A stretch of DNA of 64,000 nucleotides, from NCBI GenBank assembly GCA_964016885.1, contig OZ024747.1:71362001-71426000 (forward strand). The letters run 5' to 3'. Shown here one piece after another: positions 1-64,000 of this stretch. The first letter of the stretch is position 1; each line of letters starts with the position of its first letter. Below the pieces are notes generated by a model. The model searched no databases. It had not been told where the DNA came from and saw only the letters and a list, made by a program, of their open reading frames with translations. The DNA comes from Eledone cirrhosa. Taxonomy: Eukaryota. Made by a program: the position numbers and the translations under genes.

Positions 1-364
1 TGTTCTCTTGACAACAAACAACAAACAACAAACAAAATGTATATTTAGGTTTAAAAAAGTGCGATGAGAAAAAATGGCTTTCTTCGAACATACTACAACA
101 TATTTCAGAAAAATATTTTAAACGCATTTTTGATTCTCTGAATCTTAATAATTGTAATGGTTTTAGAATAGGTCGGAACAGACAGTTCAAGATATCATTC
201 ATAAATATATGTTTATATATATATGTATATATATATATTTAAAAAGTGAGCACGGCGCTGTGTGGTTACCAATAATTATTATTTAGAAAATCTGAGAGAA
301 ACACGAACACTAGGACAATTCCATATATATACATATATATATATATTATAACACATATACCTTC

Positions 365-433
<69 letters not shown>

Positions 434-463
434 CTAAGAATAATGAGTTCTAAACTCAAGTAG

Positions 464-614
464 ATCCCGTTAAGGGTGAAAGCAACGATTCTTTGCTTAA
501 ACTTTAATCTGTTATTTTAATAAATATTTGCTCTACCGCTCTTATATATTTGATATATATTTATCCTTATCGAGCCCTCTTTGGATTTTAGTCTTCAAAT
601 TTATTATTATTACT
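464..614 (+). mobile_element. Isolated 3' end of the PLE family at 6725-8875, starting within its hammerhead
   Basis: AGATCCCGTTAAGGGTGAAAGCAACGATTCTTTGCTTAAAC...TTATTATTACT is a near-identical reverse complement of ~6725-6878; followed by (AT)n. Confidence 0.8.
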
Positions 615-1125
615 ATATATATATATATATTTCTACGGAAATACTTAAAACATATATATATTAAATAAATTCCACAGTTTGAATGATTTGTATCACTAGT
701 TTCTCCGGGCTCTACTATCTTACAATAATCTATACTACACAGAATATATCGACATATCACTAACCAACACTGTATGTAAAAACATAGGTAAACATTGTCT
801 TTATAAATAACATTTGCGTAGACAGCTATTCAGTCATCTGACATTAACTATTTTCTTTATTATGAAATTGTAATATAACTGTCAAAATGGCCATTCAGCA
901 TATATATATATATATATATGATCTGTTATCAAATTCTCTGCTTTTTTTCGGGGGTATATCTGTTAAATTTTATATAAATAACATATATACTTATATATAT
1001 TTATATTTTAAAGAGGCGGGACACAACGGCTGAGCTCTTGCCGTTCCAACAGCTCTTATAGTATAACCACACCCTACTACCCCAAGTATCGAGTACTCTG
1101 TTGAGTAATGGTCTGATCCATCCTG

Positions 1126-1163
<38 letters not shown>

Positions 1164-3964
1164 TGTATGTTAATGCTGATAGTGGCCTGTTACTCTGTGG
1201 TTTCACAATGTGCATATACGCAGAGAGGGCGTAGGTGACCTGACCTTTAGGTATATACGTATTGCCATCATATATATATATGTGTGTGTGTGTGTGTGTA
1301 CCATTCTAACCTTACATGCATGCATGTGGGCATGCATATGTATGTGTTTTCACATTCCTACATATATGCACTTTGAAAAGTCGGCTATATAGTACAATGA
1401 TAAAATTTAGAAATCATTTTGTAACTACTTTCAAAACTGTTTATTATGAAAATGCTACAGAAGAATGGATTTGCTCCTAGATTTTCAAGATGTGCCAATA
1501 TGTTCTTTCATTTGAGAGAATCGATATAGCAAGCCTCTGACGAAGATTTCTCTGAAATACAGCCAAAGAGGTTAATACAGGCCGATCAGTAAAGTCGATA
1601 AGTCATAAATGTCACTATTTATTTAATATTGACATGAGAGATGATCGACAATTATATTCCCATATTAATGTTCTCAAAAACTACGTTCACAGAATATTTA
1701 TATATCTCGGGTATTTTCTCATCTTTCTTTAATAGTTTCTTATGCTTTATTATTATAAAATTTCTTGAGAGATGATTGGGAGATTAATATGGTAAAGAAT
1801 CATAGAATAGATGTCCTGGAATCATTAGTTATGTCTCTGTTAGGAGTTCAAATCCCTCTAAGAGCTTCTATTCATTCCCTCCCTCCAGATACAAAGAATG
1901 CTATTGTTATAATTGACCAGTTACTCGTACATATTCGCAGTTTCGCTTTTCACCCAAATGATTTCGCTTCATAAATTTGACATGCTTACCTACTTTACGT
2001 TTTACATACACGTCTAGAAAGGCAACTCGCAAAGACTACATCGATTAGGTTAAAGTACACTTTTGCACTTCACTTAACAGTGTCACTTTTCGCAGAATTA
2101 ATTCCGTTTTTTACATTTTACCTACACGTCTTGCTTTTTTTATGTTGATAGAATGTGCTGTGGTATTCGTTTTAGCTCTCTGCGCTTTGAGTTGAAATTC
2201 CGTCCAGGTTAACAGCTTTACTTTCATTCAAGATCGATAAATAAAGTATGTGTCCAGTACAGAGGTTGATTTTTTTCTCTATATCTCTTTCGCTCTTCGT
2301 TTCTCTAACCCTCTCTTCTCTGAAAAAAAAAATCTGTTGTGTTGGCAGCTACAACTTCGATTTATACCTAATATATATATATACATACATCTCCGTGTGT
2401 GTGTACTCAGAATATCCAGTTGCCAGCACGTAAAATCTGACAATCAGCAAATATAAATTTTAGTCAGAAGTCGCAAGATTTAATCATACGATTGTAACTG
2501 TTATTTAACTCTCGCTGTTACGAATACCGTGTAATAGAATGTAAATTACCGGCCAGTCAAGACTAAAATATTGTTTCATTTATCGTTTAATCCAATTTTA
2601 CTTTGCTTCCCCGTCCTATGGAAAGGCATGAGAGTCACAATACACCTCTATACCCTTTCCTGTATCAGAAGAAATCAATATTTTGTCTATCGAAACTTAT
2701 TCCTAATGAAATATTTCAAGATAAAGTTGCTGTCCTGTTTGAGAATGGGTGCGTTTTCAGGATAAAATCTTATATCTAACTCTGTAAATCACTATTGTGA
2801 CTTCATATCTTGCTGTAACTGACTATGATTTGTCCTTCATTTCTTCGATGGCGATAAAAATAATTACTTGTAATATACTGAGGTCCTAAGAATCGATATG
2901 TTTCCCCAGAAGTTTAATTTTTGTATTAAAGCGCCCGGTGCTAAAAATCGCCAATATTACCAGTTATCAACATTCTACAAAGTAGTATTAGAAAAATGTG
3001 TTCTACTCATGCGGGAAGTCTAAATATATTACATCTAATATCCATACAGTTTACTTATATAAAGGTGTCCTTTCTAAGTGTATCATGGGTGTGAGAGATT
3101 AGTAGACGGAATTCAAGTCAAAATGAAATTTCTGCTCTAGATTTTACATTAAAAGACAAATTGAGTTTGTTATAAATCTATTAAGTGCAAAATTTTAGTT
3201 ATAAATCGTTTCCGAATTGAAGTAATTAGATTAAACATTTTTTTTCATTACTTGCTTCTCTTAAAAGCTCAAGGACACAATATATGAACAATTCCAGTTG
3301 AATGATCTGGGAACAAATTTGATAGTTTTTATGGACTAACTTCTTTTCTATTTAATTTCCAACACATAATGATTCTGCTAACGTCGCGTTATATGATTAT
3401 ATATCAGATGTAAATTGGGTTTTTTATATCATAAGGTATCATATCAAAGTTTATTTAATCTTGGAATTCGGAAATGTCTTTATTCGGATGAAGAAATAGA
3501 GAAATGCGTCACTTTATTTATAATATTGTTACTTTGAATAATGAGATAGTTTAAGTAGTTAATTATAAGATTACAAAGTCTATATAACATAATTTGATAG
3601 GTTTTCATCAATTACCATTGCTCATAGACATTTTATATACTATAAATTTAATTTGCAGTCAATTATAAACAAAGGGAATCTATTTCTTTCTGAGATTTGC
3701 GTAAAAAATATTAACAATTAGTGTTATAACAACTGATTATAGTATGTGTCGGCTGTTTCTCGCCTACCATTCGTTCGAATATATTTTATAATGCCTAGCA
3801 ACAAAACAAACGAGCAGATAACCTTTAAGGAACTAAAGTTTGAGTTTCCGTTATTTGAGTTATTCTTTCACTTAACAGAAGTTATAGTTTCGAGAAATTT
3901 CCTTTCCTACGTAAGTTAAGAGATGTTACAATGGCCAATTCGATGTTGAGGCCGTTTACTGGAA

Positions 3965-4105
3965 GTGGCTGCAGCTTAGCCGAATGGTTAAGATGTTCGC
4001 TTCACAACCATTAGATCGACCCATGTCATTTACCATAAATTCGGATCGACCCATACCCTGTGAATGAAATTGGGAAGGTGAAAACTAGTTGAATGCCCAT
4101 CAGAG
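3965..4105 (+). mobile_element. Degenerate tRNA-derived SINE remnant
   Basis: A-box-like TAGCCGAATGGTTAAG plus GTGAATGAAATTGG..GAAAACT body; similar remnants at ~21640-21750 (+), ~56110-56185 (+), ~4600-4670 (-), ~62315-62425 (-). Confidence 0.45.
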
Positions 4106-4513
4106 GAATTTTACTTGTAATTCAGAGGGCCAGTCTTCCTACACGTTTGCCACGCTGAAAATTGTTTGGACTACACACATCAGTAGAATGCTCAGCCTCT
4201 TACATGTTGATTTCACGAGCTTCCAGCTTTATTGATAGAATTACTGGAACACCCATTGTCAGAACTGATTGACATTCATTCTATGTCAACATTTCGGATA
4301 CCATCGCTGGTACATGATTATTTATTATCTACTTATTATTTTTTATTGCAACAGGTTTCCAATTGGTCAAGCATTTCCGATAACACGAGTGATAAGCTGT
4401 ACATTGGTGTAAGTATCACAAAAACACCGATTCCAAAAGCAACGATGTTTCGTTAATCTCGCGATAATTACATCCTTTGAGGATATACATTAGCGAAAAA
4501 TGAAACTAGACTA

Positions 4514-4587
<74 letters not shown>

Positions 4588-4879
4588 GCGCGCGTGCACA
4601 CTTCTACCAAATTCCGTTACTCACAAGGATTTAATCAACGTGTGGCTAAGGGAGTTTGCCTTAGGTATTGTGATTTTTGCAATATTAAAAGAATATTTGG
4701 AATCCAGCCTTGTGTTTATTTATCTCCGTTACTACACCAACCATGAGATGCCACATCTACACATTCATTAAGCCATCCAATATAAATGTTATTATATATA
4801 TATATATATATAAGGCGGTGGACGCCATGCGTAGAGGGTCGGACGCCATGCTTTGACGCATAGAGTTACGGCCCTTGCC

Positions 4880-4990
4880 ATTCTGAGTTCAAATCCCGCC
4901 GAGGTTAACTTTGCCTTTCATCCTTACGGGGTCGATAAAATAAAGTACCAGTAATACACTGGGTAATTGGTGGCCTTGTGCCTAACGTAG
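4880..4990 (+). mobile_element. SINE remnant (tRNA B-box-like head)
   Basis: GAGTTCAAATCCCGCCGAGGTTAACTTTGCCTTTCATCC..GGGGTCGATAAAATAAAGTACCAG; homologous copies at ~2190-2260 (+), 36545-36680 (-), 62495-62635 (-), 62825-62920 (-). Confidence 0.6.
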
Positions 4991-4994
4991 AAAC

Positions 4995-5038
<44 letters not shown>

Positions 5039-5071
5039 ATACATATATGGATTGGTTCATCTGATTTAACT

Positions 5072-5118
<47 letters not shown>

Positions 5119-5120
<2 letters not shown>

Positions 5121-5214
5121 CGAATGGGGTGTGGTTTGGAACCAGATGGACCATAACGCACCCGAGTACTAAATACTTAGGGTAGTAGAGTGGGTAATAG
5201 GAAAAGTACTTTTT

Positions 5215-5219
<5 letters not shown>
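5119..5219 (-). mobile_element. Family B PLE-like 3' end: tail plus 23-bp mini-palindrome in (TA)n
   Basis: Homologous to 5863-5950 and 11061-11135; ends in ATAGGAAAAGTACTTTTTCCTAT. Confidence 0.65.
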
Positions 5220-5285
<66 letters not shown>

Positions 5286-5328
5286 GTATATACATATGTA
5301 TATATATATGTATATACATATATATATG

Positions 5329-5359
<31 letters not shown>

Positions 5360-5514
5360 ATATATGTATATACATATATATATATATATATGTATATACA
5401 TATGTATATATATATGTATATACATATATATATGTATATACATATATATATATATATTATATATATAGTTTTAATCTGGGTATCAAAAAATAAATATGGT
5501 ATTTTTTGATACCC

Positions 5515-5565
5515 AGATTCCTGATGATTTCTAAAGAATGAAACAGTTCTAGTCCTGTAGAATCT
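5515..5565 (+). ncRNA. Type I hammerhead ribozyme (full stem III)
   Basis: AGATTC-CTGATGA-tTTC taaa GAAt-GAAA-CAG ttctagtc CTG-TA-GAATCT: stems I and III pair, GUA cleavage triplet, U.U at the base of stem II; overlaps the end of a perfect hairpin 5473-5519. Confidence 0.75.
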
Positions 5566-5648
5566 CATCTATATTAAAACTTTTATACTCTGCAATGTAT
5601 TGAGTACCTTACTTACTGTGGTTACCTCCGATTAAACCCGGAATAACG

Positions 5649-5696
<48 letters not shown>

Positions 5697-5792
5697 CAAT
5701 ATATTTAGAAACACACAGATACATGCGGACACATGTTTAGGTATGATACATTTTATTACTATTTATATCTAAATGTTTCTTCTCTCTTCATA

Positions 5793-5862
<70 letters not shown>

Positions 5863-5864
<2 letters not shown>

Positions 5865-6066
5865 ACGAAGGAAATGTGGTAAGGAACCAGGTGGACCATA
5901 ACCCACCAAAGTACTCAATACTTAGGGTAGTAGAGTGGGTAATAGGAACGAGTAGAACCCCGACGGCTGAGCTCAAGCCGTTTCGACGGCTAATTCTGGA
6001 CTAAAATTTTAGTCCAGAATTAGCCGTCGAAACGGCTTGAGCTCAGCCGTCGGGGTCCTACTCGTT

Positions 6067-6071
<5 letters not shown>
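5863..6071. mobile_element. Family B fold-back element (130-bp zero-spacer palindrome plus ~79-nt tail) in (TA)n
   Basis: 5942-6006 is the reverse complement of 6007-6071 (1 mismatch), centre CTAAAA|TTTTAG; (TA)n on both sides. Confidence 0.85.
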
Positions 6072-6130
<59 letters not shown>

Positions 6131-6146
6131 GGTGTGTGTGTGTGTG

Positions 6147-6187
<41 letters not shown>

Positions 6188-6273
6188 TATCGTACCACAC
6201 CCTCTTTGTTATATATATATATATATATATTTCGTTTCTGAATTTGTTTAGCAACATGACCCTCCCAAAGTAT

Positions 6274-6403
<130 letters not shown>

Positions 6404-6522
6404 ATGCTTTGGGAGGGTCATGTTGCCAATAAGAAATACACGCACCAGTTGCTTTCACTCCAATTTATTATAAATTTCCGGTTGGTTGGTTGGTTCCATA
6501 ACCGTACGGTTGTTCATATATT

Positions 6523-6565
6523 GTCAAAGTTCTTTCGTCACACATTCTGTGACCTCTTCAGTGAC
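6523..6565 (-). ncRNA. Minimal type I hammerhead ribozyme in element 6398-6657
   Basis: Minus strand GTCA-CTGAAGA-g-GTCAC agaatgt GTGAC-GAAA-GAAC-TT-TGAC. Confidence 0.65.
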
Positions 6566-6652
6566 TGGTGATTCTTTTCTTTGTTGTTGTGCCTCTCCTT
6601 TGTTCTGTCCTACGCCATCTTGTTTTTGTGTTACTAAACAAATTCAGAAACG

Positions 6653-6728
<76 letters not shown>

Positions 6729-6834
6729 ATAATAATAAAATTGAAGACTAAAATCCAAAGAGGGCTCGATAAGGAAAATATATATCAAATATATAAGAAC
6801 CGTAGAGCAAATATTTATTAAAATAACAGATTAA

Positions 6835-6885
6835 AGTTTAAGCAAAGAATCGCTGTTTTCACCCTTAACGGGATCTTCTGAAACT
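6835..6885 (-). ncRNA. Hammerhead-like motif (CAGAAGA core variant), 3' pLTR copy
   Basis: Mirror copy of 8802-8852 with one stem III mismatch. Confidence 0.55.
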
Positions 6886-7813
6886 AACAAAGTCAATCTG
6901 TAAACTCAGAACTGGATATTTCAAAAAACGTTGCAACCGGAGGAAGACAGGAAGACGATACTTTGGTTCGTGGTAGCGTTCGCTGGCAAAGAACGGGAAA
7001 AAACGAATAATACGTCATTAATAGGAGCGGTGAAAAACAATTACGCGCAAAGACAAAACCACGTTTATGGTATAAAAGAGGTCGAAGACTAATGTTCTCT
7101 TAGGTGGTGCATAGAGACGTTCTCTGGCAATGAACGAAAAAACGAAGATAATAAGTCATATGTGGAGCGTGGAGAACAATAGCACGCAAAGACAACACCA
7201 CGTAAATGGTATAGCTGAAGTCGTAGACTAAAATTCTAACAAGGAGACCAAATGAATCTCCGCTACAGAGTTAAGAACAAAGTAAATAAATACAATACAG
7301 AAGTAATAGGAACAAATAAATACATACACGCAAACAGATACGTACATACACAAGCATACGCAAAACCTTACCATGGGTATACAAAACTACGCACATATAA
7401 ATATGTGTGTGTGTGTATGCTTGTGTACAAATAAATAAATAATTATATAAACGTATATAAGTAAATAAATACGTATATAACAAGCGCACACGCATACCTA
7501 CATATAAATACACGAATGTTCGGAGACGTAAGTCAACTAAAACAAGAAGTACACATATACACACACCCACCATACGTACGAACCTGCACACTCACGCGGA
7601 CGCAAAACTCCCGTATACACATAGCCAAACCCTAAATACCAGAATATGTAAAAATTATACGCTATAACAGTCAAATATACGTACGAGAAGGTATACATAC
7701 CTTCACAAAACTTACGGGTAATATATACTTACCTATGCAAATACGTAAAGGAATAAACAAAACATATACTTAGCTACCACATCAAGACGTAAAATATCCA
7801 CGTATAGATCGTG

Positions 7814-8728
7814 CTATCCGTTAGGGTATAACGTGGGGCTGTAATACAGGAAAGTTTTGTGCAATTTATGTTTACAAGCCGAAATTGCCTCAGATTTTTT
7901 GTTTAAGATGTGGTCTGTGGCGTAGAGTATTTCCAGGGCCTCAGCGGCGCAGAGGTCACATGGTCTTTTATTTCCGTTATACGATCTAGCCTCAGCTAGG
8001 ATCTCCCAGTGTAACTTATATTGGGTGTGGTTGTCTTTTAGACTCCAGATATAAGCTGAAAGTGACGTCATATTCCTTCTTGGAGGGTAACGAAAAGAAT
8101 GGGTATGCATGTAAAGACACTGCTTGAAACTATTGGCGGTTAACCCTATGTAGGCCCTACGGGACGTGGGTGTTACAACCTTACATTTGTAGACAATGTT
8201 ACTAGAGAGGCATTTCCCGGATAGGGGGCAATCAGCCCGATTCCTACAATTACAGTTAGTACTACCTACAGGGTTGCACGTGTTCCTACGGCTAGGTAGT
8301 TTAGCTAAATTTGAAGCTGTGATGTTATGTGCAAGGTTAGGAGTCGTAGAGTAAGAAATTTTAATAGTATTTCTATTAAAAATGTTACTATATTTATGTG
8401 TAGGGGGAAAATGCTTCTTAATAAGGGAAAGAAAGATCTTAGCTAATGGTGTGGCCATCTCCATATTATATGGTGGGTTAAACCAACAAATGCGACGGGA
8501 TCTATTTCTTCTAGGTCTATTTTCGTACACTGTATATGCTACCTTATCTACAAATCCGCTTCGAGCAAGAGCTTCATTGTAATAAGTGGAATGGTCGTTG
8601 AAAATGCGCTCGTTGGTGGAAAGACGGGAAAGCCTCAACGAAACGTTTCTTACCAGGTTCTTGGTTATGCTGGCAGGATGGTTGGAATGCTTACTTATGT
8701 AATTAAGCGTATCATTCTGCTTTCTATA
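7814..8728 (-). pseudogene. PLE ORF C-terminus: RT thumb + Cys linker + GIY-YIG endonuclease
   Basis: Frame stays open beyond the track start: YRKQNDTLNYISKHSNHP (thumb), WFNPPY, CNCRNRADCPL, IVY..YIG, CDLC..E, LN. The Arg seen in FKLRY of the 26.6-kb copy is Cys here. Confidence 0.85.
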
Positions 8729-8801
8729 CCGTCTTCCTGTCTTCCTCCGGTTGCAACGTTTTTTGAAATATCCAGTTCTGCGTTTACAGATTGACTTTGT
8801 T

Positions 8802-8852
8802 AGTTTCAGAAGATCCCGTTAAGGGTGAAAGCAGCGATTCTTTGCTTAAACT
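8802..8852 (+). ncRNA. Hammerhead-like motif (CAGAAGA core variant), inverted pLTR copy
   Basis: AGTTT-CAGAAGA-tCCC gttaa GGGt-GAAA-GCA gcgattctt TGC-TT-AAACT: stems I, II and III all pair. Confidence 0.65.
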
Positions 8853-8868
8853 TTAATCTGTTATTTTA

Positions 8869-8917
<49 letters not shown>

Positions 8918-8922
<5 letters not shown>

Positions 8923-10697
8923 GTGAGGTTTTTTTACAAAATGAAAAATAACCGAGGTGTCCTACACGAATGAAAGTATAAAGAAAAAAGATGAAATCGA
9001 AAATGCAACTGGAGTCTTATTTTTTTTAAAATAGATATATTTATTTGGTCCCTTTACCGGTTTCGCAGTTCTTCTGCTTTTTAAAAGTAGAGTTGAGATG
9101 GAGGGTCTGTGGTTTTTCTCACATCTGGTTGGTCTTTGAATGTTACTTGTTTTATATGGAAAAAAAGTGGCTCGAAACGCCAGGTTTTTAGAGAAGTAAT
9201 TTGATTGGTTGGTCAATAAGTATAATAAATTTCGCGCCAGTTCGCGTTACAAAGGTCTTCAAACAAGGGGGGGGGTGCTCAGGTTGTTTTTTTTATATAT
9301 GAGTGTTTGTATTACTTTTTACTTTAAAAAAAGGGGCTCACGAAGGCTTTTTTTTTAAATGTAATTTGATTGGTTATAGATGAAATTATGGTTGTCACGT
9401 GAACAAGTTCATTAAATTTCACGCCCGTATTTGGGAATTTGTTTTGTAGCCTTTTAGAGAATTTTATGACAATAAAAAAACACACACAAAATATATATAT
9501 TCTCTCCTTCTTAACATACTCCCACACACACACACATAACACCCATATACACACACACACATCTCCCTCCCCCATTTCTACCAATAGAATCATCTTCCTA
9601 TACACACACACACACACAAACACACAAATAAACATACATATGTCTACTTTCTTTATTTCAATAGAAAACCTGAACTCTGACACCCCAGCGAACTAGCCAT
9701 ATTCACTGAACCAGAACAATTCTCCCATCCCATTTCTCTTGACCATTCTTTTGCTTGTCATAGAATTCTCTAAATGGCTACAAAATAAATTCCCAAATAC
9801 GGGCGCGGAACTTGTTCACGTGACAGTCATAATTTCATTCATAACCAATCAAATTGCATTTATTTTTTAAAATCTTCGGGAGCCACTTTTTTTATTCTCA
9901 TAAAATTATGTAAAAGGCTACAAAATAAATTCCCAAATACGAGGGTGAAATGTTAATGAACTTGTTCACGTGACAGTCATAATTTCATTTATAACCAATC
10001 AAATTGCATTTTTTTTAAAAAGTCTTCGGGAGCCACTTTTTTTATTGTCATAAAATTATGTAAAAGGCTACAAAATAAATTCCCAAATACGGGGGTGAAA
10101 TTTTAATGAACTTGTTCACGTGACAGTCATAATTTCATTTATAACCAATCAAATTACATTTAAAAATAAAAAAAAATAAAAAGCCTTCGTGAGCCACTGT
10201 TTTTATTGTCATAGAATTCTCTAAAAGGCTACAAAACAAATTCCCAAATACGGGCGTGAAATTTAATGAACTTGTTCACGTGACAACCATAATTTCATTT
10301 ATAACCAATCAAATTACATTTTTTTTTAAAAAGCCTTCGTGAGCCCCTTTTTTTAAGTAAAAAGTAATTCAAACACTCATATATGAAATAACAACCTGAG
10401 TCCCCCCCCCCCCCCTGTTTGAAGAACTTTGTAACGCGAACTGGCGCGAAATTTATTATACTTATTGACCAACCAATCAAATAACTTCTCTAAAAACCTG
10501 GCGTTTCGAGCCACTTTTTTTCCATATCAAACAAGTAACATTCAAAGACCAACCAGATGTGAGAAAAAACAAAGACCCTCCATCTCAACTCTACTTTTGA
10601 AAAGCAGAAGAACTGCGAAACCGGTAAAGGAACCAAATATATAAATATATTTTTTTTTAAATAAGACTCCAGTTGCATTTCGATTTCATCTTTTTTT

Positions 10698-10700
<3 letters not shown>
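8918..10700. mobile_element. Family D non-coding fold-back element with ~500-bp inverted arms and decayed hammerheads, in (TA)n
   Basis: 8977-9480 is an inverted copy of ~10200-10700; each arm has GCAG aagaa CTGC-GAAA-CCGG-TA-AAG with a decayed core (10594-10629 +, 9052-9087 -); left arm has ~59 nt extra. Confidence 0.75.
9750..10350 (+). repeat. ~120-130 bp tandem repeat x5 with E-box and CCAAT motifs
   Basis: Unit AAAAGGCTACAAAATAAATTCCCAAATACGGG..CTTGTTCACGTGACAGTCATAATTTCATTTATAACCAATCAAATT. Confidence 0.85.
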
Positions 10701-10766
<66 letters not shown>

Positions 10767-10842
10767 AAGGTTGCAGGTAATTGCGTCCGTAGGCGGTATG
10801 CCGGTTGAGTACTCGATGCTCACGCAGAGCAGAGTATATTAT

Positions 10843-10948
10843 TATAGATAACGAGGAATCAGTAATGCATCAAATCACAATTGACGAAGAAACATGTAAT
10901 ATGTTAATAAATGGTGGTTTGATGCATTACTGATTCCTCGTTATCTAT
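10843..10948. repeat. Short inverted repeat (~35-bp arms)
   Basis: ATAGATAACGAGGAATCAGTAATGCATCAAA ... TTTGATGCATTACTGATTCCTCGTTATCTAT. Confidence 0.8.
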
Positions 10949-10959
10949 CTCTATATATA

Positions 10960-11052
10960 TGAGAGCGTACCGACATTTTGGTACCCTTGAAATATAGATA
11001 ATAAAATAAATATGGTTTTATAAATATAGTTTCCATTTATTAATATCATTGA
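10960..11052 (+). mobile_element. Family A PLE 3' end fragment starting within the hammerhead
   Basis: TGAGAGCGTACC..GGTACCCTTGAAATATAGATAATAAAATAAATATGG..CCATTTATTAATATC matches 44496-44585. Confidence 0.75.
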
Positions 11053-11060
11053 TATATATA

Positions 11061-11381
<321 letters not shown>

Positions 11382-12747
11382 ACAGCGCTGATTAAGGGTG
11401 TTGCCCATGGCAATTACTCGTCCCTATATATAAAAACAAATACTGAATTATAGAATACAGAATTATTACGTGATAAGTATTGTTGTGTCTGCCTAAAAGT
11501 GAGTTGTGTAATACACATATCAGTGGGTTTTGTGGTAGTTGAAGATGCTGCAATAGTGCTGCAATAAGGCCCTGATCTGTCTTGTCTATGCACGCTGGTA
11601 GTTATTTGTTATTATTGATAGTCATAATGGTGATATTAACGTTTGTTGTTTTTGTTTTTTTGTTGTCATTATATAGCGACCCCTCCTATTTCCTATTGCA
11701 GCTTATTTTGATTGATTGTTTTAACGTCATTGAAAGGTTGATAAGTCACAAACATGGCGTATTTTAACGTTGTATAACAGAACATGTGGGTTTCCTTAGT
11801 AGTTTCTAGATGGTGTACTCTATACAACATAGTCACTGTTTCCTGTTCTACTACGATGGAGACCTATGACGAGTCGAGCTTTCATTTTGTCCTGTTTAGT
11901 TCCAGCCGTGGCTAAATTCTTAACTATATGATTTCCGATTTTATCCCACAGAACAGAAACTTGTGAATATGTCTTTTATTATAGCTTCGGGTCGACCACC
12001 AAATGGTAGAGAGAGAAAGAACATATGTAGAAAAGTAGGGGGAAATGGGAGAAGAGAGAGAATTGACAAGTATGTATATGGTTGCTGAGACATGGCTGTT
12101 GTGAAGTAGCGCTAGAATAAAGGGAGATAGGAGGGTTGCAAGGGAACTAAATAAGGTATCAAAGGAGACTTGACAAGAGTTGTTTGTGTAAAGACAGATC
12201 TGTACACTTGAGGCTATGGGTATGTATGCACTCAATGCGTGCAGGAGGATGGGAAGAGGTTTAGAGAAATTAGGTGGATGAGTTCAATCCGGATGAATTG
12301 GAGGTGTGTAAACGGAAAACAAATTGTTGTTCTCAGCTTAGTCTGGACTGGTTTGTCCCATGGTGGAGACAGACTCCGAACACGTTCAAGTTTTCGGGAG
12401 ATCAAAAGTGACGGGAGACGGGGGAATTGTTTCTGAGCCGATTGTCACGACGATGTTCAGTAAAGTGATCTGCCAGTCAGCACCTAGTCAGGCCGTTGTG
12501 AAGAGCGGGGCCGCTTGAAAAAGAAAAATAAAGATGATGAATTTGATGGTGACCCATTGCCTAAAGGTTATAAAATGTATTAGAGTTATAAAGCGGTTAA
12601 TAGTAATTGAAGTGATAGTATTGTTAACATTTTAGTATCTGCAGCTGTTATAGTATTAATTCATAGAACAAGTAATGTTAATATTAATGGTAGGGCGGTG
12701 GGTTGGCAGTATCGGTAGAGCGTCGGACCACAAGCTTTGCGACATAG

Positions 12748-13302
12748 GATGGTGGTGGTGGTGGTCGTGGTGATGGTGGTCGTGCTGGTGGTGATGGTGC
12801 TGATGATAGTGGTCGTGCTGGTGGTGATTATGGTGATGGTGGTGGTGATGGTGATGGTGGTGGTTGTGGTGCTAGCGGTGATGGTGGTGATGGTGGTGGC
12901 GCAGGTGGTGATTGTGCTGCTGGTGGTGGTGATGGTGGGAAATGTGACCGTGTCGGTGGAGCTACTGCTGAAGGTGATTATGGTGCTGCTGATAGTACTG
13001 GTGGTGCTGGTGGTGCTGGTGGTACAGGTGGTGCTGGTGGTGGTTATGGTGGTGGTGCTGGTGGTACAGGTGGTGCTGGTGGTGGTTATGGTGGTGGTGC
13101 TGGTGGTGGTTATGGTGGTGGTGCTGGTGGTACAGGTGGTGCTGGTGGTGGTTATGGTGGTGGTGCTGGTGGTACAGGTGGTGCTGGTGGTGGTTATGGT
13201 GGTGGTGCTGGTGGTACAGGTGGTGCTGGTGGTGGTTATGGTGGTGGTGGTGGTGGTGGTGGTGGTGGTGGTGGTGGTGGTGGTGGTGGTGCAGGTGCAG
13301 GT
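12748..13302. repeat. (GGT)n-derived imperfect trinucleotide repeat
   Basis: GGT runs with GCT/ACA/TAT interruptions; similar tracts at 14625-14830 and 18720-19230. Confidence 0.9.
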
Positions 13303-13569
13303 GATAGATATTGACATGATATTATATGTAAATTATACCGTATAAACTGTCGTTTATCCCTATCTAAATTTTGATCAAGCAACTAAATGATGCTAGTCGT
13401 TCCATTCATGACCATCCTGTCGTTTTTCAGACATAATGTATCTATTATACATTAGTGAATGTTTTTTTTTCTAAGATAATAAGCTGTGATTTGAGGGAGA
13501 TTTGGCTACCATATCTAGCATGTCGAGTGATTGCGTATAGACTCTCTTGGATGTTATCCAACTATCTTG

Positions 13570-13795
13570 CTCAAGGTCTACAGTTGGGTCCCCTGTCGGT
13601 TGATTTTGCCCGTTAAATCTGTCCAGGGATTCGTTTCTGAGACATTCTTATCACATGCCCATAGTATTGATCTCTCAATTCGGAGAAGTAGCGGCTCTAC
13701 CTGCAGTGACTCTCTGATCTCCGAGCTACACACTCTATCGCGTAACATTACTCCAAAGACCCTTCAGATAACCCCATTTCGGCCGCTTCTATTCG
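13570..13795 (-). pseudogene. RTE-clade LINE ORF C-terminal fragment
   Basis: Minus-strand translation with frameshifts: RIEAAEMG..GVMLRDRVCSSEIRESLQVEPLLLRIERS, matching the RTE/Rex3 pattern RIQAAEM..DRVRS..IRE.L.VEPLLL.IERS. Confidence 0.7.
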
Positions 13796-15314
13796 CTTCT
13801 TTACTTAAAATAGTAAGGTTGTGATTTGAGGGAAATTTGGTTGCTATTTTTAGCAGCTTGAGAAACAACATAGGGACTCTTCGTGGATTCGTATCACCGA
13901 AGTTATTAGCGATGGTGATGATGACATAAATAGCGGTGGTTTAGGTCGGAGCATTTGTCTATAAATCATTCTATTTTTTTAATGTTTTTTTTTCTGTTTT
14001 TCTTTAGAAATTCCTCTTAATTTATTTCATTGTCTGTCAAGCCCGTAGCCTGTCGCTCCTTAATTGATGTCGAACACCGGACACCGAACACCAAATACCA
14101 AGCTACTATTTCACATTATTCTTTGTTACTCTGTTGTCTAATGTATCTTTGCCAAGTTCTCTAACAATGTTCGTTCCTTCCACTCTGTCCAAACTTACCT
14201 CTCATCCACACCAATTCTTCTTCAATCACATTTCTCCCTCCATCTAGCCCCCTCTTTTTCCTTTGGCCTGTAGAATCGTTTCTTTTCTTGTTTGCTTTTT
14301 TCTTTTTTGTGTATTTGTTTTAGTAATTCTGCTTAATTTTTTTGTATGTCTATATCTTATTGTTTTTTTTTTAACCACTTCTTCTCTCACTCTTTCCTCC
14401 TTTTTATCTCTCTCCTGTTAAATATCAGAGTTGGGCCATCAGTGACAAGACTTCAGTCTACCAGTAAGTCGTACTAACGACCGTGATTATGGCCTTATGG
14501 TCGGTCAGAGAAAATATCGCTATTTCTCAGCTATAGATCACCGTTACTTCAGACAGCCGCACCTTCACTGGACTTCATTCTTTGGAGGAGAAGATGTATG
14601 TGGGAGGAGGATAATAACAGAGGAGATGATGGTGGTGATAGTGGTGGTGGTGGTGGTGGCGGTGAGTGTGGCGGTGATGGTGGCGGTGGTGGTGAGGTGA
14701 CGGCAGTGGTAATGGCGATTGAGTGTGTGGTGGTGATGGCAAGAAAGTAGCAAAGTGGAAGTTGTGGTGGTGGTGATGGTAGTGGTGGTAGTGATGATGT
14801 GGTGATGTGATGTTTAGTGGTGGTGGCAGTGCCATTCTTGCTATCTCTACATCTTATCTATCTCCTTAGTGCAGCACTGTTTCCTCACAACTTCCGTTTC
14901 CTCCTCCCTGACCTCCAAAACAAAACCATCTCAGTTAAAAATGATTTCAACATGGATTCCATGACAGAAAGAAGTCGGCAGCTCACCAGCAGTAATGAGT
15001 AAATGATGCCTACTCCGATTCAAGGGGTCAGTGTTCAGGAAGGTTCGATAAGGTTGTGGAAGGTCGGAGGAAAGAAAAAAATATATAAGAGGGATAGAAA
15101 TGGAGAAACTTAAAGTAATATTAAGAGGGCGGAAGGTGAAGAGAAAAAGAGACGGAGAAGGAAAAGAAGGAATTCAAGCTTTACGTTTACTGTGGGGAAT
15201 AGTGAGTCTAGTAAATTGTGAGTCAAGCTAAGACACGAAACAATTACAAGGCAGAACAGTGAAAAACAGCATCAGTGTTTTACAGGAAGATAAACAACCC
15301 ACAACCCTCATCTG

Positions 15315-18470
<3,156 letters not shown>

Positions 18471-19659
18471 TACGTACTTGTCATTCGGTTTTTATCAAAA
18501 ATCATCCCCCCCCCCCTCCAATTTACTACTGGCCAAACATTGGCCCCACGACCTCGGCCATCAAAGTCCTCTACACGGTCCATTTAGCTAAATATTGGGT
18601 GGTGCACAGATTCTCTTAAGATACTTAAATCCGAAGAGAAAAATACAGCGATGGGAAAAAAAAGGAGGGAAAAAAGGAAAATATGGAGTTAATGTAAAGA
18701 GAAGTGCAACAGAAGTACTATGGAGATGGTATTGTTGGTGGTGATGGTGGTGGTTGAGGTGGAGATGGTGGTGGTGGTGATGGTTGTGGTGGTTGTATAT
18801 GTAGTGGTGGTGATGGTGGTAGTGGTGGAGATGGTATTGTTGGTGGTGATGGTGGTGGTTGAGGTGGAGATGGTGGTGGTGGTGATGGTTGTGGTGGTTG
18901 TATATGTAGTGGTGGTGATGGTGGTAGTGGTGGAGATGGTATTGTTGGTGGTGATGGTGGTGGTTGAGATGGTTGTATATGTAGTGGTGGTGGTGGTGGT
19001 GGTGGTGGAGGTGTTGTTGTTGTTGGTGGTGATGGTGGCGGTGATGTGGTGTTGGTGGTAGATGTGGTGGTGGTTATGATGGTGTTGAGGGAGATTGTGT
19101 AGTGGTGGTAGTGATGGTTGTGGCGGAGGTGGCGGTGGTGCTGCTTGTGCTTGTGCTAGTAGTGTTGTTGGTGGTTGTGGTAGTGATTATGATGGCGTTG
19201 GGTGAGATTTGGCGGTGGTGGTGGTTTTGATGATAGTTGTAGTAGATTTGGTATGGTAGGGTTAGTGTAGAGGCAGCAATAGTAGTGATGTTGCTGATGG
19301 TGTTGGTGGAGCAGGTTGGCGGCGGTGAAGATGGAAAATATAAGAGAAAAAAGAAGAAAAGAAAGAAATGGTAGAAGAGAGCAACGAAGTGGCGGAGTGG
19401 TTGCGGTATGGTAAACCAACAAAAAAAAAAGAGAAGTAAGATTAAGTTGAAATATCATTGCTTGCCAAAATCTAAATCTTTGGACAGTCCGTTGATTTTG
19501 TTTTTAAGATTTACAGTCATATTTCTATTTAGAAGGTGAGCTCGGTGGCACCAAGTGCTGCAGTGGAGAATCAGCTTTTTGTGTATTACAGTAACCAGGG
19601 AATTAAATAATGTGAAAAACAAACTGCGGGAAGAAGAATGGACGGTAGACAGAGCAGGT

Positions 19660-20070
19660 GTGTGCTTGCGTATGAGTGTGCTTGCGTATGAGTGTACTTG
19701 CGTATGTGTGTGCTTGCGTATGAGTGTGCTTGTGTATGTGCATCTATATCAGGCTGTGTGTATGTGTCTGGCTGCTTGCGTATGAGTGTGCTTGCGTATG
19801 TGCATCTATATCTGGTTGTGTGTATGTGTCTGGTTGCTTGTGTATGAGTGTGCTTGCGTATGTGCATCTATATCTAGTTGTGTGTGTCTGGTTGCTTGTG
19901 TATGAGTGTGCTTGCGTATGTGCATCTATATCTAGTTGTGTGTGTCTGGTTGCTTGCATATGAATGTGCGTATGTGCAGGTGTATTAGGCTGTGTGTATG
20001 TGTCTGGTTCCTTGCGTATGAGTGTGCGTGTGTACATGTATAATCTGGATGTGTGTATGTGCCTGGCTAT
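19660..20070. repeat. ~60-bp minisatellite (TGCTTGCGTATGAGTG..GCATCTATATCTGGTTGTGTG)
   Basis: About 6 diverged units; a related array at 22755-22935. Confidence 0.8.
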
Positions 20071-20166
20071 GTATGAATGTATGTGTCTATATATGAGTTT
20101 GGTACTCTGTATGTGTGTGAGTGTGTGTGCGTGCATGTGTGTGTGTATGTGTGTATATGTGTGTTT

Positions 20167-20201
<35 letters not shown>

Positions 20202-20496
20202 CGCTTGTGTGTTTGTGTGTGTAAGTGTGTGTAAGTGTGTGTGTGTGTAATAATGTTGATTGTGTTGTTTGTAGTGAGGTTTCTAACGGAATCGTTAACT
20301 TGTATTGCTTGTGCTGAGAGGGAAAGAGAGTACTACCAGAACTTTCGAAATTATCTAGAACAGAACGATCGCAAATGGTTTCTCACTAGGGTTGCTATTC
20401 TCGTTCTATATAAAAGTAATAAAAGAGATGGAAATATACACACACGCAGAGTGATTGTTCACACAAAGAAACACACACACACACACACATATATAA

Positions 20497-20557
<61 letters not shown>

Positions 20558-20676
20558 CACAGCCACACGTTCACCAAACTTATTTGATTATTTTATATTA
20601 TTTACGAGACTTGTGAAAATATGACCATTATTTGATTATATATATAAATACATACAAACATATATATATATATATA

Positions 20677-20800
<124 letters not shown>

Positions 20801-21043
20801 TGTGTGTGTCTGTTTATGTCTGTGTGTGTATATATATATATATATATATACAGCTAAGTAAATACGTCTGTGCTCCGGCATATGTGTGTACATATATATA
20901 CATATCATATATATGTACCTGTATATATATATATATGATATATATATATATATATATATATGTCTCTGCGTGTATATTATATGCGTGTATAAATACACGA
21001 TAATAAGCGAAATATATATGCATATATCCACTAATTATTGGTT

Positions 21044-21044
<1 letters not shown>

Positions 21045-21122
<78 letters not shown>

Positions 21123-21132
21123 GACTAATAGA
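21045..21132. repeat. (GATA)n microsatellite
   Basis: Directly visible. Confidence 0.95.
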
Positions 21133-21972
21133 CACTAGCAGACAGAGACACAGACAGCCAGATATACAAAGCCTCATATTTCTCTTATATTAATCTTCCG
21201 ATTGTTCTCTCAAGCATGTTTCATCTGCTGACCTCTCTGTATTTCACTTCCATACTGAACGGGATGTTTAATCAAGAATTCTTAATATTGAAGTAGATAA
21301 ATCATATCTTGACAACACAATATCACAGAAAATCCCTCAAAGCATATTACCATATAAATTAGACAATTTTTCTTTGCGATGCCAAAACTTTGCTCGCAGC
21401 CCCTAACGCAGAAACAAAAAGGAACAGGAAGCTAATAAATAAACCGGAAGCTAAAGAACATCATTATAAATTAAAGTCAATTGAGAGACAAACTATTAAG
21501 AAATATGGATTCCATTTTCTAGGCGCCAGAGTCCCGATATATAAGGAAAGAGGCAGAGAGATTACATGACATTCACACCTTCCTATTCATTATATCATTA
21601 GCAGGTAAAATTAAAGCGGATTGGTTTTTATATGCGTAGATATGAGTGTACTTAAAGCGTTTGCTTCATATCTACATGGCTTCGGGTTCGATCTTACAAC
21701 GTTCGATCTACCCTAGTGAAATTTGATAGATGGAAATTGTGGAACAGTTTCTGTTGAGTAGTAAAACTAATCCATCGCCCAGCTTAACATCATCAATTTG
21801 CTCTTGAGAACTTAGATGGAGTTTGCTCTACTGTAAGCATTCGAACCAGATTTCAGCTTTGAGATCCCTGTAAAAGCTTATTTGAACAGACACATCTTAC
21901 ACTTTCTCTTCAAACTAATCCAGAAACCAAATGAAGCTAGGAATCGAAGCTCAGATTACATTTATTGCAATA

Positions 21973-22075
<103 letters not shown>

Positions 22076-23075
22076 ATGTACCCGCGTTGTGAAAGTGTGT
22101 GGCTTTCTGTTCAAGGTGTTTGACCCACGATAAAAAGCCATGAGATCGATTGTCGGCGGCACGTTGTGTTCTTGATCTTTATTTCAAGTTGCTCCATTTC
22201 CTCAAATGGCAAAAATAAGTTGTATCTTTAATTCAAAGGGGCAGCCTTGTCACACCCTATAACATGCTGAATCTTCATTAAAGATGCACGTGTCTGTTGT
22301 ATGTTATTACCTTGATCAAATCCACTGTTTAGAAATTAGATAATTAATGGATACTATCTGCACCCCAAAAACCCAATAATTCAGTGTTACATGGAGTATT
22401 AAAATATTAAAGATTAAGTTATCAGTTGTATACATGTCTTTTGTATACACATATATTATATATGTATATACATATATAATATGCGTGTGTAAGCAGTAGC
22501 ACTAACATAGCGTGATTCATAATAGAGGTATATATGAAGGCATATGTAATATGTTTATTTATAACAATCATACATAACTCTCACAATGAATGTTTTAAAC
22601 GGCTAATCCAGTAGCAGTGTAATAACGCCAAGCACTAGTATTTCAAGATTGTTTATCCATCATCAGTGACATTGAGTCGGATACACACACACACACACAC
22701 ATGTATATATATAAATATATATGCATATATATATATATATACATGTGTGTGTGTGTGTGTCTGGTTACTTGCATATGAGTGTGTGTATGTGCATGTGTAT
22801 CTAGTTGTATGTATGTGTCTGGCTGCTTGCGTATGAGTGTCCGTATGTGCATGAGTATCAGGCTGTGTGTGTGCGTCTGGCTGCTTGCGAATGAGTGTGC
22901 GTATGTCATCTATATCTGGTTGTGTGTATGTGTTTATATTCCGAAGATATGGTCAGGTACAAACTGTAATTAAAATCGTACGAACACACCTGACTAATAA
23001 AACAATTGTTAAGACTTTGAATAAACCTTATTGTACAGCCGCTCTACCTTATTCTTCATCATTTACTATATATAC

Positions 23076-23106
<31 letters not shown>

Positions 23107-23231
23107 ACTAGGAATTGATCAACATATATATAAATAAATATAAACATGAAAAATCACAGGAGATAATTCCGTTAAGGAATGACACCCATAATTTCGATTC
23201 TGATTGAATTCTTTTAATCTATCTTAATTTT

Positions 23232-23345
<114 letters not shown>

Positions 23346-23586
23346 TATAAAGAAATACAGAGACAGACATAGAAGAGGGCAAGCTAGGATTATACCAGTT
23401 AAAAATGATGGGATTTATTTCTACTTTATTTCAGTAAGTCTTAATGTCTTCATTTCATGCCTCGTCTTTCACTTTCTCTTTCAGTCGTTCTTATTCTTTT
23501 TCGCTTCACTTCCAGTCCATAATTATTTTCACTGACTCTCTTAGATACTTTATTATTTCTTCGTTGCCTATCTATCCATCCACCCA

Positions 23587-23704
<118 letters not shown>

Positions 23705-23716
23705 TATATATATACA

Positions 23717-23764
<48 letters not shown>

Positions 23765-23785
23765 AGAAATACGTATATATATATG

Positions 23786-23862
<77 letters not shown>

Positions 23863-23864
23863 TG

Positions 23865-23929
<65 letters not shown>

Positions 23930-24114
23930 GCATGTGTATATATATATGTATATATGTATGTATATATATATATATATATACATGTAAAGTTATATTTAAA
24001 ATTGTTGGGTTACAACTAGTAAATATTTATAACTGATATAAAAGCACTCGACAAATACTTGGAGTATATTTACAATATTAAATAAATGGAAAACTATATT
24101 TATAAAACCATATT

Positions 24115-24180
24115 TATTTCATTATATATATTTCGGGGATATCATATTAACAATATGCTATGCCTTCATCAGACAAAATA
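24115..24180 (-). ncRNA. Minimal type I hammerhead ribozyme (family A)
   Basis: Mirror of 28985-29050. Confidence 0.75.
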
Positions 24181-24543
24181 CAATATAAACAGTTTTATAG
24201 ATAAATATATTCGACATACCGTAATAAACATCAACTTCATTTGAAGAGGTTCACTCTAGCAGTGAAAATACAGAGAGAAAGAAAGAGAGAGAGAAAAGAG
24301 GGAAATAAGAAAGAAAGAAAGACGAAACGAAGAAAAGGAAGAAAAAGAAGAAAAAGAAGAAATGCATGGGACAAAATAGAGAGATGGAAAAATAGATAAA
24401 GCGAAGAGCTTCATGTAAAGAGACCGAAAGAGATATATATATATATATAGAGAGAGGAAATAGAGATAGATACATATATAAATATAGATATAGAAAAATT
24501 AGGTAGTGGGAGGTCATTTTGAGTAAGTGTATCAATGATGCAT

Positions 24544-24578
<35 letters not shown>

Positions 24579-25667
24579 GCTCAAGTATTAATGTAAGGGA
24601 GATATAGAGAGATATAGAGAGATATAGAGAGAGAAAAATTTAAAAATAGCCAGACATATTCGAGGCGTAGAAAACCCTATGTTTTAATGTATTAGTATTT
24701 ATAAAACTTACACTATATTGTAAATATCAGTATTCCTGAATGAAACAAGTATTCACAATGCGTGAAAATTCATTATCTTATGTTTAGTTTTTTAAAAAAT
24801 TCATATGTCTATGTGAATCCAACTGATTCACTCCGCAAATTCAAAGTTACCGGAAAACATTCTCAATGTGGTATAAACATTTGAGCGTATTATTATTCTT
24901 GCGATTACTCTACAAGATTATCTATCAAGCAGAAATAGAGAGCAGATTTCAATATACTAATCGAAAATATATATTATATTATAAGCAGAGATAACAATAA
25001 TAATGATAATAAGTAAAAATATATAAAAATATAAAAATATAGAATAGAAAACTAAAAACGAATATTACGAAAGAATATTACATAATAAAAATATTGCATA
25101 TTAAAAATACTATGTTTTAAAATTATTACGTATTAAAACTTTACATATAAAAATATTAAAAATAAAAATAAAATAAAATAAAAAATAAAAAATAAAAATA
25201 TAAAAATATTATAGAATACTACAATACTAAAAGAATAAAAATAAAAATAAAAATAAAAATAAAAATAAAAATAAAAATAAAAATAAAAAATAAACCACAA
25301 AGAACAACCCTTCAAGGTTAATTGACAATATATTGCCAAGTTCACTACAAGACAAAGCCAAAAATTATCTATCAAATCACATCTAGCAAGGAATATCGCA
25401 AAAAAAAAAAAGGTTATGATGTCCAATAATGTCTACATATGTTCCTATATTTAATATATAAGTTTATCAAGTGTAAGGTTAATTCATAAAATTTGGAGCA
25501 TCGGCTTTTAGGGTAGCTTAATTTTTCATGAGGAATGTTTAGATAAAAATAAAAATAAAAATAAAATAAATACAATAAAATAAACAGTAAAAAGAGGGAA
25601 TCAAAGATTTAGGAATCAAAAGATTTATCGGCTAGTTCTCATATAAATATAAATCAAACTAAATATA

Positions 25668-26576
25668 CTACATTTTAAATTTAAATTTATATTTAAACGT
25701 TGAGTTTAATCTATGTTTGCAACAACTGAATAAATTTGTCCGTAGGTTAAGGGAATTTTTAGATTTTAGTATAAAGAATATCTCCTCTGCGCAGAGGTCA
25801 CATGTCTCAGAGGATGAATTAAAAGGAATCCCTCTTGAGACTATATTCCAAGCCGTCGAATATCTAACGTTATCTAGCTTAAGTTGCCAGAGTACACCTG
25901 ATAGTGCCGTTGAAGATTTTTTATTTGGATCTGTGAAAGAATTCTTGTGGTTATTATAGCGAAGTTTAAATTCCGTCGATGTGGAACCGACGTAGTTAAA
26001 AGAATTAGAGTCAGTATTAACATTACAATTGTATACTATATTTTTAACTAAGCAGTTGTTATTTAACGGACATTTAGATCTATCTCTACAGTTGCATTTG
26101 TTAACTTGTATATTATTTATGCTATTATCAGTAGTTTTTAAGTTCCTATTATTTATTCTATTAATATTTTGTGCTAAATTTTTGGTGGATGAATAGGTTA
26201 ATTTAATTGTATGCCTATTGAAGATTGAGTGGTACCTATGTGTTCTAGGGAAGCGATTATCAAGAGCTTTGAAAAATAATTTAGCGATGTGGGTTTTAAT
26301 GTTTAGTGAGAAAGGGGGGGCAAACCAAATTATGTTCCTAGTTCTATTTCTTTTTTGTCCTTTGGAATTATTGTAATGCTTTCTATTATAGTTGTTAATG
26401 TTGTTGCCATAATTAAAAAAGTTGTTACTTTGTTTAGTTTGTTTATCATTATCTATGTACACAATCTTATCAGCATACCCTGCCCTAGCTAGTGCATCAT
26501 TATAGTATTGGGCCTTTTCGTCAAAAATCTTTCTATTCGACGAGATCCTAGAGATACGCTTTTGGACTGAGTTTAC
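25668..26576 (-). CDS. PLE ORF C-terminus (end of RT thumb + GIY-YIG endonuclease), left arm, 5'-truncated
   Basis: Mirror of 26581-27489; open up to the palindrome centre. Confidence 0.85.
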   Translation of the reverse strand, partial: VNSVQKRISRISSNRKIFDEKAQYYNDALARAGYADKIVYIDNDKQTKQSNNFFNYGNNINNYNRKHYNNSKGQKRNRTRNIIWFAPPFSLNIKTHIAKLFFKALDNRFPRTHRYHSIFNRHTIKLTYSSTKNLAQNINRINNRNLKTTDNSINNIQVNKCNCRDRSKCPLNNNCLVKNIVYNCNVNTDSNSFNYVGSTSTEFKLRYNNHKNSFTDPNKKSSTALSGVLWQLKLDNVRYSTAWNIVSRGIPFNSSSETCDLCAEEIFFILKSKNSLNLRTNLFSCCKHRLNSTFKYKFKFKM

Positions 26577-26580
26577 TATA

Positions 26581-27489
26581 GTAAACTCAGTCCAAAAGCG
26601 TATCTCTAGGATCTCGTCGAATAGAAAGATTTTTGACGAAAAGGCCCAATACTATAATGATGCACTAGCTAGGGCAGGGTATGCTGATAAGATTGTGTAC
26701 ATAGATAATGATAAACAAACTAAACAAAGTAACAACTTTTTTAATTATGGCAACAACATTAACAACTATAATAGAAAGCATTACAATAATTCCAAAGGAC
26801 AAAAAAGAAATAGAACTAGGAACATAATTTGGTTTGCCCCCCCTTTCTCACTAAACATTAAAACCCACATCGCTAAATTATTTTTCAAAGCTCTTGATAA
26901 TCGCTTCCCTAGAACACATAGGTACCACTCAATCTTCAATAGGCATACAATTAAATTAACCTATTCATCCACCAAAAATTTAGCACAAAATATTAATAGA
27001 ATAAATAATAGGAACTTAAAAACTACTGATAATAGCATAAATAATATACAAGTTAACAAATGCAACTGTAGAGATAGATCTAAATGTCCGTTAAATAACA
27101 ACTGCTTAGTTAAAAATATAGTATACAATTGTAATGTTAATACTGACTCTAATTCTTTTAACTACGTCGGTTCCACATCGACGGAATTTAAACTTCGCTA
27201 TAATAACCACAAGAATTCTTTCACAGATCCAAATAAAAAATCTTCAACGGCACTATCAGGTGTACTCTGGCAACTTAAGCTAGATAACGTTAGATATTCG
27301 ACGGCTTGGAATATAGTCTCAAGAGGGATTCCTTTTAATTCATCCTCTGAGACATGTGACCTCTGCGCAGAGGAGATATTCTTTATACTAAAATCTAAAA
27401 ATTCCCTTAACCTACGGACAAATTTATTCAGTTGTTGCAAACATAGATTAAACTCAACGTTTAAATATAAATTTAAATTTAAAATGTAG
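26581..27489 (+). CDS. PLE ORF C-terminus (end of RT thumb + GIY-YIG endonuclease), right arm, 5'-truncated
   Basis: Open from the centre: VNSVQKRISRISSNRKIFDEKAQYYNDAL, WFAPPFS, CNCRDRSKCPL, IVY..YVG, FKLRYNNH, CDLCAEE, LN; collinear with ORF 7814-8728. Confidence 0.85.
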   Translation, partial: VNSVQKRISRISSNRKIFDEKAQYYNDALARAGYADKIVYIDNDKQTKQSNNFFNYGNNINNYNRKHYNNSKGQKRNRTRNIIWFAPPFSLNIKTHIAKLFFKALDNRFPRTHRYHSIFNRHTIKLTYSSTKNLAQNINRINNRNLKTTDNSINNIQVNKCNCRDRSKCPLNNNCLVKNIVYNCNVNTDSNSFNYVGSTSTEFKLRYNNHKNSFTDPNKKSSTALSGVLWQLKLDNVRYSTAWNIVSRGIPFNSSSETCDLCAEEIFFILKSKNSLNLRTNLFSCCKHRLNSTFKYKFKFKM

Positions 27490-28586
27490 TATATTTAGTT
27501 TGATTTATATTTATATGAGAACTAGCCGATAAATCTTTTGATTCCTAAATCTTTGATTCCCTCTTTTTACTGTTTATTTTATTGTATTTATTTTATTTTT
27601 ATTTTTATTTTTATCTAAACATTCCTCATGAAAAATTAAGCTACCCTAAAAGCCGATGCTCCAAATTTTATGAATTAACCTTACACTTGATAAACTTATA
27701 TATTAAATATAGGAACATATGTAGACATTATTGGACATCATAACCTTTTTTTTGCGATATTCCTTGCTAGATGTGATTTGATAGATAATTTTTGGCTTTG
27801 TCTTGTAGTGAACTTGGCAATATATTGTCAATTAACCTTGAAGGGTTGTTCTTTGTGGTTTATTTTTTATTTTTATTTTTATTTTTATTTTTATTTTTAT
27901 TTTTATTTTTATTTTTATTTTTATTTTTATTCTTTTAGTATTGTAGTATTCTATAATATTTTTATATTTTTATTTTTTATTTTTTATTTTATTTTATTTT
28001 TATTTTTAATATTTTTATATGTAAAGTTTTAATACGTAATAATTTTAAAACATAGTATTTTTAATATGCAATATTTTTATTATGTAATATTCTTTCGTAA
28101 TATTCGTTTTTAGTTTTCTATTCTATATTTTTATATTTTTATATATTTTTACTTATTATCATTATTATTGTTATCTCTGCTTATAATATAATATATATTT
28201 TCGATTAGTATATTGAAATCTGCTCTCTATTTCTGCTTGATAGATAATCTTGTAGAGTAATCGCAAGAATAATAATACGCTCAAATGTTTATACCACATT
28301 GAGAATGTTTTCCGGTAACTTTGAATTTGCGGAGTGAATCAGTTGGATTCACATAGACATATGAATTTTTTAAAAAACTAAACATAAGATAATGAATTTT
28401 CACGCATTGTGAATACTTGTTTCATTCAGGAATACTGATATTTACAATATAGTGTAAGTTTTATAAATACTAATACATTAAAACATAGGGTTTTCTACGC
28501 CTCGAATATGTCTGGCTATTTTTAAATTTTTCTCTCTCTATATCTCTCTATATCTCTCTATATCTCCCTTACATTAATACTTGAGC

Positions 28587-28621
<35 letters not shown>

Positions 28622-28984
28622 ATGCATCATTGATACACTTACTCAAAATGACCTCCCACTACCTAATTTTTCTATATCTATATTTATATATGTATCTATC
28701 TCTATTTCCTCTCTCTATATATATATATATATCTCTTTCGGTCTCTTTACATGAAGCTCTTCGCTTTATCTATTTTTCCATCTCTCTATTTTGTCCCATG
28801 CATTTCTTCTTTTTCTTCTTTTTCTTCCTTTTCTTCGTTTCGTCTTTCTTTCTTTCTTATTTCCCTCTTTTCTCTCTCTCTTTCTTTCTCTCTGTATTTT
28901 CACTGCTAGAGTGAACCTCTTCAAATGAAGTTGATGTTTATTACGGTATGTCGAATATATTTATCTATAAAACTGTTTATATTG

Positions 28985-29050
28985 TATTTTGTCTGATGAA
29001 GGCATAGCATATTGTTAATATGATATCCCCGAAATATATATAATGAAATA
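28985..29050 (+). ncRNA. Minimal type I hammerhead ribozyme (family A)
   Basis: TATTTTGT-CTGATGA-aGG..CATATT gtt AATATG..CCc-GAAA-TATATA-TA-ATGAAATA; palindromic loop III. Confidence 0.75.
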
Positions 29051-29088
29051 AATATGGTTTTATAAATATAGTTTTCCATTTATTTAAT

Positions 29089-29145
<57 letters not shown>

Positions 29146-29157
29146 GTATATATATAT

Positions 29158-29208
29158 AGAATTAGCCGTCGAAACGGCTTGAGCTCAGCTGTCGGGGTCT
29201 TACTGGTT

Positions 29209-29212
<4 letters not shown>
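29158..29212 (+). mobile_element. Family B short-arm fragment in (TA)n
   Basis: AGAATTAGCCGTCGAAACGGCTTGAGCTCAGCTGTCGGGGTCTTACTGGTTCCTA matches 6016-6070. Confidence 0.8.
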
Positions 29213-29243
<31 letters not shown>

Positions 29244-29684
29244 GCATACAGAGAGAGTCACATATATACAACGCATATCACACATACATACGCACATTTG
29301 TGAATCAAGGAAATATCCCAAACATAAATGTTGTGGTGACGAAATTAGTTTTTCTACGTTCATACGTTCTGATGTATGCATGAAACACACGTAATACTAG
29401 ATATTTCACTCAGGGATCATAAATAAAGTCGCATCACCATTATAAATACCAAGCATTACACTGAAGAATGACTTGCATGATCTAAATAAACCATTGCTTC
29501 TAAAATCAGAGGAGAAGTATATTTCATAGAAAACGTTTCATTTCTTCTGCTGTTTGCCGGCACTATAAACATTCCCAGGTTCTAATGCAGATTGACTGAA
29601 ACTCATTAAGATTATATTATTAATGAGTTGGTATATAATACCATATCTAATAGAAGCTACGATAATGAGTATTTACCCGTAGTT

Positions 29685-29950
29685 CACTCTTGCACCGACA
29701 CTTTCTGCCGCCGCAACCTGGTGCAGTCTGCGACTAACCCAGGTTCTGCTGTACGTCAGGCTGAGGAGGCCAAACTGGCATTGGAGACTTCTGGTGTCCT
29801 CGGCCCTAGAGCTACCTCCCTATTCACCACCATAGGCGCTGAGCTGGCCAGCCGCAGGTGTGAGCCCCGCAAGTTGGAGTAGCTTTTCCAGCGCGTCTCC
29901 CTTGCTGTCCTCCGGGGAAACGCCTTCTCCATCCTGTCCACCGGGGCTGT
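29685..29950 (+). pseudogene. CRE-like non-LTR element, restriction-like endonuclease C-terminus
   Basis: CTDTF..SATNPGSAVRQAEEAK..LETSGVLGP..IG..L..EPR..*LFQRVSLAVLRGNAFSIL; internal deletion and stop. Confidence 0.7.
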
Positions 29951-30594
29951 GTGTGTGGGGGGGAGCAATCGCGTATCATTCCATATTTAAGTATGGTCCA
30001 TGAAGAATATGTGCCAATAGCTACTTTTTGCATGTTGCTAATATGTATATAGCTGCTTTTCTTCTGTCATTGTATACGTTCCCTCATTGCAATTATTTAA
30101 ACCACATTTATGAATGGGTACTAACTGTAATTACAACATATTTCTCTAACTTAAAACCATTATAACGGAAATTTACCCACCGTTTACAGGAGTAAATACC
30201 GCTATGGTTAGCAACACAACCAGACTGAAATATATTAAGGATGCATCAAATGATGTGATATTGGTATTTGTTTCACCCAGGATACACCTAAACCGTGATG
30301 ATTTCCAGTGGTTGGCTGAGAAGATGGGACTGTTCGGCTTTCCGTTGTTTTTCCTTTATCCTTTATCTTTCTCCTGTGTGCCCCTTATGATGAATACATA
30401 CATACATGTATATATAAATACGTGTGTGAGTATATATATATATATATTATATATATATATATATATATATCCGGTTCAATTCCATCGGCATAAGTTGAAT
30501 AAGTTGGCCCTCCAAGCTTACAAAACGTATGTTGCTGATATGGTGCCGTTGTAGTAACTGGCCTGAATAATCATATGTATATATGTTTCTGCTC

Positions 30595-30915
30595 TTAGGT
30601 TACCTTCGTACCGGGCTGTGGGCTCATCCGGGATCCTGGATAGCAGAGTACTATGATGTTTCTTGAAAACATCCACGTCCACACCATGCAGATCTCTTAG
30701 ATTTCCTGGCAGCTATTTGAAGAATTAAGGGTCTTTGAACACCAGGTTATTGCAATATCTGCTCCTTATTCTAGATGTGAAAGGCGGGACCTTTGGCACC
30801 ATACAGTGACGTCCTGTTTGGGGGTTGGTCCAGTTCTCAATGCCAAAGTTTGGTGCTAATTCATCCAGGATTTTCCATAAGTATATCACTGTGTATCTCT
30901 CACGTCCCACGTCTT
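30595..30915 (-). pseudogene. CR1/L2-group LINE ORF2 C-terminal fragment
   Basis: RERYTVIYLWKIL..P...GRHC.VP..SRYCN, continuing with frameshifts to LP.NLRDLHGVDVDVFKKH..IPDEPT. Confidence 0.7.
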
Positions 30916-33296
30916 CGTTCCCAGTAGCTTATATATATATAAGCCAGTGGCTAAGAGATCTTTTGGCTGACTATAGTTTGACAATTGCATATTTAGTAAC
31001 AGCTTTGAGAAATACAATTTTGTCATTCTTCTCTACTGAAGTCAGAATAACACCAAAAAGTATCAGGTATCATCTTTTTTCGCAGATGCATGAAAAACCT
31101 GTTATAATAAAACAAATATTTATTCTTAGGTTGGTTTGCAATACACCCTTCATTAAGTATTTTAACACTAACTCGCGTACTGTTTTCGTATGTTTGGCAT
31201 CTCTAAACTATTTTATTCCACCTGTGTTTATTACTATGATAGTATTTTATTAACCCAAAAAGGAACTGCACTCTGGCACTCAACTTGCGAGAAATAGCAA
31301 CAAAATTTGCTTCAAATCACACACTCTTATTTTAATTACAAAAAGATGGAAGGTGTATTGTGGTACTGAATACATTGCGCTCGGGGAAAAGATGAGTTGA
31401 TCACAGCTGGGAATGTATTTTGTTATAGGTCTGCTGCACCTTGATGTTAAACAATAACGACTGATATTTTCTCTGAAGTATTATTGAAACTGTTCAACGT
31501 GAATATTGATCAGAACCAGTTAGCACTGAAGGTTATAAGATAGTCTAATGTATTTTCTCTGTCATGTTGTTGTCTACGTAAAGTAAACAAAAACGTTACT
31601 GAATGTCTGTATGTAGGTAATGTGTGCATGTGTGTCGAATATGTTTATGAAATTCAGTTACCACTATCGACTAGATAAATCAACAAGAATTCAATAAATA
31701 TATTACACACTCACATAAGCTATTGTTATCTGTTTTGTATATCACGTGACATAAGGATTTGATACTTAATCAATGCAGTTCGTTAAAAAGAGGATATTTT
31801 TATATGGTTTCCTAAATCTGCTGCAAGTTGAAAACAGATAACCTATGTGTTTGATAGTAATGTTACAATTTGTGTATGTTTAATTGTAAATTTCGATCGT
31901 TGAGTTACAGTATTAATTCTAAATTCTTGTAGACCACTCAGTCATCTATCCAGTCCGAGTTAATAAGTTCGAACCGTCTACGCCTTCCCACTTCATAGAA
32001 ATTTTGAAAATAAATCAAATTTGACTACTATTTTGTCTATTTACTTTTACCAGCCTCTCCAGTTTAAAATATTGAACTGTTAAGTAGAATCTAACAATTT
32101 TAAATATAACCCAATTCTCACCCAGGCTTTGCTCACGATAAGATTTCAACTTACCACTTTAATATAATAGTCGTCAATTCTGCAGTCTCTCTTGGTCATC
32201 AGCTAGTATAGGTACCTCCCTATATGTATAGTAAGATGGAATGCACCATTGGGAATTAAGCGATTATATTCGCCATTGATATAGTACATCGCCGCTGACA
32301 GGATAGACTAGTCCCCACCATTTCAATTGTACCTGATTAGACCTTCTTGGTCATTATCAATGCTGTATCTTCACATTTAATTGCAATATCTTTGACGATA
32401 TCTAACTGTAAGAAACCCGAAACTCATAAAATGCAATGTACCTTCACCTGTTGAGTTTCATACGACTTATCTTTTAAAAACATTCTGAACGGATAGAAAA
32501 GTTTCATTTGTGAATATGTAAATGTATCATTTCTGCTTTGAATGAAGATTTCATTCCTAACAAACCTAAAAGAGGTTTCAGGAATATATCAATTAAATAT
32601 ACCTTAGAAATGATGACATCATTTCATATTTATAGACGTAATAAAATATTGCATGTTTCTATTGTAGTTTCAATTGTGGAATTTGCGTCATAAAGCAGCG
32701 CGGATTTCTTAACCTGGGTTGAACATTATCCTTGCGTGTCACCGCGATATAAAAGTATAATATTTAACAAAGTTCAAATATGCTCAGAACAAAACCTGCC
32801 AACATCTTGAATGCTAAACACACTCCATTTAACTAAATGTGTCTATTCTATTGTTACTACAAAGGATTTTCCTACTCTTTGGACAAATATTCCTAACAAA
32901 ATTTGCCATTCACTTAATTGAAACACACTACCTTCCATCCTTACCATCACTTCCCTTCTTTCTTATCATGTAGCTGTTCATATGTACCTTCTAGCAATCT
33001 TATTCTGTTTAAGTGTTGGTGACTACGATGTAGTGGTAACGATGTTGTGGGGTGGTTTGTAATGGAGGTGGTTGCAATGGTGGGGATGGTGACTTTCGAT
33101 GGTGGTTGTGATGGAGGTAATAGTGGTGTCAGCGGTTTGTCTTCGATTCTATGACATCTTTTTCTTGTTTTGTACTTTCCTTGTCCGGTTTCGTCACTCT
33201 CTTGTCCGGTTTTGTTATTTCCCAGTCTGATCTTGTCACCTCTTTGCCTGGTTGTGCCACTTCAGATCACCGCGTGTTACAAGTCTCACTATGTGA

Positions 33297-34660
33297 GATG
33301 TGATGGTGGTGGTTGTGTTGGTGGTGATTGTGATGGTGCTGGTGGTGGTAGTGATGGTGCTGGTGGTGGTAGTGATGGTGCTGGTGGTGATTGTGATGGT
33401 GGTGGTGGTGGTAGTGATGGTGGTGGTAGTGATGGTGCTGGTGGTGATTGTGATGGTGCTGGTGGTGGTAGTGATGGTGCTGGTGGTGGTAGTGATGGTG
33501 CTGGTGGTGGTAGTGATGGTGCTGGTGGTGGTAGTGATGGTGCTGGTGGTGGTAGTGATGGTGCTGGTGGTGGTAGTGATGGTGCTGGTGGTGGTTGTGA
33601 TGGTGCTGGTGGTGGTAGTGATGGTGCTGGTGGTGGTTGTGATGGTGCTGGTGGTGGTAGTGATGGTGCTGGTGGTGGTAGTGATGGTGGTGGTGGTGGT
33701 AGTGATGGTTGTGGTAGTGATTGTGATGGTGGTGGTAGTGATGGTTGTGGTAGTGATTGTGATGGTGGTGGTGGTGGTAGTGATGGTGGTGGTGGTGGTA
33801 GTGATGGTGCTGGTGGTGGTTGTGATGGTGCTGGTGGTGGTAGTGATGGTGCTGGTGGTGGTAGTGATGGTGGTGGTGGTGGTAGTGATGGTTGTGGTAG
33901 TGATTGTGATGGTGGTGGTTGTGATGGTTGTGGTAGTGATTGTGATGGTGGTGGTGGTGGTAGTGATGGTGGTGGTGGTGGTAGTGATGGTGCTGGTGGT
34001 GGTTGTGATGGTGCTGGTGGTGGTAGTGATGGTGCTGGTGGTGGTAGTGATGGTGGTGGTGGTGGTAGTGATGGTGGTGGTGGTGGTAGTGATGGTTGTG
34101 GTAGTGATTGTGATGGTGGTGGTTGTGATGGTTGTGGTAGTGATTGTGATGGTGGTGGTGGTGGTAGTGATGGTGGTGGTGGTGGTAGTGATGGTGCTGG
34201 TGGTGGTTGTGATGGTGCTGGTGGTGGTAGTGATGGTGCTGGTGGTGGTAGTGATGGTGGTGGTGGTGGTAGTGATGGTTGTGGTAGTGATTGTGATGGT
34301 GGTGGTAGTGATGGTTGTGGTAGTGATTGTGATGGTGGTGGTGGTGGTAGTGATGGTGGTGGTGGTGGTAGTGATGGTGGTGGTAGTGATGGTACTGGTG
34401 GTGGTAGTGATGGTTGTGGTAGTGATGGTGGTGGTGGTGGTAGTGATGGTGGTGGTAGTGATGGTGGTGGTGGTGGTAGTGATGGTGGTGGTAGTGATGG
34501 TGCTGGTAGTGGTAGTGATGGTGGTGGTGGTGGTGGTAGTGATGGTGGTGGTAGTGATGGTGGTGGTGGTGGTAGTGATGGTGGTGGTAGTGATGGTGCT
34601 GGTAGTGGTAGTGATGGTGGTGGTGGTGGTAGTGATGGAGCTGGTGGTGGTTGTGATGGT
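33297..34660. repeat. G-rich minisatellite, ~21-bp unit GATGGTGCTGGTGGTGGTAGT with higher-order blocks
   Basis: Explains the overlapping 518/486/470-aa low-complexity ORFs. Confidence 0.9.
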
Positions 34661-35882
34661 AATGATAGCGGTAGCAACGCCAGAATTTTATTTAATCTCA
34701 CTTCTTTATGGAAAGATGGGGTGTGATAAGCGTTTGAGAGAGAAAGAGAGAGAAGATTAACAAGTCTTTATAGAAAGGGGTTGATAAGTGTGTGTATGCG
34801 AACCGTTTTTTTTTTATCTCGTATGATTATGTTATTTCATTTTTGATACTTTGTAATTGTTAAACTGTGGAACTTCCACGGGGTCAGCTAGTAAACGTTA
34901 AATAGTACATCTCTCCAATATTTTTTATGATCTTAATATAATTAGCAAGTCTTTATATGATAGAGTTTTATTGAAGCACATTAAACATCACAGGTTGTAT
35001 GAAGAGTGGGAATTTATTTATAACCTGCTGAGGTATCTTTACAAAATCATATCAAAATCGTGTTACTTCTATTTAAGTAAGTCTGATTCATTGAGAAGTT
35101 TTGTTATTCTTCACAACCCTTTAACAAGATACGGCGAATACTTTTCAGATTATATATTCAACAAAACTCTACGTCACTTTAAACAAATAGCCAAAAATGT
35201 TTAGGCTATTCTAGAAATAACTTTTAGTCGAGAAGAAAATGATTCTTATACTCAATCCGTAATATTTAGTCCTATACTTATACAAATACGGCACTGACCA
35301 CTCATATTCTCTTCCAATTTTACAGAATCTCAGCTATCTCAGATCTATGTGGAATATTTCGATTATCTCTGGAGACCTAAACAGTCCAGATATTAACTAG
35401 AGTTTGCAAAGAACAAATAACAAATTTAGACACATAGATGCTTGAGGCTTCTCGTGTAAGAGGTTCGGGGTGGGGGGAGCCAATAATTATATAAAACGTT
35501 ATTTCGTGGTCCTTTGTGTAATAACAACAATGTACTTTGTAAAGCGAGTCGAGGAAATCAATATGAAAACAATGTTTAACAGTTGCGATAACATTCCTAC
35601 TGCTTTTCGTTGGTGGAAATGTTCACAAAAACCTAAAACAGATTATTCTTTCAGATGGTGTTATGTGTGTGCACGCACACATACAAACGCGTACACATAT
35701 TCGCTTATGCATATAAATTGACAAGTACATACACAAGTTCACAGATAATTACGCAGATGACTACATATATTTGTAGATCATGCTCACGTATACACACACA
35801 TGTACATAATCATACACACGCAGACACGCATATCAAATTTGTATACACAAATGTATATTCATTCACCGGAATAGCTACAAGC

Positions 35883-36011
35883 AAGAAGAAGAAGAAGAAG
35901 AAGAAGAAGAAGAAGAAGAAGAAGAAGAAGAAGAAGAAGAAGAAGAAGAAGAAGAAGAAGAAGAAGAAGAAGAAGAAGAAGAAGAAGAAGAAGAAGAAGA
36001 AGAAGAAGAAG
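35883..36011. repeat. Perfect (GAA)n, ~43 units
   Basis: Directly visible. Confidence 0.95.
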
Positions 36012-36523
36012 ATACTAGATACAGTTCATAGCAACGACCTGGCCACAATCATCTGGGGTATACCCGTCTAATCTGACAAGGAGATCATTTCAACGAACCA
36101 GACAGTAACCAAGGACTGGGAAATAAAAAAACAAAACAAAATACACAGATAAATATCGCAATCTCTTCTGACTAAAATATTAGCCGAAACGAAATGGAAA
36201 AACTGTCAAAATACAAGGATCTTGAAATTGAAATATACACGATGTGGGACGTAAAGGTAAAAATAGTGCCAATAATAATTGATGCACTTGGCATGATTAA
36301 AGAAAATATGAACGGCAACATTGGTGCCGTACCAGGGCTCAAAATACTACACGGTGTTCAACGCAAAAAAAAGGCTCTGCTTGGAACAGTCCGCATCCTG
36401 TGCATGGCATTATCAATTCAATAACACAACTTGAATTTAACAATCTCCAAAGAAAATATCCTATACCATCATCACTTGGATGATATTGAGCAGCCCAACA
36501 GAAGTAGAAGAAGAAGAAGAAGA
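36012..36523 (+). mobile_element. R4/Dong-like non-LTR 3' fragment (RLE domain) between (GAA)n tracts
   Basis: TIIWGIPV*SDKEII..PD.., EKLSKYKDLEIEIYTMW.VKVKIVPIII.ALG, ALLGTVRIL; ends in AGAAGAAGAAG. Confidence 0.75.
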
Positions 36524-36544
36524 TCCTCAAACTAGAATAATAAT

Positions 36545-36680
36545 GGTTTCTGATTTAGGCACAAGGTCAACACTTTTGGGTACGGGGGAAAGTCGATTAA
36601 TTATTTTATCGACCCTGTAAGGATGAAAAGTGTAGCTAATCTCAGGGATATTTGAACTCAGAATGTCAAGTGATGTAACT
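36545..36680 (-). mobile_element. SINE remnant
   Basis: Reverse complement of the 4880 family (TTTAGGCACAAGG..TCGACCC..GGATGAAA..ATTTGAACTCAGA). Confidence 0.6.
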
Positions 36681-38559
36681 ATATGTCACAAAGCATGTTG
36701 TCCGACTCTACCGATACTGCCAAACAATAACTATTATCTCTGCAATGGAAAGAAATATAGGTTTCTGTGTAATTCTTAAATAAAGATGAATAATAATCAG
36801 AGAAAGCCTACATTACTACAAAAATATTGCAACAAATTGAGAATTAATAATAACCTTTTTAATGTGATATAATCCGATGATTTTGACATATTTATCTTAG
36901 TAATGGCACGGTTGAATGCTAAATATTTCAGCATTGATGATACTTGCTGAAGCTTTGCGCTCACAACTATAATGAAAAAAATTATATCTATCAGATGGGT
37001 GACATTCGTAAACAGTTTAAAACAAGCGAATAGTTGGAGTAAGTTGATCAGAACACCGTAAGATTGAACGATTGAGCTGCTCGTAAGCGGCTAATACTGA
37101 GCTATCTATCCAACTACCATTAAGTTGTGATGATGGTATTCATAAAAGCCTCATGAAGTTTCAAACTGGAACCGCGTCAGAAACAAATGACCTGACATGA
37201 AGTTATGATTGATTATCAATAAAGATCCTGCGATCAAAGGGAAACTGTATCAGGAAAGTATATTCCAGCGTGTGCTGAGAGCATGAATGTTACATATTTC
37301 CTCATTTGTTATTCGATATTTAGTAAATAAAACCTGGTAGCCGCTTCACAAAACAGAACCAACAAACCACTGCTCATAAGGATTGATATTCTCGTTAAGG
37401 GATGATCGATTGCAAAATAAAAATAGGGAAAAATAAAACTAATGGCATGCAGGATTTTATCGGCCGTACATAGCAAACGAAAGTCGAGGCGTTGTATGTG
37501 AAAAGAAAAATGTCGAAATTAGTATCATATATTTTCCGAAAACTGATGTCTAGAAAATAGAAGCAAAATCATGAGAAGCCACATAGAAAAATGTATCTAT
37601 TCTAACACCAAATTTTGGGTACTGTTTGAGAGTGATTAATGACGGAATACTAGACGTTTGATGATAGAAATCTAATGCTAGTTGTTTCACACTTTAATGA
37701 TATTCACATAAAATTATCGTCATTAATTTTATTCTATTTTTTCTTACAGTTTTCTAAAGTATGGAAAGTCAAATGAATTGTTGAGTATCTAAGATGATAT
37801 TTAATAATAATTTTATTTGTAAATTTTGTTAACGAACATAATATTCTGAATATGAAAACTATACTCGTTTCACTTTAGCATTTATATTCATAATTTAAAC
37901 GGAATATTCATATCTTGAATAAATTTGGATTATACATCATACTTAAGTATTATATGCATGTATATTGGAGTGTTTTAATGTCTCAAAATACCTCATGCTT
38001 TCTGTTAGTTAAGTATACAATATTAGATGTTTGACCCGAGATACCAGTGGTCATATTTACCATATTTCATAAGAAAGACATTCTGAGTTGATATACTAGT
38101 CAAACTTTTAATATTCAACATCATAGTCGTTTTTTAAATGTATATCACAACATCCTAGTCGTTTTTAATTGTGTATCATAGACATATTATCCAATGTATA
38201 ATCCAATTCCATCGTCTATTTGGTGAGAGACAACTAAGATTATCTAAACAAACAGTTCATTCAGATGAGAAAAATTGTTAGAGAATGTTTGTGTGTAATA
38301 TTTGTTTGAGAGCACACAACTCAAGAACAGACTGAAATATCATGGATTTGATGCAAGAGTTCTCAAATCGTTCTTTAACAGCCGTGCACTGCCGTGTGTA
38401 CGACGTATAAATGAATTAAAATAATTAGAGTGAACTCTATAGGTCATCTTTGCGTCAAACTACTGTGAATCTCACTTGATCACATTTTGTTTCTTAGAAT
38501 AAGTGGTTATATTTTGCTAAACCTTAAGTAAATTTATTCCACATGTCCCCAACAGAAAT

Positions 38560-38760
38560 GGAACTTAAGGGTCAGTCCACCTCGTGGTACCGGCGAACAA
38601 GATGCAGAAGTCATTACCCCGGAGGATGGCAAGAGAGACGCACTGGAAAAAACACTCCACTTAGAGGTAGCCGACTCCACCCCAATAGCAGTGAGTGGGG
38701 TTCTGTTCAAGGGGCCAAGAATGCCAGAGGTCTCCACTGCCACTGACACTATATATGTCT
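38560..38760 (-). pseudogene. Second CRE-like RLE C-terminal fragment
   Basis: VAVETSGILGP..TAIGVE, then frameshifted FQCVSLAILRGNDFCIL; homologous to 29685-29950. Confidence 0.6.
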
Positions 38761-39723
38761 ACTGGTTGAAACTTTGCATTTTTTAAACACAATGCATTTT
38801 GAATTCTAGGACCTTATAATCAATATCCTTAATATTAATATCACAGTCAGAACTTTAAAACTAATTAAAAATAGGGGAGATCTAGGTTATTGACTCTTTC
38901 TGTGATAAAACTAATGACTATGATAAAATTATCTATCAGTATATTTATACATCTATTATGATCTATCAGTTTTATTCTTATTTGCGAATTGAGCTCCAAT
39001 ATACATATAGCAATTAAACATTGACAGCATGAAACATTTCTCTGGAGGATATAAACAGAGTACTGAACCAATAGATTGACATCCGCTCTATATCTAAAAG
39101 GAAACTAAAGTAGATGGTATTGCTAAATAGGAAATATCATTTCCTGTTACTAATTAGGCTTGCGATATTTGAACATTTCCATTTTTTTTTAAATAAGAAG
39201 AAAATCTAAATCTAAGAATTTCGTATAACATCGAAAGCATCTTAAGCCATTAGTAGTGTTGAACCACGATTAAATTATCTTGATGAGTATTGCAATTTCC
39301 TCCGATATTAAGACGACACTAATCTTATGATTTATTACTATTAGAAACTATTGTTCTTCTTTGGGCTTGATTAAATGCTAAATTATTCATAAATCTCCAT
39401 TTTCTAAATAGAACATGGCAGATGAATGCTAAGTGAGGAAGATCAGCATTATATCTATTCCATATGATTAAAATAAAAATTAGTATACTGAAACATATCC
39501 ATAAATATATTCGTGACAAGTTGAAATACGATGATAACAAAACAACATCTCCATGGAATCTAGATGGGAATTAAAATTATATATCATTTAAGATATTACT
39601 GTTATTAGAACTCAAACATGACCCATTGTTTTACGAACGGAATAAGAAATAATTTTGTTTTCATATATATGCATATATACATACACAAACAATCTCACAC
39701 ACACAAACACACATACATATATA

Positions 39724-39763
<40 letters not shown>

Positions 39764-39796
39764 CATTAATACATGTATACACACACACATATCTAT

Positions 39797-39858
<62 letters not shown>

Positions 39859-39911
39859 TCGGAGTATCGTTATTTTCTAAATGAAACTGCAGTAGGGACA
39901 TATATGTAAGT

Positions 39912-39996
<85 letters not shown>

Positions 39997-39999
<3 letters not shown>

Positions 40000-40723
40000 T
40001 AAAAATTACCGAGAATCGAATTTCAGCCTATGAAATAACGAAAAAACACTTTCGAATTGTGAGGCAAGCGCTCAATAATTCAAAAGAATTAGAGCTTACA
40101 ACTTACGTTAAAGGCCAAACACACTGAGATGGTGGTTAAACTAATCATCCACACAGCAAAGATTCGATCTCCCATTTCGGGTCAAACAGATATACAGATA
40201 TAAAAATATACGAAAGCATAAATGTGTTATACTCACCGGACCCCTGGAATGATGGTAAAGTCCAGTGTTGGGGTTTCTGCGGCTCCGTAAGTCATTTACT
40301 GACCACTTACATAAAGGATGTTAAGTTTCTCGTATCCTGACTGAACTAGGAGTGCGCGTTATCAACGGGATTCAGTTCTAAAGACCACATAGATGTGTCT
40401 GTAACTGACTCCACGTGGGGTTCAGCAAATTAGGCGAATTAATTCATCTGTGTATAATATTGCGAAAATGCAAAATACCACAAATCGAATGAAGCTCTCG
40501 ACAGAGTGGTTAAATATAACAAAGCTATTCGGCAGTCAATAGAATAGACCAAAACCAGTCAATAAAATTAACTGGCCAATAGCTAGACTCTGGAGATTAA
40601 TACAAGTAAAAATTAGCGAGAATCGAATTTCAGCCTATGAAATAACGAAAAAACACTTTCGAATTGTGAGGCAAGCGCTCAATAATTCAAAAAAATTAGA
40701 GCTTACATTTACGTTAAAGGCCA
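39997..40723. repeat. Pair of ~120-bp direct repeats (39997-40117, 40604-40723) around a unique core
   Basis: AAGTAAAAATTA.CGAGAATCGAATTTCAGCC...ACGTTAAAGGCCA twice; left end abuts (AT)n. Confidence 0.8.
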
Positions 40724-43254
40724 TATCTTTACGTGATATATATATCAAAGATCTTTACGTGATAGAGATCAAAGATCTTTACGTGATATGCAAGTCTTCA
40801 TTTTTGCAAACCTCTACCCACTTTACTTTTTTTTTTATTTGTGGCATAACTTCTATAACTACTCAAGTTCTTGCATCTCTGAAGTTTCTAACAATGCTTC
40901 ATCTAAATGAATATAGCAATGTTTCTGCTCTTATCACATTACCACCGTTTTTTTTACTTTTTGTTCCGATATTTCTAATGAAAACCATCACTTATGATTC
41001 TCAAATAATTTTGAAAATAACTGAGTATTTAGTAATATAATGGCTATTCTCGTTATTAGGCTGGTTTTGCACATCACTTAACAAACGTTTCTTACATAAA
41101 ATTATGATGAAAGATTTTTAGATAAATATAAACACCTCAAAACAAATAGTTTTATACCATAGAACTAGGAGCGGTTTCAAACAGTTTCATATAAAAAGGG
41201 TTAATACGTATGTGCATTCTTTCTTGCTTAAATGAGGATCTCTCCGGAAATTTATTTCTAATAATGTATTCCTTCTAATCAGGAATCTGGAATAATCCAA
41301 ACTGAATATTAATTGATCTAGCCTCCTCAATCATTTATTTTTATACATCAGTCAACAAACCTATAGATATTAGAATATTGTTAAGTATGTATCAAAATCT
41401 TTTTACTAGCTTCTACTTGCAATGGTAAAAATACTTCTCTCAGAAATATGCGATTTTGTATCACGTTAATTTACAACCAACTTTCCAACAGTGGTAATTG
41501 CTTCGAAATGAAGCAAATCAGAACTAATTTGCTACTGCTTTGTATAAAGATATGGAATTGTATTGAGGACTTCTTAATGGTGCTTCAAACAGCATACTTT
41601 CAGTTGGAACTCCTTGAAAATCATATCAGCCAATAAGAAAGAATTTAATAATCAAATTAGCAGAAGAAATCATATATGTTCTTACATAAAGTAAGATCAA
41701 ATAAGATGTTTACGCTTGTGTAGCTTCGGTAATTGTCTACCAACTAAAGTACATTTAAAACCAAATAAGCTGTGAGTTTTCTGAAGAACTTCTAATATGA
41801 CTTTTAATACAAAATTCCAACAACAAATGAAATCTATATTAAAAACACTTGCTGATATATTTGAAGAAGATATAATATTCTGATAATGAAGAAGCACTCA
41901 CGGAATTTTGCCAAAATTGAAGCTACATCCAAAACCAGAAGTAGCTGAGGGAAATATGCTAATTAACTAACAGCTAATTTGTGTTGAGTTCCTATTTATT
42001 AAAGGCATATTAGAGGTAGGAAAACTTAATTCACTTCATGTAGGATGTTAGGATCAGAGGTAAGTTGCCTTATGACAGATTGTTATTCTAGCCAGGAAAT
42101 GATTCATATCTAATCCTAACCCTAACCAAAGCTAAACAGTCGGTTTTTATAAGCTCTTAGAAAATTTAAAGACATTTTGATTTTCCCTACCTAGTTTGTT
42201 TGCTGCTCGTGATTACGATTTATTTATGACATTTATATACTTGAATTAACGGTAATCAAAGAGTATATTGAAAAGTGAATAATCTATTTCGTCATGTTCA
42301 GGTAAAATGCTTTAATGAAAGAAAATCCTCAAGCTTGCACCATGAATTTATTAATGACTATTTTCAAACTGGTGACATTTGGGATTTTCATTTTGAGAAA
42401 AAACGTTGTTCCAGCGCTAGCGAGTGCTGCACTTTGATTCCGCTGATTAGTATGTCAATTAAAAAGCCATACAGTATCTCAAGAAATAATTTATGTTGAG
42501 ATGACACCTTTTAAGATAGTGAAACAACATGCGTCTAGAACTTGAGCAAGAATTCTAATTACTTTCAACTCTATAATACTAAAATTCTTTATTTTTATGT
42601 TTATATGTGACTTCGTTCTCACTAAAGAACTTATTCTATTTGAAAAATGTTTTGATGTATGATATCTAAACATATCTGCTTCTTTTCAATGAAATAATTT
42701 TCACTACATTTGATGGAATACAACTCTTGTAATTAAAGACTGTATTTTATTATATAAATCAATAGAGAAACCATGTTTTGCTCCCTTCCGAACCCTCTTT
42801 GGGGTCTCGGGATACGCAATCTTTGTGCGTCCATCCCGCACCTGCAGGACAGGCCGCAGGCCTATCGCCAGTTTTTAAAGCAAAAAATGGAGAATGCAAT
42901 ATATTTTTCGAACAGGCCCCTCTATCTAAGGCTTGAACGCATCCCTTGTTAACCTGCGCGAAGGACGAAGCGGTTAAGATTCTTTTTCTTACCTCTCACC
43001 ATATTGCAATTTTTGTGGTCCTATTTGCGCCAGTCAACGATTTGGTACTTTCTCAGACATGCGAAGGCTAGCTTTTTTAGGGGCGGCCTTTACTCGTCTC
43101 ATCATAGCTACATAACTAGATTTTGAGTGTTTTCTTGGGAGCTAAATGTGTCACCAATTGCTGCATCTCCTCTAATCGCTATTGGTCCGGAGCGGCTTAT
43201 TCGTCCGCAACTATCAATCATATCTGGTAGATGTATCCACCTGAGACTCGTTCT

Positions 43255-43390
43255 TTAACATTCAGTAATCAGAAGAAGGAAGTTAGATATAAAAGTCAAA
43301 ATCGCTATCTTCGATTCGATATTTGTGCCAACCCTTACCTCTGGTCATGAATCTTGAGTAATGACTAAAAGAATATGATCGAGAATACTA
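43255..43390 (+). pseudogene. RTE-clade LINE fragment
   Basis: KKELDIKVKIAIFDSIFVPTLTSGHES*VMTKRI*SRI, matching the RTE pattern K.EL..KAK..I..SI.VPTLTYGHE.WV.T.R..SRI. Confidence 0.7.
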
Positions 43391-44207
43391 TAGGTTTACT
43401 TTAAATTATTCAATATATGTGTATGTATGCATGTGGGTGTATGTGCGTGTATGTGTGTGTGTATGTGCGTGTATGTGTGTGTGTATGTGCGTGCCTGTGT
43501 GTGCGAGTGCATGTTTATGCGTGCACGTATTTGCTTGAGAGTGCATGTATGTCCATGTGTGTATGTATCTGCCTACGTATACATAAAGCTTTTAAATGTT
43601 TGTTGTTTCTTCCAGCTTTTCTCCAACCGTCTTCTCAGAATTATCCAGCATATGTTATTACTGCACATTTTATTTCCAATTGAATTTGTTCATTGTTTGT
43701 CAAAAATCCCCCTGCATGTAGTATACTGTTATTTTTTATCCCTACATCGAACATAATCGTCTTACATTATCAGTTGTTTTCTTTCAACAGCTAAATATAC
43801 TTATATAAACTCATTGTAATCTTTTTTGTTGACATTTGTAAGGAGCTTCTGTGAGTCTATAGCCTTGTTCTCATATTATTCGTATATCTTATACACTGGG
43901 TCTTTGTCAAGCTCCACCTTTTCTATATAAACTAGGCCCTTGGCCAAACTGTCAACATTCAGTGCTTAGCTGGATGGGTGTAAGCAATTGTAGATTTATT
44001 GTGTTTCTTTAACATTGCGTTTGGAGAGTCTTTTTTTTTTTTTCTCTTTTTTCTTTTTCATTGAAATAATTAATTGACGTAGGAATGTGTTTTTATGCTG
44101 GAAATCTGTGGATACCATTACAACACCCATTAATTCTCATCTCTATGATCCCTACTATTTCAAATTCCTCTACCTCTCTACCTCTCTCATCTCTCTCTCT
44201 CTCTCTT

Positions 44208-44265
<58 letters not shown>

Positions 44266-44353
44266 TCTCTTTCTCTATCTCTCTCTATCGCTCTGTCTTT
44301 CTATCTCTCTCATCTCTATTAATAAATGGAAACTATATTTATAAAACCATATT

Positions 44354-44414
44354 TATTCTATTATATATATTTCAAGGGTACCAAAACTTTGTTACGCTCT
44401 CATCAGATAAAATA
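44354..44414 (-). ncRNA. Minimal type I hammerhead ribozyme
   Basis: Mirror of 44484-44544 with one extra stem II mismatch. Confidence 0.75.
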
Positions 44415-44483
44415 CAAAGCTTGTTTTATAAATATTGACATATCTCATTCCTGGGTATGTCACTGTTTATAAAACAAACTTTG

Positions 44484-44544
44484 TATTTTATCTGATGAGA
44501 GCGTACCAAAGTTTTGGTACCCTTGAAATATATATAATAGAATA
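44484..44544 (+). ncRNA. Minimal type I hammerhead ribozyme
   Basis: TATTTTAT-CTGATGA-GAGcGTACC aaagtttt GGTACcCTT-GAAA-TATATA-TA-ATAGAATA. Confidence 0.8.
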
Positions 44545-44677
44545 AATATCGTTTTATAAATATAGTTCCCATTTATTAATATCATTGATATTATACTCCA
44601 GAAAAGCTGTCGAGTGTTTCGAATCTGTTATAAATATATATATTTGTTGAATTACCAACAAATTAAATATCCCTTTG

Positions 44678-44719
<42 letters not shown>

Positions 44720-44838
44720 TTAACGTAAAAAACGGTTAGTAGATAGGGCTGAAATAACAAAGGAAAAGAAATAAGTATAGTAAGAAAGCTATACCAGAAG
44801 ACAGATACATAGACAGATATATATATATATATATATAT

Positions 44839-45115
<277 letters not shown>

Positions 45116-45202
45116 ATTATATAATAAGCATGTTATGTAATATGCTACAGTTTGTTTTCTTAAATTAGTATGAGGCAATTTGGTTCTGATTCTACCGGCA
45201 TA

Positions 45203-45284
<82 letters not shown>

Positions 45285-46377
45285 TACTCCACTCTAGTTT
45301 CCCATTCCCTGTCCCCAGTTACTCTTGACCAGGGAACGGGAACCACCGCTTTGAAACTCATGAAGTCAGCGCTTTGAATTATTTTATTACCACTTTCTCT
45401 AACAGTATTGAATACATTTCCACTAAGTTGCTATTCATTCTTGTTTGAAACCACACATATGCTCTCTCTCTCTCTCCAAATATAAAAGCATTCAATTATA
45501 AAGTAATGGAGTTATGTATATATACGTATTTCAAGCTGATAGATTTGGCTTCATTTCAGGACAGTAAATTTATGATAGAATTCAAAATCATTTTCGAACT
45601 GACGAGATATATATTTTAAAGCAGCTGCACATGATATATTTTTAAATACAAATAGGCATATGCAAAAAAAAATTGCGCTCGTTCGAAGGAAGCGAAATAG
45701 TTGCAGCTGTTGATGGATGTGAAGAACTTTGGATAGAGTAGCGTTGAAAGCTACAAAGACGATAGATAATTGAAAGAAATCCTGAACAAAGCAAGAAAAG
45801 AAGGTAGAAAGTTAAGATGATAGAAGTTTAGACTGTGTAGAAATAGGTTTGCATTGCAGTGCTGACCTGCCATCCATTAATGAATGATGTCTATAATAAG
45901 TATTTTATATTTTATAACGACAGCTGACAGACGAAAGGAGTGGGGTTAGTTATCCTGAAGGATATTTGTAGGTAATATTTTGGGGCTAAATTTACAGTCA
46001 AACTAAACAAATTATGTCAGGTTAGAGAGAGAATGTATCGAAGACAAAGCTATTGTAGGTTGATGGAAGAGAAAAACAAATCTAAATAAATCAGATAAAT
46101 GGATGTGTCGCTCAGGGGTGTTTTGTATATAGCCAAAACCGGTTCACTTTTTGGAGGTCTGTTGTTTTTACTTACACTTTTAAAGACATCAGGTTCATAG
46201 TTCTCAGTTTAGCGGTAATGTTAAAGAGACATCAGATTTGGGATATAATGCACATAAAAGAAAAATGTCGATGCTCAGCAGCCATTAATCAGTAATTCTC
46301 ATGCATTATTCTATTCCATTTCTGTTGCTTATGAATTTCAAGCAAAGCACAGTCCTTGCTCCTCCGCTCTCTTTCTG

Positions 46378-46545
<168 letters not shown>

Positions 46546-47196
46546 TGTGTGTCTGTGTGTGTGTCTGTCTATTACTTTCCCTATCGCAATCCACACACAC
46601 GCACACATACATATATGTGTATATATACGTATATATGTGTATAAATATCTGTATATATATATAGATATAGATATAGATATATACACATGTATCTCTCTAT
46701 ATATATATATATGTGCGTGTGTGAGGGGAATATCTCGATGAAAACATAACTGTAAATTCCATATCAGATTCTGGCGTATGACTTGCAAGATGTTTTTCCT
46801 TCGTTGAGAGTCACCAGTCGAATGACTGTGAGCATGTAATAAATAAAAGCTGCGTTCAGATCGCTATATAAGTCATTAGAGCTGAATAAGAAATAGGATA
46901 ATAAACCCTTAAAAATGAATGAGCTTTGTAAGAAGCATAGAAACAATAATACTAATAATCCCATTCAGTCTCGTCCAGTTCTCTCTAGTTCTAGATTTAT
47001 TTTACAGACGACTATCAAGAAAGTAATTAGATAGCTTGAAAAACAGAATTTGATATAGAAAATGTGCAGCCATGTTAACAACATAACTTCTCTTAACGAG
47101 CGCCTCTTCACTAAATACATTTGAACACATACATACATGCGTACATATAAGGATTCTTACATACATCGGCACGCGCGCACAAGTGCACACACATAC

Positions 47197-47258
<62 letters not shown>

Positions 47259-47263
47259 GTATT

Positions 47264-47295
<32 letters not shown>

Positions 47296-47302
47296 TATAT
47301 GC

Positions 47303-47343
<41 letters not shown>

Positions 47344-47491
47344 CATATATGAGCAGATATATACACACGCTCGAAGGCATATTCACTTAAACTCATAACC
47401 ACATAAATCATACACTCACATAAGCACCTTTAATATAAAACACATAAAACTATACACACATACACACGTGTATATAAGTGTGTGTGTATGC

Positions 47492-47549
<58 letters not shown>

Positions 47550-47790
47550 ATCGCATACACCCAAATATAGAAACTGCATGACTTAAAAACGTTTGCCCTA
47601 AATCCTCGAGCAGAAATGCTTATATATGTATAAACACCCCACTTTCGTTTTTTCTATCTAACTAGATCTATCTTTATCTATCCATCTGCCAGTTTATTTA
47701 TCTATCTGTCTATCTATCTATCTATCTGTCTATCTATCTATCTGTCTATCTATCTATCTGTCTATCTAGCTAACTATCTGTCTATCTATC

Positions 47791-50700
47791 TCCAGAAATG
47801 CTCATGGTTGGCTATTCAGACCACAAGTTGGTGACCTGCATGGTCAACCTTGATAGAACGCATAGACAGGGCCCCGGTTACTGGAAGCTCAACTTGTCCT
47901 TGCCGGCAAGTAGAGCCTACAGGAATCGGATTAGTACGTTAGTTAAGGAACGGTTGACTGGAGCGATCGTCAACAGCAGGTGGTGGGTATCTCTAAAGAG
48001 AGAGATTAGAATAGTCTCGATTGAATTTAGTAAGGTTCTAGCTGCGGATAGGAATAGGAAGGAAAGGGAGCTAATAGATAGAGTAGAAGAGGCAATTAGA
48101 AGCGGCGACGTGGCCAGAGTGCTAGCGTCGAGAACGGCTTTGAGCCAGTTTTTCGACGCGAAGCACGAAGGCTGCGTTGTCCGAAGTAAAATACGTGCTC
48201 TAGGGAACGAGGGGGCCAAAGCTGTTAGCTGGGCCCGCGTGACAGAGGCCAACAGTGGAACTAAATCCACCATCCGGTCTTTGCGAGACCTGGATGGACG
48301 GGCGATTCTTGAGCCTAAGCAGATGTGTGAGGCCTTTCAAAGGCACTTTGCCCGACTGTTCGGGAGGGGCGGGGAGCCGGTTGGAAACGTGGACTTCGGT
48401 CCATACCTCGACGGCCTGCCGCGCCTCTCGGACAGGGAGGCGAAGTCTTGCGAGGAGCCGATTTCGGCCGCTGAGATAGAGGACGTGCTGGGCCAATGCG
48501 GCAAACGCAAATCCCCGGGTCTCGATGGTCTTCCTTACGAATTATATCTAGCTATGCCGGACTTGTTCCCCGATCTCCTCGAGGCGGTCTACTGCAACTG
48601 GCAACAGAACGGGAGAATTCCCTGTACTGTGACCAAGGGCGTAGTCACGCTAGTGAGGAAGGACGAGAACAAAGGGGACGAAATAAGTAACTTCAGGCCC
48701 ATAACTCTGCTAAATACAGAGTTACAGATTTTGGCCAAGGTGCTAGCAAAGAGGTTGGCGCTTGTCGTGGGCAACCTGGTGGGAGATGCGCAGACATGCG
48801 CTATCCCGTCCAGGTCCATCCATGACAACCTCCACCTCATGCGATACATCATAGAGAGGGTTGGGAACGAACCCGGCTTTGGTGGGGCTCTGATCAACTT
48901 GGATCAATCTAAGGCGTTCGATAGGGTCGACCATGGTTACCTGAATGCGGTGCTAGCGGCGGCAGGCTTCGGACCCGTTTTCAGGGGCTGGATCACTGCT
49001 ATGCACAGCAGCCGCATCTGCTCTAGGGTCAAGGTGAACGGCTACCTCTCGGAGCCGTTCAAAATCGCGCGGTCCATCCGACAAGGGTGCCCTCTCTCCT
49101 CCCTTCTGTATGTGTTGACTCTCGAGCCACTACTGCGGAAGTTGGAGTTGTTGCAGGGCATCCCTTTGGAACCGGGATTGCGGAAAGCGGTGTCGGCCTA
49201 CGCCGATGATGTGACAGTAATGGTGTCGACGGCCTCCGAAATCGAGGCGGTCGGCACCTTACTGGAGGAGTACGAAAAGTTCACAGGGGCTAAGCTGAAC
49301 CGGGACAAGTCGATCGGTTTGCAACTCGGCACGTGGAGGGGCAGACCGATGCCCTCCGATGGCGTCGTCGGACGCTGGACGGAGGGCCCGGTGAAGTTGC
49401 TCGGGGTCTGGTTCGGACCGGACCTCCAGGTGGAGAAAAACTGGGCGGAGGTTACGAACAGGGTGTTTGCACTGACCCAGAAGTGGGCCAGTTGCAAACT
49501 ATCCCTGAAAGGTCGGGCGGAGGTGGCGAACACTTATATAGCGTCCGTCATCTACTACCGCCTGACCGTAGTGCCCTGCCCAAGGGAAACCCTCACCAAG
49601 ATGGAGCGCGCGCTCTTCCAATTCCTTTGGAAGGGGCGGGCTCCTATGGTGAGGAGATCCATCTGCTGTCAACACCCTTCGAAAGGAGGGCTGGGGATGC
49701 CGTGGCTAATGATGCGTAAACACGCATTAAGGCTACGGCACCTCTACGTATTCCTCACCGGACAACCGGTGTGGGCCTCGTTTGTGAGACGAACCTTTCC
49801 CAGACTCGTCTCACTCACCGAGCTGCAATCCTGGGTCAAGCAAAGACCGAGAAAACTGGGCGCCTGGCACACTGAGTGTGCCCAGGCGCTCACCGCCCTC
49901 TGGCAGGCGGATCCGGTTATCAGTGGAGACTCCACCGCAACATTCTATAGAGGGCTGGTACGCAGCAGGTGCGACGACGCCCTCGGAGAAGCCCTAGACA
50001 TGGAGGAGGACGAACTGGCCAGCCTGTTCGGTAGGACATTCAGCCCGGGACCTATGGACAACTTCCAGAAGTCCCTGGCCTGGCAGTGCTACCGAGGGGC
50101 TTTACCCGTTCGAGAAAGGCTCTACAGACACGGGCGCCCGGGTAGGGACCCCGCCAAAAAGATCTGTCCCAGATGCGTGTGCGACGAGGAAACCGTTGCA
50201 CACGCATTGGTACACTGCTCGGGCGTAGCCGATCTGTGGGGCTATGTCGAACAACTGCTGTCAAGGGTGGGACCGATCCGGTTGACCACCGAGTCTATTG
50301 TAATGATCAAGCCGCCTCCCCCCTTCAAAGATGAAGCAGAGGTGGTGTTTCTGTGCGTAATAGCCATGGCGAAAGAGGTTGTATGGTGGACGCGTCTGAA
50401 AGGACTGAGGTCAGGCACCTTTCTCTCTGGCCAACAACTGGTCCGTTTCTTCCGATATCATTTCGGAAGAAGGATCAGGATGGAGAGAGAGGTGCTGCAC
50501 CCCAGTCGTTTTTATGAAAGGTGGGTGAAAGTGGCGAGAATGGCCCGTGTGAATGGGCCTTCTCTTTACATAAGCCTGTAGGTGGAAAAGAGGAAGGAAC
50601 GAGGGAGCACCCCCTCTCTGTGCTCCTGAGGAAAAGGGTTGCACACTTTTTTCGGGGGTGTGTGCGACCCCCCAAGGCGCCTCCTCTCTATTGAGGATTT

Positions 50701-50843
50701 TGTTAAAAATTTTATTTTTGTTATATCTTATTTTATTTTTATATTTTGTTATTGCCTCCTCCTTATTGAGGACGCCTTTTTGTGTAAACTCCCCCCTTTG
50801 TACTTGTCCCACTTTTGATGCCCTAGTGGCAAATAAAAGAAAT
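47791..50843 (+). mobile_element. 5'-truncated Tx1/L1-clade LINE inserted in (TCTA)n
   Basis: GC-rich island; ORF2 plus 3' UTR ending AATAAAAGAAATT; TCTA/TCTG repeats on both sides. Confidence 0.92.
47798..50581 (+). CDS. LINE ORF2 (end of APE endonuclease, reverse transcriptase, C-terminal Cys/His domain)
   Basis: SDH (APE end), GPGYWKLN, KSPGLDGL, FRPITLLN, LDQSKAFDRV, RQGCPLS, YADD, GGLG, CPRC..ET..H...C; 927 codons without a stop. Confidence 0.95.
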   Translation: MLMVGYSDHKLVTCMVNLDRTHRQGPGYWKLNLSLPASRAYRNRISTLVKERLTGAIVNSRWWVSLKREIRIVSIEFSKVLAADRNRKERELIDRVEEAIRSGDVARVLASRTALSQFFDAKHEGCVVRSKIRALGNEGAKAVSWARVTEANSGTKSTIRSLRDLDGRAILEPKQMCEAFQRHFARLFGRGGEPVGNVDFGPYLDGLPRLSDREAKSCEEPISAAEIEDVLGQCGKRKSPGLDGLPYELYLAMPDLFPDLLEAVYCNWQQNGRIPCTVTKGVVTLVRKDENKGDEISNFRPITLLNTELQILAKVLAKRLALVVGNLVGDAQTCAIPSRSIHDNLHLMRYIIERVGNEPGFGGALINLDQSKAFDRVDHGYLNAVLAAAGFGPVFRGWITAMHSSRICSRVKVNGYLSEPFKIARSIRQGCPLSSLLYVLTLEPLLRKLELLQGIPLEPGLRKAVSAYADDVTVMVSTASEIEAVGTLLEEYEKFTGAKLNRDKSIGLQLGTWRGRPMPSDGVVGRWTEGPVKLLGVWFGPDLQVEKNWAEVTNRVFALTQKWASCKLSLKGRAEVANTYIASVIYYRLTVVPCPRETLTKMERALFQFLWKGRAPMVRRSICCQHPSKGGLGMPWLMMRKHALRLRHLYVFLTGQPVWASFVRRTFPRLVSLTELQSWVKQRPRKLGAWHTECAQALTALWQADPVISGDSTATFYRGLVRSRCDDALGEALDMEEDELASLFGRTFSPGPMDNFQKSLAWQCYRGALPVRERLYRHGRPGRDPAKKICPRCVCDEETVAHALVHCSGVADLWGYVEQLLSRVGPIRLTTESIVMIKPPPPFKDEAEVVFLCVIAMAKEVVWWTRLKGLRSGTFLSGQQLVRFFRYHFGRRIRMEREVLHPSRFYERWVKVARMARVNGPSLYISL

Positions 50844-50862
50844 TTATCTATCTATCTATCTG

Positions 50863-51013
50863 TACATTTTTTCGGGGTGTGTACAACCCCCCTATTGTGG
50901 ATTTCAATTGTTATTTGTTATTGTATTAATAGTTTTATTTTCATATACCTGTATGTAAACTCCCCATTTGTATTTGTCCTCTTCTTTTGTGCCCTTGTGG
51001 CTAATAAAGAAAT
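50863..51013 (+). mobile_element. Second, diverged Tx1 3' UTR fragment in the same (TCTA)n tract
   Basis: Shares TTTTTCGGGG.GTGT, TGTAAACTCCCC..TTTGTA.TTGTCC, TGCCCT.GTGGC.AATAAA and the GAAATT end with 50645-50843. Confidence 0.85.
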
Positions 51014-51050
<37 letters not shown>

Positions 51051-51223
51051 ATTGTTTTTTCTTTATTTCTTCCTGGCATTCTACTTATCTCTCTGTGTCT
51101 TTACTTCCGCCTATCTTTCTGTCTCTCACTTACTGTTTTTCTCTCTCTATATGCAATATTTTTAAGGGCAGTGCCCCAGCATGGCCTCAGCTGGATGCCT
51201 GGAACAGGTAAAAGAGTAAAAGA

Positions 51224-51262
<39 letters not shown>

Positions 51263-51265
<3 letters not shown>

Positions 51266-51620
51266 TGATATTAAATAAATGGAAGCTATATTTATAAAAC
51301 CATATTTATTTTATTATATATATTTCAAGGGCAACCAAGACAACATTGGTACGCTTTCATCAGATAAACTACAAAGTTTGTTTTATAAATAGAGACATAC
51401 CCATGAAAATCATACCTTATCGGTTGGAAATTCACTGGATAGTGGAGATATATTAGGGATTATTCAAACTCAATGATATTAAATATTCAATGATATTAAA
51501 TAAATATTATATATTTGTTTAATATCATTGAATATTTACTCCAGTAAACTGTTGAGTGCTCTAAATCAGTTATAAACATTTATATTTGTCGGACATCCAA
51601 CAAATTAAATACCACTTCCA

Positions 51621-51622
<2 letters not shown>
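51263..51622. mobile_element. Family A rearranged fold-back element (hammerhead 51307-51371, minus strand)
   Basis: Minus-strand CTGATGA..GAAA-TATATA-TA; plus-strand tail homologous to 44575-44680; duplicated TCAATGATATTAAATA at the junction. Confidence 0.8.
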
Positions 51623-51703
<81 letters not shown>

Positions 51704-51729
51704 TATATAGATATATAGATATATAGATT

Positions 51730-51799
<70 letters not shown>

Positions 51800-51802
<3 letters not shown>

Positions 51803-52078
51803 AATATTTCCGTGGAAAAGGTAAAGGAAAGAAGAGTATTCTATGTATAACAGAACTATCTAATTATGTAATAAACAACACAATATAATTATTCCATCAC
51901 TCAAGGTTTCACGAAGTCAGACTATTCCAACAGAGACGGCTGAAGTCGTTCATCAGATAGAAATCTTTAATTAAATGGAATAATTATATTTTGTTGTTTA
52001 TTACATAATTAAAAAGCTCTGTGCTATACATAGAGCACTCTCCTTTCCTTTATCTTTTGCACGGAAATACTTAACATA
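51800..52078. mobile_element. Diverged fold-back element with ~98-bp arms and a decayed hammerhead (51892-51962, minus strand)
   Basis: 51800-51897 is inverted at 51975-52075; TTCTAT-CTGATGA-ACGA..TCGT-GAAA-C..G-TG-ATGGAA (GUG triplet, probably inactive). Confidence 0.7.
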
Positions 52079-52080
52079 TA

Positions 52081-52135
<55 letters not shown>

Positions 52136-52137
52136 CA

Positions 52138-52580
52138 TGCAGTGGTTATATTTAATTTGTTGGGATTCAACAAGCTTAAAAATGTTTATAACTGATAAAA
52201 AGCACTCAACAGTTTAGTGGAGTAAATACACAATATATTAATAAATGGAAACTATATTTATAAAACCATATTTATTTCATTATATATATTTCAAGGGCAA
52301 CTAAGGCAAGTTATGGTGCGCTTTCATCAGATAAAATACAGATTTGTTTTATAAATAAATATTGACATACCCGGAAAAAAAGACAACCTTAACGGTTGGA
52401 GCTTCCAGGACTATACAGGAAGCTCCAACCGTTAAGGTTGTCTTTTTTCCGGGTATGTCAAATTTATTTATAAAACAAATCTGTATTTCATCTGATGAAA
52501 GCGCACCATAACTTGCCTTGGTTGCCCTTGAAATATATATAATAAAATAAATATGGTTTTATAAATATAGTTTCCATTTA

Positions 52581-52587
<7 letters not shown>
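52138..52587. mobile_element. Family A mini fold-back element with hammerheads at 52273-52338 (-) and 52484-52549 (+)
   Basis: 52236-52406 is inverted at 52418-52587, 11-nt spacer; ~95-nt tail on the left; (TA)n flanks. Confidence 0.9.
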
Positions 52588-52631
<44 letters not shown>

Positions 52632-52973
52632 CTTTAAGTCGTTTGGAAGCCTCGACAATGCAAATGGGTAAATCTCCGGGTAACAAGATCCGGTGGTGGA
52701 GAGAGAGATATAAGTGGGTGTACGTTGAGATGCGTGGCGTGTATAAGACGTGAATGAAGTAAAGAGCATAAAGAATAAAATTAAAATAACAACACGAGAG
52801 ATTTAATTGTCCCTATATATTTCGGATTCACATCCATCAACTGGGGTTTTTTTCCGGGGTGGGGGAAAGGTTGTCTGTCGGAAAGGTGCGAAACGCGTCC
52901 TCCGCTGTTCGTTCTTTTGAATATATATATATGCGGGTGTATGCTACATACACACACACACGCACGCACACAC

Positions 52974-53055
<82 letters not shown>

Positions 53056-53234
53056 ATAAATACATAATCGGAGAAAGCTAAAAGCGATACCCCGGCCAAA
53101 TTCCAAATCACTCAACAAACATTAGGGAATACCTGAGTATATTCCCAATTAAACGTTTGGGTGCTAACTATATTGTATTGTGTGTATAATTGGCTGTATT
53201 ATTTCATATGAGTTATATCAATATATATATATAT

Positions 53235-53626
53235 ATACGATATTAAACAAATGGAAACTATATTTATAAAACCATATTTATTTCATTATACATATTTCGG
53301 GGATACCATATTAAAAATATGGCATGCCTTCTTCAGATAAAATACAATATATAAACAGTTTTATAAATAATTTTGACGTACCATAAATATTGATCAACTT
53401 TTACGTAAGAAGTTGGTTTGGTAGTATTTGTATTTTATCTGAAGAAGGCATGCCATATTTTTAATATGGTATCCCCGAAATATGTATAATGAAATAAATA
53501 TGGTTTTATAAATATAGTTTCCATTTGTTTAATATCGTATATCTACTCCAAAACTTGTTGAGTGCTTTATATCAGTTATAAAATATTTACTTGTTGTAAC
53601 CCAACAATTTTAAATAAAACTTTTGC
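53235..53626. mobile_element. Family A mini fold-back element with hammerheads at 53279-53344 (-) and 53431-53496 (+)
   Basis: 53235-53347 is inverted at 53428-53541; CTGAAGA-aGGcATGCCATATT ttt AATATGGTATcCCc-GAAA-TATGTA-TA; ~85-nt tail on the right. Confidence 0.9.
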
Positions 53627-53740
53627 ATATATATATATATATAGTGGTGGAACACTGGAAGGTAATATCCGTAGTGGTAGAGCACTCAGTCCAAGGGACG
53701 AGTTAGGTAGCAGTGGCTACACAACAGTTCGTTCACCATA

Positions 53741-53780
53741 CCGAGAACAATTGTTTCACCTTCGCGGATCTTCAGCTCGG
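53741..53780 (-). ncRNA. Minimal type I hammerhead ribozyme
   Basis: CCGAG-CTGAAGA-tCC gcgaa GGt-GAAA-CAATTG-TT-CTCGG; palindromic loop III. Confidence 0.8.
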
Positions 53781-53965
53781 GATGTGTATGGCTATAGGAA
53801 CAGGAAGAAGGACAACCGTACGAATGCGCATGCGCAGAAACTCGGTCATTTCACACAGGCAATACTAGACTGCGTGCGGGGGTGTAAGGGAGATAACTGC
53901 GAAAGTCCGGAAAGTTTTTTGGTTGAAAATAAAATTAAAAAATTAAAAATAAAATTACAAAGAAT

Positions 53966-54462
53966 CAGTCCGGAGCCTTGTAGTTATGCAATAGATGTTT
54001 GCTGACGTGTGGACAACGTGTGAAAAATTCACTCTCGTGTTTAGGCAATCACTATTGCGTAATCTCTTTAGGATAGTTATTTGTTCGTCAATACATAAGC
54101 CACACGTCAGATTTCTCCTTGCGTATGGCTTGGACTTAGTGATGGCTTTCCATTGAATGGAGCACCCTATACTTGAGTCCTTGAGGGACCATACGTGGCT
54201 CGCGAGTTTCGTGGATGAACGTCTGTCCGGGTATCTGAAGGTAGACTGGTGGTTCAGGAAATGCTCCTTGAATCGGCCCTCCGCCATCCTCACATAGGAT
54301 TTGACCTCCTGTGGTTCGTTTGGTCGGTTGGAAGTGACCACAGCTTCATAGATTACAGCTGGTGTGTTGCATTGTTGTCGAAGGGGGCAAGCTTCGGGCT
54401 TACGGCAAGAGCACCCTGGTGGCGTGTTGCTCCTAGGGCTGCTGGTGATGTGGGTCTTATGT
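53966..54462 (-). pseudogene. PLE GIY-YIG endonuclease fragment
   Basis: CSCRKPEACPL, VIY..YVR (YVG decayed), FKEHF, HVWSLK, CGLCIDE, CLN; 1-nt frameshift relative to the inverted copy (CLNTRSELFTRCPH). Confidence 0.8.
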
Positions 54463-54777
54463 ATTGATGAACGAATAACTATCCTAAAGAGATTACGCAA
54501 TAGTGATTGCCTAAACACGAGAAGTGAATTGTTCACACGTTGTCCACACGTCACCAAACATCTATTGCATAACTACAAGGCTCCGGATTGATTCTTTGTA
54601 ATTTAATTTAACATTTTTTTTTTTTTTTTTTTTAAACCCCAAAACTTTCCGGACTTTCGCAGTTATCTCCCTTATACCCCCGCGCACGCAGTCTAGTATT
54701 GTCTGTGTGAAGTGACCGAGTTTCTGCGCATGCGCGTTCGTACGGTTGTCCTTCCTGTTCCTATAACCATACACATC

Positions 54778-54817
54778 CCGAGCTGAAGATCCGCGAAGGT
54801 GAAACAATTGTTTTCGG
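54778..54817 (+). ncRNA. Minimal type I hammerhead ribozyme
   Basis: CCGAG-CTGAAGA-tCC gcgaa GGt-GAAA-CAATTG-TT-TTCGG. Confidence 0.8.
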
Positions 54818-54847
54818 TATGGTGAACTAACTGTTGTGTAACCACTT

Positions 54848-54913
<66 letters not shown>

Positions 54914-55128
54914 TCAGAGCAAACATCACGGATGCTCTATCTCAAAATTATTTTTGAAAAGCATTTAGAAATGCGCAACCGGTAAAACTTTAAACCAAAA
55001 CTGAATACTAACCAATACAATTACTAATTCTCATTTATTCCTAATTAAACTATTTTTCACTGTGAACAATTTGTCAGAGTTTTCTATTCCGTTTACCAAT
55101 ATATATATATATATATATATATATGCAT

Positions 55129-55210
<82 letters not shown>

Positions 55211-55380
55211 GTGTGTGTGTGTGTATATAGTTTTATGTGTTTTATATTTAGGTGTTGATGTGAGTGCATGATTTATGTGGTTATGAGTTTAAGTGAATAT
55301 GCCTTTTATGCGTGTGTGTATATCTGTTCATATATGTATGTATATATATATATGTATATATATATATGTGTTTATATATA

Positions 55381-55441
<61 letters not shown>

Positions 55442-57310
55442 GCATATGTATATGGGTGTGTGCACGTATATATATATATATATATGAATATATATGTATG
55501 TAAAAGGTAAACAGAAATAAGAACACAATCGGTACAGTATATGGAAATACTGGCACTAAACACCTGTCCATACGCCATGTGGTGGCATCTACATTCGCAC
55601 ATGCACTCATATACGTCAGATGGAATTATGTATTTTCATACTAATTATGTAGCGCTGCAGTGCAATAGTGTATGCAATACTATACATAACTCTACCATTC
55701 CATCTGTCTGGAATACCATTCTTGATAACCTACATCCGGCTCCATCTTGGTCCGCCTCATTTTCTATATTCGAAACTTCAATTCTGTTTAAACAGCTCCA
55801 TGTCATCATATGTATTATCATCACATCAAATGAATTATTTACTTTCTTTCTTATTTTGTTACATTGACAGGATATGTTGTGCGTGGAAACAAATAATTAA
55901 GTGTATATTCATGTGTGCAAAAGTGTGAATGTGAGTAAAAGTGTGTATGTGTGTGTGTGTGTGTGTGTGCGTGTGTTTGTGCCTGTGTGTGTGTGTGTTT
56001 GAATACCCACAAATGCACACAGATACCACGAAGAACACCTTCACACAGTAGACAACATAAGGACCGATTTAAGCTGCTAGATGTAGCAGTCAGATACCAT
56101 TAAATGACACACACGGCCAAGTATCTTTAACCACAGGCTTGGCAAGTAAAATTTGCTAGGTGGAAACTGACCAGATGTCGTAGTATTTCACACACACACG
56201 CACGCACGCACGTACACACACACACACACACACACACCACACACATAACGACTGATTCGACCTGCTAGAGATAATAGACAGTCCGCGTGCGTGGGGGGGG
56301 GGTCAGGTCGCTCGCGAGTGCAATATCATGGTCGGTTCGTCAGTGAGTAAACTGGCAACCCCACCAGGCCTGCTTAGTTGAGGAGGGTGATTTTTTGACA
56401 CCCTACGTGAAGGGGCGGAGGAACTCAATCGATTCAATGGATAGGTGTGATGGTCAACACAAGAGGATTTTATAGTTACTTTAGTGTAAACTTATGTCAG
56501 TATCATAAGCTGTGTTCACGAGAACGATATATTTTGAAATGTTTTAAATATTATATCAATATTGAGAATATCTCTAAAATGGCTGGAAATGACACAACAG
56601 GATATGTATATTACTAATGGATTATAGACAAGACACATTTTTCTTCGTTTTATGAACTTAAAAATGCCTTGTATAAATTATTCACTGGCAAGAAAAGGTC
56701 CATCATCTGGATATTCTAATATAATGACTTCATATAACAACCGTTCCTTGAATATAAGAGAAAAATGCAGTGTCAACTTGATACAGCAATAGTGTTGAAG
56801 GTTAATAACCTAAGCTGTCAAAGAGACAACACACCGTTGAGGCCATTTTGATAGTTAGTATGGACATAAAAAGCAGATTATCTTCGATAAGAAGGTTTGA
56901 AACATATCAGTAAAGCTAAAAATATATGGTTCCACTCGACAGGTTTAACTTAGAATGAAACTAACAAACTCAAAAATTAATTTTTGAGTTTGTTAGTTTC
57001 CTAACAGTATTGTTTCTTCCTTTAGTAAAGCAGTTGAGTGCGAGAAAATTAATTAAGTTACGTGTTGACAAAAAGTAATATAATCAATTCAAACACTAGT
57101 ATATATTTTATGCCACGGCGAAGAACAAAAGTCCAACGTTTCAGACGCTTGTCCTCTTTTTAAGAAAAAGGAATTCAGGGCTTACCACGATACTGCAAAT
57201 TTACAAAGAAGGGTGCGTTACATATCTCTTCTTCTTCACGACATAAAACATTTTCCATTGTTTGAACTATTTGTATTGTTTCTTTCTTTAACTTGCTGTT
57301 TCAGTATAGA

Positions 57311-57599
57311 CAGGGCCTTATTTAATAGAGGGCAAAAGGGCATTGCCCCGGGCCCCATACAGTGGGGTCCCACCAGCAACGGTCGTAGCAATTTATTTGT
57401 GCCCTCATTTTTAGTTTTAGGATGGATAGAATTTTTGAATTTAAAACCTACTGTACTTATAACTTTTCAATTTCAATTACTTGCACCAAGCTTACTTTGA
57501 TAAATAAAATTGGAGGAAGGGTGTATTCTAATTTTTGGTGTATGAGGGGACCCCCAAACCTTAAGTGACCCGGGCCTCCGAGGTCTAATTCCAAACTTG
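57311..57599. mobile_element. Possible decayed hAT-type MITE
   Basis: Starts CAGGGCC; GC-rich GCCCCGGGCCCC / GACCCGGGCC subterminal motifs around an AT-rich core; right TIR eroded. Confidence 0.35.
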
Positions 57600-60109
57600 C
57601 TCACAGTCATAATTTGAGTGGTATAAATTATTCAGTTGTTGGATTTCCTGAGATATTCCTAGCTTTAGTTTTTCCTGTTGGTTGAACCACATCTAGTAAT
57701 ACATACCAGCTTTGGGAATACCCGAGTACTTCGTTAAAGATGTATTGCTTAGCTTTATTTTCTCCCTTTGGAGCTGCTACCTCTACTTAACTTCATAGAC
57801 AACCAGAGTTAAGAACTGTGCTTGTGTATTCTTATGAATTAAACAAAACGCCTTTTAAGTTCTGAGTTTAAAAATCTATGCCCTTATTTTGCCCTTCATC
57901 TCTCACAGTGTTGCTAAAATGAATAATAGTTCTTCAATTCTTTAGTTTTAGTTTTTCATCACATTCAAGGCGCTGGTGAGAATTGATCGACTATGAGTTA
58001 AGATCTTTTACTTGACAGGTATGGAATGAAATAATGACTAATATGATATGATTTTGTACTCCTCTCCCAATTCGGAGTCTCTCAATTGAAATATTTTCCG
58101 ACCTGATGATAGGCGTCAGAATTTCAACGGAAAACAACATTCTGTCGAGTAGCCTGCTATCTATGAGTGAAGAATATGATTCTCACCAACTTAACGCAGA
58201 TAAAAACTGGTCGTATTAAACTTTTCAGTTTCTAGCAGAATCTAAACCCCCCCCCCCCTGATGCATAAGATTCTGGCGAATGTTTTGACGGATATAGGTT
58301 ATTGGATTAGAAAGAACCTAGAGAAAAGCGTTTTACCATTTTCCTCGTACATGCTAACATACACACTTTTACCCTCATTAGCTACCCCCCTCCCCATCGT
58401 TCCTACTATCTTGCCTCTCCCCCACCGTCTCATCTTTTTGTTTGCTAGCTATACTGATCTATTCTTTTATAGAGACATACACATAACATGATGGGTTGAT
58501 TGTGTAACATATGACTTGTTTTAACTTAGATTAGAACTATAAAAATGTAAACCGTTACGTGTTCAATGTCGTATAAATTTTCAATATCAAAATACAATAG
58601 AATATTACAGTAATAGTTCATAAACAAAATAGAAATTGCCATCAAATCAAATAATGAGATAATTTCTCTGCTTCAAAATATACTTTCTGCTTGTACAATT
58701 TCGAATATTTTTCATTGACATATCAAAAAAAAAAAAAACTTTCGTATTTTATTCCCGGCTTTGCAATTATTTGTTTCTTTAGTACTGACTTTAGAATAGA
58801 AATATTTCTCTTCATAAAATATATAACATAAATAAAAGATCAAGCGAACAGAATGATAATCGGAATACAAAATAATAATAGTGAAAAAATAAAAATAAAA
58901 ATAAACTTGACGAATAGAATTTAGCTATATAAATATGAATTCTATACAAGAAAATATTTTGAAAGATGAAAAAAAAAGGTTTCAATAAAAGTCAATAAAA
59001 TATATTGGTAAAGGTGAATAGTTTTCTATAGTGGATAAGCAAAAGCAACATTGCTCACCGAAGTTTCAATCTTGGTTCAACTTAAGACCTTTCAAATGGG
59101 TCATCAGACTAGTTTACACTGAGTATATGGATTTAAGGATGTCAAGGTTCAAGGGTTAACATGACTGTCTACTAAATCACATCATTGAGTATCACAGTGT
59201 ATAATAACTTGACAAGCGAGTTCGTTGGCACACACTTAGTCAGCCATTTATTACAGTCAAGTCCACTATGTCCGGCTGAGTCCTAGGCAGCTAATTATCC
59301 AACCATAAATCGCATTCTTGCTTGAATAATATTGTATCACTCACAGCTGTGCCAGGAACCAGCCTCATCCCCACTACATAACATAAGATTTAATAAGAAA
59401 ACGGAATCATTTTTTTTTTTTATGTAGAGCATATGGTATTTAACAGATCACTGTCACAAAGCCAGAATTGTAGGTATAAACTCAATGGGAATCAGATTCT
59501 TTCTAAATTCCATTTTCGTAAACACTCGTTGGAAATGAAACAACCCGGAAACGAACTTGATAAGCTTCTACAACCTATTTAACAGCACACACAAACATAC
59601 ACTTACCAGTCACCTATGAATCTCAGTGTCTACGGATGTGTCGAGCTAATAAAGTTTAGAGAGCTTTTAGATATATGCATTTATGAGTGCGTAAGCACGT
59701 TTATGCGTGTAAGTATTTGTATGTGTCTGTGGGATGTTTCTGTGTGTGCTTTTTGCTACTATATGATTATGACGAATGTGTATGTGTCGGCATCAACATT
59801 TCTAAGTATTCCAATAGCCATCTATGCGTGTATAATAATGTTATTTAGTTGTCAATCAGTCCTTTTATATAATGACAAATAATACACCCGAGAAAACGGA
59901 ATAAAAGCAAACGTGTACGTATGCAACTACGTATGTATGTATCTATAAATGTATGTATGCATGTATATATGTATCTACGTATGTATGTATGCATGTATGG
60001 ATGCATTTACGTATGTCTGTATGTATTTATTTATGCATTTACGTTTGTATGGATGTATAGATGTTGCTATATATGTAGGGTTGTATGTATAAAGTTTGTA
60101 TGGATGTAT

Positions 60110-60953
60110 AGATGTTGCTATGTATGTAGGGTTGCTATGTATGTAGGGTTGCTATGTATGTAGGGTTGTATGTATGTAGGGTTGTATGTATGTAGGGTTG
60201 CTATGTATGTAGGGTTGCTATGTATGTAGGGTTGTATGTATGTAGGGTTGTATGTATGTAGGGTTGCTATGTATGTAGGGTTGCTATGTATGTAGGGTTG
60301 CTATGTATGTAGGGTTGGTATGTATGTAGGGTTGCTATGTATGTAGGGTTGTATGTATGTAGGGTTGCTATGTATGTAGGGTTGCTATGTATGTAGGGTT
60401 GTATGTATGTAGGGTTGTATGTATGTAGGGTTGCTATGTATGTAGGGTTGCTATGTATGTAGGGTTGTATGTATGTAGGGTTGTATGTATGTAGGGTTGC
60501 TATGTATGTAGGGTTGCTATGTATGTAGGGTTGTATGTATGTAGGGTTGTATGTATGTAGGGTTGCTATGTATGTAGGGTTGCTATGTATGTAGGGTTGC
60601 TATGTATGTAGGGTTGGTATGTATGTAGGGTTGCTATGTATGTAGGGTTGTATGTATGTAGGGTTGCTATGTATGTAGGGTTGCTATGTATGTAGGGTTG
60701 TATGTATGTAGGGTTGTATGTATGTAGGGTTGCTATGTATGTAGGGTTGCTATGTATGTAGGGTTGTATGTATGTAGGGTTGTATGTATGTAGGGTTGCT
60801 ATGTATGTAGGGTTGTATGTATGTAGGGTTGTATGTATGTAGGGTTGCTATGTATGTAGGGTTGCTATGTATGTAGGGTTGTATGTATGTAGGGTTGCTA
60901 TGTATGTAGGGTTACTATGTATGTAGGGTTGTATGTATGTAGGGTTGTATGTA
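60110..60953. repeat. 16/17-bp minisatellite TAGGGTTG(C)TATGTATG
   Basis: About 50 near-perfect units. Confidence 0.95.
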
Positions 60954-61048
60954 TAAAGTTTGTATTTATACTTATCAGTAACTCTCAATATGATGGCTAA
61001 TACATTTTATATGCATAGAATGTATATATGTGTGAGTGTGCGCGCGCA

Positions 61049-61109
<61 letters not shown>

Positions 61110-61135
61110 CATGCATACATATAAATATACATTTA

Positions 61136-61230
<95 letters not shown>

Positions 61231-61263
61231 ATGCATGTATATATATACATATGCGGATATATG

Positions 61264-61306
<43 letters not shown>

Positions 61307-61416
61307 TCTCTCTCTCTCTCAAGAGCCTGAACCTAATAAACCTTTATTTGTCTGCCTCTCTGTTTTTGTTCCCGTCCAACTTTTCCCTATATATATATAT
61401 ATAGAGAGAGAGAGGG

Positions 61417-61490
<74 letters not shown>

Positions 61491-61996
61491 TATAGGAGAT
61501 ATAGAATATAGATAAAATATAAAAACAATTTCTCATATCGTTTTATGCTGTTGATAGCAGGAAATAGCAAGTGCTACGCTGTCAGATTTGCTGTCGCCTA
61601 AGATGGCTGACTTTTCAACCTATGCGTTATGTTACTATTCATTTTTTAGTTAATGATCTTTTTGAACTGATGCTTTGCAATCTTTTAACTTGTTGCTGTT
61701 CTATGAACATTCTATTATTTGTCTCTTAGCTTTTATTTGGGTTCAGTTATCGTGTAAGAATTTCTTTGCTTGCATATTTTCTGATTGTTTTACTGGTAGA
61801 AGACATTACATTGCGACCATGCTGGGGCATCATTTTCAAGAATAGGAGTCAATTTAGACGAATGACGAGTTCATCATTGGGGAGGGAGTTGTCTCTCGTT
61901 AAAGAGAAACTGAAACAAGGAATTTACATTAGTACTTACATTCACATGTAAGCACACAAGTACACACACAAACACACACACATATATATGTGTGTG

Positions 61997-62080
<84 letters not shown>

Positions 62081-62494
62081 CTAGTGTTATAGAAATAATT
62101 CCTCTTCGGTTCTAAAGGATTGTGATTACTTCAGCATCGAAAAGGAATTAATTCTATCAAATTATTATATAAAATATATTACATGTATTTAGTACTTCAA
62201 TTTGAATCTGTAAATCTTCTTCTCGTGAACAAAACACGGGTTATATATATATATATATATATCCGTACACTGACTTTCACACGTGTGTGTGTGTGTGTGT
62301 GTGAAATGGTACTACCATATGCTCAGTTTCCACCTAACACATTCTACTTACCAAGCCCGTGGTAAAAGATACTTAGCCTTGGTACCCTACGGTGGAATCG
62401 AACTAGGAATCCCATGTTTGAGTGCAGAATGGATCCTACCCCATGTATTGCTCTCTGACCCAAGTCCATTCCCCTGAAGATAAGAACATCTAAC

Positions 62495-62635
62495 ATGATT
62501 TAGGCACAAGGCCAGCAATTTGGGGGATGGGAAAATCGATTAAATCGACCCCAGAGCGTAACAGCTACTTTATTTTGTTGACCCTGTCAGGATGAAAGGC
62601 AAATCTAACCTTGGCGGGATTTGAACTCAGACCAT
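62495..62635 (-). mobile_element. SINE remnant (further copy at 62825-62920)
   Basis: TTTAGGCACAAGGCCAGCAATTT..TCGACCCCAG..GGATGAAAGGCAAA..GGCGGGATTTGAACTCAGA. Confidence 0.65.
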
Positions 62636-63044
62636 AAAGGACAGTAACACTATTCCGCGAAGTATGATGATCGACGTTCTACCGATACTACCAATCCACT
62701 GCCCTAACATATACCAATTACAATGATTTCTAACATAGATACATGGAGACACACACACATACAGTTGTGTCTGTGTATGTTTGTTTTGTAGATCGATTCT
62801 GTCTACACACGTACCCGTCTGAAAGTTATTATATCGACCCTGTAATAATGAAAAGTGAAATCGACCCAAGCGGGATTTGAAACCAGGACTCAAAAAGCGT
62901 AACTAAATACTGAAAGGCATTTTTTCTCTCAGGTCTGTTGACTCACTTCAATTATATAAATAGTACATAGTTTAGCGAAGTGATGAAAATCAATGTGGTT
63001 TACTTTGATTCCAGTTCAGTATTCTAACTAAACAAAAAAGTATT

Positions 63045-63158
<114 letters not shown>

Positions 63159-64000
63159 AAAAACTTAGCTCGGCTCTTAGTAGATGTATTTCACTTCAAT
63201 CATTTTATTGTTATTGATGTTGATATTGATTTCTTAGCAAAGCCTCGAAGCAATTATTGAAAAGTAGGTGTTTAACTGATTGTATATTATTATGTCATGA
63301 TATTTGGAAGTAAAAAGGGCAACGCGGAGATGGGTGAAATTTCACCTTAAAGTCAAATTAAGAGAGACAGCTATAAAAACTATATATTGTTTTGTCAGCT
63401 CTCTTGGTGGTATTTTACAAAGTTGCTGCATTGATCTTTTATTGATATTCTGAAAATATTTCGTATATTTGGACATATTAAATCATCCAAAATGTTGTAC
63501 GTATAAAAACAGAATTGTCTCGAGCTTTAAAAGTCTCCATAACACATTGTTTTATCAGTGATCATGATACATTATTTTAGCAATGTTTGAAAGTAGAAAT
63601 GTTTTCTAATAATGAACGCCTGAGACTTAAGAAAATAAAAGTGTTACTTACTGCTAAGATGTCCGAGATATAAAACACTGGCAGTGTTCTATACCTCAGA
63701 CCTCTTAACATTAAGTAAGACTTATTGCAGAAATGTGGCGTCCTCGACTTCGACTATAACAACTTTTTTCTCTTCCTGTGTTAATTTCCTTCTGCTGAAG
63801 CGCAATCATTTATTACGTAATGCATGCGATTGAGCATAGGACTATGTAGTCAGCGCATGTAGAGGGTAATTTGTACAGAAACATATGTTAAAGATTTAAC
63901 ACTCGATAAATTTCTCCTTCTGACCACTTCTACTTGTCTGGTTATTCCTGGTACCATACTTATTATAGTTATATAGATAGATAGGTAGGTAGATAGATAG

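Follow-up and report, generated by a model that had tools for sequence, protein, structure and literature searches.

Does a short stretch of non-coding DNA with a hammerhead ribozyme motif on each strand propagate as an element in its own right, or is it debris left by a larger one? The question is raised by a ~363-bp unit without an open reading frame (ORF) at positions 44317–44680 of the window, the term used here for the whole 64-kb stretch of DNA that was analysed. The original prediction offered two options, truncated insertions or a non-autonomous retrozyme-like class with ribozymes in both polarities; the first stood, whereas the second is not supported, given different centre junctions in all five two-armed copies of the window and a trough in sequencing depth at the centre of the unit. 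If true, a unit-propagating reading would amount to a new class of non-autonomous element. We favour the reading of the unit as a whole as a truncated insertion of a Penelope-like element (PLE), with a probability of roughly 0.88. Debris of this type is worth recognising, since it can be mistaken for a MITE, for the precursor of a miRNA or for an ambisense ribozyme RNA.

Two PLE 3′ ends joined head to head

Within the unit, hereafter u1, positions 44317–44442 pair with 44456–44581 with six mismatches in 126 bp. The remaining ~95 bp on the right have no partner and occur on one side only, with (TA)n at their end, and the left flank is (CT)n-rich. The paired arms of the predicted "mini-palindrome" were thus present, but the palindrome is not a pure one on account of its one-sided tail. 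In this layout, u1 consists of two PLE 3′ ends placed head to head (Table 1). It is likely the scar of one severely 5′-truncated Hydra-clade insertion at a TA microsatellite, and the hammerhead on each strand is therefore likely a by-product of a 3′ end that was copied twice.

Table 1 Features of u1 and of related copies in the window. Negative numbers are inner arm ends.
Feature	Position	Strand	Remarks
u1, tail-less inverted arm	44317–44448	−	PLE 3′ end that reaches from the fixed short end back to 41 nt ahead of the hammerhead core
u1, type I minimal hammerhead	44354–44414	−	Cleavage predicted between 44362 and 44361; the 44392 change weakens stem II
u1, centre junction	44443–44455		Arms joined head to head near 44448, with inner ends at −41 and −44 from the core
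u1, tail-bearing arm	44448–44581	+	PLE 3′ end
u1, type I minimal hammerhead	44484–44544	+	Helix III palindrome 44528–44535; predicted cleavage between 44536 and 44537
Parts of the + hammerhead, first half	Stem I 44484–44491; core CTGATGA 44492–44498; stem II 44499–44524; GAAA 44525–44528	+	
Parts of the + hammerhead, second half	Helix III 44528–44535; stem I 3′ strand 44537–44544	+	Palindromic helix III ATATATAT; predicted cleavage after A44536
u1, one-sided tail	44582–44680	+	~95 bp, (TA)n at end; loose contig end into TA repeats at 44675
u2	52145–52587		Tail left; arms cut at −76 and −80; hammerheads 52330 (−) and 52492 (+)
u3, second subfamily	53230–53623		Tail right; the left arm reaches −79 and the right arm is shorter; hammerheads 53336 (−) and 53439 (+)
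u4	51268–51617		Hammerhead on − only (51363); right arm is tail alone; short duplicated sequence at the junction
u5	10959–11060	+	Single arm, 5′-truncated inside the hammerhead core, reaching the short end
Long copy, 5.1 kb	23986–29092		Near-perfect palindrome of 2 × ~2.5 kb; tail left; hammerheads 24172 (−) and 28993 (+)
5′-truncated PLE ORF, 302 aa	26581–27489	+	End of RT region, CxCX5C linker, GIY-YIG-type endonuclease, CxxC and CxH
Mirror ORF of the long copy	25668–26576	−	Second arm's copy of 26581–27489

Hammerhead motifs and their decay

Both minimal hammerheads that had been predicted, at 44354–44414 on the minus strand and at 44484–44544 on the plus strand, were recovered at exactly these positions by a custom descriptor and by folding. 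As RNA, the plus-strand motif has a stem I of 8 bp followed by CUGAUGA; its stem II contains a C-C mismatch and leads into GAAA, the cleavage triplet is AUA, and helix III is the 8-nt palindrome AUAUAUAU. Hammerheads cleave themselves after an NUH triplet, which in the u1 family is AUA. A second 8-bp helix (44468–44475 with 44551–44558), located beyond an internal loop, extends stem I and was invariant in all seven sequences compared. The type I descriptor yielded ten matches in the 64-kb window, eight in the u1 family and two in a second PLE family, and none in any of 40 block-shuffled windows. The Rfam profile check that had been suggested did not recover the motifs: no hammerhead was found at the gathering score in the entire window, nor at E values up to 10 in 44200–44750, where the 16 sub-threshold matches were mostly to miRNA models on the hairpin. 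A miRNA gene at u1 was rejected because these matches, at up to 62 bits, lie far below the gathering scores and are due to the hairpin. The assignment to PLE-type minimal hammerheads with a palindromic helix III is supported.

We also examined whether stem II variants keep pairing, as originally claimed. Among seven related sequences, 4 of the 11 stem II pairs were altered on both sides (between subfamilies), which bears the claim out; the statistical signal is weak, with a covariation score of 0.182 versus 0.144 ± 0.019 that was reached by 9 of 500 shuffles of these few, related sequences. Decay of the ribozyme is visible in two units. In the minus-strand hammerhead of u1, stem II carries a change at position 44392 (stem II region, −2.6 versus −9.3 kcal/mol); the pairing letter was found there in 538 of 666 reads of RAD run X11, so that u1 differs from most reads of the family. 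In u2, stem I of the plus-strand hammerhead at 52492 is broken and falls below the descriptor's 5-bp rule for this stem.

Closing of helix III in the monomer is predicted to cost 3.5 kcal/mol (−6.8 versus −10.3), and thus the ribozyme of the parent element would likely need a dimer or the help of a protein; the self-duplex of the helix III 8-mer is predicted at −3.2 kcal/mol. Dimer cleavage of hammerheads was reportedly described by Lunse et al., and Koyama et al. are said to have dealt with shrimp PLEs. Low activity has been reported for minimal hammerhead motifs of such type, and palindromic helices III are described in shrimp, fly and rotifer PLEs (PMC4209133).

A transcript of either polarity had been expected to contain one sense ribozyme together with its antisense mask. 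Predicted folds of u1–u3 RNA from both strands agree, with an unpaired fraction of 0.0 for the sense core in all six. Given that the antisense arm is transcribed first and that the sense core is predicted to be fully paired, read-through RNA would be a double-stranded hairpin without a working ribozyme. Such hairpins, predicted at −181 to −276 kcal/mol, raise the possibility that the host keeps the palindromes as sources of hairpin RNA (endo-siRNA) against the element, and small RNAs from Penelope copies have been reported in Adineta (PMC3846280). However, the arms are drifting apart and no sign of selection or of transcription of the locus was obtained, and we regard retention for this purpose as highly improbable; an endo-siRNA role could instead be a side effect of a truncated insertion.

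Copies of the family within the window

The window is AT-rich and filled with microsatellites, with a GC content of 0.21–0.57 per 2 kb, and has the character of animal genomic DNA. A repeat search of the whole window was swamped by these microsatellites, and BLAST of three units against the masked 64-kb window was used instead, which identified six copies of the u1 family, namely u1–u5 and a 5.1-kb palindrome. Recurrences predicted near 52138–52587 and 53235–53626 are real, with boundaries at 52145–52587 (u2) and 53230–53623 (u3). The statement that the same design recurs is correct for these two; three further members of the family, which the prediction did not include, depart from it: 51268–51617, with a hammerhead on one strand, 10959–11060, a single arm cut inside the core, and 23986–29092, which bears an ORF and spans 5.1 kb.

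When all arms of the family were placed in one orientation, they had the same 3′ end with two stop points, a short end about 45–55 nt past the cleavage site and a long end ~80–100 nt beyond. Every two-armed copy combined one short with one long end (5/5), and each of the five had a tail of ~80–100 bp on one side only. TA runs were present on at least one side of all six copies, and no target-site duplication was readable in their microsatellite flanks. The tails folded no better than shuffled sequences in four of five copies.

The inner arm ends, in turn, form a continuum of lengths with one layout, from tail only to −2414. The right arm of u3 ends at about −14 to −33 and the left arm of u4 at about −98 or further, the sequence upstream of u4 aligning with the 3′ UTR of the long copy up to −98; both arms of the long copy end at −2414, meeting at 26578/26579 with no spacer. 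In three of the five two-armed copies (u1, u2 and the long copy), the two arm ends lie within 0–4 nt of each other. The five copies (u1–u4 and the long copy) have five different centre junctions. Truncation at the ribozyme cleavage site was seen neither among the contig joints listed nor in the u1-family copies of the window. A DNA-transposon MITE was rejected on account of the one-sided tail, the variable centre and the link to an ORF for a PLE-type endonuclease.

In the ribozyme region, identity was 97–100% between the arms of one unit and 78–93% across units (83–85% for the u1 arms against the long copy). Arms are thus alike within a unit and less so across units, indicating that each pair of arms derives from one template. 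We considered whether the palindromes are artefacts of assembly or of read fold-back, as could be suspected from the long copy, which is 99.7–99.8% symmetric without a spacer, and from the 16 contig pieces listed (of 17,059), none of which spans the whole of u1. Yet the arms of u1 differ at 6 of 126 bp and those of u2 by three bases and two gaps in 174, the tails are one-sided, the two flanks of each unit differ, and the tail-less end is present in independent runs; we regard an artefact as highly improbable. The near-identical arms and missing spacer of the long copy reflect either a very young insertion or arms that were evened out in assembly.

The parent element

The ORF of the long copy matches the C-terminal part of seven proteins of 534–715 aa with 34–39% identity, and 7,612 representative matches were obtained at E values up to 0.001. 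In all five full-length homologs that were aligned (five of the seven), RWK, DKT and YRDD lie upstream of the matched part; the RT core and the RWK/DKT part have been truncated away in the copy in the window. What is left of the protein contains the Hydra-type motifs C161-x-C163-x5-C169, C259-x-x-C262, E265, N277 and a C-K-H ending at H288. The CxCX5C motif precedes an IVY...YVG core, the CxxC, E, N and CxH follow it, and there is no Cys pair within the GIY-YIG core. Pfam GIY-YIG (PF01541) matched 16 of 84 aligned sequences, a set made up of the query and 83 of the 150 homologs listed, picked for short length; the query ORF itself gave no match. Searches of Pfam and NCBIfam returned nothing useful for three ORF pieces of the window or for the seven long homologs, and PDB sequence searches returned nothing significant.

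The marks published for the Hydra clade are a CxCX5C linker, CxxC and CxH around a conserved E and N, RWK and DKT, (TA)n targets and canonical hammerheads (PMC8557442). Judged by its family's ORF motifs against this description, u1 is likely a remnant of a Hydra-clade PLE. The 3′ UTR of the long copy measures ~1.5 kb (27490–28990). Its ORF piece also has an asparagine-rich stretch before the linker that recalls the N-rich inserts of Adineta PLEs.

Sequencing runs and the spread of the unit

Four runs out of the 13 listed were aligned to 44310–44688 at 80% likeness: two sets of contigs from one sample and two sets of RAD reads. The runs left aside include six with shares of 0.05–0.15 and one with a share of 0.23. 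The family was abundant, with 8,698 and 8,250 contigs and, in the RAD sets, 27,364 reads (of 12.5 million) and 30,538 reads (of 12.8 million), although the best run contained 0.54 of 39 sampled words. RAD depth was 996 and 891 reads at 44420 and 685 and 790 at 44465, against 34 and 30 at the centre of u1 (44446), where 21 and 12 of the reads had another letter; the 13 and 18 reads with the letter of u1 could be true junction reads or ragged ends. A peak of RAD depth at 44323–44387 likely marks a restriction site in u3-type stem II. RAD reads are biased by restriction sites, contigs drop variants, and the runs may come from other individuals.

Contigs ran off u1 at 44442 (38 and 40) and at 44448 (45). 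The run-off consensus at 44448 matches the sequence upstream of u4, which indicates that most copies continue into a longer element. Loose contig ends at 44317 (98 and 76) led into AT-rich flanks with an agreement of 0.53–0.57, and those at 44675 (28 contigs) led into TA repeats; these ends mark two 3′ end points with varied flanks. Among the joints listed (15 of 29), those that skip the centre had differing coordinates, with one contig each per run and depths of 5–28, and there was one strand switch at 60; most centre skips listed had unknown letters between their sides, which were 20–31 letters long. Together, the runs argue against the junction of u1, the one to which they were aligned, as part of a multi-copy unit. 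A conserved 25-nt pattern was absent from the metagenome and viral contigs searched, which thus yielded no additional loci with flanks.

These data bear on the possibility that the palindromes constitute a non-autonomous mini-element of retrozyme or MITE type, with ribozymes in both polarities, that PLE enzymes copy whole. In favour of this, both strands of each unit retain a PLE 3′ end, a 10-kb stretch contains three short units that are similar in length, RAD reads of the family are very numerous, and pLTRs alone can mobilise intervening sequence (PMC3846280). Uniqueness of the centre junctions had been named as the test of unit propagation, and its outcome was adverse: no junction is common to any two of the five two-armed copies in the window, and RAD depth has a trough at the centre of u1. 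Moreover, with one ribozyme per strand no monomer is excisable, the antisense arm is transcribed first with predicted full masking of the core, damaging changes in stems I and II are found in u1 and u2, and u4 and u5 lack a second ribozyme. We consider such a mini-element very unlikely. The same degree of doubt applies to the proposal that a subset of the mini-palindromes forms an ambisense, retro-mobilised hairpin class that Hydra-clade enzymes copy whole from either strand, in a manner unlike that of tandem retrozymes.

In runs X11 and X12, aligned to 44317–44591, 87 and 77 reads with the same start join the sense short end, a short TA run and the antisense short end of another copy; they represent another genomic locus, at which two copies have inserted tail to tail.

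A proposed route of integration

We propose that a truncated insertion such as u1 would arise as follows. The endonuclease of the element would nick both target strands, and each nicked 3′ end would serve as primer for reverse transcription of a single element RNA, starting at the long (tail) end in one case and at the internal short end in the other. Each cDNA would extend in the direction of the RNA's 5′ end and terminate prematurely, in many cases at the template position where the other one stops, and the two would be joined at the centre. The product would be an antisense arm, a junction, a sense arm and a one-sided tail, which is the layout observed. The inserted copy would then be inert and decay, its read-through RNA folding into a long hairpin in which the one sense ribozyme is silenced. 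The ribozyme of the full-length element would act like those of other PLEs, probably by dimerising via its palindromic helix III or with the help of a protein.

In vitro, a PLE protein nicks and extends both strands of AT-rich target DNA, and the PLE RT has two start sites bounding the genomic tail, with hammerhead cleavage being dispensable (PMC11167929). An inverted, 5′-truncated copy with a one-sided tail is furthermore the typical layout of PLEs (PMC8557442). The arm ends that lie within 0–4 nt of each other in three of five copies, and likewise in the palindromes at 5868–6068 and 11069–11244, suggest one template with a broken 5′ end.

Twin priming is the step that we infer, and copying of a folded-back cDNA or self-priming of an antisense RNA would give the same layout. 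In that variant, the first cDNA would snap back at the truncation point and copy itself, or an antisense transcript would prime itself. Palindromes at inverted PLE junctions are known in Adineta, for which self-priming on an antisense template has been proposed (PMC3846280); the closeness of the arm ends in three of five copies fits it, as do the centres of u3 and u4, where there is a small hairpin or a duplication. By itself, however, folding back leaves unexplained the fixed internal end of the tail-less arm (44317–44324 in the runs), which matches the second RT start site (PMC11167929), and the strongly unequal arms of u4, 53640–54850 and 6725–8872 need an extra step. We regard the fold-back variant as possible and give it about a third of the probability assigned to truncated insertion, with which it shares both the element and the dead-end status.

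How PLEs complete integration is named as unresolved (PMC8557442, PMC11167929), and for Poseidon PAc the steps yielding the inverted copy were not reconstituted in the published experiments (PMC11167929). Arm ends within 4 nt of each other in three of five copies bear on this problem. The family is a natural data set in this regard, being abundant and having arms from near-identical to ~5% divergence, and models of how PLEs complete insertion could be tested on the arm-end offsets of thousands of its insertions.

Comparison with known systems

The opposite-strand layout of hammerheads has already been published, and u1 belongs to a known type of PLE debris. Among the closest counterparts are elements of the Hydra clade (Craig et al. 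2021, PMC8557442) such as Penelope-13_HM, a 5′-truncated inverted copy of which has the same hammerhead on both strands (Files S1/S2). The clade is like the u1 family in its CxCX5C linker, in CxxC and CxH around E and N and in its (TA)n targets. Common to both, too, is a type I hammerhead at the 3′ end in which stem II is flanked by one additional base on either side and helix III is short and palindromic (PMC8557442). The u1 family departs from the Hydra-clade description in its ~1.5-kb 3′ UTR, in its ~80–100-bp tail, in a stem I with a further 8-bp helix and in having many copies cut down to the last 130–270 bp. The longer tail (published one-sided PLE tails measure 30–40 bp), the long 3′ UTR and the extended stem I set the family apart from published kin.

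In Schistosoma mansoni, opposite-strand minimal hammerheads of Cercyon PLEs ~100–700 bp apart have been read as truncated PLEs (Cervera and de la Pena 2014, PMC4209133). Cercyon differs from the u1 family in clade and host, and the parts of that report drawn on here contain no analysis of junctions. Poseidon PAc of Anolis (Frangieh et al. 2024, PMC11167929) resembles the u1 family in its AT-rich targets, its two 3′ end points bounding the tail and a hammerhead near the 3′ end; in contrast to the u1 family, its tail is 30–40 bp and its hammerhead overlaps the start of the ORF.

Non-LTR retrozymes, in turn, are like u1 short, AT-rich and non-coding, with a PLE-related type I hammerhead (PMC7229834; bioRxiv 10.64898/2026.07.22.740005). 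They are head-to-tail tandems with at least two same-strand ribozymes, from which linear and circular monomers are released (same sources), whereas in u1 the arms meet head to head and each strand has a single ribozyme, a same-strand pair being absent. Neither tandem same-strand hammerheads nor a unit of fixed length, given five junctions in the window, were found in the u1 family. A unit-propagating head-to-head hammerhead element was not encountered in the titles and abstract openings of the literature searched, which took in a minority of the subscription papers.

Other elements in the window

The head-to-head arrangement with a one-sided tail in (TA)n is not confined to the u1 family and recurs in at least two other ORF-bearing families in the window. 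A second PLE family, at 53640–54850, has its tail on the left, unequal arms and, at 53775 (−) and 54783 (+), compact hammerheads whose palindrome is CAAUUG; on its minus strand is an ORF piece with CSCX5C, whose Cys linker is related to that of 26581–27489. The third family, at 6725–8872, has a 2-kb arm and a 146-bp inverted arm, with further pieces at 459–614 and 56957–57000. It contains a 334-codon ORF piece (7814–8818) that is 41% identical to 26581–27489, and its hammerhead-like core reads CAGAAGA on both arms. The piece at 56957–57000, 44 bp long and perfectly palindromic, looks by eye like the 3′ region of this third family.

GC-richer palindromes with a one-sided tail in (TA)n are found at 5868–6068 and 11069–11244, with pieces at 5119–5203 and 29158–29210; the hammerhead core is absent from them, and the two palindromes are assigned to PLEs by anatomy only. 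A microsatellite palindrome at 51798–52076, with arms at 51798–51897 and 51975–52076, has a single hammerhead-like core between them (51956, −), in which helix III is imperfect and a G occupies the cleavage position. The inner end of its inverted arm falls on the base immediately following the predicted cleavage site, and this one example might reflect the cutting of a template by its own ribozyme.

At 8984–10696, inverted arms of ~500 bp (93% complementary) surround several tandem units of ~160 bp and adjoin (TA)n, possibly as a foldback element. A small palindrome with a non-matching centre lies at 10844–10948, in the TA tract directly before u5. Finally, a GC-rich open frame of 935 codons at 47774–50581 is of LINE type (RVT_1, E = 2.5e-25; zf-RVT) and apparently 5′-truncated.
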